Positions 1 to 64,000 of a stretch of 64,000 bases of DNA are shown piece after piece. Each line of letters starts with the position of its first letter. The first letter of the stretch is position 1. A model generated the notes under the pieces. The model did not search any database. It had not been told where the DNA came from and worked only from the letters and a program-made list of their open reading frames with translations. The translations under genes were made by a program, and so were the position numbers. The stretch spans positions 78,444 through 142,443 of the forward strand of contig JADJJZ010000029.1 in the NCBI GenBank assembly GCA_016706255.1. Direction: 5' to 3'. Source of the stretch: Bacteroidota bacterium. Its GTDB lineage: Bacteria > Bacteroidota > Bacteroidia > Chitinophagales > BACL12.

Positions 1-449
1 TTTTCTAATATGGTATTATCAAACAGGGCTAAATGTAAATCACAGTTTCGAAAAATTGCACCTGTAAGGTCTGCTTCAGTAAAATCTACTTCTGTGAGGT
101 TACAATCTACAAATGGCATTTTTTTTATTTTCAACCTATAAAAAGAACTCAGATTTAATGAGCATCCTTCAAAAGTAGCCTCAAATAAAAACGTATTACA
201 CTGATCGAAACGAATGCCCAGCATCTTACAATTTTTAAAGGCTACGGTTTTAATAGCAGTTTTGTTGAGGTTAGCCAAACTCAAATTACAATCTTCAAAA
301 ACACAATCGGTAAAACTGCTTCCGGAAATATCACAACCTGAAAAATTACATCCGTTGAAGGTGCAGGTATCATAATTACCTGATTCAAATATTTCACCGG
401 TATAATCCTTTTTATCAAAACCAATTGAATCAAAAAATGCTGTTGCCAT
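1..449 (-). CDS. Pentapeptide-repeat protein (5' part; 3' end runs off the window)
   Basis: The ORF is open to the left edge, so it is absent from the ORF track. My translation from the ATG at 449-447 is MATAFFDSIGFDKKDYTGEIFESGNYDTCTFNGCNFSGCDISGSSFTDCVFEDCNLSLANLNKTAIKTVAFKNCKMLGIRFDQCNTFLFEATFEGCSLNLSSF... These are tandem 5-residue repeats with a central L/F/C. Confidence 0.7.
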   Translation of the reverse strand, partial: MATAFFDSIGFDKKDYTGEIFESGNYDTCTFNGCNFSGCDISGSSFTDCVFEDCNLSLANLNKTAIKTVAFKNCKMLGIRFDQCNTFLFEATFEGCSLNLSSFYRLKIKKMPFVDCNLTEVDFTEADLTGAIFRNCDLHLALFDNTILE

Positions 450-497
450 TAGTTTTTATTTTATGGTAAAAATAAACCATTTCAAAAGGGCAAAAAA

Positions 498-520
498 AAC
501 CTTCCGGTAAAAGGAAGGTT
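498..520 (-). terminator. Rho-independent terminator downstream of the 540-2388 gene
   Basis: Stem-loop aaccttcc-ggtaaaa-ggaaggtt with an A-run at 492-499 and a T-run from 519. It lies 20 nt past the minus-strand stop at 540. Confidence 0.7.
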
Positions 521-539
521 TTTGTTAAAATGGAACTAA

Positions 540-863
540 TTATTTTACTACAACAAATTGTTGATTCATAGTTGAACCATTCATTTCAATGGTTACAAAA
601 TATAAACCTGCACTGATGTTTTTACCAAGTGCGATTGTTTTAGTTGCACTACCGTTAGTAGTTGCAGCCGTAGTAGTATAGATTACTTTACCTGTAATAT
701 CGGTAATATTAATTGTTGCTGTTGCATCATTTTCCAATGTGTTAAATGTGATTGTTAATTCGTCTTTAACAGGGTTAGGATAAACTTGCATGCTTGCAGC
801 ACCAACAATTTCGCCTTCACGACATTCAGTTACAACTGTTACAGTTGCTGTTGTGCAAGGCAT
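540..863 (-). CDS. T9SS-secreted MopE-motif protein, 3' fragment (frameshifted relative to 826-2388)
   Basis: 107-aa ORF ending in a T9SS C-terminal sorting domain (VYPNPVKDELTITFN...GKVIY...GLYFVTIEMNG...QFVVVK). Its first residues (CTTATVTVV) continue the Ig-like repeat that breaks off at the end of ORF 826-2388. Confidence 0.75.
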   Translation of the reverse strand: MPCTTATVTVVTECREGEIVGAASMQVYPNPVKDELTITFNTLENDATATINITDITGKVIYTTTAATTNGSATKTIALGKNISAGLYFVTIEMNGSTMNQQFVVVK

Positions 864-2388
864 AATTGTTTTCGTTGGTGATTACACAATAGTAATCGCC
901 ATTCGCTGTAGCTTCATAATTTGCACTTGTAGCACCAATTATTTCATTGCCATCAAGATACCATACATAAGTATATAAGGCATCGTAACTAGCTTTTAAT
1001 AATAATGGATTAACAACACAAAGATTTAAACCATCAGGATAGGTGATATTGGCATTAGGGCTTTCATAAACAGCAACTGCCTGAACTTCAGATAAACCTG
1101 AAGAACATGCACCTACAAAACCTTCAACCTGATAATAAGCAGGTTTGTTGGTTGTATATGTTGCACCTGTTTCACCGGCTAAAGCAGTACCATTTTTATA
1201 CCATTGATAAGAATCAAAAGTACCAACTGCTTCTAACGTAACATCATCAGGTTTGCATAATGCAATTACACCTGTTGGTGTGATGCTGATTGATAAATCA
1301 ATTCCTTCATCAATATTGCCATCACAGTTATTATCTACACCGTCACATACTTCTGTTGCAGCAGGGTTAACCGCAGCATCACCGTCGTTGCAATCAGTGC
1401 TGTTTTCTACATAACCTACAGGAGCGCCATCGCATGTTGTTGCAGACATAGCAGCATCACCATAAGTGTCACCATCAGCATCAGCATAATAAGTTGCGAA
1501 AGTTAATCCTTCGTCAATATTGCCATCGCAGTTGTTGTCGATACCGTCGCAAACTTCTGTTGCTGCAGGATTAATTGCTGCATCACCATCGTTACAATCA
1601 GTATTATCAGCAACATAACCATCAGGCATATCGCAAGACACTGTTGTTGAACCTGCATCACCGTAAGAATCACCATCTGCATCAGCATACCATGTAGCTC
1701 CACCGGCTTCATCAATATTGCCATCGCAGTTGTTATCTATACCGTCGCAAATTTCAGTAGCACCCGGATTAATTGCCGCATCAGCATCATTACAATCAAC
1801 ATCAGAATCATATCCGTCACCATCTGCATCAGCATAGGAAACAGTACCCTGAACATCGATGTTTTTTAATGTTGATACACCGTTTAATGAACTGTAAGCA
1901 GTATGACCAATTACACGCACCCACAAAGTAGATGTTGTAGAAAAATCATCTACATCCCAGGTTAAATTAGTGTTGGTAAAACAACCACTGCTTGCAACTG
2001 CAAAGTCAGTTCCGCTGTTTGTCCATGTAGCACCACCATCTGTTGAATAAGCCAGTCTCCAACTTGCAGGACCTTTAGGGTTTCTGCGAATATCAACTGA
2101 AATACTTGTCACATCCAATTGAAATCCTGCATCCGGTGTCACTGAAAATTGAACGCTTGGACGGCCATTGGAGTAGCCTGAGGTAGTATGTTTGTTGGAA
2201 CTGTACCCTGATCCGCATGCCGGGTCTTCCAATAAACCATTTTCTCTTGATAAATTTGTTCCTGTTGCATTGGTTGCAACGCCTGCGTATGCACCTGTTG
2301 GATCATCCAGGTATTCATACAGTTGTGCTTTCGATACAGAAAACACACACGCTAACGCCATGGTTAGTAATAAGTAGCTTTTTTTCAT
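826..2388 (-). CDS. T9SS-secreted MopE-motif protein, 5' fragment
   Basis: 520-aa ORF with signal peptide MKKSYLLLTMALACVFSVSKAQ. It has three tandem units YADADGD.YG..C...GYV...DCND.DAAINP.ATE.CDG.DNNCDGNIDE (about 1306-1836), which match the MopE-type putative metal-binding motif. Two Ig-like repeats follow. The frame breaks in the 826-863 overlap. Confidence 0.75.
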   Translation of the reverse strand: MKKSYLLLTMALACVFSVSKAQLYEYLDDPTGAYAGVATNATGTNLSRENGLLEDPACGSGYSSNKHTTSGYSNGRPSVQFSVTPDAGFQLDVTSISVDIRRNPKGPASWRLAYSTDGGATWTNSGTDFAVASSGCFTNTNLTWDVDDFSTTSTLWVRVIGHTAYSSLNGVSTLKNIDVQGTVSYADADGDGYDSDVDCNDADAAINPGATEICDGIDNNCDGNIDEAGGATWYADADGDSYGDAGSTTVSCDMPDGYVADNTDCNDGDAAINPAATEVCDGIDNNCDGNIDEGLTFATYYADADGDTYGDAAMSATTCDGAPVGYVENSTDCNDGDAAVNPAATEVCDGVDNNCDGNIDEGIDLSISITPTGVIALCKPDDVTLEAVGTFDSYQWYKNGTALAGETGATYTTNKPAYYQVEGFVGACSSGLSEVQAVAVYESPNANITYPDGLNLCVVNPLLLKASYDALYTYVWYLDGNEIIGATSANYEATANGDYYCVITNENNYALHNSNCNSCN

Positions 2389-2821
2389 AATTCAAAACAT
2401 TTAGTAATAGTAATAGTGCGGGTGGATTTTCATTATAGACGTCGAAAGATAGGCAGAAGTCATGTTCCGTAAGTAGAAAATAAATAACTGCAAATGTCCC
2501 AATTAGGTTATTTTAGAAATATGTAATTAATTGATTTTCAACTGTTAAACAATGAATTATCAGTATCCACATACCATTTATCATGTCACATAAATAACAG
2601 TTTTGAAAATTATTCGTTAAATATTTGCTAAAAGAAACGGTCTAATTGTGACATAATAGTTAAGATTATGTCCAAATACTGCTGATTTGAGAATGTCATT
2701 TTGTGATTATGCGTAAATTATAGGATAAATAGTTGTCATTCCGAACGGCATTATTTAATTCAGATTGCAAAAGGTATTTTTACCATTCCATTTTACCCTT
2801 CAAATTAAAATACATAACAGC

Positions 2822-4912
2822 ATGCATTTTGGAATAACCCGTTTTACTTTTATTGCGAGCTTAATCTCCATGCCTTTCATTTCGTTTACGCAAACCACCG
2901 ATATGTGTGGAACAGATTTGGAACGTGAAAAATTACTTCAAACGCATCCCGATATTTTGCAAAGGGAAGCCGAATTTGATAAACGCGCAATGGAAAAATT
3001 AACCAGTATTATGCGCATTGAAGATGAAACTATTGTGATTCCGGTAGTATTTCATATCATTCATGATTACGGCCCGGAAAATATTAGTGATGCGCAGGTG
3101 TATGATGCAATAGCAAAAATTAATGCAGATTTTAGTGCTACGAATACCGATTTTCTCGCGACAATTCCTGAATATGCCGGTATTGCTGCTAATTGTAATA
3201 TAGAATTTCGTCTTGCACAAAAAGAATTAAGCGGTGGATGTACAAATGGTATTGACCGCATTGCATCGTTGCGAACCTATGAAGGTAGCGATGCTGCTAA
3301 ATACGGTGGTTGGCAAAGTGGTAAATATTTAAATATCTGGGTTACTAAGGATTTAACAAATGGTGCAGCAGCTTATGCGTATTATCCAACAAGTATTGCG
3401 GGATTGATGTATACTGTGGATGGAATTATCGCACGATACGATTATGTAGGAACAATTGGCGCTGCCGGCCCATATGCCATTCATGTTTTATCACATGAAA
3501 TTGGCCACTATTTAAATCTGCAACATGTTTGGGGAAATAGTAATGCACCCGGTATTGCCTGTGGTGATGACCAGGTGCCGGATACGCCAATGACCGAAGG
3601 TTGGACATCTTGCAATATTTACGGAAACACCTGTGGCGGTGCGGTTGATAATGTGCAAAATCACATGGAATATTCTTATTGCTCAACCATGTTTACAGAA
3701 GGGCAGAAGGCACGCATTATGGCTGCATTAGAAAGTGAAGATGCGATGCGTAATAATTTATATACGCAGGAAAATTTATTACTTACCGGAACCAATGATG
3801 GATATATTGCAAGCGGTTGTGTTCCCAAAGCCGATTTTTATGCCAGCGACAGAATATTGTGTACCGGCAATTCAACTACTTTTCATGATGTTAGTTTTAA
3901 TGCAGTTGTTACCGAAAGATATTGGGAATTTGAAGGTGGCATTCCGGCAACATCAACTGAAATAAACCCAATCGTACAATATAATGATGAAGGTTGGCAT
4001 ACAGTTACGTTAACAGTTACCAATGCAAATGGCAGCAGCACCAAAACATTTGAAAAATATTTAAATGTTGCCAAAATGGATGCCAATTATGATGCAACTT
4101 ATTTTGCTGATTTTAATGATGAAGCAACAGTAAATAACGACTGGGTTTTATATAATAAATATCCTGATGACCGCGAGTGGCAATGGCGTGGTAATAATGG
4201 ATACTGGAATTCAGGATGCGTTTGGCTCAATAGCCGCTTCGGTCCTGATTTGGAAACTGATGTAATGATTTCACCACCATTTGATTTATCGTTGGGGTTA
4301 ACGGATAATTTATTTTTTAAATATGCAACTACTTCTTTTGGTGTTGATGCAAGCGATTATACCATGTCGCTAAAACTATATTACAGCGTTAATTGCGGCG
4401 ATTCATGGATTTATTTTAATAAATTAACTGGGCAAGATTTAATTTCCAGTTATGGTGGCAGTGCCGATTTTTATCCGCAATACCCCGATCAATGGGGTAG
4501 CGCAATGTTTAACTTACCTGAAGGCGCAAAAGAAAATCATGTGCAGTTTAAATTTGAATTTGTATACAATCCATATGTAAATAATCTTTTTATTGATGAT
4601 TTTAATTTCACCACAGGGGTGTTAAGTACAGCAAATCAAAATGCGCGTATAGCAGTTAAGTTATCACCAAATCCGGTTGCGGTTAACGGACAAACAATAT
4701 TACATTACAATACCATTGATGCTGTTAATTTAACCTTTTTAATAACGGATATTTATGGTAAAATAGTTTATAAATCCGGATTAGGAAATACTACCGCCGG
4801 CAGTCATCAATTAATTATTTCTCCTCAGCAACTTGGGTTAGCTGTAGGTTGTTATTTTTTGCAATTAACTGATGGAAAAGAAACTGCCAATTCAAAATTG
4901 GTTGTAGATTAA
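2822..4912 (+). CDS. M43-like (cytophagalysin/pappalysin-type) zinc metalloprotease with PKD domain and T9SS sorting domain
   Basis: The track start is TTG 2765, but ATG 2822 gives the signal peptide MHFGITRFTFIASLISMPFISFTQ. Zinc motif HEIGHYLNLQH (HExxHxxxxxH), a PKD-like segment (WEFEGG...GWHTVTLTVTNANGSS), and a C-terminal LSPNPVAVNGQ...CYFLQLTDG...KLVVD. Confidence 0.8.
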   Translation: MHFGITRFTFIASLISMPFISFTQTTDMCGTDLEREKLLQTHPDILQREAEFDKRAMEKLTSIMRIEDETIVIPVVFHIIHDYGPENISDAQVYDAIAKINADFSATNTDFLATIPEYAGIAANCNIEFRLAQKELSGGCTNGIDRIASLRTYEGSDAAKYGGWQSGKYLNIWVTKDLTNGAAAYAYYPTSIAGLMYTVDGIIARYDYVGTIGAAGPYAIHVLSHEIGHYLNLQHVWGNSNAPGIACGDDQVPDTPMTEGWTSCNIYGNTCGGAVDNVQNHMEYSYCSTMFTEGQKARIMAALESEDAMRNNLYTQENLLLTGTNDGYIASGCVPKADFYASDRILCTGNSTTFHDVSFNAVVTERYWEFEGGIPATSTEINPIVQYNDEGWHTVTLTVTNANGSSTKTFEKYLNVAKMDANYDATYFADFNDEATVNNDWVLYNKYPDDREWQWRGNNGYWNSGCVWLNSRFGPDLETDVMISPPFDLSLGLTDNLFFKYATTSFGVDASDYTMSLKLYYSVNCGDSWIYFNKLTGQDLISSYGGSADFYPQYPDQWGSAMFNLPEGAKENHVQFKFEFVYNPYVNNLFIDDFNFTTGVLSTANQNARIAVKLSPNPVAVNGQTILHYNTIDAVNLTFLITDIYGKIVYKSGLGNTTAGSHQLIISPQQLGLAVGCYFLQLTDGKETANSKLVVD

Positions 4913-4970
4913 CCAATTACTTAAAACCTCATGTAATCCGCAGCATTAGCGTATTATGTGAGGTTATTAT

Positions 4971-6353
4971 TTATCTGATATTCGACAAATAATCGGAGCA
5001 AAATTCTGAATACTTAGATTTACCGAGGGCATTTGCACCAAGCAGAAAATATTTTCGTGCATTTACATTGTCACCCTTCATATAATAATACTTTCCTAAA
5101 AAGTAATTAGCTCCACTCATAATAAATGGTATTGTTGAGGTGCTGGCGGCTTCCCAATGCAAATTGGCTACTTCAAATTGTCCTGTATTATATAAAGCCC
5201 ATGCGTAATAAAAATTATATTCTTCCAAATTATTTTTATCGGCAGCAGCGGTGTTAATTTTTTCATAAACTTTTAATGCATCTGCATATCGTTTATTGTA
5301 AGTTAAACTTTCGGCATAATTATAAGCAGGAGAGAAGGCTTCAGGGAATTTGGTATAAAAATAATGGTTAACAATAATACTGAAAGCATCAGTTAAACCA
5401 AAGTTGTAAATGGTATCATAATTATCCGGGTCAATACGAAGGTCAACTGACAATAAATATTTAGCAAAATCTTTTTCGGGTGAGTCGCTTTTTTCCATGT
5501 CAACATATTCGGTTATTTTGGATTTTGCATTTGATTTGCCTGCAAGCATACTTACCAATCCTTCGTATAAAATATTTGTTTTATTATTATTTAAAGCAGC
5601 CCATTTATTAATACAAAATTGTGCCTGTTCATATTGCTCTGCTACACTAAAAAGGAAAAAAGCATTATTATAACTCACGGTATCTAATCCCTCCATCAAA
5701 TAACTTTTATTCGCAAATTTAATTGCATTGTTTATATCGCCAATAATATAATATTCAACAGCAATATCGCTAATTAAATTGCCATTAGCAGGGTACAATT
5801 CGCCAATTTTTTCATACACCTTCATGCCTTCCTGATATGCACCGCGGTCTAAAAGATTGTAGGCATAGTCGCGAATATTAAATTCATCTATTGTTGGAAC
5901 TTGCGCAATTGCCGGTAGAATTTCTTTCAATTTGTTTCCTTGTAAACTCACCGAATATAAATAACCCAATGCCAATAAGATGTCGTCGCGTTTACGGTCC
6001 ATGCGTAACGCATTTTTAAAATAAAAAGCACAGGTATCAGCAATTTTAATTGGAACGATCTCTTTATACTGACCAATATAATTATAATCGGAGGTGTAAA
6101 CTGATTCTTCAGGTGCGCCGGTGCTGCTCAATGCATCAGCAAAACTTGCATATTTATAATATTGAATATTTCCTTTATAAAACAAGGCATCAACATTTCC
6201 CGGATTAATCATTAAAACAGAATCCACTTTTCCCTCAGCAGTAGATAACATACCCTGCTCAATTAATGCATCTAATTTTGAAGTGAATTCAATTTGTGCA
6301 TGAACAGCAGCAGTAATAAAAAGTAAACAAATAAATAAGAAAAAATTACGCAT
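4971..6353 (-). CDS. Secreted TPR-like helical-repeat protein (hypothetical)
   Basis: 460 aa with signal peptide MRNFFLFICLLFITAAVHAQ and TPR-like segments (YYAWALYNTGQFEVANLHW, GKYYYMKGDNVNARKYF). I recognised no catalytic motif. Confidence 0.5.
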   Translation of the reverse strand: MRNFFLFICLLFITAAVHAQIEFTSKLDALIEQGMLSTAEGKVDSVLMINPGNVDALFYKGNIQYYKYASFADALSSTGAPEESVYTSDYNYIGQYKEIVPIKIADTCAFYFKNALRMDRKRDDILLALGYLYSVSLQGNKLKEILPAIAQVPTIDEFNIRDYAYNLLDRGAYQEGMKVYEKIGELYPANGNLISDIAVEYYIIGDINNAIKFANKSYLMEGLDTVSYNNAFFLFSVAEQYEQAQFCINKWAALNNNKTNILYEGLVSMLAGKSNAKSKITEYVDMEKSDSPEKDFAKYLLSVDLRIDPDNYDTIYNFGLTDAFSIIVNHYFYTKFPEAFSPAYNYAESLTYNKRYADALKVYEKINTAAADKNNLEEYNFYYAWALYNTGQFEVANLHWEAASTSTIPFIMSGANYFLGKYYYMKGDNVNARKYFLLGANALGKSKYSEFCSDYLSNIR

Positions 6354-6396
6354 GATATTTTTGTTTTGGGAATTGCCTGATTATTGTTCGTTTTGC

Positions 6397-6828
6397 TTAA
6401 GTATGTAAAAGTAAAATTCTGTTGGCATAATCAATAACTGCGCCATATTTTTTTAAAATATCACCACCAATAATCGCTAAAACAGGCTCCAGTCCGGCTG
6501 ATGCATAAGCATCATTAACAATACTTAAATCCAGCAAAGCAAATTTAGTTGAAGCTATTTTATGTTTCCCGATTCTTATTCGGTTTAATCGGATAAAACT
6601 ACTGTTTGGAATATTTGCACCTAATCCTGTGGTGAGATGATCGGTTTTAGTAACCTGTTCATCCGGAAAAAACTGTTTGGCAAATTCCTGATCTATCACA
6701 CTTTTGCTGGCTCCGGTATCAATCAGAAAATTAATTCGCTTGCGTCCGATTTTGCCATCTACAAAAATATGGTATCCCTTGGGCGGAATAGTTAAAACCT
6801 GTATGGGTATGGTTACCTGGTTGTTCAT
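6397..6828 (-). CDS. Single-domain retropepsin-like (clan AA) aspartic protease
   Basis: 143 aa with FLIDTGAS (the D-T-G active-site loop) and a late IIGGDIL motif. The size fits a homodimeric retropepsin fold. No signal peptide. Confidence 0.65.
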   Translation of the reverse strand: MNNQVTIPIQVLTIPPKGYHIFVDGKIGRKRINFLIDTGASKSVIDQEFAKQFFPDEQVTKTDHLTTGLGANIPNSSFIRLNRIRIGKHKIASTKFALLDLSIVNDAYASAGLEPVLAIIGGDILKKYGAVIDYANRILLLHT

Positions 6829-6837
6829 GCAATAAAA

Positions 6838-6874
6838 AACCGCAAAACCGGTAAATAGATTCGGGTTTGCGGTT
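6838..6874 (-). terminator. Terminator downstream of mdh
   Basis: Stem aaccgcaaa / tttgcggtt with an AT-rich loop. Read on the minus strand it is followed by TTTTTTATT. It lies about 20 nt after the mdh stop. Confidence 0.6.
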
Positions 6875-6894
6875 TTATTTTAAAAAGTAGTTAA

Positions 6895-7839
6895 TTATGC
6901 GCTTGCAGCATTCATTTTATCTAACACTTCCATTACTTCTTTTACAGCAGTAGCAGATGCATTTAATAATGCTTTTTCAGCCTCATTTAATTGTAATTCA
7001 ATTATTTGTTCAATACCGTTTTTGCCTAATTTAACCGGAACGCCTAAATAAATATCTTTTAAGCCGTATTCTCCGTTTAATAAAGCACAAACCGGGAATA
7101 TCCTGTTTTCATTTTTCACAATTGCTTCAACCATTTGAGCTGCAGCAGCACCTGGTGCATACCATGCTGATGTGCCTAATAAGTTTACAATTTCACCACC
7201 ACCCACTTTAGTGCGCTGAACAATAGCATTCAGTTTTTCCTCACTAATCAATTCAGTAACAGGAATACCACTCACAGTAGTATAACGTGGCAGCGGAACC
7301 ATAGTATCACCATGACCACCCATTAAAATTGCCTGAATATCTTTTGGTGAACAGTTTAATTCAGTTGCTAAAAATGCACGGTAACGCGCAGTATCTAAAA
7401 TACCGGCCATTCCAAATACACGGCTGCTGTCAACCTTAGCATTTAAATATGCGCAATATGTCATAACGTCCAATGGATTGGATACAACAATAATGATCGC
7501 ATTTGGAGAATATTTGATTACTTGTTCAGTAACTGATTTCACTATACCGGCATTCACACTAATTAAATCGTCGCGGCTCATACCCGGTTTACGTGGTAAA
7601 CCTGAAGTGATTACCACCACATCAGAATCAGCAGTTCTGGCATAGTCGTTCGTACAACCTACAACACGTGTGCTATAGCTGTCGATTGGCGCTTGTTGCC
7701 AGGTATCAAGGCTTTTACCTTCTGCTGTACCTTCTTTGATATCCAATACCACAATTTCGTTCAAAAAGTCGCGGTGAGCGAGCACATTGGCAACAGTTGA
7801 ACCCACGTTGCCGGCTCCGATTACAGTTACTTTACTCAT
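6895..7839 (-). CDS. mdh: Malate dehydrogenase (LDH-like type)
   Basis: 314 aa with VTVIGAGNVGSTVA (Rossmann fold), ITSGLPRKPGMSRDDL and MGGHGDTMVP. Full length. Confidence 0.9.
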   Translation of the reverse strand: MSKVTVIGAGNVGSTVANVLAHRDFLNEIVVLDIKEGTAEGKSLDTWQQAPIDSYSTRVVGCTNDYARTADSDVVVITSGLPRKPGMSRDDLISVNAGIVKSVTEQVIKYSPNAIIIVVSNPLDVMTYCAYLNAKVDSSRVFGMAGILDTARYRAFLATELNCSPKDIQAILMGGHGDTMVPLPRYTTVSGIPVTELISEEKLNAIVQRTKVGGGEIVNLLGTSAWYAPGAAAAQMVEAIVKNENRIFPVCALLNGEYGLKDIYLGVPVKLGKNGIEQIIELQLNEAEKALLNASATAVKEVMEVLDKMNAASA

Positions 7840-7978
7840 AGTTTTGTCATTTTTCCTGCCATAATAACCTAAGGCGCTGCAAAGTTATGCCTTTTCGTAA
7901 TAAAGTAAGCATTGTGCATAAAGTTTGATGGTATTTTTAATAACGAGTTTTTAACTTTACACAAATATTGAACATTTC

Positions 7979-9409
7979 ATGAAGAAATTATTATTTGTTA
8001 TCCCTCTTCTGGCCGGTATAATGGCAGGAAATGCGCAAACACAATATTGCGGAACTACTCAAACTGAGGAAGATTTGCAATGGTTGCGCAATTTCCAGCA
8101 AAACTATGTGCCTGATGAGGACAATCGCGGTGGCACCACCTATTACATTCCAATGAAGGTGCATATTGTAGGTAATGACGAAGGTACCGGTTATTACAAT
8201 TTAACCCACCTGTATACTCAAATTTGCGAATTGAACGAACATTACGCTCCAACAGGCTTTGTGTTCTACATTTACGGCGATTTGGATTATATCGATAATA
8301 CCGATTATTACGAACACGATTGGTTTGATGGCAGTAATATGATGGATGAAAATAATGTGAACGACCTGCTCAATGTTTACTTTGTAGCAGATCCTGCCGG
8401 AAACTGCGGTTATTTTAGCCCATCAGACAATGGTGTAGCAGTTGCCAAATCTTGCGCTATGCCAGGTGGAACAACCGTTGCCCACGAATTTGGTCACTTT
8501 TTCTCACTCCCGCATACTTTTTATGGTTGGGAATGGGGAACACCGGATGATAACGACCAGGAATGGGTAAATGGCGCTAACTGTAACTCGGCTGCTGACG
8601 GATTTTGCGATACGCCACCGGATTATTTACCTTATCGTTGGAATTGTCCCGGACCGCTGCAAACCGACCCGCATGGTGATACATTTTTCAGCGATGGCAC
8701 ATTTTATATGTCGTATTCCAATGATGCCTGCACAGATAAATTTTCTGCAGAACAACAGGCAGCTATGATTGCGAATTTGTTGGGGCCGCGTAACAATATG
8801 CTCGATTTTCCAACACCTACATACGTTGACTTAACAACTACTGCAGACCCGATTGTTCCTGCAAATAATGCCATCGGCATGTATCCGAATTATACCTATA
8901 TTGAGTGGACACCGGTAGCTGGTGCAACACAATATCATTTACAATTGGCTTTTAGCGCAGGTTTTAGTGCAATTGCCTTAGATATTGTTACTTCCGATAG
9001 TTTTTATGAAGCACGCGAACTGCTTGGTGATAAAAAATATTACTGGAGAGTTAAACCATTAGCACCATTGAATACATGTGAGCCTACCAGTCTGGCTTAC
9101 TCATTTACAACCGGAAATACATTCAGTACAATTGCTGAAACAGAAATGTTTGATCATTTATCTATTTTCCCAAATCCGGTAACTTCTGGTAATGAGGTTA
9201 ATATCAGCTATCGTTCTGCTGAAAGTTTTTCAGGAACGTTGGAGGTTTTAGATATTACCGGAAAACAATTAGTTGCTCAGGAATTAAACGTTATCGCGGG
9301 TTCTGCAACTATTGCAGTTGACATGCCAGTTGTTGCGCAAGGTGTTTACTTCATTAAAATTTCGAATAACAGTAAATCAGAATTGGTGCAGTTTATTGTT
9401 GCTGATTAA
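7979..9409 (+). CDS. M43-like zinc metalloprotease with T9SS sorting domain
   Basis: 476 aa with signal peptide MKKLLFVIPLLAGIMAGNAQ, zinc motif HEFGHFFSLPH and C-terminal IFPNPVTSGNEVNISY...GVYFIKISNN...QFIVAD. Confidence 0.8.
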   Translation: MKKLLFVIPLLAGIMAGNAQTQYCGTTQTEEDLQWLRNFQQNYVPDEDNRGGTTYYIPMKVHIVGNDEGTGYYNLTHLYTQICELNEHYAPTGFVFYIYGDLDYIDNTDYYEHDWFDGSNMMDENNVNDLLNVYFVADPAGNCGYFSPSDNGVAVAKSCAMPGGTTVAHEFGHFFSLPHTFYGWEWGTPDDNDQEWVNGANCNSAADGFCDTPPDYLPYRWNCPGPLQTDPHGDTFFSDGTFYMSYSNDACTDKFSAEQQAAMIANLLGPRNNMLDFPTPTYVDLTTTADPIVPANNAIGMYPNYTYIEWTPVAGATQYHLQLAFSAGFSAIALDIVTSDSFYEARELLGDKKYYWRVKPLAPLNTCEPTSLAYSFTTGNTFSTIAETEMFDHLSIFPNPVTSGNEVNISYRSAESFSGTLEVLDITGKQLVAQELNVIAGSATIAVDMPVVAQGVYFIKISNNSKSELVQFIVAD

Positions 9410-9428
9410 TTTGAATTTATAATCATAT

Positions 9429-10796
9429 TTAGGAATGCTCCCGACTAGGGAGCATTTTTATTTTAAGTAACCTTTTGGTATTTCTGGTAACCTTAAATCG
9501 CTCATCCTGACGGTGTCCTGCTAACCAAATTATTTTATCTCCGCATAAAACCACATAGGTGTTTTCTTTGGCAAGATGGTCAATTTTAGCATTCGTTAAA
9601 ATATCGCTTACCTTTTTCTTGCCGGGTTTATCAGATTTCTTTTTGGTTAAACCCAATGGATATAAGTAATCGCCGGCCTGCCACTTTCTTACTTGCAAAG
9701 GATAGGAAATTAGTGCTGCATCGAAATAGGCGATTAATCCACTTGAATTAAATTGTATACCATCATGATAATTGCTTTCTTCCAACTCAAAAATGAAATA
9801 GCCAACAGATAATTTACAATTTGCTTTTTCAATATTTTGTAAGGCAAATTGTTCAGATTTTTTTTCGGTTAAAATCAAAAACTTTCTGTCTATCAAAACA
9901 CGATGTGATTCACTGTAAAATATTTTCCCCGTGTTACCAAAAGCATCGTAAAGCTGAGTGATTTGTGCATTATTAAACCCATTTGGTGATAATAATTCAT
10001 GTAATAACGTAAGTGCTGTAACCCTATCTCCAAGTGCTGCTATTGGGATATATCTATCAGCACCTTTATGTTGAATTAATTTAAACAATCGCTTCTTAAC
10101 TGCATCAGCATAAATACGATATGCACCTTCAAAATTTAAAATGTTTTGCTGCATGGTTGCAACAAAAGCAGGATTAATTTCTTCCAGTTTCGGCACTATT
10201 TCATTTCGAATTAAATTGCGCTGATAAATTGATTCAGCGTTTGATTCATCAATACGAAATGAGATATTGTAATTTTTACAATAAGTATCAATTTCAGCTT
10301 TATTACAAAATAAAAGTGGTCGGATAATATTTTTGTTTATCAACGGAATTCCACGTAATCCGTGCAATCCGGTTCCTTTAGTTAATCGGAGTAAAAGTGT
10401 TTCGGCGTTATCGTTTGCGTGATGGGCCGTTACAATTTTAGTATAACCAAATTGTTCAACTATTAATTGAAAATATTGATAACGTAAATTTCTTGCTGCC
10501 TCTTCAATGGACAATTTATTTTCAACTGCATAAGTGCTGGTATCAAAGCGGGAGCAGTGTAGTGGAATTTTTTGTGTTATGGCAAATTTTTCAACAAATG
10601 TTTCATCTCCCAAACTATTTGCTCCACGTAAGTTAAAATTACAATGTGCAATACCAAACGTAAATCCACTTTTAACTACTAAATCACAAAGCACCATACT
10701 ATCTGCACCGCCACTTACTGCCAGCAACAATTTATCCTGCTTCGTACAGAGATTATTTTGTAAAATAAAATTAGAAAATTGGTCGAGGGTAAGCAT
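9429..10796 (-). CDS. tilS: tRNA(Ile)-lysidine synthetase
   Basis: 455 aa with the PP-loop LLAVSGGADSMVL, an N-type ATP pyrophosphatase core and a C-terminal TilS domain. Confidence 0.85.
   Translation of the reverse strand: MLTLDQFSNFILQNNLCTKQDKLLLAVSGGADSMVLCDLVVKSGFTFGIAHCNFNLRGANSLGDETFVEKFAITQKIPLHCSRFDTSTYAVENKLSIEEAARNLRYQYFQLIVEQFGYTKIVTAHHANDNAETLLLRLTKGTGLHGLRGIPLINKNIIRPLLFCNKAEIDTYCKNYNISFRIDESNAESIYQRNLIRNEIVPKLEEINPAFVATMQQNILNFEGAYRIYADAVKKRLFKLIQHKGADRYIPIAALGDRVTALTLLHELLSPNGFNNAQITQLYDAFGNTGKIFYSESHRVLIDRKFLILTEKKSEQFALQNIEKANCKLSVGYFIFELEESNYHDGIQFNSSGLIAYFDAALISYPLQVRKWQAGDYLYPLGLTKKKSDKPGKKKVSDILTNAKIDHLAKENTYVVLCGDKIIWLAGHRQDERFKVTRNTKRLLKIKMLPSREHS
9434..9456 (+). terminator. 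Terminator of the 7979-9409 gene
   Basis: Stem-loop aatgctccc-gacta-gggagcatt (9-bp stem) followed by TTTTTATTTT. It overlaps the last codons of the convergent tilS ORF. Confidence 0.7.
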
Positions 10797-10813
10797 AATT
10801 AAATCATTACTAT

Positions 10814-11143
10814 TTATTCATCATCTTCAATACCCATACTAAAATTCATCGCAGCATTTTGTAATTCGGCAAGGCTATGTTGGTCGTTGAGTTTTTTTGC
10901 AATAGCCATTCCATCGGCATAACATTTTTCTGCTGCGGCCTTATTGCCAAGTTTAATATAAAGTTTTGCCAGGTGATAATAAGTGCCAACATAATCAGGA
11001 TCACGCTGCACCAAATTCTCAAAATATTGTAATCCGGTTTCAGGTTCACCACTTTTGATATATTCTAATGCAAGGGCAAAACATACAAATGAATCATTGG
11101 GATTTTCTTCATAAAATTTTAATAATTGTGTAATTCTGCTCAT
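10814..11143 (-). CDS. Small TPR-repeat protein
   Basis: 109 aa with two or three TPR units (FALALEYIKSGEPETGLQYFENLVQRDPDY, YYHLAKLYIKLGNKAAAEKCY). Confidence 0.65.
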   Translation of the reverse strand: MSRITQLLKFYEENPNDSFVCFALALEYIKSGEPETGLQYFENLVQRDPDYVGTYYHLAKLYIKLGNKAAAEKCYADGMAIAKKLNDQHSLAELQNAAMNFSMGIEDDE

Positions 11144-11270
11144 TGCCTTCTAATAATATCTGCAAATATAACCATCTGTAAATGATTGCGATTAGGATGC
11201 AGCCCCTTGTGTTAGGAACATGTGAACCAAATATCACGATAAAAAACACAAAATCTCACCTCAAAAACCC

Positions 11271-11278
11271 TATCTTTG
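11271..11278 (+). promoter_or_regulatory. Bacteroidota-type -7 box (TAnnTTTG) for etfB
   Basis: TATCTTTG, 29 nt upstream of the etfB ATG. It matches the TAnnTTTG consensus of the Bacteroidota primary sigma factor. Confidence 0.5.
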
Positions 11279-11306
11279 CAGTCCGAAATTCGAAAAAATA
11301 AACGTT

Positions 11307-12047
11307 ATGAAATTATTGGTTTGTATCAGCAAAGTTCCGGATACTACGGCTAAAATTGGATTTATTGAGAATAACACCAAATTTAATGAAGCCGGTGTGC
11401 AGTTTATAATTAATCCATACGATGAATGGTATGCTTTAGTGCGCGCATTGGAGCTCAAAGAAACATTGGGTGGCACGGTTACGGTTATAAATGTTGGTAA
11501 AGCAGATAACGAACAAATTATCAGAAAAGCGCTTGCTTTAGGTGCTGATGATGCTGTGCGTATCGATATTGACCCTGCTGATGCTTACCAGGTGGCTTCA
11601 AACATTGCAGGATATGCAAAATCTCAAAACTTTGATATTGTTTTAACCGGCAAAGAAACTATCGACTACAACGGTGGTGTTGTTGGCGGCATGTTGGCTG
11701 AATTACTTGATTTACCATACATTTCACTGGCCAGTAAATTAGATGTTGATGGCAGTTCACTTAAAATTGAACGTGAACTTGAGGGCCTTAAAGAAACAGT
11801 AACTGCAAAAATGCCATGTGTAATCAGCGCTCAAAAAGGAATGGCTGAGGCGCGTATTCCAAATATGCGTGGTATTCTGGCTTCTAAAACCAAACCAGTT
11901 ACAGTAATTGCTGCAGACGGATCTCCGGTAAAAGCAGGCGTTAAATCATTTGCCATGCCGGCAGAAAAAACCGGTTGTAAAATGATTAGTCCTGACGATG
12001 CAGCTCAACTGGTAGGTTTGTTGCACAACGAAGCCAAAGTAATTTAA
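11307..12047 (+). CDS. etfB: Electron transfer flavoprotein beta subunit
   Basis: 246 aa beginning MKLLVCISKVPDTTAKI..., typical of ETF-beta. It lies directly upstream of etfA. Confidence 0.9.
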   Translation: MKLLVCISKVPDTTAKIGFIENNTKFNEAGVQFIINPYDEWYALVRALELKETLGGTVTVINVGKADNEQIIRKALALGADDAVRIDIDPADAYQVASNIAGYAKSQNFDIVLTGKETIDYNGGVVGGMLAELLDLPYISLASKLDVDGSSLKIERELEGLKETVTAKMPCVISAQKGMAEARIPNMRGILASKTKPVTVIAADGSPVKAGVKSFAMPAEKTGCKMISPDDAAQLVGLLHNEAKVI

Positions 12048-12086
12048 TTAGAATCTATTTAACTCAAAGCATTTAAATATACAGAT

Positions 12087-13034
12087 ATGACGAATCTGGT
12101 TTTTACAGAATTATCGAACGGTAAATTAAGAAAAACATCACATGAAGTAGCGGCTTACGCGGCAAAACTCGGCAATACCACTGCAATTGCAATTGGTAAG
12201 GCAGATGCCGGTGAGTTAGAAAAACTTGGCGGATATGGTATTACCACTGTATTGCATGTTGCGGATGAACGTTTAAACAACGTGATGTCAAAAGCATATA
12301 CCAAAATAATTACCGCTGCCGCAGCGCAAGTAGGAGCGGATACAGTAATTATGTCGCATAACACCGCAGGAAAAACCATTGCACCACGTGTTGCAGTTCG
12401 CATGCAAGCTGCGTTATATCCCGGTGTTAACAGTCTGCCTGAAAATAATATCGTACGCAAAGCAGTATTCTCTGGAAAAGCTTTTGCCGATTTAGCTATG
12501 GATTCAGGAGCTAAAGTAATTACCGTAAATCCAAATTCATTTAAAGCTGAATCAGGAGCCGGAAGTGCTGCTGTTACTGCATTTGAAGCGAATGTAAGCG
12601 ATGCTGACTTTGATAATGTTGTTGTAAATATAGAAGATGAAGCAGGTGGACATGTGCCACTTCCTGATGCTGAAATAGTAGTTTCAGGTGGTCGCGGATT
12701 AAAAGGCCCCGAAAATTGGGGAATTATTGAAGATTTGGCTAACGCATTAGGCGCTGCAACTGCTTGCTCACGTCCGGTTGCCGATATCGGATGGCGACCT
12801 CACCATGAACACGTTGGTCAAACAGGTATAACCATTAAACCTACGTTATATATAGCTGTTGGTATCTCTGGTGCCATTCAACATCTTGCAGGTGTTAATC
12901 AAAGCAAGGTAATTGTAGTAATTAATAAAGACCCGGAAGCACCTTTCTTTAAAGCAGCCGATTATGGTATTGTTGGCGATGCATTCGAGGTATTACCTAA
13001 AATAACTGAGGCCGTTAAAAAGCTAAAAGCATAA
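12087..13034 (+). CDS. etfA: Electron transfer flavoprotein alpha subunit
   Basis: 315 aa with the C-terminal FAD-binding region VVSGGRG...PTLYIAVGISGAIQHLAG. Confidence 0.9.
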   Translation: MTNLVFTELSNGKLRKTSHEVAAYAAKLGNTTAIAIGKADAGELEKLGGYGITTVLHVADERLNNVMSKAYTKIITAAAAQVGADTVIMSHNTAGKTIAPRVAVRMQAALYPGVNSLPENNIVRKAVFSGKAFADLAMDSGAKVITVNPNSFKAESGAGSAAVTAFEANVSDADFDNVVVNIEDEAGGHVPLPDAEIVVSGGRGLKGPENWGIIEDLANALGAATACSRPVADIGWRPHHEHVGQTGITIKPTLYIAVGISGAIQHLAGVNQSKVIVVINKDPEAPFFKAADYGIVGDAFEVLPKITEAVKKLKA

Positions 13035-13121
13035 GCATAATTCTGAATAAAAATTATCTTATCCTTTTGACTATAAATCATTCTTTTACTTTTTAACTTA
13101 GTAGTATCTTAGCGACACCGA

Positions 13122-13742
13122 ATGCAAAAAATTGAACTGGAAATATCAGGATTGTCACATACTATAACACAATCTCAAAGTTATGCGGTATTGTTAAGTG
13201 AAGTAGGCGGGGTGCGGAAATTACCTATCGTAATTGGCGCATTTGAAGCGCAGGCTATTGCAGTTGCTATTGAAAAGGTAGTTATTAACCGACCGCTTTC
13301 TCACGATCTGATTAAAAACCTCTTTACCATTTTTAATATAAACTTGCGGGAAGTGCTTATCGATAATCTGCAGGATGGCATATTTTATTCCAAACTGATT
13401 TGCGAAAAAGACGGCCAGGAAATAGAAGTAGATTCAAGAACCAGCGATGCACTGGCGCTCGCTGTGCGATTCAATTGCCCGATTTTTACTTATGAATTTA
13501 TTCTGGAAACGGCAGGGGCAATTATCAATGAACAAGATAACAAGGACGAGGACGATGATGATGAGGAAGAAGATGAGGATGCTTCTGAAATTGTAGGAGC
13601 CGCGCTTTCAGCAGAAACTGACGACATTAGTGGAATGAGCCTGAAAGAACTCAACGATAAACTTAAAGAATTTCTCGATAAAGAAGATTACGAATCTGCA
13701 GCCCGCATTCGCGATGAAATTGAACATCGCAAACACAAATAA
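13122..13742 (+). CDS. Bifunctional nuclease (DUF151-type) with C-terminal UVR motif
   Basis: 206 aa with LPIVIGAFEAQAI...SRTSDALALAVRF, an acidic linker DEDDDDEEEDED, and EDYESAARIRDEIE (UvrB/C-like motif). Confidence 0.75.
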   Translation: MQKIELEISGLSHTITQSQSYAVLLSEVGGVRKLPIVIGAFEAQAIAVAIEKVVINRPLSHDLIKNLFTIFNINLREVLIDNLQDGIFYSKLICEKDGQEIEVDSRTSDALALAVRFNCPIFTYEFILETAGAIINEQDNKDEDDDDEEEDEDASEIVGAALSAETDDISGMSLKELNDKLKEFLDKEDYESAARIRDEIEHRKHK

Positions 13743-13751
13743 AATTACTAC

Positions 13752-14126
13752 ATGCAATTAGTACTGCTTATCGGTCTCGGTGGATTTTTAGGTACTATTG
13801 CCCGATATTTAACCGGTCAACTTATATTACGTCAAGTTACACCAAGCTTTCCCTACAGCACGTTAATTGTTAACCTGTTTGGGTGTTTCTTAATCGGATT
13901 AATTTACGGCTGGTTCGAAAAACAACATCTTGCCACAAACGACTGGAAATTGATGCTTACCGCAGGTTTTTGCGGAGGTTTTACCACATTTTCAGCATTT
14001 TCTATTGAAAATATTCAATTGTTACGCGACGGACATTTCGGGATGTCAATTTTATATATCTTTAGCAGCATTTTGCTCGGATTACTGCTTACAATTGGTG
14101 GTATTACGCTGGTAAAATCGATTTAA
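13752..14126 (+). CDS. crcB: Fluoride ion channel CrcB/FluC
   Basis: 124 aa with four TM segments and the motifs GGFLGTIARY and GFCGGFTTFSAFS. Confidence 0.9.
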   Translation: MQLVLLIGLGGFLGTIARYLTGQLILRQVTPSFPYSTLIVNLFGCFLIGLIYGWFEKQHLATNDWKLMLTAGFCGGFTTFSAFSIENIQLLRDGHFGMSILYIFSSILLGLLLTIGGITLVKSI

Positions 14127-14178
14127 CCATTCCCGCAAAAAACATTTTTTCAGATTTTAACACACAAAAAAACCTGTT

Positions 14179-15528
14179 ATGGTTGAAAGCGTTTTGAGAG
14201 GATTACTCGGTGTTGCATTTCTAGTTGGAATATGCTGGTTGTTTAGTAAAAATCGCCGAGCTATCGATTGGAAATTAGTGGGCACCGGATTGCTTATCCA
14301 ATTTGTTTTTGCATTTTTAATTATTGCTCTTCCTGACCTTACAGAAAATTATTTAGGATATCGTTTCGACTGGATTGAACGAATATTTAGTGCAATGGCA
14401 AACTTTTTTGTTATTGTTATTGGATATACCAATGCAGGAGCAACTTTTGTGCTGGGGGACTGGCCTTCAGTTACTCAGGTAAATGATGGTTTAACAGGTG
14501 AATTAGTTACGGTAGGCTATATTTTTGCGTTTAAGGTTTTACCTACAGTTATCTTTTTCTCAGCATTAACTTCATTGTTATACTTTCTCGGAATTTTACA
14601 AAAAATAGTATATGGTTTTGCCTGGATAATGAGTAAAACTATGCGATTAAGCGGAGCAGAAAGTTTGAATGCTGCAGGTAATATTTTTCTTGGACAAACA
14701 GAAGCACCATTATTAATTCGTCCATATCTTGAAAAAATGACCAAATCGGAAATTTTATGTGTGATGGTTGGTGGTATGGCAACTATTGCCGGTGGTGTAA
14801 TGGCTGCTTATATCGGATTTCTTGGTGGTGATAGTATAGAAAAACAACAGTTATTTGCCATGCATTTATTAAGTGCATCTATCATGAGTGCGCCTGCTGC
14901 AATTGTTGCATCAAAAATGTTGTTCCCACAAACAGAACCTGTTGACAGCGATTTAAAAGTAAATAAAGAACGTATCGGTTCAAATGCGATTGAAGCAATT
15001 GCTAACGGCACAACCGATGGTTTAAAATTGGCGGTGAATGTAGGTGCAATGTTATTGGCATTTACTGCATTTATGGCCATGTTTAATTCAATTTTTCTTG
15101 GTTTGGGTGGTATGATTGGCGTGAATGATGATATTGCCAGAGCAACAGGCGGAACCTATTCCGGTTTATCACTCGATTATATTTTTGGTATTGTTATGGC
15201 ACCGGTCGCGTGGTTATTGGGAACACCTTCTGCAGATATTGTTGCAGTAGGTCAATTACTCGGCGAAAAAACAATTATCAACGAATTTGTTGCTTACGCC
15301 AGCTTAGGAGAAATGAAATCAGGACTCGATGAAAAATCTATCATTATTGCAACCTATGCATTATGTGGTTTTTCAAATTTCGCATCAATAGGTATTCAAA
15401 TTGGTGGGATAGGGGCTTTGGCACCAAATCAAAAAACAAATTTATCACAATTGGGTTTACGCGCTTTATTAGGAGGCACAGTAGCTTGCTTTTTTACAGC
15501 AGCTATTGCCGGAATGATTATTAATTAA
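14179..15528 (+). CDS. Concentrative nucleoside transporter (CNT/NupC family)
   Basis: 449-aa polytopic protein with GNIFLGQTEAPLLIRPY and INEFVAY motifs. Confidence 0.85.
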   Translation: MVESVLRGLLGVAFLVGICWLFSKNRRAIDWKLVGTGLLIQFVFAFLIIALPDLTENYLGYRFDWIERIFSAMANFFVIVIGYTNAGATFVLGDWPSVTQVNDGLTGELVTVGYIFAFKVLPTVIFFSALTSLLYFLGILQKIVYGFAWIMSKTMRLSGAESLNAAGNIFLGQTEAPLLIRPYLEKMTKSEILCVMVGGMATIAGGVMAAYIGFLGGDSIEKQQLFAMHLLSASIMSAPAAIVASKMLFPQTEPVDSDLKVNKERIGSNAIEAIANGTTDGLKLAVNVGAMLLAFTAFMAMFNSIFLGLGGMIGVNDDIARATGGTYSGLSLDYIFGIVMAPVAWLLGTPSADIVAVGQLLGEKTIINEFVAYASLGEMKSGLDEKSIIIATYALCGFSNFASIGIQIGGIGALAPNQKTNLSQLGLRALLGGTVACFFTAAIAGMIIN

Positions 15529-15534
15529 TTAGCC

Positions 15535-15792
15535 ATGAATGAATTTTATCAATGGGCGATTTTTTTGGGATTTATTGCATTAATAGTAATTATCCTTTAT
15601 GCATTTGCTTCAGGTTATATTCATACCGCGCGAACGCGCACCGATAGTTTTAAAGAATGGCAAAAATTAAATGGTCGTGTTGTTCGAATGATGTGTTTAT
15701 TAATGCTGGTAGTTTGCGTAAGTATTGCAATTTATAAATATTACCAGGTGAATGAAACTTTAAACGCACCACCTTCACTTGAATCGGATTAA
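15535..15792 (+). CDS. Small membrane protein (hypothetical)
   Basis: 85 aa with two hydrophobic helices. It starts 6 nt after the transporter stop. No family recognised. Confidence 0.45.
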   Translation: MNEFYQWAIFLGFIALIVIILYAFASGYIHTARTRTDSFKEWQKLNGRVVRMMCLLMLVVCVSIAIYKYYQVNETLNAPPSLESD

Positions 15793-16736
15793 TTAAATAT
15801 ACTTTTTAAATAAGGATGCTGTTTAAAATATAAATACACCATCGCCGCTTCTTTCATCCGGCCTTTGGAAGATGGATGTATTCCACCTTTACCTGCATCA
15901 TCACATTCCCATTTGTAACCCTGCTTATTTCCGGTTGTTCCATCTGTCCACAAATAAGGCCCCCAATCTAGAAAAGGTAAATCTGGATAATTATAACCTA
16001 TTGAATCCTGAATTTGTTTTTCAATTAACCATTTAATGGTCCAGCCATTATAATAAGCGGTAGGCTCTTTTAATTCTTTTGGACCTTCGCCGTTTATTCC
16101 AATATAGCCGGCATATGTCCTGTCTGAAAGAAATACAATTTTGCAATTAGGGTAATATTTTTTGATATTGCGTAAGGCCGTTTGATATTTTGGTAGCTGC
16201 GTATAACACTGTTGTGGAAATGCTTCTGAAAAAGTATATATATCACCGGAACTCATCCAGATAACCTGAACTTGATTGCGATTCATTTGCTGAGCCTTTA
16301 AAGTTGAATCTATATTAGTCCAGTAGGTTGAATTACTATCAGTCATCGAATTAATATCACGACCACCCTGAGCACCGATAATAATTTCGAGATACGGATT
16401 TTTTTGAAGCTCAACAATATCACGCACAAACCGTCCTGTCATCGCAGCAGTACTATAACCAAGTACCATCATACCAATTTTTCCATGCAGCGAATCAACT
16501 TCACCCGCTTTATTTAACGGTTTAATTGTATTTGCCAGAAGCATACCCTTATTATAATGATCGACCGGGATTTCATTTTTCCCATTCGGGTATTTGCCTC
16601 CAGTGAAGCCATTAAATTGTTGAATTCCGAGGTCAGGTATCGGAATATTGCCTGTTGCATTTGGGTTGCAGGGTTGCGCATATGCTGCCTGGAGGCAAAG
16701 TATACAGAATATGATTAAGATACAGTTATTTTTCAT
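15789..16736 (-). CDS. Secreted protein, possibly an SGNH/GDSL-like hydrolase
   Basis: The track start is TTG 16754. ATG 16736 gives the signal peptide MKNNCILIIFCILCLQAAYAQ and sits 1 nt after the upstream stop. The late GGIHPSSKG resembles SGNH block V and MVLGYSTAAM weakly resembles block I. Confidence 0.45.
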   Translation of the reverse strand: MKNNCILIIFCILCLQAAYAQPCNPNATGNIPIPDLGIQQFNGFTGGKYPNGKNEIPVDHYNKGMLLANTIKPLNKAGEVDSLHGKIGMMVLGYSTAAMTGRFVRDIVELQKNPYLEIIIGAQGGRDINSMTDSNSTYWTNIDSTLKAQQMNRNQVQVIWMSSGDIYTFSEAFPQQCYTQLPKYQTALRNIKKYYPNCKIVFLSDRTYAGYIGINGEGPKELKEPTAYYNGWTIKWLIEKQIQDSIGYNYPDLPFLDWGPYLWTDGTTGNKQGYKWECDDAGKGGIHPSSKGRMKEAAMVYLYFKQHPYLKSIFN

Positions 16737-16737
16737 A

Positions 16738-19197
16738 TCAGAATCCGAAACCAATTAATACTTTAATGTTTTCTGCTGGATAATTATTTTCAAATGTATA
16801 AGGCGTATAAGCGATATCAACACGTATAATTTTAAATAAATGTTCAACACCGGCAGCAATTTCAACATAATGATTTAGTTCATCGGTATACAAATAGTTG
16901 GCGGAAAAAACAGGCTCTAATTTCAATTGTTTAAACAGCGGCAGTTGTCTAAATAAAAAACCCTCAGTATGCCATTGTATATGCGCTGCTGCAAAATATT
17001 TTTCGGTAGCAGCATAATAATAAGGCAACAAAAAATAACCTTCCGGTGAAATCCGTTGAATAATCGTTTCGTTTCCGGCAAAATTTAACTGGTCAGCAAT
17101 ATTTAATTGTGTGTTTGAAATTAAAATCCCTGCTTCAGCATTAAAGGTTAAGTTTCCTGCTAAAGCAAGTTTGTAATTATCGTCCAAACCGAATTTGATA
17201 ATATCATAAGCAACATTGCTGTTGAAAATCCCCGGGATTGCTTTTTCCCATGTTAGATTTAAAATCGGATATTTAACAGCGGTCACAAATTTTTCACCGG
17301 GCTGCATATAATATTGCTGACCAATAGCGTATTTTAAACCTAATTGGAAGTAAAACTTATCTGGTAGTGCTATTGAAGTGCTGTCGGTATAAAATGGATA
17401 ATTATTTGCATCAAACTGTTGATTTTCTGAGTCTATCCATGCTTTAACATCCGTTAAATTATCCAAAGTGTTTCGTTGGTAATAATACACCTGTGCGTTG
17501 CCGTATAAACCATTAATTAATTCCCTGTCCGTTTTAATTCCAGAATAATATTGCTCATACAATTTTAGAAAATTTTCTTCGAGCAATAAACTATAAAACG
17601 AATTTACAATTGGAGCTATTCCGTTTTTATTATACTGCTGAACACCTGAGCCACCGGTAATCGTAATGCTTGCAGATTTTATCTTGTCATAATCATAACT
17701 CAATGATGCATTAGCATATAATTGCTTTGAACCAAAACCATAACGCAACCCGGGAGAAAAATTTATTTCATCGTTATTTTCAAACCATTTGGTAAGTCGC
17801 ATTTTAGGATTAATAACGTATCCTTCAACGGTATTAAATTGCAGTAAATCGGGCAGGGGATTGGTGCTTAAAAAAATTTTATCATTACTATTGCGGTAAG
17901 TATAACCGCTGATTAAATCGGTTGGATTAAATCGATTAAATATGCGGTCGACAGAATCTTTATATGCCGGGTTTTCTTTTATTATTGCTAATGAATCCTT
18001 TTCGATATAATCTCGCGTTTCCTCATCAGTTAATTGAATAGGCCGGGCTGTATTCCAATAGAGTGAATCTTTTTTATTGGCCTGTTCTTCAATTTTCATC
18101 ACTTCACCATTAAAAAAGTTTTTAGGAAAGATGAGATTAACGGTATAATTATTATAAATCGCATGAAAATATCCGTTGCCTTGAATGCCAAAAAAATTGT
18201 AATTGAAATCAAACTTATTCGACTTTAAAACCAAATGTTCATCATCCGCATAGTAATAAGATTGCGAAACGGTAAAGGTGTCAATAAAATCGATCCCATT
18301 ATCTTTGGTTAAATGCAATTGCAATCCGCTTAAGCGATAATCATCATCGGTTATATAAATAATGCCCGAATAGGCGGGGTCTGACTTTCGTTTTGGATTT
18401 ACTGCAATTTTGTAAATGGTGTGATTATGATCCTGCGATTGACCTAAAAGTGAATATTCATAAAAAAACATGGCATTATCTGCAACAGGTGAAACAAATC
18501 CCCGCTGCGAAAAACCTTCCAGTGTTTCAAGATTGGTATAAAAATTCATATGCATACTTGCTGCATCGTTCCAACTAAATTGACTGTCATCACCACTTAC
18601 AATACTGGCATGCATTACTTCTTTCGTTTTATCAGGATATTTATAATTAAATGTGGAAGATGATTCTGATAAATAAATTACGCCGGTATTATTAGAATCC
18701 ACATCTAAAATTGTATTCAATTGTATTCCCAAAACTTTATCTGGAGCCGAAGTTAATTTTTGTAACCCTTTGATATATACTTCACAGGAATAAGTATTTA
18801 TTTCCTGCAAATGTTCAGGACGCAATTCAATTGCTTTGCGCATAATAGCATAAGCTGGATCTTCCTGGTCCGATTTAATTACAACTTCATTTAATTGGGC
18901 ATATTCCAACTCCATTATTACATTACAAACTACGTTTGCAGTGGCATCTAAATTTATTTCTTGTTTTTTATAACCAATAAATTGAAATGTAACAGCATAA
19001 TTACCTGGAGTAACTTGCAGGGTGTAATACCCTAACTCATTACTTGCACATGCAAATCCGGTATTCTGAATAAAAATATTGCAAAAGGGTAGTGGTTGAT
19101 TGTCAGCGTCAGTAACACGACCAGAAATGGTGGTGGCATTTAAGCCTGCATTTAGAAACAGTGTTAAATAAATTGCAAAATAAATCTGCCTGACCAT
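16738..19197 (-). CDS. CarboxypepD_reg-like domain plus DUF5686-type outer-membrane protein
   Basis: 819 aa with a signal peptide and ISGRVTDADNQPLPFCNIFIQNTGFACASNELGYYTLQVTPGNYAVTFQFIGYK. A long beta-rich region follows, ending ...LIGFGF. Confidence 0.65.
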   Translation of the reverse strand: MVRQIYFAIYLTLFLNAGLNATTISGRVTDADNQPLPFCNIFIQNTGFACASNELGYYTLQVTPGNYAVTFQFIGYKKQEINLDATANVVCNVIMELEYAQLNEVVIKSDQEDPAYAIMRKAIELRPEHLQEINTYSCEVYIKGLQKLTSAPDKVLGIQLNTILDVDSNNTGVIYLSESSSTFNYKYPDKTKEVMHASIVSGDDSQFSWNDAASMHMNFYTNLETLEGFSQRGFVSPVADNAMFFYEYSLLGQSQDHNHTIYKIAVNPKRKSDPAYSGIIYITDDDYRLSGLQLHLTKDNGIDFIDTFTVSQSYYYADDEHLVLKSNKFDFNYNFFGIQGNGYFHAIYNNYTVNLIFPKNFFNGEVMKIEEQANKKDSLYWNTARPIQLTDEETRDYIEKDSLAIIKENPAYKDSVDRIFNRFNPTDLISGYTYRNSNDKIFLSTNPLPDLLQFNTVEGYVINPKMRLTKWFENNDEINFSPGLRYGFGSKQLYANASLSYDYDKIKSASITITGGSGVQQYNKNGIAPIVNSFYSLLLEENFLKLYEQYYSGIKTDRELINGLYGNAQVYYYQRNTLDNLTDVKAWIDSENQQFDANNYPFYTDSTSIALPDKFYFQLGLKYAIGQQYYMQPGEKFVTAVKYPILNLTWEKAIPGIFNSNVAYDIIKFGLDDNYKLALAGNLTFNAEAGILISNTQLNIADQLNFAGNETIIQRISPEGYFLLPYYYAATEKYFAAAHIQWHTEGFLFRQLPLFKQLKLEPVFSANYLYTDELNHYVEIAAGVEHLFKIIRVDIAYTPYTFENNYPAENIKVLIGFGF

Positions 19198-19248
19198 CAG
19201 CGTAAAGATAATGCAGTGAAACGCCTAAAATAACAAGAATGGTATAAT

Positions 19249-20472
19249 TTAATTGAATGTATAACTTAATGCAGCTCTGGCTCCAAAAACAAAGTTGCGT
19301 TTGGCATAGCCGTTAAAAGGTGCATTATGTGTAGAAACATCTGTAGAAATTGAACCTCTGGTGCCTAAAGTTAACATGAGATTATCCTGAACAAAAATGT
19401 CGTATTCTAAACCTAACACCACCGACAAATCATTTTCTTTAAACAATTCTTCATCGGTTTCTTCATAACGTTTATCCTGAGGTAATCTGGCTTCTCTTAA
19501 TTGACCATATTGAATACCGGCAGTATAATTTAAAATTACCGGAAGGTTGGTTACACTTGAAATTCGACCAACTTTAATTTTAGCTACGATAGGGATTAAA
19601 TCGTAAGAAAGTGATAATGATTTTTCCACTATTTCTTCATCTTCCGACATCACATAATTTTGACCTAATGTTGCATTGTAAATAAACTCACCTTCAATAC
19701 CGAATTTATTGCTGAAGTTATAACCGAATAATAATCCCTTAGAAGTTCCGAATTTAAGTGAGGGTTGAATAGGGCGTTCACCTTTAAATACATTTTCATA
19801 TTCGAGAAGTGAAGTTTGATTATAACTTCCTGAAATACCGAAATAAACCCCTTTCAACGTATAATCTTTATAAGCGGCTACAGCATCTAAATCAGCAAGC
19901 AAACCGGAAGGAGCATTACCAAAACCATCGGTGGATAAGCTGGTGTAGCCCATCATATCAATAGCATCATCTGTATTATAAATGCGTTCAAAAATGTCGC
20001 GGTTGGCAGCAAACAAAGCCGGATCAGTAACGTCCTGCGGGTAAAAAATAAAATCTGAAGCTGAATTATTTTCAGGAAGTGTCGCACTTGCAAACACATT
20101 TACCTTGTCTGTTTCAAATGGCGTATTGGTTGTATTAGTTTTTGGGGTAGAAATACTTGTTGAATTATCCTGACCATTAATCACGTTGTTAGCTAATGCA
20201 ACCGCATTTTCAACCACGGTGTTAGAATTATTGCCGGTAAAACCTGCTAATTGAGGCTGAATGGTATTTTTGGAGGTAGGAACACTAAATAACACTACGC
20301 TGATAAAAACCAATAACAAAGCTGCATAGCGCATAAAGTGTGCGTATGTGTGTGTCGTTTTGGTTTGATCTAATTCTTCTTCGATACGGTTCCAGATATC
20401 GGAAGAAGGTTTTAATTCGTAATGCTCAACAACACTTTTAAATAACTGGTCAATATTGTGCTTATTGTCCAC
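19249..20472 (-). CDS. Membrane-anchored protein with OMP-beta-barrel-like C-terminal domain (possible anti-sigma partner)
   Basis: 407 aa with a cytoplasmic N-terminus, one TM segment (YAALLLVFISVVLFSV), a low-complexity linker and a beta-rich C-terminus ending AALSYTFN. It overlaps the ECF sigma gene by 11 nt. Confidence 0.5.
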   Translation of the reverse strand: MDNKHNIDQLFKSVVEHYELKPSSDIWNRIEEELDQTKTTHTYAHFMRYAALLLVFISVVLFSVPTSKNTIQPQLAGFTGNNSNTVVENAVALANNVINGQDNSTSISTPKTNTTNTPFETDKVNVFASATLPENNSASDFIFYPQDVTDPALFAANRDIFERIYNTDDAIDMMGYTSLSTDGFGNAPSGLLADLDAVAAYKDYTLKGVYFGISGSYNQTSLLEYENVFKGERPIQPSLKFGTSKGLLFGYNFSNKFGIEGEFIYNATLGQNYVMSEDEEIVEKSLSLSYDLIPIVAKIKVGRISSVTNLPVILNYTAGIQYGQLREARLPQDKRYEETDEELFKENDLSVVLGLEYDIFVQDNLMLTLGTRGSISTDVSTHNAPFNGYAKRNFVFGARAALSYTFN

Positions 20473-21040
20473 TTGCTTTTCTTTTTAGACCGGTGCGCTG
20501 TTCTACCATTTCAATTAAAATGTATCTAGCACGAGCCAATTGACTCTTAGACGTTCCTTCACTGATGTTTAGTTGCTCGGCTATCTCTTTATGTGAAAAT
20601 CCTTCTATCGCATAAAGGCTGAAAACGGTCCGATAACCCGGAGATAAACTTGCTATCATTTGCAGCAAATCGTCTGCAGCAAGCTTTTCCAGCGCATTCT
20701 CATCAAAAAGTTCAACGTCATTATTGTCGACATCGACAATTGGATATAATAAATTTTTTCTTCTGTGTACCTCGATGGCGGTGTTCACCATGATTTTTCT
20801 CAACCAACCTTCAAAACTGCCTTCAAAGCGGAATCTTTCCAGGTTTTTAAAGGCTTTCACAAACCCTTCCTGCAAAATATCTTCTGCAATTTGGTAATCC
20901 GGAGCATAACGCAAACAAACACCAAACATTTTGGAGGCAAATCGCTCATATAAAAATTTCTGCGCAACCCGGTCACCTTTTACCGATTGTCGGATGAGTT
21001 GCTCATCGCTGAAAGTTGCTGCAGGGTTAATTCGTTTCAT
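20462..21040 (-). CDS. ECF-type RNA polymerase sigma-70 family factor
   Basis: 192 aa with region 2 (FLYERFASKMFGVCLRYAPDYQIAEDILQEGFVKAF) and the region 4 HTH (FSHKEIAEQLNISEGTSKSQLARARYIL). Confidence 0.85.
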   Translation of the reverse strand: MKRINPAATFSDEQLIRQSVKGDRVAQKFLYERFASKMFGVCLRYAPDYQIAEDILQEGFVKAFKNLERFRFEGSFEGWLRKIMVNTAIEVHRRKNLLYPIVDVDNNDVELFDENALEKLAADDLLQMIASLSPGYRTVFSLYAIEGFSHKEIAEQLNISEGTSKSQLARARYILIEMVEQRTGLKRKASGQ

Positions 21041-21096
21041 ATTTTGATTGATTAGAGGTATTGCAAACTATTTTGCGGTAAGTTAAAAAGTTAAAT

Positions 21097-21681
21097 TCAA
21101 ATCTCAAAATTGGCACCCAAAAACGCTGTCATTAAATTGAAGGCTTTTGCTCGGTGACTGTACAGTTTTTTATCCACGGCTTCCATCTCTCCAAATGTAG
21201 TGTTAACGCCATCCGGAACAAAAACAGGGTCGTACCCGAAACCTTTTGAGCCTATTGGTTTTTCGGCAATTTTGCCTGTCACAATTCCGGTAAATTGGTT
21301 TACTTTTCCATTTACAATCAGGGTAAACACTGTTTTGAAGCGGGCCGAACGGTCATCTGCACCGCGCATGTTGAGTAATAACAAGGCCATATTGGCATCC
21401 GCATCTCTGCTTCCGGAATAATGCGCTGTATCTACACCGGGTTCACCATTCAGGCAATTTACTTCCAGTCCGGTATCTTCAGCAAAACAATCGACACCGT
21501 ATTTCTCAAAAACATATTCTGCTTTCTGCCTTGAATTACCTTCAATGGTACCGGATGTTTCAGGTAATTCCTCAAAACAGCCGATATCACCTAAGCCTGA
21601 AATGACAAATCCCTCAGGAAGTAACAATTGAACCTCCTTAACCTTATTGGTATTGGCTGTGGCAAAAACGAGTGGCTTCAT
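21097..21681 (-). CDS. rdgB: Non-canonical purine NTP pyrophosphatase (RdgB/Ham1 family)
   Basis: 194 aa with LVFATANTNKVKEV, the AEDTGLEV region and GFGYDPVFVP. Confidence 0.85.
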   Translation of the reverse strand: MKPLVFATANTNKVKEVQLLLPEGFVISGLGDIGCFEELPETSGTIEGNSRQKAEYVFEKYGVDCFAEDTGLEVNCLNGEPGVDTAHYSGSRDADANMALLLLNMRGADDRSARFKTVFTLIVNGKVNQFTGIVTGKIAEKPIGSKGFGYDPVFVPDGVNTTFGEMEAVDKKLYSHRAKAFNLMTAFLGANFEI

Positions 21682-22208
21682 TTGAGATTAAACATGATTT
21701 GCAATTTCGCCCAAAGTATCTTTTTATGGTCGGCAGAAATACCTTCCATATTATGCGATATAAGTATATCTAAGTTATTGAATTTAAATTGTTTATAAAA
21801 ACTAAAATCAACCCACAAACCTATAGATTCCGGATCAACGCCAAGGCAAATTAATCGACTAACAGTTGCACTTGAGGTTAAATGATGAAATTTTAAACCC
21901 GGATAATCCGCAATATTTATCATGGCATATGATTCCGGAGTTAGTTGTAATGCCTGTGCCATTTTTTGCATTGCAGTAATTGTCGCTTCACTTACTGCTG
22001 TGCCATTTACAGGTTGATAAAGTAAAATTGTGGAAACATTATTTAGATTAATAACAGGTTTATCATTGGCATTATTTGCCGATATTGTTAGTTTTGCGAC
22101 ATCAGGCAGAAGAAATGCGGTTTCTTCGAGTATTGCGTCTGTAAAGTGAATTTTTTGTAACGACATTGTTGTTATAATAACGGTAAAATTATCAATCATT
22201 TCATTCAT
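21678..22208 (-). CDS. Hypothetical protein, translationally coupled to rdgB
   Basis: 176 aa. Its stop overlaps the rdgB start (ATGA at 21678-21681). No family recognised. Confidence 0.5.
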   Translation of the reverse strand: MNEMIDNFTVIITTMSLQKIHFTDAILEETAFLLPDVAKLTISANNANDKPVINLNNVSTILLYQPVNGTAVSEATITAMQKMAQALQLTPESYAMINIADYPGLKFHHLTSSATVSRLICLGVDPESIGLWVDFSFYKQFKFNNLDILISHNMEGISADHKKILWAKLQIMFNLK

Positions 22209-22228
22209 CTAAACAAGGTTTTCAACAA

Positions 22229-23308
22229 ATGAAAGTAGCAGTAAACCCTTCATACGAAATAGACATCCACGTTTCACCGGTTTCAACCATTGATACAGTG
22301 GATTTTGAAAACCTGCAGTTTGGTAAGGTTTTTACCGACCATATGTTTGAAGCAGATTATCTTGATGGAAAATGGACAAATTGCGCCATCAAACCATTAA
22401 CAAATCTGCAATTACATCCTGCAACATCAGCTTTACATTACGGACAGGCCATTTTTGAAGGAATGAAAGCCTTTAAAAATCAGGAAGGAAAAGCGCGTTT
22501 ATTCCGCCCGGATGCCAATTTACACCGTTTAAACGAATCTTGCCGCCGTATGGCAATACCTGAGGTGCCGGAAGAATTATTCATGAATGCGCTGTTTAAT
22601 CTCGTGCGTATTGAACAAAACTGGATTCCGGATACAGAAGATGGCTCGATGTATATCAGGCCGTTTATATTCGCTACTGACGATTTTGTAGGGATTAAAC
22701 CTTCAGATACCTTTAAATTAGTGATATTTTGTTGCCCAGTTGCCCGTTACTATCAAAAACCGGTTCGCGTTTACATGCAGGAAGAATATGTACGTGCTTT
22801 CCCTGGAGGAACCGGTGCAGTTAAAGCAGCAGGTAACTACGCAGCTACCATGATGCCTTTGCAACAAATTCGTCAAATGGGTTATGACCAGATGTTGTGG
22901 ATAGATGGCGTTACACACAATCGCTTGCAGGAAATTGGCACTATGAACGTATTTGTGCAAATTGATGATACGATAATTACCATCCCAACTGAAGAAGGTA
23001 CCATTTTAAAAGGAATCACCCGCGACTCATGCCTAGAACTGCTTAAAGCTGAAGGATATAAAGTTGAAATCCGCGATGTTACTATACAGGAATTGCTCGA
23101 TGCACATAAAACCGGTCGTTTACTCGACGCTTTCGGAACCGGCACTGCAGCAACTATTGCACCTATTGGTGTGATAGGTTATAAAGAGGTTGCTTATGAA
23201 TTGCCTCCAGTAGAAGGCAGAAAGGCTTCTAACTGGCTCAAACACGAAATGTGGAGCATCCGCAAAGGAATCAGCGAAGATCGTTTTGGATGGATGTGGG
23301 AGGTTTAA
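22229..23308 (+). CDS. ilvE: Branched-chain amino acid aminotransferase
   Basis: 359 aa, class IV aminotransferase, with the GTGAVKAAGNYA region and YIRPFIFATD. Confidence 0.85.
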   Translation: MKVAVNPSYEIDIHVSPVSTIDTVDFENLQFGKVFTDHMFEADYLDGKWTNCAIKPLTNLQLHPATSALHYGQAIFEGMKAFKNQEGKARLFRPDANLHRLNESCRRMAIPEVPEELFMNALFNLVRIEQNWIPDTEDGSMYIRPFIFATDDFVGIKPSDTFKLVIFCCPVARYYQKPVRVYMQEEYVRAFPGGTGAVKAAGNYAATMMPLQQIRQMGYDQMLWIDGVTHNRLQEIGTMNVFVQIDDTIITIPTEEGTILKGITRDSCLELLKAEGYKVEIRDVTIQELLDAHKTGRLLDAFGTGTAATIAPIGVIGYKEVAYELPPVEGRKASNWLKHEMWSIRKGISEDRFGWMWEV

Positions 23309-23314
23309 TTCCGA

Positions 23315-25324
23315 CTATTCTGTTCTGGTTATCATAAACTCAACCCTTTGATTGGCCTGACGGCCCGCTGCCGTATTATTATCCGCCACGGGTATTGTTT
23401 TACCTAATCCTTTAAACGACAAGCGATCTGCAGCTATACCTTTCTTTATAAGGTAATCAACAACTGCTTTAGCACGTTTTGCAGAAAGGCTATTGCAAAA
23501 ATCATCATCACATAAACCGTTTGTATGGCCTCTAATTTCGATGGCTACCCCGGGATTGTCGAGCATAAACTTTGCAACCTTATCTATCTCAGCAAAAGAG
23601 GTATCTTCCAAAACGCTGCTGTTCACCTTAAACAGGATATTTTTCATCTCAATAACAACACCTGCCTTTTTAGGAATAAGGCTGAAGTTTCTGATTACTT
23701 CATTGAAACTGCTTAATCCGGCAATGGTAATTACCGTATCACTCACATAATATCCGGTAGCGCTGATATGAATGGAGTAACTACCAAACTGTTGTAATAT
23801 AAGCGCATAACCATCTGAAATAGAAGAAGTTGTAAATCCTGAAAGAATGGTGTCGTTTTCTGTTTTAAGACTGATATTGGCATTTATCGGCAGGGAAGTG
23901 GTACGGTCATACACATTCCCTTTCAGCCACATTACATCTAATGGTTTTGCCTGCGGGGGAAGTTTAATTCTGAAAATATCAAGATTAGTTCCCGTTGTTT
24001 TGCTAGAACTGAAATAGGCATATTCTCCTTTGGCATCTATACTGTAGTAAACATCCCATTCAGGTGTATTTACCTCATTTCCAAGGTTTTGTGGTTCCGA
24101 CCAATTTTGCCAGGTATTGTCTAATCTTCTGCTTAAAAAAATGTCTTGATTACCATAGCCCGGGAAGCCATTTGATGAAAAATACAATGTTTTTCCATCG
24201 GCAGCCAAAAAAGGTGTCATTTCATTGCCTGCAGTGTTTAGTTGATTGCCTAAAGAAAGCGGTTCACTATAGCTGCCATCCGCCAGTAAAAAACTCACAT
24301 ACAAATCGAGTAACCCTTTCCCTGAAGGCGTTTCAAGCGACATGATTAATACAGCTCCATCGGGTGACAAACAAAATTCGTTATACTGATTCAGGTTGTT
24401 GAAATTTTTAATTTTTACGGGAGTTGGCATGCTCCAGCCTCCTGCACTTTTATGTGTTATAGATACACCGGGACCCGCGCTGCTGGCCGGTTGATATACA
24501 TTTCCTACTAATGCAGTATTACCATCCGGCGAAATGGAGCACATAAAATTGAAATTCTCGTTATTCAAGGGTGCACCGATGTTTTCGGCGGTGGTCCAAA
24601 CACCGTCGACATTTCGGCTTAACCAGATATCATCATTTTTTTGGGCGCCTATGTTTTGAGGATGTACTTTCCTGTCAAAATACAAAGCATTACCATCAGG
24701 TGTAATTATTGGATAAACTTCATCAAAAGGAGAATTAACGGCTGTTCCGAGCGATTCTGCTTTATTGTTAAGTGGGTCAGGGATAGTATTGACAGTGAGA
24801 TTTACGGTTCCGGTTTCGGTGGTAATGCCAATTGCATCGATCTGATATGTATTCATCATTTCGGGTTGGTCGAATATAACTTTAACTGACGAAACTGCTT
24901 CGGTATTATCTTTTAACCCAGCCACAAATAACCTTCCGGCGCCACCAACTGCCGGTGTTCCTCTTTGATAAATCATTTTTCCGGCTGTTTTTGTAGCGGT
25001 ATAAATCCAAATTTCTCTGATATGACCGGAATTATTATTTTCTACAATAATTATCTGGCGGGCAACAATAGGTTGAGAAAAACCAACCTGCAAGTATTCT
25101 GATTTTCTGGCTTCATTGTATTCAGGCGACCATGCGCAGGTGCTGAATGATGGGTTAGGATAACGATTAGGTTTACCTAAAACCTGAGTCGCAGCAAACG
25201 CTTTTGGGCTTTTTTCGGAAGAGAAGCTGATAACATGATCGGCCCATGAAATAGTTTGGCTCCAAACAAGTATGGGTAAAAATAAAAGGACCGGAATAAG
25301 CAGTAAATGTTTATTCCGGTTCAT
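23315..25324 (-). CDS. OmpA-family protein with PD40/TolB-like beta-propeller repeats (paralogue 2)
   Basis: The track ORF extends to 25480 and overlaps the upstream gene. ATG 25324 gives the signal peptide MNRNKHLLLIPVLLFLPILVWSQ. PD40-like repeats (SPFDEVYPIITPDGNALYFDR etc.) and a C-terminal OmpA domain (IEIRGHTNGLCDD...NQRVEF). Confidence 0.8.
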   Translation of the reverse strand: MNRNKHLLLIPVLLFLPILVWSQTISWADHVISFSSEKSPKAFAATQVLGKPNRYPNPSFSTCAWSPEYNEARKSEYLQVGFSQPIVARQIIIVENNNSGHIREIWIYTATKTAGKMIYQRGTPAVGGAGRLFVAGLKDNTEAVSSVKVIFDQPEMMNTYQIDAIGITTETGTVNLTVNTIPDPLNNKAESLGTAVNSPFDEVYPIITPDGNALYFDRKVHPQNIGAQKNDDIWLSRNVDGVWTTAENIGAPLNNENFNFMCSISPDGNTALVGNVYQPASSAGPGVSITHKSAGGWSMPTPVKIKNFNNLNQYNEFCLSPDGAVLIMSLETPSGKGLLDLYVSFLLADGSYSEPLSLGNQLNTAGNEMTPFLAADGKTLYFSSNGFPGYGNQDIFLSRRLDNTWQNWSEPQNLGNEVNTPEWDVYYSIDAKGEYAYFSSSKTTGTNLDIFRIKLPPQAKPLDVMWLKGNVYDRTTSLPINANISLKTENDTILSGFTTSSISDGYALILQQFGSYSIHISATGYYVSDTVITIAGLSSFNEVIRNFSLIPKKAGVVIEMKNILFKVNSSVLEDTSFAEIDKVAKFMLDNPGVAIEIRGHTNGLCDDDFCNSLSAKRAKAVVDYLIKKGIAADRLSFKGLGKTIPVADNNTAAGRQANQRVEFMITRTE

Positions 25325-25334
25325 TTTATAAATA

Positions 25335-27491
25335 TTATTTAAAAGTAATCTCCACACGCTGATTTCGTTTTCTTCCTTCAGGTGTGTTATTGCTGTCAAT
25401 TGGCTGGGTTGAGCCGTATCCGAATGTAGATATTCTGATGGCATCAATTCCTTTATTAATGAGGTATTCTCTGACTGCATTTGCTCTGTTTAAACTCAAT
25501 TTTTCGCAATATGATTCACTGCATAATCCGTTGGTATGTCCACCAATCTCAATAGTTGTACCAGGATTAGCTTTCAGGAATTCATATAAACGATTTAATT
25601 CTTCAAATGATTCAGGTTTGATGATAGATTTATTGGCATCAAAATATAAATTGTCGAGAATGATTTTTTCGCCTTTGCGCAATGGTGTTAAATGGAAATC
25701 TACACGTTTAACTTTTTGTGTTCTGAAATCTTCAATATTGATGGTGGTTTCCAATGGGAGATAGCCCTCACGAATAATGGAAACCCTGTAGTTCACACTA
25801 TCAGTTACTTTAATTCTATAGGTATTATTGAGGGTTGCAAGTTCTATTGGATCTGATTCATAATCGTTCAGTATAAAATTCATGTTTGCGTTAATCGGAA
25901 TGTTGGTAGTGGCATCGTAAATGGTTCCCCAAAGCAGGATTTCATTTGTGAGCACCACATTTAATTCTTCCTTGGTTGGCACATAAACTTCCTCTTCAAA
26001 CAACACAACATCGGGCTCCGTGACTACAACTACATTACCCATTGAATCAATTGTGGTTACAGGGTCCAACTTTGCTTCAAGTAAATCTGCAACAACTGAA
26101 TCTTCAATTTCTTTTATTTCCTTAAGTGGAATTCGGTATAAATCTGCGTTTAATAAATTATTTCCGGTTGAAGAGAAATAAGCGTAATCGGCTGTGTCAG
26201 GGATGGTAAAATAAGCATCAAACCCCTTTGAATTAACCATTGAACCAACATTTTCGGGCTTGGTCCAGTTTTGCCAGGTGCTGTCGAGGCGCACAGCTAC
26301 ATAAACATCCTGATCACCGTATCCCGGTAATCCGTTGGATGAAAAGAAAATGGTTTTGCCGTCTGAAGCAAGAAAAGGAGCCATTTCATTAGAAGCGGTA
26401 TTAATGTCTTTCCCCACATTAATCGGGTCGCTCCATTCAATTTGGTTGGTGCTAAAGCTTACATAAATATCCTTCATACCATATGAATCAGCACGTTCAA
26501 GTGCCAACAATAATACGGTGCGATCGGAGTTCATAAAGTATTCGGCATACAGGTTATGGGTCAAGACACCCGGCGTAATCAGGTTTTTAGGAAATACCCA
26601 ACTGCCGTAGCTACTTTTCCAGGTTTGGGCAATACCGATTCTGGATTCTTCAATAGGGTGGTAGGTATTAGCCAAGGTAAGCATTTCGCCCTCCAGTGAT
26701 ATACCAACAACGTAGTTATTTGCATCGTTGTTAATTGGCCCGCCTGCGTTAACAGCAGTTGACCAGTTTGTGCCATTAAAATTGGAAATCCAAACATCAT
26801 CATTCATGATGGTTCCGGTGTTTCCAACGTGGTTTTTACGAGTAAAATACAAGGTTTTGCCATCAGGAGTCACCAATGGAGCGATTTCACTACCAAATGA
26901 GTTAATTGCTTCACCCATGTTCTGACTTTTGCCTTTGAACACCACTTTATCCGTTGAAACTATTGCGCCGCTAGGGACTGTGGCAGGAGATTCAGCTATA
27001 CCAATGGCATCAATTTGATTAAATCCATCTATACTTTCTGTATCCAATACCAGTTTAAGGTCGTTTGTAGCAAAGTCTGTAGGGGTAATATTTAGCGATA
27101 AAACGCGGCCAAGCGTCCATTTGCCGTTTTCTTCGGTTCTTTCGTAAACCAAATGGGGAATATTATACTGGTCGAAGAGGTAAATTGCCTTAATTGCACC
27201 GGCATTAAAACTTTCATTTATTACGATCTGTGTGACATGGATCTTTTTTTCGAAGCCAACGCGGATATATTCCTCAAAATAGTTCTCGGAAAGTGCTGGA
27301 GACCAAGCGCAGCCGCAATCTCCGAAGTTTGGTAAGCGCGATGGTGGGCCAAGCACCTGTTTTGCACTGTATGAATTCAGGTCCAATTGTGACGAATAAG
27401 AAATCACTTTTGTAGCCCAAAAAATATCACCGGCCCGGGCAAAGCCGATAATGCCCAATAGGAATACAGGTAATAGTAGTATGCGTTTCAT
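25335..27491 (-). CDS. OmpA-family protein with PD40/TolB-like beta-propeller repeats (paralogue 1)
   Basis: The track start is GTG 27503. ATG 27491 gives MKRILLLPVFLLGIIGFARA. It has the same architecture as 23315-25324, and its OmpA domain is IEIGGHTNGLCSE...NQRVEI. Confidence 0.8.
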   Translation of the reverse strand: MKRILLLPVFLLGIIGFARAGDIFWATKVISYSSQLDLNSYSAKQVLGPPSRLPNFGDCGCAWSPALSENYFEEYIRVGFEKKIHVTQIVINESFNAGAIKAIYLFDQYNIPHLVYERTEENGKWTLGRVLSLNITPTDFATNDLKLVLDTESIDGFNQIDAIGIAESPATVPSGAIVSTDKVVFKGKSQNMGEAINSFGSEIAPLVTPDGKTLYFTRKNHVGNTGTIMNDDVWISNFNGTNWSTAVNAGGPINNDANNYVVGISLEGEMLTLANTYHPIEESRIGIAQTWKSSYGSWVFPKNLITPGVLTHNLYAEYFMNSDRTVLLLALERADSYGMKDIYVSFSTNQIEWSDPINVGKDINTASNEMAPFLASDGKTIFFSSNGLPGYGDQDVYVAVRLDSTWQNWTKPENVGSMVNSKGFDAYFTIPDTADYAYFSSTGNNLLNADLYRIPLKEIKEIEDSVVADLLEAKLDPVTTIDSMGNVVVVTEPDVVLFEEEVYVPTKEELNVVLTNEILLWGTIYDATTNIPINANMNFILNDYESDPIELATLNNTYRIKVTDSVNYRVSIIREGYLPLETTINIEDFRTQKVKRVDFHLTPLRKGEKIILDNLYFDANKSIIKPESFEELNRLYEFLKANPGTTIEIGGHTNGLCSESYCEKLSLNRANAVREYLINKGIDAIRISTFGYGSTQPIDSNNTPEGRKRNQRVEITFK

Positions 27492-27619
27492 ATTATTTCT
27501 CACAGATGTCGATTGGTAAAATTATGTTTTACAGTTGATGAAAAAAAATACATTTTTTGTGATTTTGTAACATACAAACGAAGGTATTTTATTTTTCTAT
27601 ACAGATATTTGAACAAAAT

Positions 27620-28249
27620 ATGACGAAAACTCAAAAAGTGCAGTTTGTTTTGGATACCCTCAACCGTTTGTATCCAAATCCCCCTATTCCGTTAAACCAC
27701 AAAGATGCATATACTTTATTGGTTGCTGTGGTTTTATCTGCTCAATGTACAGATGAAAGGGTAAATAAGGTTACTCCGGGGTTATTTGCCCTGGCCGACA
27801 ACCCTTATGATATGGTAAAACTGAGTCCGGAGCGGATTAAGTCGATTATTCAGCCCTGTGGGTTATCTCCAATGAAATCGAAGGGTATTTACGGGTTATC
27901 TGAAATAATCATTAATAAACATGGCGGCAAGGTGCCATCAACCTTTGAAGCTTTAGAAGCCTTACCGGCAGTAGGGCATAAAACAGCCAGTGTTGTTATG
28001 ACACAAGCATTTGGTGTTCCGGCATTTCCGGTAGATACCCATATTCATCGCCTTGCCTGGCGGTGGGGATTGAGTAATGGTAAATCGGTAGAGCAAACAG
28101 AAAGGGATCTTAAGCGCTTATTCCCCGAAAAATCATGGAATTTATTACATCTTCAAATTATATACTTCGGCCGAGCATATTGCCCAGCACGCGGCCACAT
28201 TAAAGAAAACTGCCCGATTTGCAGCGTTATCGGGAGAAAATCAATGTAA
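27620..28249 (+). CDS. nth: Endonuclease III family DNA glycosylase
   Basis: 209 aa with HhH-GPD (LPAVGHKTASVVM, VDTHIHRLA). The C-terminal Cys cluster is atypical: only C-x9-C-x2-C before the stop. Confidence 0.8.
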   Translation: MTKTQKVQFVLDTLNRLYPNPPIPLNHKDAYTLLVAVVLSAQCTDERVNKVTPGLFALADNPYDMVKLSPERIKSIIQPCGLSPMKSKGIYGLSEIIINKHGGKVPSTFEALEALPAVGHKTASVVMTQAFGVPAFPVDTHIHRLAWRWGLSNGKSVEQTERDLKRLFPEKSWNLLHLQIIYFGRAYCPARGHIKENCPICSVIGRKSM

Positions 28250-28256
28250 AAAAAAA

Positions 28257-28274
28257 GGAGCTCAAATGAGCTCC
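28257..28274. terminator. Bidirectional terminator between nth and giant gene A
   Basis: Stem-loop ggagctc-aaat-gagctcc, flanked by an A-run (28248-28256) and a T-run (28275-28280), between convergent stops at 28249 and 28300. Confidence 0.8.
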
Positions 28275-28299
28275 TTTTTTAATAGTATTCTATTGATGC

Positions 28300-31200
28300 T
28301 TATTTCACTAAAACAATTGATTTAGTAGCCATCGCATCATTACCTATGATATTCAGTTGGTAAACACCTTCCGCAAAACCAGTCATATCAATTACATAAG
28401 TATTTGATAATGTGGTAGTTGGTTTGGTTGACCAAACTAACTGTCCGAGGTTATTAACTAATTCTAATTTGATTTCCTGTGCGGTTGCAAGGTCTATAGA
28501 AACATTTGCAAAATCAGCAGTAGGGTTAGGTTGAACAGTTACAGCATTTGCTAAACTGATATCACCAATTGCATCACCTACAGAAATTACAATACTATAG
28601 AAGTCAGTTCCGCAACCGTTTGTTACAGTTAATGTAACGGTATAAGAACCTTCTACTGCGTATGTGTGTGAAGGGTTAGCAGTGGTAGAAGTTCCGCCAT
28701 CGCCGAAGCTCCAGTTATAAGAAGCGCCGTCGGTAGAGGTATTAGTAAATGTTACTGTTAAACCTGTAGCTGTATAAGTAAATCCTGCAACTGGAGTGTA
28801 GTTAACTGTTACAGTAATTGCATCAGTTACAGAACATCCTGTAGTTGGATTAGTTACAGTTACAGAATATGTTCCTGTTTCAGTTACGGTGATTGTTTGA
28901 GTAGTTGCACCAGTGCTCCAGAGGTAAGTGCTACCTGTGTTACCTGCATCAAGTACTTTTTCATCACAAACTGTTATTGCAGAACCTAATTCCAATGAAG
29001 GTGTTTCATATGATTCTATTGTGAAACATAACATGTCATTTGTAGGATCAGAATCACCTGAGAAATCAGTCCAAACACATAATTCATAAGTGCCAGGAGT
29101 TGAGAAATCAAATGGAGCATCTACGAATGTAAATGTACCTGTTCCACCTGCATCGATAATAACCGCTGCAAAGTCAGAAACAATTGCACCACCATCTACC
29201 TGATATTTGATTGGGAAAGTGCTAACACCACTTGGACCGAAGTTTTCAACGGTAACAGTAATGTCTTCAACACCTAAACCGCAACCACCTTCTGGTGAAA
29301 TAAGGGCAGTTACGCCTAAGTCAACCGGAGCACAAAGTTTAATGTACTCATAGATGTTTTTAAGCAAGTTATTTGCTTCATCAAGCGGACCATGGAAGTA
29401 AGGAGGTGTCATACCACCAACTACTAATGAACCATCGCCCCAGCCTTTTTCAGCAAGCACATAACGAGTTGCATCATATGTATCAAGAATGATAGGACTA
29501 ATATCACCACCTTCTACACTAGCGTGGCCAAAGCTTGAACCAGTGAAATCGGTTGTAATTGGAGTCCAAGGACCTGCGAAAACAGGGTGACCTGCATCAG
29601 CAGCAGTTACGGCACTGGTATACCAGCTATAATTCAAGTGAATACCGCCAAAACCGAAGTCCATACCATCACCTTCGTTAGGTGCAGAATTCAGTAATAA
29701 ATTACCACCTGAAGCAACCCAGTTTTCAACCATTGAGCCATTTGCAGCCAGGAAGTTTTCAAGTTCATTTGCCTGAGCATCAGAACCTTCAAGATAAACG
29801 AAACAAGTGTTTTCGTCGAATACTTCTAATGGATCTAAAGTTTCAACATATTCTAAGAACCAGCCATCGTCGCCAAATACAGCGTCCATAGCATCAGAAT
29901 TTGAAGTAACATACCAAGGTTCAGAACCACCGTAAACATTAGAATAGATGTAATAAGCATCAGTTCCTGAAACAGGAGTGAGGTTAACTACATTAGTATT
30001 TAATGTATCGTTAGTTAAGTCTTCGTCAGTTGCTAATTCAGTCCATGCTTTGAAATCATAAATTCCATCAGCTGCAAAATCTTCAGTAGCTGCGAAAGTC
30101 ATAATTCCGGTTGCACCGCCATCAATAGTTCCGATATAAGGTTCTGTATGGATAGTACCGCCGTTTACCTGATAAGCTACATCAAAGCCACTTTGAGGTA
30201 ATACACCCAAGTTTTCAACTAATACACTAACTATTTCAGAACCTGTTAAGGTAACTGCAGATTCAGGCGTAATTAATTCAACAACACCTAAGTCATTATC
30301 AAACGGATCTTGAATTCTTACGTTATCGAAAGCGAAACCGTCGTTATAGTTCCAGTAGGTATCAGCTGCAAATACAAAACGTAATCTTACAGATGGTTCA
30401 CCTGCAAGGAAGCTTAAGTCGTAGTAAGCATGTTTCCAGCCACCACCTGTAGCCTGCCATCCGCGATAATCAGTTTCGTAGAATGTTGGATACATGCTAT
30501 AGCAAGTGTAGCTATCGTACCAGTTTTCACCTTCACCAACGTTACCGAGTTGAGTCCAGGTAGTACCGCCATCTACTGAGTATTGCATTTTGGCACCATC
30601 AGAATATAATTGAATATCATAATTCAAATCAAATTCTAAATAAGGGAATAATAAAGAAGAGAAATCCAAACAAGGTGATGTAACATACGATTTCTCATTA
30701 TTGTTATAATAACCTGTAAGGTTGGTAACCCAAGTGTTTTGACTTGTTGGAGTTGCCGGAGGTGCTGTATTGATAACAAATCCTGCAGGTGTTCCTAAAT
30801 CCCATGTAGAAGATGCACCGCCGGAAATCCAGCCTTCTGCACCAGCTTCAAAATCCTGATAATAAGGATAAGATGTGATAGTAGGAATGTTATTTACAAC
30901 CCAATCCATTGAGTCATTAGTAGTTATAGTATCTAATGCAAGTGAAGTCCATGCATATATTTCATACTCACCAACTGCAGCCATATCAACTGTAGTAGAG
31001 AAGGTATAAGTTACTGTAGCACCAACATCTAATGTGCCCGGAACAACTTCATTAATAATAGTACCACCGTTTACCTGATAGTGAACCGGAATATCAGATT
31101 GAGGTAAGAAACCGTAGTTTTTCACATCAATAGTAATATTTTCAGTACCACCTAAACCGCAAGAAGATTCTGGAGATGAGTGAGCGTTAACTCCAACATC

Positions 31201-32376
31201 ATAATCAGAAATCGTACAAGTAGCAAGATAAGAAATCAGGTTTTTACGGAAATTATCTGCATCAGGAGCAGGAGAGTGGAAGAAGGTAGTAGTCATACCA
31301 CCAAAAATTACTGTTCCGGCGCCCCATGATTTTTCGGCACAAACGATATTTGTAGGTCCGAATAAATCATGTAAAATTTCAGTCCATCCGGTTCCATCTA
31401 CTCTTGCATGGCCGTAAGAACCGCCGCTCATAGAGGTAGAAGTAGGAGTGAAAGGACCATCAAATACAGGGTGAAGTGGCACAGCAGCTTCAGCAGTTCC
31501 TGTAAAATAAGGGTAGAATAAATGTGTTCCGTCAAATCCGAAATCCATTCCATCACCTTCGTTAGGTGCAGCATTTAATAATAAATGTCCACCTGAAGCT
31601 ACCCAGTTTTCAATTGTTGTAATATTAGCTGATAAGAATGTTTCTAATTCAGCAGCATGTGAATCTGAACCTTCTAAGAAAACGAAACAAGTTCCTGTTC
31701 CAAATACAACGGCAGGATCCAGTGTTTCAAAATAATCTAAAGTCCATTCACCAACACCAAATACTGCATCCATATCGGCAGAGTTTGTTGTTGTATACCA
31801 AGGTTCACCACCTGTAGTATTACTATAGATATAGTAAGCACTAGTTCCTGTGATAGGAAGTAAATTACTTACTGTTTCGGTAATCATATCATTGGTAACA
31901 TCTTCATCAGTAGCGAGTGAAGTCCAAGCTTCAAAAATGTAATCGCCGTCAACACTTAAGTCTTCTGTTGAAGCAAAATAATGTATTGCAGTTCCACCCG
32001 GAGCAACTGTTCCAACAAAGGTTTCAGTTGTAGTTGGACCACCATCCATTTTATAAGAAACAGGGAAACCTGACTGAGGTTCTGTTCCGTAATTTTTGAT
32101 AACAACTGAAATTGGTTCAGCAGCACCTAAAGATGGACCATCGTTAGGTTCGTAAACTGATTCAACCCCAACATCGTTAGCATATAAGTCAGCAATTTTA
32201 AAGTTATCGAAAGCAAATCCGTCGTTAAAATTCCAATAGGTATCTGATGCAAATACGATACGGATTTTAACATTTGAAAGGCCACCTAAGAAAGAAAGAT
32301 CATGGTAAGCGTGTTTCCAACCTGAGTAATAACCGTTCCAACCTCTGTAATCAGATATATAATAAGTTGGATACAT
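28300..32376 (-). CDS. Giant T9SS cargo protein A, 3' fragment (CARDB / module X / MAM repeats, Ig-like, PKD, T9SS sorting domain)
   Basis: 1358-aa ORF. Its start, MYPTYYISDYRGWNGYYSGWKHAYHDLSFLGG, aligns with the internal ...CYSMYPTFYETDYRGWQATGGGWKHAYYDLSFLAG, so it continues ORF 32286-33803 in another frame. It ends with PKD (NWSFGDGGTS...YTVTLTVTNGCG) and a sorting domain (VQPNPTADF...GVYQLNI...IVLVK). Confidence 0.85.
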   Translation of the reverse strand: MYPTYYISDYRGWNGYYSGWKHAYHDLSFLGGLSNVKIRIVFASDTYWNFNDGFAFDNFKIADLYANDVGVESVYEPNDGPSLGAAEPISVVIKNYGTEPQSGFPVSYKMDGGPTTTETFVGTVAPGGTAIHYFASTEDLSVDGDYIFEAWTSLATDEDVTNDMITETVSNLLPITGTSAYYIYSNTTGGEPWYTTTNSADMDAVFGVGEWTLDYFETLDPAVVFGTGTCFVFLEGSDSHAAELETFLSANITTIENWVASGGHLLLNAAPNEGDGMDFGFDGTHLFYPYFTGTAEAAVPLHPVFDGPFTPTSTSMSGGSYGHARVDGTGWTEILHDLFGPTNIVCAEKSWGAGTVIFGGMTTTFFHSPAPDADNFRKNLISYLATCTISDYDVGVNAHSSPESSCGLGGTENITIDVKNYGFLPQSDIPVHYQVNGGTIINEVVPGTLDVGATVTYTFSTTVDMAAVGEYEIYAWTSLALDTITTNDSMDWVVNNIPTITSYPYYQDFEAGAEGWISGGASSTWDLGTPAGFVINTAPPATPTSQNTWVTNLTGYYNNNEKSYVTSPCLDFSSLLFPYLEFDLNYDIQLYSDGAKMQYSVDGGTTWTQLGNVGEGENWYDSYTCYSMYPTFYETDYRGWQATGGGWKHAYYDLSFLAGEPSVRLRFVFAADTYWNYNDGFAFDNVRIQDPFDNDLGVVELITPESAVTLTGSEIVSVLVENLGVLPQSGFDVAYQVNGGTIHTEPYIGTIDGGATGIMTFAATEDFAADGIYDFKAWTELATDEDLTNDTLNTNVVNLTPVSGTDAYYIYSNVYGGSEPWYVTSNSDAMDAVFGDDGWFLEYVETLDPLEVFDENTCFVYLEGSDAQANELENFLAANGSMVENWVASGGNLLLNSAPNEGDGMDFGFGGIHLNYSWYTSAVTAADAGHPVFAGPWTPITTDFTGSSFGHASVEGGDISPIILDTYDATRYVLAEKGWGDGSLVVGGMTPPYFHGPLDEANNLLKNIYEYIKLCAPVDLGVTALISPEGGCGLGVEDITVTVENFGPSGVSTFPIKYQVDGGAIVSDFAAVIIDAGGTGTFTFVDAPFDFSTPGTYELCVWTDFSGDSDPTNDMLCFTIESYETPSLELGSAITVCDEKVLDAGNTGSTYLWSTGATTQTITVTETGTYSVTVTNPTTGCSVTDAITVTVNYTPVAGFTYTATGLTVTFTNTSTDGASYNWSFGDGGTSTTANPSHTYAVEGSYTVTLTVTNGCGTDFYSIVISVGDAIGDISLANAVTVQPNPTADFANVSIDLATAQEIKLELVNNLGQLVWSTKPTTTLSNTYVIDMTGFAEGVYQLNIIGNDAMATKSIVLVK

Positions 32377-33803
32377 GCCGTATAGCTGTTAAACCAGTTT
32401 TCACCTTCACCAACGTTACCTAAATCGTTCCATGAAGCACCGCCGTCAGTTGAATACATAACTTTGGCACCATCAGAATATTCCTGAATATCCCAGTTTA
32501 CATCCATTTCAAGGTAAGGGAATACCAAAGAAGAGAAATCGAGACAAGGTGATTCAACATAAGATTTTTCACTATTATTATAATAACCGGTTAAGCTGGT
32601 TGTCCAGCTTTTTAAACTACCCGGAGTTGCCGGTGGAGCGCCAAAAATTGCGGCACCTGCAGGTTCACCAAGTTCCCAAGAACTTGAAGCACCACCTGCA
32701 ATCCAACCTGCTGCACCATCTTCAAATGCTTCAACATATGGATAAGTAACAATAGTCGGAACATTATTAACAATACTTGTCTGGCTATTATTCAGTGGAT
32801 CTTCATCAGTTGCTAAATCGCAATTGGCAACAATTGTATGTGCACCAATAGCAGTTAAATCGGCTGCAACAGCAAATGTTACTGAAACAGAGGCACCGGG
32901 AGCTACCGGACCTGCAATGATATCAGAAACGATTGCACCACCATCAAGCTGGTAACTAACAGGAATGTTAGATTCTTCGCTCAACCCATAGTTTTTGTAA
33001 GTAACAGTAACTGTTTCCAAACCTAAACCGCAAGCACTTGTCGGGTTATCAATTGACAAGGTTGCAAAATCGTGGTCAGGGATTTCGTAAAAAGCTAAAT
33101 AATAAATGATGTTTTGAAGTAAATTCGTTGCTTCCAAAATAGGAGAGTGGAAGTTAGCTGTGGTCATACCACCAAAACCAACTATACCATCCGTTCCATA
33201 ACGACCTTCAGAAAAAGCTACAGTTGTAGGTGAAAAGGAATCAGCAATTAAAGGTGTTATTTCAGCACCTGATACACTTGCGTGTGAAAATGATGAACCC
33301 GTCCAATTTAATCCAACTGGCGTGTAAGGCGTATTGAAAATAGGATGTGAAGCATCCTGAGCTGTAACATCGCCGGAACCGCCCCAATAGGTAAGATAAA
33401 CATCTCCAAAACCAAAACTCATACCATCACCTTCGTTAGGTGCGGCGTTGAGAAATAGTCTACCGCCCGAATTCACCCAATCTTCGATTGTGGTCATATT
33501 CGTCGTGAGAAAAAGTTCAAGTTCGTCGGCAAAACCATCCGAACCATCTAAATACACGAAATTTGTATTTGCAGAAAAGACCACTGCCGGATCACAGGTT
33601 TCGAAAAATTCCTGCGTCCATGATCCAAATCCAAATACAACATTCATAGCATCCGAGTTAGCCGTAGTATACCACGGTTCTGCTCCGCCATAGACATTTG
33701 AGTAAATGTAATAACTGTCGTCCTGAGCCGACAACTCCCGTGCTGACAAAAATGCCATAATTATCAATGCACGACTGAGGAGCTTAAGTAGGTGTTTCTT
33801 CAT
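32286..33803 (-). CDS. Giant T9SS cargo protein A, 5' fragment (signal peptide, module X, CARDB, MAM-like)
   Basis: 505-aa ORF with signal peptide MKKHLLKLLSRALIIMAFLSARELSAQ. The conserved sequence ends at ...GEGENWFNSYT and is followed by a nonsense tail, which indicates a frameshift near 32374-32390. Confidence 0.85.
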   Translation of the reverse strand: MKKHLLKLLSRALIIMAFLSARELSAQDDSYYIYSNVYGGAEPWYTTANSDAMNVVFGFGSWTQEFFETCDPAVVFSANTNFVYLDGSDGFADELELFLTTNMTTIEDWVNSGGRLFLNAAPNEGDGMSFGFGDVYLTYWGGSGDVTAQDASHPIFNTPYTPVGLNWTGSSFSHASVSGAEITPLIADSFSPTTVAFSEGRYGTDGIVGFGGMTTANFHSPILEATNLLQNIIYYLAFYEIPDHDFATLSIDNPTSACGLGLETVTVTYKNYGLSEESNIPVSYQLDGGAIVSDIIAGPVAPGASVSVTFAVAADLTAIGAHTIVANCDLATDEDPLNNSQTSIVNNVPTIVTYPYVEAFEDGAAGWIAGGASSSWELGEPAGAAIFGAPPATPGSLKSWTTSLTGYYNNSEKSYVESPCLDFSSLVFPYLEMDVNWDIQEYSDGAKVMYSTDGGASWNDLGNVGEGENWFNSYTACIQLIIYLITEVGTVITQVGNTLTMIFLS

Positions 33804-34021
33804 AAAAACTGTTTAGTGTTTAATGTATTCAACCAATTCTGTGTCGAAAATAAATAACCTGTGTCGGTTTTTCATATTAATTGTGTTAAAAAAGATACAA
33901 AATTTAAAAATTGTTAATACCGCTGAATGCAACCATATTGCTAATGCCCGAAATTATTGGGTTTCAGGGGAATTTATACGAAATAAAGCAGATGTGTACA
34001 AAGTGCATAACTTAAAAAAAA

Positions 34022-34044
34022 ATGAGGCTCATTTGGAGCCTCAT
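34022..34044 (-). terminator. Terminator downstream of giant gene B
   Basis: Stem-loop atgaggctc-atttg-gagcctcat, flanked by an A-run (34014-34021) and a T-run (34045-34051). It lies 30 nt past the minus-strand stop at 34074. Confidence 0.8.
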
Positions 34045-34073
34045 TTTTTTTAAGCGTAATATTTTGTATGCTT

Positions 34074-36161
34074 TTACTTAGTCACAATTATTTGTTTTGT
34101 GGCTTGCGCATTTTTACTGTTGATATTTAACTGGTAAACCCCTGCTGCAAATCCTGTCATATCAATTGAAATTGCTTTTGAAGCAATAACACCGGGTTGT
34201 GCAGACCATACGGTTTGTCCCAGCGTATTTACTAGTTCAAGGCTAATTTCAGTTGCTTCAGACATATTAAAGGTAACTACAGTAAAATCTGAAGTAGGAT
34301 TTGGGTAAACTGCCACAGCGTTATCTAAGGCAATATCTTCAACTCCTAATGTAACTTCAATTACCATGCTGTAAAAGTCTGATCCACAGCCATTTGTAAC
34401 AGTAACGGTTACTGTATAAGTTCCGGTTGTTGCATAAGTATGTGAAGGATCTTCAGATGTAGAAGTTCCGCCATCACCAAAACTCCAGTTATACGATGCA
34501 CCATCAGTAGAACCGTTAGTAAATGTTATGGTTAATCCGGATGCCGTATAAGTAAAGCTGGCTTCCGGTGTATAATTTACCGTTACGGTAACGGCATCAG
34601 TTACTGAACATCCGGTTGTAGGGTTTGTAACTGTTACGGTATATTCACCGGTTTCAGTAACGTTGATTGTTTGTGTTGTAGCACCTGTATTCCATAAATA
34701 GGTGCTGCCGATGTTGCCTGCATCAAGCGTGGTGATGTCACAAATCGTTTTGTTTGGACCTAATTCTAAACTTGGTGTGGCTAAAGAGGTTAATGTTAAA
34801 AATAACTCATCATTTGTTTCATCTTCATCACCACTAAAGTCAGTCCAAACAAGCAAATCATGATCACCCGGAGCCGATAAATCAGCAGTTGCATCGAATG
34901 TAAATATGTATGTTCCGCCGGTTGGGATTGGACCAGGAGCAATTTCAAAAATCGGTAATGCACCATCAAGTTGATATTTAACCGGTGTATTGGTAACTGT
35001 TGTAGGACCGAAGTTGGTAATTTCAATAGTTACTTCTTCGCCGGAAGTCATACCACATCCACCTTCCGGTGATATTAATGTTGTAACACCGATATCAACA
35101 GGCGAACATAATTTGATATAATCAATAATATTTTGACGCAGGTTTTGACCATCAGGTGATGGTGAATAATATTCAGGAACATTCATCGAGCCGAACATTA
35201 CGCGGCCTTCGCCCCATTCTTTTTCACCTAAAAGATAACAGTCATCACAAGATATATCACTGATTATCGGTGTAAAATCACCTATTACGCGAGCATATCC
35301 AACATAATAACCATAGAGGTCAGAAGTAACCGGAATAAATGGTCCGTTTAATACAGGGTGTAAAGGATCCACCGCTGCAGTTTCGTAAGTATAATAAGGA
35401 TAAGAAATTTCAACTCCGCCAAAACCTACTTCACCACCGCTGCCTTCCCAAGGAGAAGCATTAATGAACAGATTTCCTCCGGATGCTACCCATCCCTCAA
35501 TGATGTCTTTATTCGCATTAAAGAAGGTTGAGAATTCACTCCAGTGGCTTTCACTTCCTTCTAGGAAAATGAAACAATTATCTTCTCCAAAAACGTCAAA
35601 TAAATCAAGCGATTCGTAATAATCTAAAGTCCATGCATCAGCTCCAAATACGGCATCCATTGCAGTTGTGTTGGAATTCATATAACCCGGTTCGTAACCC
35701 ACAGTGCTACTATAAATATAATAAGCGCCTGTTCCTGACACTGGAGGGAAGTTGTAAATTGTCGCACAACCAAATATTGAATCATTAGTAATGTCTTCAT
35801 CTCCCGGAAGACTAGTCCATGAGCAAATATCGTGGAATCCGTCAGTACTTAAATCTGCAGTAGTAGCAAATGTAAATGGTGCCATAGTTCCTGCTGCAAG
35901 TGTGCCTGTAAATATCTCTGTTATTACAGGTCCACCATCAGCTTTATAACTAACGTTGAAACCCGACTGAGGTAATGTTCCGTAATTTCTAACATTAACT
36001 GTAATTGCTTCAGACGCTGTTAAATCTGGTCCTGAAACAGGGCTTAATAATTCATAAACGCCTAAATCGTTTGGAAAAGGATCCTGTAAGCGGAAATTGT
36101 CTAAACCAATTCCATCAAAATTGTAAATGCCATCCGCAACAAATTTGAATCTGAATTTCAC
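34074..36161 (-). CDS. Giant T9SS cargo protein B, 3' fragment (CARDB, module X, CARDB, Ig-like, PKD, T9SS sorting domain)
   Basis: 695-aa ORF. Its first codon is GTG. KFRFKFVADGIYNFDGIGLDNFRLQDPFPNDLGV aligns with the interior of the MAM-like domain (VRLRFVFAADTYWNYNDGFAFDNVRIQDPFDNDLGV). It ends VYPNPTSDF...GVYQLNI...IIVTK. Confidence 0.85.
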   Translation of the reverse strand: MKFRFKFVADGIYNFDGIGLDNFRLQDPFPNDLGVYELLSPVSGPDLTASEAITVNVRNYGTLPQSGFNVSYKADGGPVITEIFTGTLAAGTMAPFTFATTADLSTDGFHDICSWTSLPGDEDITNDSIFGCATIYNFPPVSGTGAYYIYSSTVGYEPGYMNSNTTAMDAVFGADAWTLDYYESLDLFDVFGEDNCFIFLEGSESHWSEFSTFFNANKDIIEGWVASGGNLFINASPWEGSGGEVGFGGVEISYPYYTYETAAVDPLHPVLNGPFIPVTSDLYGYYVGYARVIGDFTPIISDISCDDCYLLGEKEWGEGRVMFGSMNVPEYYSPSPDGQNLRQNIIDYIKLCSPVDIGVTTLISPEGGCGMTSGEEVTIEITNFGPTTVTNTPVKYQLDGALPIFEIAPGPIPTGGTYIFTFDATADLSAPGDHDLLVWTDFSGDEDETNDELFLTLTSLATPSLELGPNKTICDITTLDAGNIGSTYLWNTGATTQTINVTETGEYTVTVTNPTTGCSVTDAVTVTVNYTPEASFTYTASGLTITFTNGSTDGASYNWSFGDGGTSTSEDPSHTYATTGTYTVTVTVTNGCGSDFYSMVIEVTLGVEDIALDNAVAVYPNPTSDFTVVTFNMSEATEISLELVNTLGQTVWSAQPGVIASKAISIDMTGFAAGVYQLNINSKNAQATKQIIVTK

Positions 36162-39100
36162 ATAAGGTGCACCGCCAGGAAAGCAATATCATGATGTGAT
36201 GTAACCCAACCCAGGCCATTACCAACCCAACCGTTTTCGCCATCTAATGCTGCGGCATAATTGGTATACCAGTTTTCACCGGTTCCAATATCACCCAAAA
36301 CATTCCAGGTAACACCATCGGTAGTATATTCTAATTGCATACCATCCCAGGTATCTTCAGTAACCCACCAAAGGTCAACTTCTACATATGGTAACAATAA
36401 TGAACTTAAATCAAAACAAGGACTGGCAAGGTAACTCTCTTCATCGTCATTGTAATTAGCTGTAAGCGAAGTTGCCCATGAATTCTGGCTTTCAGGAGTT
36501 GCAACGGGTGGTGTATTAATCACCGGCCCGTCAAGGAATCCTAATTCCCAGGTTGAGCTTGTTCCACTTGCATACCATCCATTACCATCACCAGTTTCCC
36601 AATCTTCAAAATATGGGTAACTGCTAATATATGGCACATTTAAAATTGTGCGCAACGTTGTGTCATTTTCGTAAATAGTATCTGTAACCAGAGCAGTCCA
36701 TGCTGTAATATCATGGTCGCCTAATGCTGAAAGGTCAACTGTAGTTGTAAATGTATACAATAAATCCTCTCCCGGATTTAATGGACCGGCAATTATTTCT
36801 GTGACAATTACACCACCATCAGCCTGATATTTAACAGGGATATTGGTTTGAGACATAAAACCGAAGTTTTTCACTTTTACCGTAACGGTTTCAGCATCAC
36901 TCAGTGAACATCCGCTAACAGGTGCAGTGATTGATTGTACACCAACATCATTATCTGAAATAGTACAAGATGCGAGATAAGAAATTATGTTTTTGCGGAA
37001 ATTACCGGCTTCAGTAAATGGAGCATGGAAATCGGTAACTGTCATACCACCAAAAACTACCATTCCTGCGCCCCATGATTTTTCTGCGGCTATAATTTTA
37101 TCAGGATTAAATTCATCGTAAATAATTGGGGTCCAATCACTTCCGTTAACTGCTGCATGGCCATAATTAAAGCCATTCATCGAGGTTGATGTTGGTGTAA
37201 ACGGACCATCCCAAATTGGATGTAATGGGTCAAATGCAGTAACATCGCTTGCATACCAAGGGTAAGACAGGGTAGTTCCTCCAAATCCGAGATTCATACC
37301 GTCACCTTCGTTTGGTGCAGCATTAATAAACAAGTGACCACCTGCAGCTACCCAGTTTTCAACGAGTAGCATATTGGTATTAAGGAATGATTCCAGTTCT
37401 TCAGCATGAGCATCGGAACCTTCCATAAATATAAAACAATTATCAACGCTGAAAAGCGCTACCGGATCAACGGTTTCGTAATAATCTGTAGTCCATTCGC
37501 CTGCTCCAAATACATCATCCATGTGCGCATCGTTAGAAACGGTAAACCATGGTTCGCCACCGGGAACATTACTGTAAATATAGTTTGCGCCGGTGCCACT
37601 AATCGGCAACATATGTGTAATTGAAACACTTAGTGTATCATTGCTTTCATCTTCATCTGTAGCCAGATTTGTCCATGCCACCAGAGCATAGGTATCTAAT
37701 GCCAGTAAATCTACTGTTGGGCCAAATGTGTAATTGGCAGAAGCACCGGGAGCAAGCGTTGCAGCAAATGTTTCTGTAACCACCGTTCCACCATCAAATT
37801 GATACGATACCGGGAAACCGGATTGCGACAATGTGCCATAATTAGTAACCTCTACAGTAACATTTTCGCTTGCAGTAAGAAAAGGACCTGATTCAGGGTC
37901 TATTACGGCAGAAACCCCAATATCGTTAGGATATGGGTCACCAATCCACATATTATCGAATGCAAACCCATCATTAAAGTTCCAGTATGAGCTGGAAGCA
38001 AACACAAAACGGAATTTGACATCTGTTTCACCGGCTAAAAAGCTCAAATCATGGTAAGCATGTAGCCAACCGCCTGAGTTACCACTCCATCCGTAATAAT
38101 TATCAATATAAAACGTCGGATACATGGCATAACAGGCATCATGCTGATACCAGTTTTCACCTGTTCCGAGGCTTCCTAAATCGCTCCAAGAGTCACCGCC
38201 ATCAGTTGAATATTGAACTTTAGCGCCATCATCATATAATTGAATATCATAATTTAAATCAAATTCCATGAAAGGAAAACTAAGTGAGCTAAAGTCATAA
38301 CAAGGTGATTCAACCCATGATTTTTCATTTAAATTATAATAGTCATCCAATTCAGTAGTCCATGATTTTAAACTTCCCGGAGTTGCCGGAGGTGCGCCGA
38401 TAATAGCAAAACCTGCAGGGTCTCCCAATTCCCATGTACTTAAGGATCCACCTGCCATCCAGCCTGCTTCACCTTCTTCAAAATTTTGGTAATAAGGATA
38501 AGTAGTTATTGTTGGAATTGACGTAAAATCAATATCAGTTGCATCATTTAAAGGTTCTGTATCTACACCATATATGGTATAAGCATTTACATTGTAATCA
38601 CCGATGTTTGTAAAGTTAGCCGGAGCGGAAAAAGTATAACTTACCGTTGTTAAAGATGGAATTGCAGGTCCTGGATAAGTTTCTACAACTGCAGGCAATA
38701 AACCGGCTGTTGGATCTGTTACCTGATAGGCAATCTGAAACGAACCTGTTGGTTCTGTTCCAAAATTGGTGATATTAATGGTAACTGGTGTAACACCTAA
38801 TCCACAACCTGAAGAAATACCGGTAATAGTTGTTGCACCTATATCATAAGGTCCGGCAGCGGGAATATTTATTGTATAATCTTCGGCTTCTCCGTAATTG
38901 TATAATAAATCCGGACATGGAATTATCGCCTCAGTAGGGAAATAAACACACATTACACGCATTCTTGTTGAACCCGGAAATGCAGTAAAAGGTACTGTAA
39001 ATGAAATTGTACCGATTCCGCCTGCAGTCACAACAAGGTCGGTGGCATTTAATCGTTCATCATCAGAAAATGTTTCATCCTGATTCCAGTCAATCCAAGC

Positions 39101-39379
39101 TGCGTATGTTTCGTCCCAAAATGGTGTGCTATAAACTACAAGGTCGTAAGAAAGCCCTGGAGTAAGCGTTGTAGACAAATCAGTATAATCATTCCAGTCA
39201 TCTCCGGCACCGGTGAAATTTGAAATATCACCCAATTCTACGCCATCAATGTAATCGTCATCTCCTGTGCCTGTAATGTAGTCGGGGGTGCAATATTGCG
39301 CATTTCCAATACTGCTGATAAGAAGAACAACTCCTAAGAGAGTAATTCCCTTTATCCGGTTGAATAAAGATTTTAACAT
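36158..39379 (-). CDS. Giant T9SS cargo protein B, 5' fragment (signal peptide, GEVED domain, CARDB, MAM-like, CARDB, module X, CARDB, MAM-like)
   Basis: 1073-aa ORF with a signal peptide. The GEVED-type N-domain runs from AQYCTPDY to YGEAEDYTINI. The conserved sequence ends ...SHHDIAFLA and then stops. Reading one frame over continues GGAPYVKFRFKF into ORF 34074-36161. Confidence 0.85.
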   Translation of the reverse strand: MLKSLFNRIKGITLLGVVLLISSIGNAQYCTPDYITGTGDDDYIDGVELGDISNFTGAGDDWNDYTDLSTTLTPGLSYDLVVYSTPFWDETYAAWIDWNQDETFSDDERLNATDLVVTAGGIGTISFTVPFTAFPGSTRMRVMCVYFPTEAIIPCPDLLYNYGEAEDYTINIPAAGPYDIGATTITGISSGCGLGVTPVTINITNFGTEPTGSFQIAYQVTDPTAGLLPAVVETYPGPAIPSLTTVSYTFSAPANFTNIGDYNVNAYTIYGVDTEPLNDATDIDFTSIPTITTYPYYQNFEEGEAGWMAGGSLSTWELGDPAGFAIIGAPPATPGSLKSWTTELDDYYNLNEKSWVESPCYDFSSLSFPFMEFDLNYDIQLYDDGAKVQYSTDGGDSWSDLGSLGTGENWYQHDACYAMYPTFYIDNYYGWSGNSGGWLHAYHDLSFLAGETDVKFRFVFASSSYWNFNDGFAFDNMWIGDPYPNDIGVSAVIDPESGPFLTASENVTVEVTNYGTLSQSGFPVSYQFDGGTVVTETFAATLAPGASANYTFGPTVDLLALDTYALVAWTNLATDEDESNDTLSVSITHMLPISGTGANYIYSNVPGGEPWFTVSNDAHMDDVFGAGEWTTDYYETVDPVALFSVDNCFIFMEGSDAHAEELESFLNTNMLLVENWVAAGGHLFINAAPNEGDGMNLGFGGTTLSYPWYASDVTAFDPLHPIWDGPFTPTSTSMNGFNYGHAAVNGSDWTPIIYDEFNPDKIIAAEKSWGAGMVVFGGMTVTDFHAPFTEAGNFRKNIISYLASCTISDNDVGVQSITAPVSGCSLSDAETVTVKVKNFGFMSQTNIPVKYQADGGVIVTEIIAGPLNPGEDLLYTFTTTVDLSALGDHDITAWTALVTDTIYENDTTLRTILNVPYISSYPYFEDWETGDGNGWYASGTSSTWELGFLDGPVINTPPVATPESQNSWATSLTANYNDDEESYLASPCFDLSSLLLPYVEVDLWWVTEDTWDGMQLEYTTDGVTWNVLGDIGTGENWYTNYAAALDGENGWVGNGLGWVTSHHDIAFLAVHLM

Positions 39380-39501
39380 AGTCGCTTTTTAGTATGAAAA
39401 GAAAGAGATTGTAAAAGTAGGGAAGTACGCTTAATTATGAAAAAAATATTTATGCACCGACAATCTGGAAATTTTGTAATGAGCGTTTGGGCATTCCTGA
39501 C

Positions 39502-39509
39502 TATATTTG
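39502..39509 (+). promoter_or_regulatory. Bacteroidota-type -7 box (TAnnTTTG) for the sigma54-type regulator gene
   Basis: TATATTTG, 14 nt upstream of the ATG at 39523. Confidence 0.4.
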
Positions 39510-39522
39510 AGCCGTCCTTTAA

Positions 39523-40992
39523 ATGACAGATACCAAAATGCGCCCGTCAGTACTGATAATTGATGATGACCCTACTTTTTGCCTGATGCTGAAAAGCTTT
39601 CTGAGCAAAAAAGATTTTACCACCGAAACTGCTTTTTCCGGCACTGAAGCTTTGACTCAGGTGCGGAATAATAATTTCGATGTGGTATTAAGCGATTTTC
39701 GTTTGCCTGACACTGATGGGTTAGAATTACTCGAAAATATTCGTGAAATAAAACCGGGCACACCGGTAATTATCATGACTTCTTATGCAGATATTCGCAT
39801 TGCTGTTAAAGCAATGAAAATTGGTGCGTATGAATATGTTACCAAGCCGGTAAATCCTGATGAAATACTATTAACCATTAAAAATGCACTCAACCGCGAT
39901 AAAGACAAAATGGTGGTTAGTGCACCGCAACCGGTTTCCCAAAATAATACCAATAAAAACGAACAACCTTCAGGAAAAAAAAGCACGTTAAAAAACGGAT
40001 TTGAATATGTTGAAGGCAATAGTGATACTGCAAACCGTATCATGCAATATATTGATGTTGTAGCACCAACTAATTTATCAGTGATAATAAATGGTGAAAG
40101 TGGTACAGGTAAAGAATATGTTGCTAAAATGATTCACCAAAAAAGTAATCGTTCACATAAACCGTTTGTTTCAATTGATTGCGGCGCTTTGAGTCGTGAA
40201 TTAGCTGCGAGCGAATTATTCGGCCATATTAAAGGTTCATTTACAGGTGCTATTGCGGATAAAACAGGCCAGTTTGTTTATGCTGATGGCGGTACTTTGT
40301 TTTTAGATGAAATTGGTAATTTATCCTACGAAATACAAGTGCAATTATTACGCGCAATTCAGGAACGCAGAATTCGGAAAATAGGCAGCAATCAAGACGT
40401 TGAAGTTGATGTTCGTATTATAGTTGCAACCAACGAAGATTTACAGGAAGCTGTTAAAAAAGGTAATTTCAGAGAAGATTTATATCATCGTTTAAATGAA
40501 TTTACGGTAATTGTTCCATCGCTGCGCGATCGTGGTAGTGATATTGATATTTTTGCGCAACATTTTCTTCAATTGGCTAATACCGAATTAAATAAAGATG
40601 TTGAAGATTTTGATGATGAAGTGAAAGCAATTTTCAGGAAATATTCATGGCCGGGCAACCTTCGTGAAATGCGCAATGTAGTACGTCGTGCAGTATTACT
40701 GGCAAGTGGTGGCCTTGTAAAAAAAGAAACCCTGCCTCATGAAATTATTTTTGAGAAACAAGATGACGTTCAATCGAATTACAATAATAACACACAGCAA
40801 AAACAATTTACCGAAGCGCCAAGTGATTTAAAATCGTTGGCTGAAAAAACAGAACGTGAATTAATTTTAAGCACCCTAATAAAAGTAAACTACAATAAAA
40901 GTAAGGCAGCAACCTTATTGAAAATTGACCGGAAAACCTTATACAACAAAATGAAGTTGTATAAAATTTTAACAGGTAACGAAGAGGAATAA
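39523..40992 (+). CDS. Sigma54-dependent (NtrC-family) response regulator / enhancer-binding protein
   Basis: 489 aa with a REC domain (VLIIDDDP...VLSDFRLPDTDG), an AAA+ sigma54-interaction domain (GESGTGKE, GSFTGA, LFLDEIG) and a C-terminal Fis-type HTH (NKSKAATLLKIDRKTLYNKMK). Confidence 0.9.
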   Translation: MTDTKMRPSVLIIDDDPTFCLMLKSFLSKKDFTTETAFSGTEALTQVRNNNFDVVLSDFRLPDTDGLELLENIREIKPGTPVIIMTSYADIRIAVKAMKIGAYEYVTKPVNPDEILLTIKNALNRDKDKMVVSAPQPVSQNNTNKNEQPSGKKSTLKNGFEYVEGNSDTANRIMQYIDVVAPTNLSVIINGESGTGKEYVAKMIHQKSNRSHKPFVSIDCGALSRELAASELFGHIKGSFTGAIADKTGQFVYADGGTLFLDEIGNLSYEIQVQLLRAIQERRIRKIGSNQDVEVDVRIIVATNEDLQEAVKKGNFREDLYHRLNEFTVIVPSLRDRGSDIDIFAQHFLQLANTELNKDVEDFDDEVKAIFRKYSWPGNLREMRNVVRRAVLLASGGLVKKETLPHEIIFEKQDDVQSNYNNNTQQKQFTEAPSDLKSLAEKTERELILSTLIKVNYNKSKAATLLKIDRKTLYNKMKLYKILTGNEEE

Positions 40993-40994
40993 AT

Positions 40995-43616
40995 TTAATT
41001 TAGCGCGAGTGTTCTTGATTCAGCTTCCAAGGCTGCAAATACATCTTTACTAACCTCTTCTATTTTATAGTAATGTTGCAATAAAACATTGTTTTGCGCT
41101 TCTTGCACAATTTCCATTTCCTTTAATTCAGGTATTATTGACATTACATGAAAGTGATTATAAGATGGCAGCATTTTATGCGCGGTATTTCGAATAACAT
41201 GCAAATCGTGTTTTTCAACCGCATCCTTTAGTGTAAATAAATTTAGTGAATTATTTTGAATAAACGAGTCAATGATGGCAACCAGTATAGCATTATCATT
41301 GTCTGCAAATTTTCTAATTTCATTTAAATTATACGATGACGATTCCATTTGCGTGTTATTTATATTTTCTGTTACCGTAACGGCATCGGTTTTGTTGTTT
41401 TTATCACCAATTACAACCGGTGAATGCTTTGAAATCATCTCTAATAATGATTTCTCTTTATATGGTTTTAACAGGATATCGTTAAATCCGCTTTGTTTAA
41501 TTTTAATTACATCATTTTGCATCACGTTTGCAGTCAGCGCAATAAGTGGCACCTGCAAATAACGCTCGCGTATTTTATTGGCCAGCATATAACCATCAAC
41601 CTCCGGCATGTGCAAATCGGCAAGCACCAGATCGAAATTTTGTAAATCGATTTTTTCCAAGGCAACTCTTCCGTTTTCAGCAACAGTAATAACTGCACCA
41701 TATTTCTTCAAAATCACTTCTGCAAGCATCAGGTTGAATGGTTCGTCATCAACTACAAGTATTTCCAAACCGTGCAAATTGACATTGAGTTGGCTATCCT
41801 GAATAATGCTTTTAATTGATTTTTCATCTGCAATTGGCAACGGCAGGTGAATGGTAAAAATACTACCTTTATTCACTTCACTTTTAACTGCAATATCTCC
41901 GCCAAGTAATTGCGCTAACTTTTTAGAAATACTTAAACCCAATCCGGTGCCACCATATTTTTTTGTAATGGTATTTTCACCCTGTTCAAAACTTTCAAAT
42001 ATTTTATCCAGTTTATCCTGCGCAATACCAATTCCTGTGTCAGCAACGGCGAGATAGTAGTGAATAATATTTTTTTGCTTTTTACCGATGCATGTAATTT
42101 CAATTTTACCCGATTCGGTAAATTTTATAGCATTACCGGCAATATTGTATAAAATCTGTTTTATCCGAAACGGATCGCCAATTATGTATTCATCTGTAAA
42201 ATCACCGCATTTGATACTAAATTCCAGACTTTTTTCTTTTGCTTTTATTTCTAATATCGACGATACTTCATCAATTGCCTCTTTAATTTTAAAAGGTTGT
42301 TCATCCACTGCCAATTTCCCTGCTTCTATTTTTGACAAATCCAAAATATCATTTACTGTATTTAATAAATGTGCCCCGGCGTTACTAACTGCTTTGATAT
42401 ATTTTTTTTGAGAAGGCTGAAGGGGAGTGCTTTCCATTTGTTCGGAAAATCCAATAATGGCATTTAATGGCGTTCTTATTTCGTGGCTCATATTTGCCAG
42501 AAATTCTTCTTTGGCTTTTGCCAGATATTCTGCTCTGTTGCGAGCTACAATTAATGCTTGTTTGTATCGGTTACTTCTGTTTATATCTACTAAAATCACC
42601 CCCATAAAAATTAAACCGGTAAGGAGGGCAACTGAGGCAATTCCCAACATCGTTTGAGATGACTTTTTTGCATTATTATTTGCAGCAATTAATTGGGCTT
42701 GATTTTTTGTAACCTGTTCCTGTTTGATACGGTCAATTAATTCGTTAATTTTTTTAATAATGATTTTATCACTGGCTAAAATTTCAAGTTCTTTAATCGT
42801 TAATGTTGTGTTGTATTGTTTTTGTTCGCGTTCAATCTCTTTTAAAGCCTCACGAACATCTTCAACATTTACTGAAGGATTATTTGCAATTTCAAACTGC
42901 AACGAAGAGGTAGAGCCTTTTTGTTGCGTAGTGTCCGACAATTCTACAATAGTAGCAGATGTTGTTGTGGTTTGCTGATTTTTATTTTTCCCAGAAAACA
43001 AATTTTTTAAAAAACCTTCATCTTTAGCCTTGGTTTTATCTTTATCTTTTTTTGAAGATTCTGTTGTAACAGATTGCTGTTTAAGTGCGGGTTGTTTTAA
43101 ATCGTCCGGTTTCGTTTCTATTTTATTTGAAATCGTAATTTGACCTGTTTCGTTTGAGATATTGGATGATATTTTTTTTAAAGCTTTGCTGTTTAATCGT
43201 TCATACTCACTGGACTGTTTAAAAATGACCAGTGAATACATAAGATCAGCCTTGTCCTGAAAATAATCGCCAAGTGTGTCCAAAGCCTCCTCGCTGGATA
43301 CAAAATTGCCATCCTGTTTAAGGTCTTCCAGTTCCACACTAATGTTTTCCATCATTTCAAGGTAACTCTGCAGCGATCCATTATCATTTGTCATGATGAA
43401 GTTCCGCATATTGCCATCGGCCTCATGCATGCTGTTTATCAAATCTTGTAACTCTTCCGTGGAATTATTTGGTGAGGATAATGTTTCAACCGAGCCTAGT
43501 AGTTTATTGAAATTTTGATAAGCAAACCAGGCCGCAAACCCAATAAGTGCGCTGGATAGGATAAACCCTACAATCAATTTCCACGCTAAACCTGTAGATG
43601 GCGCCTTTTCACTCAT
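40995..43616 (-). CDS. Hybrid sensor histidine kinase (CHASE3-like sensor, DHp/HATPase, REC, HPt)
   Basis: 873 aa with two TM segments flanking a helical periplasmic region, the H-box SHEIRTPLNAIIG, G-boxes DTGIGI / GGTGLGLSI, a REC domain (ILVVDDEP...VLADLHMPEVDG) and a C-terminal HPt-like HKMLPSYNHF. Confidence 0.9.
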   Translation of the reverse strand: MSEKAPSTGLAWKLIVGFILSSALIGFAAWFAYQNFNKLLGSVETLSSPNNSTEELQDLINSMHEADGNMRNFIMTNDNGSLQSYLEMMENISVELEDLKQDGNFVSSEEALDTLGDYFQDKADLMYSLVIFKQSSEYERLNSKALKKISSNISNETGQITISNKIETKPDDLKQPALKQQSVTTESSKKDKDKTKAKDEGFLKNLFSGKNKNQQTTTTSATIVELSDTTQQKGSTSSLQFEIANNPSVNVEDVREALKEIEREQKQYNTTLTIKELEILASDKIIIKKINELIDRIKQEQVTKNQAQLIAANNNAKKSSQTMLGIASVALLTGLIFMGVILVDINRSNRYKQALIVARNRAEYLAKAKEEFLANMSHEIRTPLNAIIGFSEQMESTPLQPSQKKYIKAVSNAGAHLLNTVNDILDLSKIEAGKLAVDEQPFKIKEAIDEVSSILEIKAKEKSLEFSIKCGDFTDEYIIGDPFRIKQILYNIAGNAIKFTESGKIEITCIGKKQKNIIHYYLAVADTGIGIAQDKLDKIFESFEQGENTITKKYGGTGLGLSISKKLAQLLGGDIAVKSEVNKGSIFTIHLPLPIADEKSIKSIIQDSQLNVNLHGLEILVVDDEPFNLMLAEVILKKYGAVITVAENGRVALEKIDLQNFDLVLADLHMPEVDGYMLANKIRERYLQVPLIALTANVMQNDVIKIKQSGFNDILLKPYKEKSLLEMISKHSPVVIGDKNNKTDAVTVTENINNTQMESSSYNLNEIRKFADNDNAILVAIIDSFIQNNSLNLFTLKDAVEKHDLHVIRNTAHKMLPSYNHFHVMSIIPELKEMEIVQEAQNNVLLQHYYKIEEVSKDVFAALEAESRTLALN

Positions 43617-43760
43617 ATTCTTGCGTTTAAAGTTACGTTTTTTTAGTAAAAACAGTAGTTTTGGAACTTATAGGTAAATAAAATGTTTCTATAACATTAA
43701 ATTAACATTGACTTACTATTCAATTAATACCCTGTATTTAGCTTTACATCAAAATTGAGT

Positions 43761-44444
43761 ATGAACAACGATAAAATTAAGATATTGATTGTGGATGACG
43801 AGCCGGATATCCTTGAGGTGATAGAATACAACCTTTTAAAAGAAGATTATCAGGTGGTGCGGGCTGCTAATGGTAAAATTGCCATTGAAAAAGCAATTGC
43901 TGAAAAACCGAACCTCGTGTTGCTGGACATCATGATGCCCGAACTGGATGGCATTGAAGTTTGCCGGGAATTGCGCAGTATGCGGGAGTTTGACAACACG
44001 CTGATAGCATTTTTAACCGCCAGAAACGAAGATTTTACTCAAGTGCAGGGTTTTGATGTTGGGGCAGATGATTATATCACTAAACCTATTAAACCACGTA
44101 TCTTATTATCAAGAATAAAAGCTTTATTACGTCGCACTGCTGTTTCTGAACCACAAAGTGAAGCAGTTACCTATGGCGATTTAAGTATTGATGAAGAAAA
44201 ATTCCTGGTTTATGTTAAGGGAGAACCTATTTCATTAGCCAAAAAAGAATTTGAATTAATTCAACTACTGGCATCTAAACCCGGTAAGGTGTTTACCCGT
44301 CAGGAAATTTTTAATAAAATTTGGGGTATGGATGTAATTGTCGGAGATAGAACCATTGACGTACATATTCGCAAAATAAGAGAAAAAATTGGTGAAGATT
44401 TTATTAAAACAATAAAAGGAATTGGTTATAAATTTGACCATTAA
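43761..44444 (+). CDS. OmpR/PhoB-family response regulator
   Basis: The track start is TTG 43755. ATG 43761 gives MNNDKIKILIVDDEPD. REC domain plus winged helix (RTIDVHIRKIREKI...GIGYKF). Confidence 0.9.
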   Translation: MNNDKIKILIVDDEPDILEVIEYNLLKEDYQVVRAANGKIAIEKAIAEKPNLVLLDIMMPELDGIEVCRELRSMREFDNTLIAFLTARNEDFTQVQGFDVGADDYITKPIKPRILLSRIKALLRRTAVSEPQSEAVTYGDLSIDEEKFLVYVKGEPISLAKKEFELIQLLASKPGKVFTRQEIFNKIWGMDVIVGDRTIDVHIRKIREKIGEDFIKTIKGIGYKFDH

Positions 44445-44447
44445 TTA

Positions 44448-44714
44448 ATGAAGAATGCTTCACCAAGCAGAATTGTTTTAGCCGCCTCCGGAATTATTTT
44501 ATGTATTCTGCTGGTGCTGGAACTGGCATGGTATGTTTTCCCTGCTTTACAGTTCAAAGCATATCAATTGGTAATTATACCACTTATTGCCTTTCTCGCC
44601 ATATTTATTACATTTTATTTAGCGGTAGAAAAATTTATTTACCGCAAAATAAAACTCATCTACAAAACAATTCACGCTTTAAAATCTACCAAAGAAATTG
44701 CCGACGAAAAATGA
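44448..44714 (+). CDS. Sensor histidine kinase, N-terminal two-TM fragment (or separate small membrane protein)
   Basis: 88 aa with two TM helices followed by a coiled linker (KFIYRKIKLIYKTIHALKSTKEIADEK). The stop TGA overlaps the ATG of the kinase core (ATGA at 44711-44714) within an A5 run. Confidence 0.6.
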   Translation: MKNASPSRIVLAASGIILCILLVLELAWYVFPALQFKAYQLVIIPLIAFLAIFITFYLAVEKFIYRKIKLIYKTIHALKSTKEIADEK

Positions 44715-45496
44715 AAATGTCTTCAGATGTAATTTCTGAAGTAAACAAAGAAGTTATCGAATGGGCAAAGGAAAGAAGCAGTGAAATTGATTTACTCATA
44801 AAACAGGCTGATTATCGTAAAGAATTTTTAGGCAATGTAAGTCATGAACTCAAAACACCCATCATGAGCATACAGGGATATCTTGAAACTCTTTCTGATG
44901 GCGGAATTGAGGACCCGACAATTAATAGCATCTACATTGAAAAAGCATTAAAAAATGTAGAACGAATGACCATGATTATTGATGATCTGGTAAATATTTC
45001 TATGTTGGAAAGTGGCGAGCTGGAATTAAATTACAAACGTTTTGATATAAATGAACTTGTTCAGGAAGTGTATGAATCGCTCGAAATGCAAGCAGCACAA
45101 TCCAATACAACTTTATCGATAAAAGAAGGATGTGATCATGCTTTTTATGTGTATGCAGATGAAAAATTAATCAGGGAAGTATTAGTAAATCTTATCACCA
45201 ATGCCATTAAATATGGCAGAGCAAATGGCTTTGTGCACACCGGCTATTACAACATGGGTGATAATATATTAATTGAGGTAGCAGACAATGGATTGGGTAT
45301 TGGTAAAGAACATCTCAACCGTGTTTTCGAACGTTTTTTCCGCATTGAAAAAAGCCGTTCTCGCGACATGGGTGGCACAGGGTTAGGTCTTGCCATCGTA
45401 AAACATATCGTTGAAGCACACCATCAGAATGTAAACGTACGCAGTACAGCAGGTGAGGGTTCTACATTTGGATTTACCTTAAAAAGGGCTAAATAA
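44711..45496 (+). CDS. Sensor histidine kinase, DHp + HATPase core
   Basis: H-box FLGNVSHELKTPIMSIQGY, N-box LVNLITNAIKY and G-boxes DNGLGIG / GGTGLGLAIVKH. The in-frame upstream part of track ORF 44501-45496 lies out of frame over ORF 44448-44714, so it is probably non-coding. Confidence 0.85.
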   Translation: MKMSSDVISEVNKEVIEWAKERSSEIDLLIKQADYRKEFLGNVSHELKTPIMSIQGYLETLSDGGIEDPTINSIYIEKALKNVERMTMIIDDLVNISMLESGELELNYKRFDINELVQEVYESLEMQAAQSNTTLSIKEGCDHAFYVYADEKLIREVLVNLITNAIKYGRANGFVHTGYYNMGDNILIEVADNGLGIGKEHLNRVFERFFRIEKSRSRDMGGTGLGLAIVKHIVEAHHQNVNVRSTAGEGSTFGFTLKRAK

Positions 45497-45502
45497 ACTT
45501 AA

Positions 45503-45907
45503 TTATTTTTCGAATTTCAGAGAAGCAGAATTCACACAGAAACGGTTTCCTGTTTCGGTTGGGCCATCATCAAAAACATGGCCTAAATGACCACCACAGT
45601 TACTGCATAAAATTTCTGTTCTACGCATGCCAAATGCATAATCTTCTTCATATTCAACCGTTCCTTTTTCAATTTCACGGTCAAACGCCGGCCAACCACA
45701 ACCACTGTCGAATTTAGATTCGGAAGTAAACAACTTTTGGCCGCAACCAGCGCATAAATAATAACCCTTATCGAAAAAGTGGTCATATTCGCCTGTAAAT
45801 GGGCGTTCTGTGCCTTTTTTGCGTAAAATCCTGTATTGTTCCGCACTGAGTTCTTCCTGCCAATCCTGGTCAGATTTCACTATCTTATATTGTTTAGCGT
45901 TTCCCAT
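45503..45907 (-). CDS. msrB: Peptide-methionine (R)-S-oxide reductase
   Basis: 134 aa with two CxxC pairs (CAGCGQ, CSNCGG), GCGWPAF and the catalytic RFCVNS. Confidence 0.9.
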   Translation of the reverse strand: MGNAKQYKIVKSDQDWQEELSAEQYRILRKKGTERPFTGEYDHFFDKGYYLCAGCGQKLFTSESKFDSGCGWPAFDREIEKGTVEYEEDYAFGMRRTEILCSNCGGHLGHVFDDGPTETGNRFCVNSASLKFEK

Positions 45908-46000
45908 CGTTCAATTTTAACAAAATTAGTATACGAATGGTTTCAAAACACAGTTTTGAACAAATTTTAAGTTGCCTTGTTTTACCGAAAAATATCTACA

Positions 46001-46120
46001 ATGAGCAAACTACCCGGTTACAGTAAAATTGTATTGGCGTTGATACTTTTTATTGGTTTAATCAGCTTACTCACATTGGTATCGCTGCTTGTGCATCATG
46101 AAATAATTACGTTCGGTTAA
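46001..46120 (+). CDS. Possible 39-aa single-TM peptide (speculative)
   Basis: My translation is MSKLPGYSKIVLALILFIGLISLLTLVSLLVHHEIITFG. It is not in the ORF track because it is too short. Its stop overlaps the stop of the convergent gene. No other support. Confidence 0.25.
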   Translation: MSKLPGYSKIVLALILFIGLISLLTLVSLLVHHEIITFG

Positions 46121-47544
46121 TGTCCTTGTGACGCCTCATAAGCCATGCGGTCCTTTATGATGGCCGGAACCTGATCGATATTGATTTTTTTACCAAAAAT
46201 CACTTTGTCGTGATCCAGTAAAAAAATTAGTGGTGTCATGTCTACATTGTATTTTAACTGGAAAGCTTCGTTGCCTTTTAAGTTGGCAACATTAATCCAT
46301 GGATAAGGATGTTCAGTTAACCATTTTTTCCATTTATCGAATTCTTCTTCTGAATAAACAGCATAAACTTCTGCACCAAGTGATTTCAATTCAGGATAAG
46401 TTGCTTCAACCTTTGGAATTTCTTTTTTACAATGTCCGCAATCAGGACTCCAGAAAATAATTACGGTAAATCGACTGTTTACACTGTATAACGGAATATC
46501 ATTCCCATTTACATCTTGTAAAACTAATGGCTGTCCTTTTTTACCTAATAGGGTTGGACGTACTTTATCTGCTTGCGCCTGAATGCGATATAAACCAACA
46601 TCATCTAACCAAAATGCCTTACCACCGGAATAATATTTATCTACAATATGCACATAAACAGCATCAAAACCCATAATTTTAGATGTTGCATATTCATTTA
46701 ATAACATAACTGTAATATATTGAAATGCCTTACTGTTTGCCATCGATTTATCTATGATAAAGTCAACACCTTTCATTAATGAATCAGGCATTTTAGTTAC
46801 ATAAATTTTTAGATAGTTTTTTACTTTCGTATCGTACAAATTAGTTCTGAGCATGCGCTCATCCTTAAAATCAACATTATCGAAATAATGTAATTTCCCA
46901 TATCGCCATGCAAATGTTGAATCCTTTGTGCCGTCAGGGTTTAAAGGCGATTCAGGTATTTTAATATCAGTAGCAGCTTTTAAAAATTTAGCATAAAATA
47001 AATTCGGATTATCAGTAATAATTTTATCACGATAGGTTTCAACCTCCGTATTTAATTGCTTCATTTCCTCCTTTATTTTTTTACCCTCAGGCGTTGTTTC
47101 ACCGGCTGCATCCATTTTAGTTTTAAGCACATTCATTTCTTCTCTTTTTTGGGATATGAAATTTAAATCTTCATAAAAAATTTTGTTTTCAATTGAACCG
47201 CTTACTTTCATATTTTTAACAAAATCAGTAGTATCAGTTTCCATTGAAAATCCGGATTCAAATCCACTGACAATCATTTCAAAATAGCGATTTTTTAAAG
47301 ATGGTGCTACAACAAGATAAATTCCACCTTGCAACGTATCAATACTTTTTAAAATGGCTTCACCTTTCGAATTAATTGGCACGGTATCAATTACATACTG
47401 AGCAGCCCCGTAATGATGTCCAAACATTATAGTAGTATCAGCCAAGCCATGAATTTTTATTTTGAATTCATAACCTTTTAAAGATTGCGCTTGCGTAAAC
47501 TGAATAAATGCAAATAAAAAGGAAAGGAGTAGAAATTTTTTCAT
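46117..47544 (-). CDS. Secreted thioredoxin-fold (TlpA/redoxin-like) thiol-disulfide oxidoreductase
   Basis: 475 aa with a signal peptide and a C-terminal thioredoxin-like domain carrying FWSPDCGHCKKEIP (CxxC). Confidence 0.7.
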   Translation of the reverse strand: MKKFLLLSFLFAFIQFTQAQSLKGYEFKIKIHGLADTTIMFGHHYGAAQYVIDTVPINSKGEAILKSIDTLQGGIYLVVAPSLKNRYFEMIVSGFESGFSMETDTTDFVKNMKVSGSIENKIFYEDLNFISQKREEMNVLKTKMDAAGETTPEGKKIKEEMKQLNTEVETYRDKIITDNPNLFYAKFLKAATDIKIPESPLNPDGTKDSTFAWRYGKLHYFDNVDFKDERMLRTNLYDTKVKNYLKIYVTKMPDSLMKGVDFIIDKSMANSKAFQYITVMLLNEYATSKIMGFDAVYVHIVDKYYSGGKAFWLDDVGLYRIQAQADKVRPTLLGKKGQPLVLQDVNGNDIPLYSVNSRFTVIIFWSPDCGHCKKEIPKVEATYPELKSLGAEVYAVYSEEEFDKWKKWLTEHPYPWINVANLKGNEAFQLKYNVDMTPLIFLLDHDKVIFGKKINIDQVPAIIKDRMAYEASQGH

Positions 47545-47557
47545 GTACTGTTTTCGT

Positions 47558-48871
47558 TTAAACTTTTAATGCTTCAAATGCCGGCAAAGCCTCAGCTACC
47601 ACAAAAATACTGCCGCAGATTACAATCAGGTCATTTTTTAACGCATTTTGAAGTGATGCGGCTAAGGCAGCCTTTACGGATGTGTAACTTTCGCCCTCCA
47701 ATGCAAATTTTAAAGCCAGTTGTTGTAACGATTCGGCCGCTAAACCCCTTGGTATATCTGGCTTACAAAAATAATAAGTGGCTTTTTTGGGAAATAATGC
47801 TAATCCTGCATTTAAATCCTTGTCGTTAACAGCTCCTGTAACAATATGGAGTTGATTATATACAAGTGTGTTTACCTGTTTAAACAGTTGCTCCAATCCG
47901 CCGGGATTATGCGCGCAATCGGCAATTGTGAGCGGATTTTCCTGCAATATCTGCCACCTTCCTGCAAATCCTGTGCGTTTTTGCACCTCTTTTAACGCTT
48001 CATAAATGGCCTCTTCGGGTATTTCAATCCCTTGAATGCGCATTACTTCCAGGGTTTGAACAACAGTAGCAATATTTTGTAATTGATAATCGCCTGCAAG
48101 ATCAAGCATGAGATTAGGGTAAGCTAATTGATTCAAATAACTCACATTTAATTCCATGCCGTGGGTATTCCGCTCTAATAATTCAACCTGCACGTTTTCC
48201 GGAGCAGGATAAACGGGGGCATTGGCCATTGCTGCAATCTGTTCAAAAACGGGCAGTGTTTCCGGGTGTATTTCTCCTAAAACTACAGGCACATTCCGTT
48301 TTATGATACCTGCTTTTTCTGTTGCTATTTTGGGCAAGGTATCACCTAACATTGCCATATGATCGAAACTGATATTGGTAATTACAGAAACAATAGGCAG
48401 AATTACGTTAGTAGAATCCAATCTTCCCCCCAAACCAACCTCAACAATGGCAATTTGAACAGATTTATATCTGAAATATTCAAATGCCATGGCAACAGTT
48501 ATTTCAAAAAAAGAGGGTTGAATAGTTGCAATATGCGGTTTAATTTTTTCTACAAATGTTATCACAAAATCAGCTTCACACATTTTGCCGTTTACACGAA
48601 TACGTTCTCTGAAATCGACAAGGTGCGGACTAGTATATAAACCTGTGGTGTAGCCGGATTCAGCGCATACTGCAGCCAGCATATTACTTACAGAACCTTT
48701 GCCATTTGTGCCTGCAATATGGATTGAAGTAAATTCACGTTGCGGATTACCTAAAATATCCAGTAATTGTAATGTATTAGTTAAATCTTTTTTATACGCA
48801 GCAGCACCAACCCGTTGATACATGGGTAAATGTGTATACAGATAATCCAGCGCTTCCTGATAAGTCATCAT
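47558..48871 (-). CDS. folC: Folylpolyglutamate synthase / dihydrofolate synthase
   Basis: 437 aa with the Mur-ligase P-loop HIAGTNGKGS, GLGGRLDSTN and ISFDHM. Confidence 0.9.
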   Translation of the reverse strand: MMTYQEALDYLYTHLPMYQRVGAAAYKKDLTNTLQLLDILGNPQREFTSIHIAGTNGKGSVSNMLAAVCAESGYTTGLYTSPHLVDFRERIRVNGKMCEADFVITFVEKIKPHIATIQPSFFEITVAMAFEYFRYKSVQIAIVEVGLGGRLDSTNVILPIVSVITNISFDHMAMLGDTLPKIATEKAGIIKRNVPVVLGEIHPETLPVFEQIAAMANAPVYPAPENVQVELLERNTHGMELNVSYLNQLAYPNLMLDLAGDYQLQNIATVVQTLEVMRIQGIEIPEEAIYEALKEVQKRTGFAGRWQILQENPLTIADCAHNPGGLEQLFKQVNTLVYNQLHIVTGAVNDKDLNAGLALFPKKATYYFCKPDIPRGLAAESLQQLALKFALEGESYTSVKAALAASLQNALKNDLIVICGSIFVVAEALPAFEALKV

Positions 48872-48938
48872 AAATTACGGAAGCAAATAGACTAAATAAT
48901 AGTGGTATTTGAAAATGGAACAATTGTGTATAATAAAA

Positions 48939-48966
48939 CAGCGCCTTCGTTTTACTGAAGACGCTG
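48939..48966 (-). terminator. Terminator downstream of the TonB-like gene
   Basis: 10-bp stem with one mismatch (cagcgccttc / gaagacgctg) and an 8-nt loop. On the minus strand it is followed by a T-rich run. It lies about 40 nt after the stop at 49005. Confidence 0.55.
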
Positions 48967-49004
48967 CTCTTTTCATATAATACTTCCGGTCGTGGCGGGA
49001 AATA

Positions 49005-49790
49005 TTATTGTAACTTAAAGTGGAATGTAATATATCCGATTTGAGTTTCCTGCGCTTTTGGATCTGCGTTAAAAACCCATTTCATAGCTGCTTCTTTTGA
49101 TTTATTAATTAAGTTGCTATCAGTTATGGTTGAACCACTTCGCTCATAGTCAGCTTTAATTACTCGACCATTTTTGTCCACATAAATTTTTATGCGGATA
49201 TCACCAATTTCGTGGTGATCAACAGAAAGTTGACCTTTTGTTTTTGCACTTCTGCCTGACAATGACCAACCAACAGTACCATCATCACCAATTCCTGAAC
49301 CTACACCCTGATATCCATTTGGGTCACCAGTTTCAACACCCTGGTTACCACCATAGGTTGAAGTTCCTTCACTTGCACCTGTTTGACCGGTGTTTTTACC
49401 GGGTCCGGTATATAATTGATCTTTATCAATCGTATTGCTTGGTTTAGTGCTGGTACCGGTTGTAGGTTTAGTTGAGGTATTTTGCGGTTTGGTATTGGTA
49501 TTATTGTCTTTTACCTTAACCGATTCCTCAGTGTTTTGTGTAATTACTTCACTTTTAACCGGTTGAGAAGCCTGTTGAGCTGCCGGAGCACTGGAACCTG
49601 TAGTTTCATTAACACCAAGCCCTGTCATATCCGTACCAAAATCTACCAATAAACCTTCACCTTCCAAAGGCGGATCAGGAGGCATGAAACTGAATAAAAA
49701 CAGCGTTGCCGTAATAAAACATAAAATTGCCGTAGTTATTAAAAAACTATTCCTTTTCGCAGCGACGTCTTTTTTGATTTCCTGGTTCAT
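49005..49790 (-). CDS. TonB-like energy-transducer family protein (tentative)
   Basis: 261 aa with an N-terminal TM anchor (FLITTAILCFITATLFLFSF), MPPDPPLEGEGLLVDFG, a long T/S/Q/G/N/P-rich linker and a compact C-terminal domain (IRIKIYVDKNGRVIKADYE...GYITFHFKLQ). Confidence 0.5.
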   Translation of the reverse strand: MNQEIKKDVAAKRNSFLITTAILCFITATLFLFSFMPPDPPLEGEGLLVDFGTDMTGLGVNETTGSSAPAAQQASQPVKSEVITQNTEESVKVKDNNTNTKPQNTSTKPTTGTSTKPSNTIDKDQLYTGPGKNTGQTGASEGTSTYGGNQGVETGDPNGYQGVGSGIGDDGTVGWSLSGRSAKTKGQLSVDHHEIGDIRIKIYVDKNGRVIKADYERSGSTITDSNLINKSKEAAMKWVFNADPKAQETQIGYITFHFKLQ

Positions 49791-50148
49791 AATAAACTTT
49801 TTATATGAGATGATTAAACAAATAATATTCCATAATCGAAAGGGTCTTAATTTAGCAATAACCCCATCTTTAAATCCATAAAAGACAGATTATGAAACGC
49901 AATTGATAATCAAATAAGTATAAACTGCTCAAATTTACCGGTTTACCTGCCTTTACCGGTAGCATAGGTTTTCACCAAAAAAATGCAATTGTATGCTTAA
50001 ATAGACGAATTACCGATGTATTTAATCAGTTTACCTTAATTCCTGTTAAAGAAGTCGAAATATCATAGTACCATTGCAGTCCAATTCAAATTACAGGCAG
50101 GGAACTAATTTACGTTATTACCGTTTTAGGGAAATTACTCAGGCATTT

Positions 50149-51417
50149 ATGACATCAGCAAAACAACCAATTTTTACCGGTTACCAATGGTTTGTAATCG
50201 CAGTTCTGGCATTTTTACAATTTACAATAGTACTCGATTTCATGGTACTTTCACCTTTAGGCGCCATTTTAATGCCTGAGTTAGATATTACTCCGGTCCA
50301 GTTTAGTCACTTAGTTTCCGCATACGCTTATTCCGCCTGTATCAGTGGCATTTTAGCCTCTGGTTTTGCAGATAAATTCGACCGAAAAAAAATGTTGCTC
50401 TTTTTTTATGCCGGATTTTTAGTTGGAACGGTATTTTGCGGTCTTGCACCTGATTATCATTCCTTATTAATTGCCCGTATTATTACCGGTTTATTTGGTG
50501 GTGTAATGGGTGCCGTTGTTTTTGCAATAACTACCGATTTATTTGTTATGCAAGTGCGTGGTCGCGTTATGGGTTTTGTTCAAATGGCATTTGCAGCTAG
50601 TCAGGTATTGGGTTTGCCTATCGGCTTGCAATTAGCAAATACCTTAAACTGGCATGCTCCATTTGTTTTAATTGCAGGAATTGGCGCTGTCGTGTTTTTT
50701 ATAATTCTGATAAAATTAAAACCGATTACCGACCATTTATTAATTCAAAGAAAAGTTTCTCCATTTAAACATTTATGGATGACGATTTCCAGAAAAAGAT
50801 ATCTAACGGGATTTGGCGCAACCGTTTTATTGGCAACAGGTGGTTTTATGCTCATGCCTTTTGGGAGTGCATTTACCGTAAATAATTTGGGAATCGATTT
50901 AGAACATATTCCACTGATTTATATGTTTACAGGTGGTGCTACATTATTAGCAGGACCAATAATCGGAAGATTAAGCGACCGAATCGGTAAATACAACATG
51001 TTTATTTTTGGAACATTACTATCCATTTTATTGGTATTAATTTATTGTAATTTAGGTATCACACCTTTATGGATGGCCATTGTAATTAATATCATTTTAT
51101 TTATCGGAATTACTTCTCGAATTATTTCAGCTCAAGCGCTAATGTCTGCCGTTCCTGACCCGCAAGACAGAGGTGCATTTATGGGTCTTAATTCAAGTAT
51201 ACAGCAACTTGCAGGCGGTTTAGCAGCTTCTCTTGCGGGTTTAATTGTTGTAGAAGAAGATTCCGGAAAATTAAGTCATTATCCAATTTTAGGGTATGTA
51301 GTTACATTGGCAATGGTAATAACATTAATTATGATGTTTATTATTAACCGCATGGTGAATGCTGATAAAAAAGAACAGCCTCCAATGCCTGCAAACAATC
51401 CGGAACTCGCGCAATAA
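50149..51417 (+). CDS. MFS transporter
   Basis: The track start TTG 50074 lies inside a TAnnTTTG-like box (TACCATTG, 50069-50076). ATG 50149 gives MTSAKQPIFTGYQWFVIAVLAFLQF. About 12 TM segments and the motif-A-like GFADKFDRKKM. Confidence 0.8.
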   Translation: MTSAKQPIFTGYQWFVIAVLAFLQFTIVLDFMVLSPLGAILMPELDITPVQFSHLVSAYAYSACISGILASGFADKFDRKKMLLFFYAGFLVGTVFCGLAPDYHSLLIARIITGLFGGVMGAVVFAITTDLFVMQVRGRVMGFVQMAFAASQVLGLPIGLQLANTLNWHAPFVLIAGIGAVVFFIILIKLKPITDHLLIQRKVSPFKHLWMTISRKRYLTGFGATVLLATGGFMLMPFGSAFTVNNLGIDLEHIPLIYMFTGGATLLAGPIIGRLSDRIGKYNMFIFGTLLSILLVLIYCNLGITPLWMAIVINIILFIGITSRIISAQALMSAVPDPQDRGAFMGLNSSIQQLAGGLAASLAGLIVVEEDSGKLSHYPILGYVVTLAMVITLIMMFIINRMVNADKKEQPPMPANNPELAQ

Positions 51418-51453
51418 GCAGGATATTTTTATATTTACCAAAACTTTTGGCGC

Positions 51454-51795
51454 ATGAAATTAATTGCAATTTGTTCTTTAGTAATTACTACAATGGTTGT
51501 AGCTGTATCTTGTTCAGCAAGTAAATCAGCTGCAAAACCGCTCACTTATACTGAAAATGTAAAACCAATTATTGACGCAAATTGTGCCTCAACCTGTCAC
51601 AACGCAGGTCGCCCGGCCGGTGGAATTGATTTAACTACTTATGCTAAAGTGAAAGAACACAGCACAACAGGTAAACTTATTCCGGCTATTCAGCATGCCG
51701 ATGGCGCTAAAGCCATGCCTAAAAAAGCCGATAAACTGAGTGATGCCAATATTGCGGTTATTGTAAATTGGGCTGCTTCCGGTGCGGCAGAATAA
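51454..51795 (+). CDS. Small lipoprotein with cytochrome-c-like Cys motif (CASTCH)
   Basis: 113 aa with a lipobox-like VAVSCSAS. NCASTCHNAGRPAGGIDLT resembles PSCyt1-type heme-c domains but reads C-x3-C-H. Confidence 0.4.
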   Translation: MKLIAICSLVITTMVVAVSCSASKSAAKPLTYTENVKPIIDANCASTCHNAGRPAGGIDLTTYAKVKEHSTTGKLIPAIQHADGAKAMPKKADKLSDANIAVIVNWAASGAAE

Positions 51796-51873
51796 CTTCT
51801 AAACAATGCACACTTCATGTTGCATAAGTAAATATGCGGACTGCAGATATTATCCTCAACTTTGGATTTTATC

Positions 51874-53433
51874 ATGCAAATTACTTCCCACAGGTTTAAT
51901 ACCTACCTGTTATCATTTTTAAAACACGATGTTAAATCCAGTGTTACGGTATTTTTTGTCGCTTTACCACTTTGTCTCGGTATCTCCCTCGGTTGTGGCG
52001 CGCCTTTGTATGCGGGACTGATAGCCGGTGTAGTAGGAGGGATATTTGTACCATTGATTAGTCGCTCACAACTCAGTGTCAGCGGGCCTGCAGCGGGATT
52101 AACCAGTATTTGTGCTGCAATTATTTTGAGTGCCGGAAATATCGATTTGTTTTTTCTCGCAGTAATGCTGGCAGGTGTTTTCCAAATTTTACTGGGTGTT
52201 TTCAAATTGGGCGGATTTACACAATTTATTCCTTCGGCAGTAATTAAAGGCATGCTGAGCGCAATCGGTATCATGCTCATCGCTAAACAAATTCCTTTTA
52301 TGCTGGGGTACGACCAGCCTGATTTCTGGACGAACCAATTATTTAATATTTTCACCTTTAATCATGGATTTGAACATATTGGAAGTGTGTATCAACATTC
52401 ATCCGGGGGTGCAATTTTAATTGCCTGTTTATCATTAATACTCTTGATTTTCTGGAAGCGAAATCTTTCTAAAAAAATACCATATCTGCCTTCATCATTT
52501 GTTATCGTTTTTTTTGGGGCAGGAAGTGCATTTCTATTAAACAATTTTATCCCTGCACTTGCTTTAAATGATGCGCAGTTTGTTAATATTCCGGAAAATG
52601 TTTTTAAAGATGTTCATTTTCCCGATTTTAATTTAATTACTACAGATTCTACAATCTGGAAAAATGCAGTCGTAATATGTTTTGTTGCTTCTCTCGAAAC
52701 GTTGTTAAGTATAGCAGCAATAGATAAATTAGATCCGTTTAATCGCATCACACCACAAAACCGTGAACTCGTAGCACAAGGTGCCGCCAATTGCGTTAGT
52801 GGATTTATCGGAGGCTTACCAATAACTGCTGTAATTGTCCGCAGCTCGGCAAATGCAGAGGCAGGTGCTAAAACAAAATGGTCCGCAATTCTACATGGTG
52901 TTTGGTTATTACTGGCAATTATTTTTCTTGCAAATATTTTAAATACCATACCTTATTGTGTTTTAGCCGTTTTATTAATCAGCACCGGTTATAACCTCGC
53001 AAAACCAAAAATGATTAAGGCAGTTTACCAACAGGGAAGAGAACAATTTTTACCATTTATTGTAACGTTAGGTGCAATACTTATTTCCGATTTATTAATT
53101 GGTGTCCTAATTGGTGTTGTATATGCCATTTATTTTTTAATTAAACATACTTACGAGGCAGGATTTACCATTAAAGAAAGAACGGAAGGCCATACCAAAC
53201 ATTTTACCATCGAGTTGGCTTTAAATGTCAGTTTTCTGAACAAAAAACGTATTCAGGTTATGTTGGATAAACTACCAGTTTATGCGATTGTAGAAATTAT
53301 CGGAACGGACAGCATTTATATTGACCGTGATGTATTGGAAATTTTCCAGGAATTTAAAACCAAGGCGCATAACAGACATATTCAGCTAATCATGAAGGAT
53401 ATACCCGAAGTGCCGATTATCGAATTACATTAA
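51874..53433 (+). CDS. SulP-family inorganic anion transporter
   Basis: The track start is TTG 51862; the ATG is at 51874 (MQITSHRF). Polytopic, with SulP-type segments (ALPLCLGISLGCGAPLYAGLIAGVVGG, AQGAANCVSGFIGGLPITAVIVRSSAN) and a short C-terminal cytoplasmic domain. Confidence 0.8.
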   Translation: MQITSHRFNTYLLSFLKHDVKSSVTVFFVALPLCLGISLGCGAPLYAGLIAGVVGGIFVPLISRSQLSVSGPAAGLTSICAAIILSAGNIDLFFLAVMLAGVFQILLGVFKLGGFTQFIPSAVIKGMLSAIGIMLIAKQIPFMLGYDQPDFWTNQLFNIFTFNHGFEHIGSVYQHSSGGAILIACLSLILLIFWKRNLSKKIPYLPSSFVIVFFGAGSAFLLNNFIPALALNDAQFVNIPENVFKDVHFPDFNLITTDSTIWKNAVVICFVASLETLLSIAAIDKLDPFNRITPQNRELVAQGAANCVSGFIGGLPITAVIVRSSANAEAGAKTKWSAILHGVWLLLAIIFLANILNTIPYCVLAVLLISTGYNLAKPKMIKAVYQQGREQFLPFIVTLGAILISDLLIGVLIGVVYAIYFLIKHTYEAGFTIKERTEGHTKHFTIELALNVSFLNKKRIQVMLDKLPVYAIVEIIGTDSIYIDRDVLEIFQEFKTKAHNRHIQLIMKDIPEVPIIELH

Positions 53434-53495
53434 CTAAAACAGGGCAATTAATCACTTACGAACAATAAAAATTTCTTTTTCCGAACCCGACGGGC

Positions 53496-53503
53496 TACAT
53501 TTG
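53496..53503 (+). promoter_or_regulatory. Bacteroidota-type -7 box (TAnnTTTG) for the ABC exporter gene
   Basis: TACATTTG, 27 nt upstream of the ATG at 53530. Confidence 0.5.
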
Positions 53504-53529
53504 AGTTGTAAGTTTTCTGGCATTACATT

Positions 53530-55326
53530 ATGAAAATATTAATATCTTATTTAAAACCACACAAGCTGCTGGTTTTCTTTGTTCTGGCACTGGCCGCAAT
53601 CAATACAGGGTTTTCTTTAATGGACCCTATCATTTTAGGTAAATTGGTAAATCTTGCTGCAGATTTCAAACAACACGAAGCTTCATACGACTGGAAACGC
53701 TATTTCAACTCATTTTCATGGAATAGTCCGGGTGTAATTATGTTGCTGTTGGGTTCAGTAACAGTTGCCATGGTAAGCCGTATTGCCAAAAATTTTCAGG
53801 ACTATTTCCTCAATGTGATTATTCAAAAATTTGGGGCTAAGGTGTTTACCGATGGTTTACAACATGCCATGAAATTACCTTATCAGGATTTTGAAGATCA
53901 AAGAAGTGGCGAAACCTTATCCATTTTAACGAAAGTTCGTACCGACGTTGAAAGATTTATGAACATGTTTATCAATGTGCTTTTAGGTATACTAGTTGGT
54001 GTTGTTTTTGTTTTCGTTTATGCGGCTTTATTTATTCACTGGTATATTCCGGCAGTATATTTTATTGGTATTATTTTGTTAACAGTGATATCAAATGTGC
54101 TGAGTAAAAAGGTGAAAATCATTCAAAAAAATATTGTTGGCAAAACTACTGCCTTAGCTGGTGCTACTACTGAATCGCTGCGCAACATTGAATTGGTAAA
54201 AAGTTTAGGTTTAACACATCAGGAAGTGGAGCGGTTAAATCAAAATACCTATAAAATATTGGGCTTAGAATTAACAAAAGTAAAACGTATCAGAAGTATC
54301 AGCTTTATACAGGGAACATTTGTGAACACATTGAGACAAATTATCTTATTTATTTTAATGTGGCTGATATTTAAAGATTCAATGGATGCAGGGCAATTAG
54401 TTACCATGCAGGTATTTTCATTTTTTGTATTTGGACCATTACAGGATATCGGAAATATTATTTTATCCTATCGGGAAGCTGAAGCATCGCTGAACAATTT
54501 TAGTACGTTGATGAATAAAGTACCGGAGGCTCATCCTGAAAATCCTGAACAACTTGGAGATATTAAATCACTTCAGTTTGATGATGTACGTTTTCAACAT
54601 AAAACTGCAAATAATCCTGCTATCGATGGAATTAGTTTTGATGTAAAGCAAGGTGAAACTATTGCATTTGTTGGTCCTTCAGGCTCGGGAAAAAGTACGC
54701 TGATGAAATTGTTGGTGGGCTTGTATCGTCCGCAGGAAGGCAAAATATTATATAATAATATCGACGAAAATTCAATTGATTTTAATGATTTAAGAAATCA
54801 GATAGGATTTGTTACACAAGACACGCAATTATTTGCAGGAACCATTAAAGAGAATTTATTATTTGTAAATCCACAGGCAACTGAAGCTGATTTATTGGAT
54901 GTAATGCAGAAGGCTAGTTGTAATAATTTGCTTGCACGCGCAGAAAAGGGAATTGAAACGGTTATTGGTGAGGGCGGCTTAAAATTATCAGGAGGGGAGA
55001 AGCAGCGATTAAGTATAGCGCGGGCGTTGTTGCGCAGGCCGCGTTTATTAATTTTTGATGAAGCTACTTCTGCTTTGGATTCTTTAACGGAAGAGGAAAT
55101 TTCGAATACCATCAGAGATATTTCAATTCATGGTGAGCAGATTACCATATTAATTGCACACCGATTAAGTACAATCATGCATGCAGATAGAATTTATGTG
55201 CTCGAGCAAGGTGAAATGGCCGAAACCGGAACCCACGATAAATTATTGGAATTAAAAGGTCTCTACTACGCCATGTGGCGCCAACAAGTAGGCGAACGCA
55301 AAAAATTCACACCTACGATTGTTTAA
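53530..55326 (+). CDS. ABC exporter, fused permease/ATPase (MsbA-like type)
   Basis: 598 aa with a 6-TM N-domain, Walker A GPSGSGKST, signature LSGGEKQR and Walker B LLIFDEATSALD. Confidence 0.9.
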   Translation: MKILISYLKPHKLLVFFVLALAAINTGFSLMDPIILGKLVNLAADFKQHEASYDWKRYFNSFSWNSPGVIMLLLGSVTVAMVSRIAKNFQDYFLNVIIQKFGAKVFTDGLQHAMKLPYQDFEDQRSGETLSILTKVRTDVERFMNMFINVLLGILVGVVFVFVYAALFIHWYIPAVYFIGIILLTVISNVLSKKVKIIQKNIVGKTTALAGATTESLRNIELVKSLGLTHQEVERLNQNTYKILGLELTKVKRIRSISFIQGTFVNTLRQIILFILMWLIFKDSMDAGQLVTMQVFSFFVFGPLQDIGNIILSYREAEASLNNFSTLMNKVPEAHPENPEQLGDIKSLQFDDVRFQHKTANNPAIDGISFDVKQGETIAFVGPSGSGKSTLMKLLVGLYRPQEGKILYNNIDENSIDFNDLRNQIGFVTQDTQLFAGTIKENLLFVNPQATEADLLDVMQKASCNNLLARAEKGIETVIGEGGLKLSGGEKQRLSIARALLRRPRLLIFDEATSALDSLTEEEISNTIRDISIHGEQITILIAHRLSTIMHADRIYVLEQGEMAETGTHDKLLELKGLYYAMWRQQVGERKKFTPTIV

Positions 55327-55352
55327 TTACACTTATAATTTCGCTGCCTCAA

Positions 55353-55568
55353 AATTAATTTGAAGTATGGATTTTTAATTTGTAAAATAAACAACCGAAA
55401 CGTCGGAGAACACGGGGAAAGGCACGCAAAGTTCATAGAGATTATTGTGTTAAATTCGAAATAATAATTTCAGCAGTGTTTAAAATATGATTGCTAAAAA
55501 AAAGTTACAAATAATTTCTCTATGATTTCTGTGTGAATTTCCTCTGTGCACATTATGGTTTAAAAAAC
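55353..55568. repeat. Hairpin-forming repeat unit U1 (degenerate copy), left flank of the GxxExxY gene
   Basis: It aligns end to end with 56047-56258. The arms ggagaacacggggaaaggcacgcaaagttcatagaga and tctctatgatttctgtgtgaatttcctctgtgcac are imperfectly complementary around an AT-rich loop. Confidence 0.7.
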
Positions 55569-55575
55569 TATCTTA

Positions 55576-55950
55576 TTATGAATTAATAACTCTTCTAATA
55601 CCATCCTTTAAAAAAAGTGTATTAAAATTTATTAATAATCCTAATTTAAAACCGCCTAATTTTACATAGGTTAAGGCTTGTGCTAAATGAACATCATTTA
55701 AAACATCGACACTTTTGATTTCAATTACAAGGCATCTTTCAACAACTAAATCTGCACGATAACCACATTCCAATTTTACATCTTCAAAAACAACCGGAAT
55801 TGCTTTTTCGCATTCAACATGAAAACCTGCCTGTTTAAGTTTATGTGCCAAACAGGCTTTGTAAGTGCTTTCCAATAATCCAGGACCTAATTGTTTATGG
55901 ACTTCTATAGCAATTCCAATAACTTTAGTTGCAATATCATTTTCTTTCAT
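55576..55950 (-). CDS. GxxExxY protein (PD-(D/E)XK nuclease-like family)
   Basis: 124 aa with GLLESTYKACL (the G-x-x-E-x-x-Y motif) followed by DLVVERCLVIEIK (a D...ExK-like core). Confidence 0.8.
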   Translation of the reverse strand: MKENDIATKVIGIAIEVHKQLGPGLLESTYKACLAHKLKQAGFHVECEKAIPVVFEDVKLECGYRADLVVERCLVIEIKSVDVLNDVHLAQALTYVKLGGFKLGLLINFNTLFLKDGIRRVINS

Positions 55951-56046
55951 ACATTTTTTTTTAGGGTAAACAAAGATTTGAAAGTCCCTAAAAGAAATTG
56001 ATTTGAAATCTGTGTTATAAACCTTAAGCGCTTACATCCTTTCCGA

Positions 56047-56258
56047 AGTTGAATTTGAAGTGTTGATTTTATTTTGTAAAAACAGCCGAAACCGCAAAGA
56101 ACACAGAGAAAATACACGCAAAGTTCACGGAGAATATTGGTTTAAATTAAAATTACTACCCACAATTTTATTTGAAATTTGATTAATTAGCAGATTACGA
56201 ATAATTCCTCTGTGACCTCTGCGTGTATTTTCTCTGTGGACTCCGTGGTTAAAAAAGC
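56047..56258. repeat. Hairpin-forming repeat unit U2 (well-preserved copy), right flank of the GxxExxY gene
   Basis: Arms 56092-56134 and 56205-56248 are complementary at 33 of 43 positions by my count, including a perfect 19-bp core cacagagaaaatacacgca (56102-56120) / tgcgtgtattttctctgtg (56220-56238). The loop is about 70 nt and AT-rich. Confidence 0.75.
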
Positions 56259-56267
56259 AATGTGATT

Positions 56268-56338
56268 AAGGCACAAAAAAAACCACAATAAATACGCTAA
56301 ATATTTTTGTATTTTTTTTGTGGGTTCTTTTGTGCCTT
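56268..56338. repeat. Long inverted repeat (possible terminator of the 56358-56903 gene)
   Basis: aaggcacaaaaaaaaccacaa (56268-56288) and ttgtgggttcttttgtgcctt (56318-56338) are complementary at 19 of 21 positions, with a 29-nt loop. It lies 20 nt downstream of the minus-strand stop. Confidence 0.5.
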
Positions 56339-56357
56339 TTGTTTAACAAAAAAACAT

Positions 56358-56903
56358 TTACCTCGCTTTCGTATAAATACAAATCTGGTCGCCTTCGTGT
56401 TTGATGAAAACGATGTTTGCGGTGGCGTCGTAGCGGGTGATGGAGCCATCGGAGTTGCGAACATTTACAAAACCATGGGCAACTAAAATGTTAACAGTTA
56501 ATGGATAACATTCTTTTTTTACAACTCCACCCGGCAACGCAGAAAACGTTTCCATTAAACCTGTCGTGTTATTGTAGGTAAATGCCAAAATCATATTATC
56601 TGCCAATACAACTGTTCCGCCCATATCCGATATATCAGTAGTACCAATTATAATTGATCCCGTATCTGAAATATCTGTGGTGCCAATAGCAACAGCACCT
56701 GTATCTGAAATATCGGTAGTGCCAATCGTTTTAGATTGCTGGCCGGTTTTACCAATCTGTATTACATAGTTGTCGCCCGAATGGGTAACCTGAAACGCCT
56801 CTGCCGAAATTTTTACCGGTTGTGTTTCAGTTGGTTCGCATGAAGAAAGCCACCATCCCAGCGCCAAAGCCGACAGCAAGGATAAAATTTTAAAATTTTT
56901 CAT
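56358..56903 (-). CDS. Lipoprotein with three tandem 13-aa repeats (hypothetical)
   Basis: 181 aa with the lipobox LSSC (MKNFKILSLLSALALGWWLSSCEP) and the repeats IGTTDISDTGAVA / IGTTDISDTGSII / IGTTDISDMGGTV. Confidence 0.6.
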   Translation of the reverse strand: MKNFKILSLLSALALGWWLSSCEPTETQPVKISAEAFQVTHSGDNYVIQIGKTGQQSKTIGTTDISDTGAVAIGTTDISDTGSIIIGTTDISDMGGTVVLADNMILAFTYNNTTGLMETFSALPGGVVKKECYPLTVNILVAHGFVNVRNSDGSITRYDATANIVFIKHEGDQICIYTKAR

Positions 56904-57041
56904 AATGATTTTTTGGGTTGTTATTTGAACTGCTAAGATACTTATCTCAAGTATAAAGCGGCAAACCTAAAATCCTATTATTATTAAACGTCAAGACACC
57001 GTATTTATTAACTTTTTGCCCTTGTAACTCAATAAATATAG

Positions 57042-57049
57042 TATATTTG
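57042..57049 (+). promoter_or_regulatory. Bacteroidota-type -7 box (TAnnTTTG) for the 57071 gene
   Basis: TATATTTG, 22 nt upstream of the ATG. There is a TTTG at 57015-57018 as a possible -33 element. Confidence 0.5.
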
Positions 57050-57070
57050 TAGAAATCATTATTAAACGTC

Positions 57071-58588
57071 ATGATAGCTACAGACGACCTGCTTTCCCTT
57101 ATTCAAAGTTTGAATCAGACGGAAAAACGATATTTTAAAATTTTCGCCCAACGCCATGTAATCGGTAAATCAAATGCCTATATCAACTTATTTGATGCGG
57201 TTGATGCTGCTGGAAAAAAGGGCAATTATGATGAAACTGAAATCAGGAAGCAACTGCACAAAATTATTCCGACCACTTCCTTTGCAGTCGTAAAAAATTA
57301 TCTCTACAATCTTATTTTAAAAAGTATGCGCGCCTATCATGAGGATGATAACGAAACGCATGCCATAAGCTTACGTTTATTGGATATCGAATTTTTAATG
57401 CAGAAGGGCTTGTACGACAAAGCATTAAAATTATTAAAAACGATAAAACAATCAGCACACGCGCTCAACAGAAATTTTATGCTGATTGAAATTCTTTCGT
57501 TGCAACGACGTTTAATGCGTCATACCCTCGAAAAAAGCAGCGAAAATACATTGCAAAAATCGTCGGAAGAAGAAATGGCCTGTTTGCAAAATATTACCCT
57601 TGAGTTGAAATATCATCACTTATACGACCAGCTATTTGTGATGTTGCAACAGTATTATCAGTTTAGAGATGAACGACTATTAAATAAGGTTCAAAAAATA
57701 ATGAAAAATCCTCTCCTTGCAAATAGCGAACAGGCAACTACTTTTGAAGCCACCATCATGTACCATCTAATTCATTCAGATCATGCACATTTAATTGGTG
57801 ATGCTTTTAAATCTAAATATCACCGTCATCAAATAATGGTTGCTTACGAAGCGTATCCTAAAATGCAGCAGGATGAATCATTGCGTTATCTCAATTCCCT
57901 CAATAATTATCTGACCAGTTGTTTTCAGATTAACGATTTAGAACAAATAGCCGCTACCCTCGAAAAAATTAAATCTATTTTTCCAACTAACCTCGAAGAG
58001 GAATCTCAAATATTTAAAAACAGTACTTATTTAGAGTTACTATTTTATATCCAGACGAATCGTTTCACTGATGCTCAGCAATTAGTACCGGTAATTGAAT
58101 CCGGATTAAAAAAATTCGGTAGTAAGTTACCTAAAGGCAGAATCCTCACCATATATTACAATGTAGCGGTGTTATTTTTTGTTACCGAAGCATTTGACGA
58201 GTGTCTCACTTGGATTAATAAAATAATTTTTGGCGATTGGGAAAATATTCGTCAGGATATACAAGATTCTGCAAAAATTATTCAGATAATTGTCCACTTT
58301 GAACTTGGAAATATTGAATTATTAGAAAGTTTAATGCGCTCTACACGTCGCCATTTAAAAGAAACTAACCGTTTATATGAAGTGGAATCATTGCTGCTGC
58401 AATTAATGAAAAAATTATTACGCAGTCCCGGTAAAAAGGAGAGAGGCAATGCATTACAAGCCGCCCAATTAAAATTACAACAACTCATTTCCCAATCGGA
58501 ATCAGCCGTAACGGGAACAGATGAAGTGCAGCTTTGGTTAGACAGCCGAATAAAAAATAAAAAGATTTCTGAAATCATGATTAAATAA
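57071..58588 (+). CDS. Hypothetical all-helical (TPR-like) cytoplasmic protein
   Basis: 505 aa with no signal peptide or TM segment. The N-terminus is LLSLIQSLNQTEKRYFKIFAQRH, and the rest has helical-repeat character. No catalytic motif seen. Confidence 0.55.
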   Translation: MIATDDLLSLIQSLNQTEKRYFKIFAQRHVIGKSNAYINLFDAVDAAGKKGNYDETEIRKQLHKIIPTTSFAVVKNYLYNLILKSMRAYHEDDNETHAISLRLLDIEFLMQKGLYDKALKLLKTIKQSAHALNRNFMLIEILSLQRRLMRHTLEKSSENTLQKSSEEEMACLQNITLELKYHHLYDQLFVMLQQYYQFRDERLLNKVQKIMKNPLLANSEQATTFEATIMYHLIHSDHAHLIGDAFKSKYHRHQIMVAYEAYPKMQQDESLRYLNSLNNYLTSCFQINDLEQIAATLEKIKSIFPTNLEEESQIFKNSTYLELLFYIQTNRFTDAQQLVPVIESGLKKFGSKLPKGRILTIYYNVAVLFFVTEAFDECLTWINKIIFGDWENIRQDIQDSAKIIQIIVHFELGNIELLESLMRSTRRHLKETNRLYEVESLLLQLMKKLLRSPGKKERGNALQAAQLKLQQLISQSESAVTGTDEVQLWLDSRIKNKKISEIMIK

Positions 58589-58591
58589 AAA

Positions 58592-58621
58592 AACATCTGC
58601 CAGCAAACGCCGACAGATGTT
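58592..58621 (-). terminator. Putative terminator downstream of the 58644-60842 gene
   Basis: Stem aacatctg (58592-58599) / cagatgtt (58614-58621) with a 14-nt loop. On the minus strand it is followed by a T-run (the complement of A-run 58586-58593). Confidence 0.5.
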
Positions 58622-58643
58622 GTAACAGTAGTAAATAAAATAC

Positions 58644-60842
58644 TTAAGGTAAAATAGAAAAACCTGCATATTTATACCCCTGGTGATTGGTTAAACCGTA
58701 GGCATAAGTTCCATCATAAAAGAAACTTCGGTATCCAACCAAAGCACGGTCATGTGCATATACGCGAACTGTATATCCGCAAGGATCTAATTTTGTGAGG
58801 TCAATACTAAATGCATGTGCAGTATCACCATAGTCGCTTTCACTTGTGCAATTTCTACCTGTTGGTGAAACAATTGTACCTAAAGTAGCTGGTGCAATAA
58901 AATGTGACGATGGTTGCAAATCTAAACTCCAGCTATGGAAGTAATCATCGCGCACTTTAACTGAACCGGTAAGTAATGTATTGGTTCCTGACTGATAAAA
59001 ATTACATTCACCGCCATCAATAATAATATCTACATCATGTAAAGCACTGAGTGGATCACCGGCAACATGTGGATCCGGATTTACTAAAAATCCATCATTA
59101 TCCAAATGAATGGTTACCACATTGCTGTAAGAAATTATTATCGGATTAAATGGATTGGTAAATGGTTCATCAGTAAATGCTACACGCAATTTATGTTTAC
59201 CGTTTTTACTTCCTGAACTCCACACAGCAAGTGCATTAAATCGAATAATTTGTAAAGGTGCAGTACTGCCTTTATAACTTAACCATCCACCTGTTAAAGA
59301 AGGGTCCTGATCATTTAATACCGGCGATGGAAATCCTTCAATTATAAAACGTTGTTTATCTAAAACCGGATTCCATGATGCACCATCATTATCACTATAT
59401 TCAACGCGATAATGAATATTATCCGGAGCACCACTGTTGGTGAAATAACCACTCAACATAATTTCACCACCAAATGGTCGTTTTGCATTTGGAAATGGCG
59501 CTAAAGGTTCAGCAAGTCCGTCAGCATTAATATCACTAATGCTAATTTCATTTACGGTTGTAATTACAATATCCAAATCACCATCGTTTGTTTTACCCGG
59601 ACGTAATTGAACTAAAGCATCCATTCTGTTTCCCCAATGGTTTAATACGTTCGGATTTGTTGTTGATGGTAAAGATGCCCATGATAATACCGCACGAATA
59701 CGAACTACATTTGGCTTGCTGCATGAACGCAAATGTTGTGTAACATCAATCGGTAATGCAACATTGTAATACAATCCTTCAGCAGGCATATTATCTAAAT
59801 CGTGCACGCGTACTTCAACAGTTCCGAGATGATTATCAAAAGTTCCGTTATTATCCCAATCGGCCCAGAATGCAACATATTCGGATGAGCCGGTGCTGCA
59901 TAAATCACCACTGTATCCTGAATTCTTTTTAATATGCACAACTGCACCTAATGTATCGGTTGCCGTATTTAAACCAACACAAACCAATTCCTCAAAATTC
60001 ACATCGGCTTTGTCGTCATTACCAACAATTAATTCAATTAATTTATCATAGTCAACACCAATTTGTGCAATTTCATTTGGCTGATATTTTAATGTGCTTG
60101 CCGCAAATGGTTTATCCATTACAAAAGGTGCGATAGAAGTATACAACATGCGGTGCTCAGGTACTTTTGCAGCTTTGTATGTTTTATACAAATGTTCAAT
60201 TGGCGGAAGGGGAGGTGTTGGTGTTACAAAATCTACTAATTTAGGGATATCAGTAAATTTTGGTTTCGGATAAAATACCAGATCACCGGGATTAAACGGT
60301 TTAAAAATGAGTAATGGTTTTAATTGAATATTACGTTCAATTACATTACCATAATTCGGGTGATAGTCAGGGTTGTTGGGGATAGCAAGGTTCCATGATA
60401 AAATTGCACGAACGGTAGGAATTACTGCTTTGTTGCAGCCTAAATATTTTTTGTGCGCAGCAGTATCCGGATAAATATATGCCATATACTGAATGGGATG
60501 TGCTGTTGGTGTTCCATCAGCAATATTCGCTGCTTTAAAATTGGTCATTCCGGCATCAACAAATCCGGCGCCATCATGGTAATCAATAAAAAAGCGAACA
60601 TATTCTTTCGAACCGGTTGAACATAAACTGGTGCTGTAACCTGTCGACTGCTTCACACTAACTACAGCTTCCAGTCTGTTGGTTTCAGGATTATAACCCA
60701 CACAGGTTAATTCTTCCCAGTAAGTAATATAGTTTGCTTTTATTGGAGATGTAAAAACATTTTTAAACAGCAACTGATGCCGTTCATTTAAATACATGCC
60801 GATTTCTTTTTCATTCAGCATTAAATTTTTAGAGATACTCAT
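58644..60842 (-). CDS. Hypothetical 732-aa protein with internal domain duplication, no signal peptide
   Basis: The N-terminus MSISKNLMLNEKEIGMYLNERHQ is not hydrophobic. There are two homologous ~135-aa domains (aa 37-176 and 281-415) sharing EEL.CVG.N..T..L.AVV..K...GYS..LCSTGS.EYV.F..D and R.RA.LSW......P......GN......L.P. Confidence 0.7.
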   Translation of the reverse strand: MSISKNLMLNEKEIGMYLNERHQLLFKNVFTSPIKANYITYWEELTCVGYNPETNRLEAVVSVKQSTGYSTSLCSTGSKEYVRFFIDYHDGAGFVDAGMTNFKAANIADGTPTAHPIQYMAYIYPDTAAHKKYLGCNKAVIPTVRAILSWNLAIPNNPDYHPNYGNVIERNIQLKPLLIFKPFNPGDLVFYPKPKFTDIPKLVDFVTPTPPLPPIEHLYKTYKAAKVPEHRMLYTSIAPFVMDKPFAASTLKYQPNEIAQIGVDYDKLIELIVGNDDKADVNFEELVCVGLNTATDTLGAVVHIKKNSGYSGDLCSTGSSEYVAFWADWDNNGTFDNHLGTVEVRVHDLDNMPAEGLYYNVALPIDVTQHLRSCSKPNVVRIRAVLSWASLPSTTNPNVLNHWGNRMDALVQLRPGKTNDGDLDIVITTVNEISISDINADGLAEPLAPFPNAKRPFGGEIMLSGYFTNSGAPDNIHYRVEYSDNDGASWNPVLDKQRFIIEGFPSPVLNDQDPSLTGGWLSYKGSTAPLQIIRFNALAVWSSGSKNGKHKLRVAFTDEPFTNPFNPIIISYSNVVTIHLDNDGFLVNPDPHVAGDPLSALHDVDIIIDGGECNFYQSGTNTLLTGSVKVRDDYFHSWSLDLQPSSHFIAPATLGTIVSPTGRNCTSESDYGDTAHAFSIDLTKLDPCGYTVRVYAHDRALVGYRSFFYDGTYAYGLTNHQGYKYAGFSILP

Positions 60843-61101
60843 TGTAATTAATTTATTGAGGTTAAAAAACGTAACCCTGAAATTTTTCCGATTGTGCCGG
60901 CCACAATGAAAATAATTTCATTCGACAAGGCAAGATTAGCGCAGGATAAATCGGGCGGGTAACTAAAAATATTGATTCAATAAAAAATCAAACAAATGAA
61001 TATTCTATATAACAAACTGATAATGAGCAGATTAAGCTATAGCATTATTAAAAGTCAAGTTGCAGAAAAGCGGACTGTAAATTATATTTAAAACGAAACG
61101 C

Positions 61102-62052
61102 TTAATAAGTCTGTAAGTCGATTATTTTTCCATTTTTCCAGGTTGTTTTCGAAATAATTTTTCCGGTTTCATCGTATTTCAACCATTCGCCATTTCGATA
61201 TCCTAAATTAAAATTACCTGATTCATAAATTGAATCATTTGGCCAATAGGATATATAAGGACCATCTGCATAAAATAATTCATATCCTATAGCAATTATT
61301 TTTTCTTCCATCGCATTTCCATCAAAAATATGCATAAAATCTGAGCCCCGTTTTATGAACAAATGAGTTGTATATTTTTTTCGTATTCTATCACCGGAAT
61401 ATTGAATAATCAAAGTATCTGTTCCAAGTTCATAAACATACATCGATTTATCAAAATTCTGCAAGGTATCATTGCTTTCATTTTGCATCATAAAAGTAGC
61501 TTCTAATAAATCTTGTGTAATGCTGAAAACATTTGAATTAATACGATTATTTAAATCAACATATTGGTTTTTAAACAATTTGTTTTTAATGGCTCCATTT
61601 TCCCACAACTCAGTGCAGGCAATCACTCCAGCCTCATCATAATATTCCCACAAACCATTTTTTGCGCAATTGGAAAAATTCCCACTCATGTATTTTTGAT
61701 TGTTTTCATGCCATGAGTCAAAAGGTCCATCTGCAAGTAAAACATAATATTGCTTTATTGCTGTATTTTCCTCATAAGTTTCTTCATCTAATATCCAAGT
61801 GGTATCTGATCGAAAGTGCAACTTAGCCATCATTTGAAATTCGACATTACCAGATGGATAAAAATGTGTAACGGAATAGTTTATACTATCAATTTTTATT
61901 AATAAAAAATTGCTGTCAATTGTGTGCTCAAAATGATTCTCTGCAAAACAAATACGGATTGGAATATTTTCTGTATTTGTTGAATTGTTTTGAGCGGATA
62001 AACTTAAATAGCAGCTAAAAACAATGGTAAATAAAACTACATATGCTTTCAT
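61102..62052 (-). CDS. Secreted MORN-variant (YwqK-like) repeat protein
   Basis: 316 aa with a signal peptide. It contains repeats of the type GPFDSWHENNQKYMSGNFSNCAKNGLWEYYDEAG and GPYISYWPNDSIYESGNFNLGYRNGEWLKYDETGKI. Confidence 0.7.
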   Translation of the reverse strand: MKAYVVLFTIVFSCYLSLSAQNNSTNTENIPIRICFAENHFEHTIDSNFLLIKIDSINYSVTHFYPSGNVEFQMMAKLHFRSDTTWILDEETYEENTAIKQYYVLLADGPFDSWHENNQKYMSGNFSNCAKNGLWEYYDEAGVIACTELWENGAIKNKLFKNQYVDLNNRINSNVFSITQDLLEATFMMQNESNDTLQNFDKSMYVYELGTDTLIIQYSGDRIRKKYTTHLFIKRGSDFMHIFDGNAMEEKIIAIGYELFYADGPYISYWPNDSIYESGNFNLGYRNGEWLKYDETGKIISKTTWKNGKIIDLQTY

Positions 62053-62263
62053 TTTTTATATGTGTTATTTTGAGGAATTGTAGCTAGTTTTTAGCTAAAT
62101 AAGTTTTTATCAAAAATAACAACACTTGCTTGTTATTCATAAAGCACATTTTCAATAGGATTCGGGTTTCACATTTCTCCATAGTTTGTTAACGACATTT
62201 AACACTCAAAGTGAAACTTTTTGACCTCAAAACGGTTATACTATTGTGTGTTTTCATGGGGAT

Positions 62264-62300
62264 CAGGGGTCGTTCCACGTCAGTGGGCACCCCTGTTTTT
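62264..62300 (+). terminator. Orphan terminator-like hairpin with no upstream plus-strand gene
   Basis: caggggt (62264-62270) pairs with acccctg (62289-62295), an inner ccac/gtgg stem sits within, and TTTTT follows at 62296-62300. The nearest upstream gene is on the minus strand. Confidence 0.45.
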
Positions 62301-62464
62301 ATTCGGTTTAATTCTACTTCTAACCCATAGCTTTTCCTGCTTTGTCGCATCAAAAATGTAATATCAGGGTCAAAATAATTTGCATTAATTGAAAATGCAG
62401 ATAAAATGTTGAAAACTTGACCATTCAAAACCCTTAATTACTATGGTTTAGGGACTAAAATCAC

Positions 62465-62472
62465 TACCTTTG
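62465..62472 (+). promoter_or_regulatory. Bacteroidota-type -7 box (TAnnTTTG) for gyrA
   Basis: TACCTTTG, 66 nt upstream of the gyrA ATG. Confidence 0.5.
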
Positions 62473-62537
62473 TACTCTCAAAAAATAACCAGTTTTTACA
62501 CGAGAAAATAAACCAAGCGTAAAAGGAGAAAAAAGAC

Positions 62538-64000
62538 ATGTTTGAAGGCGAAAAAATAATTCCGATAAATATTGAGGAAGAAATGAAAACAGCCTACATC
62601 GATTATTCGATGTCGGTAATTGTTGCCCGTGCGATACCTGATGTGCGTGACGGTCTGAAACCCGTTCACCGTCGCGTGTTGTATGGTATGAAGGAATTGG
62701 GTGTTAACTATGCCAAACCTTATAAAAAATCTGCCCGTATTGTTGGGGAGGTATTAGGTAAATATCACCCGCATGGTGATACATCAGTTTATGATGCCAT
62801 GGTGCGTATGGCGCAGGAGTGGAGCATGCGTTATCCGTTAGTGGATGGACAAGGTAACTTTGGTTCGGTTGATGGTGACAGTCCTGCAGCAATGCGTTAT
62901 ACCGAAGCACGTTTTTCCAGAATTGCCGAAGAAATGATGGCCGATTTGGATAAAGAAACTGTTGATTTCAGTAATAACTTCGACGATACACTTGAGGAGC
63001 CAACCGTATTGCCATCTAAAATACCAAACCTGTTAATCAACGGTTCTTCCGGGATTGCAGTTGGTATGGCAACTAATATCCTCCCGCATAACTTATCTGA
63101 AATTTGTGATGGCATTGTTGAATACATTCGCAACAGGGAAATTACCATTCCTGAATTGATGAAGTATATCAAAGGCCCGGATTTCCCGACAGGCGCAACC
63201 ATTTACGGTATTGAAGGTATTGCAGAAAGTTTTGAAACTGGTCGCGGCAGAATTGTTGTACGCGGAGTTGCCAATATTGAAACTACAGCAAACGGTCGCG
63301 AACATATCGTGATTACCGAATTGCCATATCAGGTAAATAAAGCCTTATTCATTACTAAAATTTCTGAGCTTGTTCACGAGAAAAAAATTGAAGGTATTTC
63401 TGATGCCAACGATTATTCTGACCGTGAAGGTATGCGCGTGGTAATCGATTTGAAAAAGGATGCCGTTGCTACCGTTGTATTGAATCAGTTATACAAATAC
63501 ACACCGTTACAAAGTTCTTATGGTGTAAATAATATCTGCTTGCATCAGGGCCGTCCAAAATTGCTCAATCTGAAACAGATGATTGCGTATTTTGTCGATT
63601 TCCGCCATGAAGTGGTAGTGCGCAGAACACAGTATGATTTGCGTAAGGCTGAAGAACGTGCACATATACTCGAAGGTTTGTTAATTGCCCTCGACCATTT
63701 GGATGAAGTAATTGCCCTCATAAGAGGATCAAAAACGCCTGATGAGGCAAAAGAAGGTTTAATGAGTGGTTTCGGATTAAGCGATTTGCAGTCCAAAGCC
63801 ATTCTCGAAATGCGTTTACAGCGTTTAACCGGCCTCGAGCGCGATAAAATTCGTGAAGAATACAATGAAGTAATGGCGCATATTGCACGTTTAAAAGAAA
63901 TTTTAGCGAATGAGCCAATGAGAATGCAAATCATTGTAGATGAAACTTTAGAAATCAAAGCGAAATACGGTGATGAACGCCGCACAAATATTGTTGCTGC
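62538..64000 (+). CDS. gyrA: DNA gyrase subunit A (5' part; runs off the window)
   Basis: The ORF is open to the right edge, so it is absent from the ORF track. My translation is [51 protein letters not shown]...[52 protein letters not shown], which includes the QRDR and the active-site Tyr motif. Confidence 0.95.

Follow-up and report, generated by a model that had tools for sequence, protein, structure and literature searches.

We analysed a 64-kb stretch of Bacteroidota DNA (64,000 nucleotides, hereafter the window) in which a gap of about 1 kb, between an ABC-transporter gene and a gene coding for a 181-amino acid protein, probably houses a copy of a family of mobile cassettes built around GxxExxY genes, two long hairpin units of this gap, U1 and U2, being gene-less members of the family. 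This reading rests on the arm design shared by U1, U2 and other GxxExxY loci, combined with evidence for cassette insertion. The association of a GxxExxY gene with such arms defines a widespread cassette family which is absent from the literature and from Rfam and is apparently undescribed. GxxExxY genes are packaged in stereotyped palindromic DNA, insert as units in operon gaps, evolve under purifying selection and leave hairpin relics, so that an obscure family of small nucleases becomes the subject of a concrete and testable mobile-element hypothesis. The cassette family would also explain long intergenic hairpin repeats of Bacteroidota that break metagenome assemblies.

Organisation of the window locus

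The initial annotation had described a GxxExxY gene bracketed by two direct repeats, and this general layout was confirmed. U1 (55353-55568, minus strand) and U2 (56047-56258, minus strand) align at 72% identity over 211 columns (55357-55566 against 56052-56256, E = 2e-27), and a tail of about 40 nt is common to both. The gene (55576-55950) had been said to start 8 nt after U1; it is in fact located on the minus strand, which places U2 upstream and U1 downstream of it, with the stop codon 8 nt from U1 and the ATG 96 nt from U2. No further copy of the unit was found within the 64-kb window, which contains a single cluster of hairpins built from reiterated words.

U2 is the well-preserved unit. 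Its arms do form an inverted repeat as had been noted, of 43 nt and 81% complementarity at 56090-56132 and 56208-56250, rather than the 33 matches in 43 read at coordinates 2-3 nt away, and the perfect 19-bp core recognised at the same time is exact at both positions (56102-56120 on the plus strand and 56220-56238 on the minus strand). Each arm carries four words in the layout w1-NN-w2-AAAATA-w3-NN-w4 (AACC-ACGGAG-TC-CACAGAG-AAAATA-C(AC)GCAGAG-GT-CACAGAG) and the loop is AT-rich and 75 nt long. A version of the core with 3 mismatches is found in U1 at 55530-55548, where 0.01 matches are expected by chance. Since the arms of U1 (55416-55441 and 55517-55542) are shorter and less complementary (26 nt, 77%), this unit is the decayed copy, in agreement with the initial annotation. 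Folding against shuffled controls, which had been proposed along with that description, gave U2 a z of -7.2 on the minus and -8.9 on the plus strand, and U1 a z of -3.5 and -4.0 on the two strands. In the fold of a 1-kb transcript of the window, U1 and U2 each pair with themselves, contrary to the suggestion that the right arm of U1 pairs with the left arm of U2 and leaves the gene in a loop; a gene in a loop is nevertheless the design of most other family members, through their own arms.

In the window the arms do not enclose the gene, which is placed between two hairpins that are each closed. This layout is that of a minority, further cases being L011/L154, where L011 is the locus of an 87% homologue of the window gene, and Gemmatirosa, in which a GxxExxY gene is likewise followed by an empty hairpin. 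Local alignments of the U loops to the gene did not exceed the shuffled controls (z = -0.3 to 0.9), and with no gene remnant detectable U1 and U2 are not simple deletion derivatives of this gene.

The leader (55951-56046, minus strand), between U2 and the ATG, is conserved with that of the 87% homologue (window 56030-56123 against L011 208-307, 74%) and probably carries the expression signals of the gene. A scan for sigma-70-type promoters and terminators stayed at the level of shuffles and revealed no terminator-like site in 55200-56500. A candidate mini-hairpin in the leader (55951-56030, decayed) contains word-like remnants, but it was rejected because it folds no more stably than shuffled sequence (z = -0.3). 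Beyond U2, the additional inverted repeat reported at 56268-56338 (I2, no strand assigned) is present, with arms of 34 nt and 79% complementarity (56268-56301 and 56305-56338, 3-nt gap) instead of the 21 bp first attributed to it. I2 is a separate 71-nt hairpin of CACAAAA-type words that reaches a z of -7.5 on the minus and -5.4 on the plus strand against shuffles, and it is followed on the plus strand by UUUUGUUU. It is either one more short element related to the arms or a stem resembling a terminator.

The GxxExxY protein

The gene codes for a 124-amino acid protein of the PD-(D/E)XK nuclease family, and its identification as GxxExxY was upheld by a match to TIGR04256 (E = 3e-40, a score of 137 bits where the curated cut-off is 35, covering positions 2-116 of the 116 in the model) and by one to PF13366 (PDDEXK_3; E = 2e-39, a score of 135 bits where the cut-off is 22). 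All catalytic motifs are intact (G24-E27-Y30, D67, E77-x-K79 and Q91xxxY95), and 35 homologues share E27, D67, E77, K79, Q91 and Y95 without exception. The AF2 model (pLDDT 93.8) finds its nearest folds in Cas4 SSO0001, Pcal_0546 and LHK-Exo (Foldseek E ~1e-3, TM ~0.5), and the protein is predicted to adopt a Cas4/RecB-like nuclease fold. A dN/dS of 0.09-0.11 between the window gene and its 87% homologue indicates purifying selection. The best-scoring representatives of the family are tandem fusions of about 280 amino acids, which suggest a dimer.

GxxExxY/PDDEXK_3 is a very large family without an assigned function: 18,319 clusters (50% identity) match it at E <= 0.001, and the very sparse literature on GxxExxY mentions the name only, with no account of its biology. 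Searches of PHROGs and of PDB sequences gave no match. The target or immunity arrangement that had been considered for this locus received no support, PADLOC returning no anti-phage defence family for the protein at E <= 0.1. Within the protein core, none of the residues varies with the word type of the arms (CAC versus CGC), and this makes it less likely that the protein reads its own words. Correlation with word type was limited to the extreme C-terminal columns and was dismissed as trivial, because the codons in question overlap the 3' arm or lie right beside it.

Arm design, insertion and distribution

The initial annotation had stated that GxxExxY genes often sit within palindromic flanks of the CACAGAG/CGCAGAG type, and a survey of 73 loci and of five phyla bears this out: flank inverted repeats exceed the shuffled 95th percentile in 57 of the 73 metagenomic loci, and the same arm type surrounds GxxExxY members from four further phyla. 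The arms consist of four CRCNRAG heptamers at fixed spacing and end in TTAACC/GGTTAA. Membership of the cassette family was defined by at least three CRCNRAG heptamers per arm in the arrangement w1-NN-w2-spacer-w3-NN-w4 and in inverted orientation. U2 has this arrangement, and its arm layout is that of the arms flanking other GxxExxY genes (L021, L022, L025 and metagenomic loci) at about 70% identity. The termini TTAA/CC..GG/TTAA were found in 28 and 32 of 53 elements, with a variant TTTA..TAAA that is inverted, not direct; TTAA may be either a duplicated target site or a part of the arm.

In most loci the arms surround the gene, and gene-less arms closed on a short loop are also common. The distance from a sense word cluster to the next antisense cluster is bimodal, 21 cases falling at 3-149 nt (empty hairpins) and 39 at 365-621 nt (gene inside). 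Empty hairpins adjoin gene-bearing cassettes in L206, L227, L235 and L236. Only the empty hairpins of L206 gave weak support for gene remnants (p = 0.01-0.02), partly due to arm sequence. Solo copies of the arm motif that lack the GxxExxY gene are widespread in viral contigs, where gapped-pattern scans for other cargo between arms gave 1, 0 and 0 matches. The ORFs that follow arm clusters in Bacteroidota loci are GxxExxY or artefacts only, and the four-helix-bundle genes said to occupy similar flanks had no match in the collected loci, as searched with an approximate motif.

Evidence for insertion comes from Paenimyroides. In P. aestuarii, arms and gene are inserted together between two operon genes, DUF1015 and YggS. 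In three relatives, the DUF1015-YggS spacer measures 4-9 nt and is free of arms, while the closest relative retains a 51-nt arm remnant at this position. The absence of arms at the empty sites implies that they arrive together with the gene, and on these sequence comparisons the cassette, arms and gene, inserts as one unit; gene-less remnants can arise in place through deletion. The insertion sites are short A/T-rich gaps, mostly 5' of a co-oriented gene, with examples among housekeeping operons such as fabD/fabG and DUF1015/yggS. The cassette points the same way as its downstream neighbour in 41 of 46 loci, and the same way as its upstream neighbour in 34 of 46.

The 87% homologue of the window gene resides in another genome and in a different genomic context, where it adjoins a peptidase S9 gene and is flanked by 2 + 3 tandem U-type units. 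This occurrence of gene and related units in another context, together with the insertion polymorphism of the sister cassette in Paenimyroides, favours the mobile cassette among the options raised by the initial annotation. No clean empty site was found for the window locus itself: orthologues of the ABC-transporter gene (84-90% identity) are followed by gyrA, with neither units nor GxxExxY gene, and this difference in synteny leaves no usable empty allele. U-type units are rare: a pattern search of 596 Gb (185,579 genomes) gave 29 matches, roughly as many as chance would produce, and just a few of them are genuine. Solitary units occur in L150 and L175, another Chitinophagales MAG being among the genomes with such units, and tandem hairpin arrays lacking a GxxExxY gene were seen in Bacteroidetes nzgw130 (L166/L172) as well as in a Saprospiraceae MAG (L164).

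Interpretation and comparison with known systems

The arms could be recognition repeats in DNA or stems selected in RNA. According to the latter reading, which resembles the logic of rRNA intervening sequences (IVS), double-stranded arm stems would be cut by RNase III or would stabilise transcript ends, excising or insulating the ORF and making insertion in operons cheap, while U1 and U2 would be hairpins that process or stabilise mRNA ends. The folds of U1, U2 and I2, far beyond those of shuffles, agree with such a role, as do the position of cassettes in operon gaps in the orientation of their neighbours, an anatomy similar to that of the Coxiella 23S IVS, and the typical cassette, whose MFE and centroid folds enclose the whole ORF in a stem of the two arms (z = -5.5). 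However, the gene of the window is not inside any stem, and the antisense strand is slightly more stable in the window folds. Mismatches compatible with G.U pairing at word positions number 26 in the sense and 36 in the antisense strand, so that the sense strand is not favoured. Variable word positions agree at 0.87 within the same arm, 0.89 between opposite arms and 0.49 between elements, agreement is no higher for partner words than for non-partner words (0.92 in both cases), and the NN spacers pair in 17 of 57 cases, which is the chance level. Covariation in the U-type units is uninformative, and Rfam 15 gave no match at gathering score, either in the window or among 13 related loci, only sub-threshold hairpin look-alikes. 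The structured RNA proposed by the initial annotation would thus fold well, but the covariation goes no further than word homogeneity. Given such homogeneity and no covariation specific to base pairs, the words are better explained as recognition repeats than as a stem selected in RNA. We consider a role in RNA possible though doubtful; it is in any case compatible with the mobile-cassette explanation and not exclusive of it.

Repeats of the host could also be invoked, U1 and U2 then being REP/BIME- or Correia-type elements (terminators, mRNA stabilisers or protein-binding sites) among which the gene landed or which it prefers. The existence of word-built hairpins apart from any GxxExxY gene, both as the arrays and solitary units mentioned above and as the abundant solo arms of viral contigs, would fit this origin, but the empty DUF1015-YggS sites carry no arms, the gene and its units move jointly between two genomic contexts, the single cluster of the 64-kb window is unlike a dense host repeat and the scan around the locus found nothing resembling a terminator, all of which makes a host origin improbable. 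An integron-like array, in which a tyrosine recombinase would use U1 and U2 in the manner of attC sites, is less probable still. The hairpin-gene-hairpin succession in direct orientation does recall attC-ORF-attC, and imperfect palindromes with unpaired spacers, as well as hairpin arrays in relatives, would be in keeping with it. But attC sites are 57-141 nt long while the U hairpins reach about 160 nt, the termini of U2 (TTTTAAC / GTTTCGG) do not fit the core sites RYYYAAC / GTTRRRY, no integrase was present among the four neighbouring genes scanned, and in most family members a single split palindrome surrounds the gene, a layout foreign to integrons.

If the locus is indeed a copy of a mobile GxxExxY cassette, the heptamers may serve as recognition repeats, comparable to the subterminal repeats of transposon ends. 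The nuclease, probably dimeric, would move or maintain the element by acting on the arms, either as such or folded into a hairpin or cruciform, and the gene may usually be expressed by read-through of host transcription. More tentatively, the cassettes might constitute an autonomous class of mobile elements spread across phyla, in which a minimal Cas4/RecB-like dimer, unrelated to the DDE, HUH, tyrosine and serine recombinases, recognises CRCNRAG words, or the hairpin or cruciform that they form, and inserts or copies the cassette into gaps between genes, gene-less hairpins such as U1 and U2 being non-autonomous derivatives; we regard this broader proposal as conceivable, with the odds against it. 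Mobilisation of the arms by the nuclease would amount to a new mobility mechanism, and arms acting in RNA would carry the principle of rRNA intervening sequences over to mRNA operons.

Several known systems share part of these features. Cas4/RecB nucleases have the fold and the motifs E, D, ExK and QxxxY in common with the GxxExxY protein, which in contrast is a bare core of 124 amino acids lacking the Fe-S cluster module, with no CRISPR context and no PADLOC match. Free-standing homing endonuclease genes, like the cassette, are small nuclease genes located between conserved co-oriented genes and polymorphic in close relatives, and I-Ssp6803I is a PD-(D/E)XK homing enzyme; such genes have no terminal inverted arms, whereas the cassette does, and its empty allele carries no arm-like target. 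REP/REPIN sequences and their RAYT genes offer another parallel, since the gene is flanked by palindromes on which it may act and gene-free repeats occur singly or in arrays. However, RAYTs are HUH Y1 transposases and vertically fixed single-copy genes, REP units measure 20-40 nt against 80-210 nt for units of the cassette family, and GxxExxY cassettes, which encode a Cas4/RecB-like PD-(D/E)XK nuclease, are clearly inserted.

MITEs and mobile insertion cassettes resemble the GxxExxY cassette in their terminal inverted repeats, small size, lack of a transposase, gene-less and gene-bearing forms, A/T-rich intergenic insertion and presence/absence polymorphism. The GxxExxY cassette differs in having no known cognate DDE transposase, four subterminal heptamer repeats per arm and a low copy number in the sampled genomes. 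The ORF-bearing IVS of 23S rRNA are also close in anatomy, with about 450 nt and a stem of about 28-36 bp around one small ORF (the S23p ORF in Coxiella; PMC4990558), and are sporadic, horizontally acquired and considered selfish, as the cassettes would be. That of Coxiella burnetii measures 444 nt, has a 28-bp terminal stem with the ORF inside and is excised by RNase III (PMC4990558); for the cassette, the terminal stem is thermodynamically feasible. In contrast to these IVS, which lie inside rRNA helices and encode a four-helix bundle, GxxExxY cassettes lie between protein-coding genes, with no rRNA in the window, encode a PD-(D/E)XK nuclease and have arms of reiterated heptamers, the gene of the window being located outside the hairpins.

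The GxxExxY gene and its hairpins in the window

A 1-kb gap bounded by the stop codons of an ABC-transporter gene (53530-55326, plus strand) and a 181-aa gene (56358-56903, minus strand) contains a GxxExxY ORF of 124 aa (55576-55950, minus strand), two hairpin repeat units, U1 (about 55353-55568) and U2 (about 56047-56258), and a further hairpin, I2 (56268-56338). The ORF encodes a full-length GxxExxY protein according to its matches to TIGR04256 (E = 3e-40) and PF13366 (E = 2e-39). The minus-strand orientation of the gene reverses the order implied by the initial annotation, with U1 upstream and U2 downstream: U2 lies 96 nt before the ATG, and U1 lies 8 nt after the stop codon. The reported alignment of the two units was confirmed, loops included (72% over 211 columns, E = 2e-27), as was the 19-nt core, which is exact in both U2 arms, has three mismatches in its U1 copy and has a chance expectation of 0.01 matches. 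Complementarity is 81% between the 43-nt arms of U2 and 77% between the 26-nt arms of U1, and a third copy was absent from the whole 64-kb window.

Both units fold far more strongly than shuffled controls on both strands (z = -7.2 and -8.9 for U2, -3.5 and -4.0 for U1), the slightly more stable strand being the plus strand, antisense to the GxxExxY gene. Folding of I2 is also very strong (z = -7.5 and -5.4). In the fold of the whole 1-kb sense transcript, I2, U2 and U1 are all self-folded, and the pairing once suggested between U1 and U2 does not form. No Rfam family was found for this gene-hairpin region. I2 arms consist of CACAAAA-type words, which makes this hairpin a possible short relative of the arms described below. 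On the plus strand I2 is followed by UUUUGUUU, an arrangement like that of an intrinsic terminator pointing towards the ABC transporter.

Synteny with relatives (loci L177 and L179) is lost directly past the ABC-transporter stop, from position 55327 onward, where relatives carry gyrA and the window carries the cassette and unrelated genes. No empty allele of the window locus was found, ABC-transporter orthologues (84-90% identity) having gyrA next; the element may lie at the site of a rearrangement.

Arms and insertion sites across the family

With 18,319 clusters (50% identity level, E <= 0.001), GxxExxY proteins make up a very large family. Genes at about 70% identity lie in narrow spaces separating housekeeping genes that point the same way, and are enclosed by inverted arms (retrieved loci L021, L022 and L025), the 5' arm reading TTAACC-RC-RAAG-NN-CRCRAAG, then an A/T-rich spacer and word-NN-word before the ATG, and the 3' arm being its mirror image ending in GGTTAA-3'. 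A metagenome scan with the protein alignment yielded 80 GxxExxY loci, 73 with enough flank; an upstream/downstream inverted repeat exceeding the 95th percentile of shuffled controls was present in 57 of the 73, which bears out the view that such genes often sit within palindromic flanks. The arms of U2 follow the same four-word design exactly, the sole difference being a 75-nt loop that replaces the gene. Distances from a sense cluster of words to the next antisense cluster are bimodal, with a short class of empty hairpins (21 cases, 3-149 nt) and a long class with the gene inside (39 cases, 365-621 nt). Empty hairpins also lie beside gene-bearing cassettes (L206, L227, L235, L236). The GxxExxY frame often extends as far as the 3' arm and into the first of its antisense words; at L206:2860-2912 and other loci the last Leu codon, CTT, begins CTTTGCG, so that gene end and arm overlap.

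The arm design extends outside Bacteroidota. On a Sphingomonas parapaucimobilis plasmid (L265, 482491-483647) a cassette is inserted precisely at the junction of fabD and fabG in the operon for fatty-acid synthesis, with arms TTCACGCGAAG.../...CTTCGCGTGAA built of GC-rich CGCGAAG words. An arm-gene-arm layout is found downstream of radA in Bacteroides finegoldii, an inverted repeat (ACACGGATTCG/CGAATCCGTGT) flanks the gene in Treponema, and a complete, window-like empty hairpin follows the gene in Gemmatirosa. In place of inverted arms, a distant GxxExxY gene on a plasmid of Fusobacteria bacterium ZRK30 (L268) is flanked by direct repeats (..CAGATTTAATCCGTGTACCTAT..) about 45 nt long. The arms' general motif, TAACCACRRAGNNCWCADAG, was also observed in at least 120 viral-contig stretches (including L028-L107), mostly as solo arms directly before the start of a phage gene and frequently with ATGA ahead of them; a few of these stretches are empty hairpins (77-146 nt), and GxxExxY genes are almost absent from the contigs.

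In Paenimyroides aestuarii (L021), arms and gene fill the 465 nt from the DUF1015 stop to the yggS start. The same gap measures 4-9 nt (AATT, CATT, CGATTAAAT) and bears no arm remnant in three relatives, P. aquimaris, Flavobacterium sp. xlx-214 and a metagenome contig (DUF1015 80-83% identical); the cassette is thus an insertion, and the arms arrive together with the GxxExxY gene. The closest relative (86%) has a gene-less 51-nt spacer made of a decayed 3' arm (ACTTTTTGTAATACTTAAAAACTTTGTTGTTAA) and a fragment; as this arm persists without the gene, gene-less relics can arise in place. Among 53 elements, the termini are TTAA/CC in 28 and GG/TTAA in 32, and the top variant, TTTA/CC...GG/TAAA, is inverted, not direct; TTAA may be either a duplicated target or an integral piece of the arm. 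Of 46 loci, 41 have the gene in the orientation of its downstream neighbour (binomial estimate ~4e-8) and 34 in that of its upstream neighbour (~1e-3); the window gene, convergent with the ABC-transporter gene, belongs to a rare orientation class.

A protein identical to that of the window is annotated as a GxxExxY protein in a Chitinophagales MAG, and ten metagenome or MAG contigs carry the identical locus. An 87% homologue occurs in a different genomic context, adjoining a peptidase S9 gene (L011-L013), where related 200-nt hairpin units stand in tandem on either side of it, no fewer than two upstream and three downstream; contig JANMLV010000047 (L158 and L154) has the same architecture. The two contexts also share a 96-nt leader and a tail of about 40 nt after each unit, and dN/dS of the gene between them is 0.09-0.11. 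Because the homologue, located elsewhere, keeps units, leader, tail and low dN/dS, an intact, selected gene and its units have moved jointly between genomic contexts.

A pattern specific to U1/U2-type units had no match in viral contigs and 29 in 185,579 genomes, of which a handful are genuine, the chance expectation being about 35 by our own estimate (35 bits against 1.2e12 positions). The genuine matches are the 87%-homologue locus beside the peptidase S9 gene, two gene-less units that stand alone (L150 and L175, both from a further Chitinophagales MAG), related hairpin arrays in tandem from one Bacteroidetes MAG (L166/L172) and one Saprospiraceae MAG (L164), and a solo arm in Taibaiella. 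The arrays (L164:1400-1800, L166:7600-8000, L172:1-300) consist of short word-built hairpins of about 100 nt and about 150 nt in tandem, with no GxxExxY gene. On the minus strand of L150, a perfect mini-palindrome, TCCCGATAGCTATCGGGA, is nested in the 3' arm of the solitary unit. The eight U1/U2-type units retain a consensus hairpin of 33 pairs, their covariation being uninformative. An octamer, AAACAGCC, recurs in 5' arms of distant elements, within their central spacer, and takes the form AACAGCCGAAACC at the termini of U1/U2-type units; it is a one-sided conserved motif, with sites in L022, L230, the L011 units, L150 and window 56078-56090.

Arm words and the encoded protein

Pairing at the outer word (positions 1-9) occurs in 49-57 of 57 elements. 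It falls to 29 at the second word's variable fourth position and to 17, the chance level, at the NN dinucleotide. G.U-compatible mismatches at word positions are not commoner on the sense side (26 sense, 36 antisense). Agreement at variable positions is 0.87 within an arm, 0.89 with the opposite arm and 0.49 between elements, and is 0.92 both for true pairing partners and for non-partner words on the opposite arm. Because word agreement ignores arm and pairing register, the apparent covariation between arms reflects homogeneity of repeated words and not base-pair compensation; the pattern does not indicate a stem kept pair by pair, though word homogeneity by itself ensures that a stem is present. 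Such homogeneity would be expected of reiterated recognition sites, by analogy with transposon ends with subterminal repeats, and concerted evolution of repeats would produce the identical pattern. Word type tracks the protein tree (8 changes against 21 with permuted labels). No core protein residue tracks it, the correlation being confined to C-terminal columns whose codons abut or overlap the 3' arm.

The AlphaFold model of the window protein is confident (pLDDT 93.8), and the nearest solved folds are Cas4 SSO0001 and Pcal_0546 (E ~1e-3, TM ~0.5), LHK-Exo, lambda exonuclease and RecE; a sequence search against solved structures detected none. Across 35 homologues there is no variation at E27 (the E of GxxExxY), D67, E77-x-K79 or Q91xxxY95. 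These residues constitute the RecB/Cas4 motif set, and nuclease activity of the protein is therefore most likely. The top-scoring family representatives (P0361-P0370; 270-295 aa) carry two GxxExxY domains in tandem, and these fusions of about 280 aa suggest that the protein works as a dimer, which would suit a substrate with two-fold symmetry. The protein was not recognised by PADLOC or PHROGs.

Interpretation and relation to known systems

U1 and U2 belong to a mobile family of GxxExxY cassettes as hairpin members that lack the gene, and here they flank a functional copy of it. The layout with the gene outside the arms is a minority variant, common to the window, the 87% homologue and Gemmatirosa. 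The U loops were also considered as gene remnants; they hold no recognisable gene sequence. Most likely, the heptamer arms would be the recognition ends of the element, on which the encoded nuclease would act. A role at the RNA level is a live and non-exclusive alternative because the arms of a typical cassette enclose the whole ORF in a stem in both MFE and centroid folds (z = -5.5), an anatomy shared with the Coxiella 23S intervening sequence, whose terminal stem also encloses an ORF and which is excised by RNase III (PMC4990558). A host family of REP-like repeats is improbable, and an integron-like array is poorly supported.

In the literature searched, papers naming GxxExxY or listing PF13366 were not about the biology of the family, and the arm sequences appeared in no relevant paper; no Rfam family covers the arms. 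Within these sources, a minimal Cas4-like nuclease combined with heptamer-built arms and operon-gap insertion across phyla is undescribed, and the kinds of elements it resembles are already known: inverted-repeat cassettes, MITEs, intervening sequences and homing genes.
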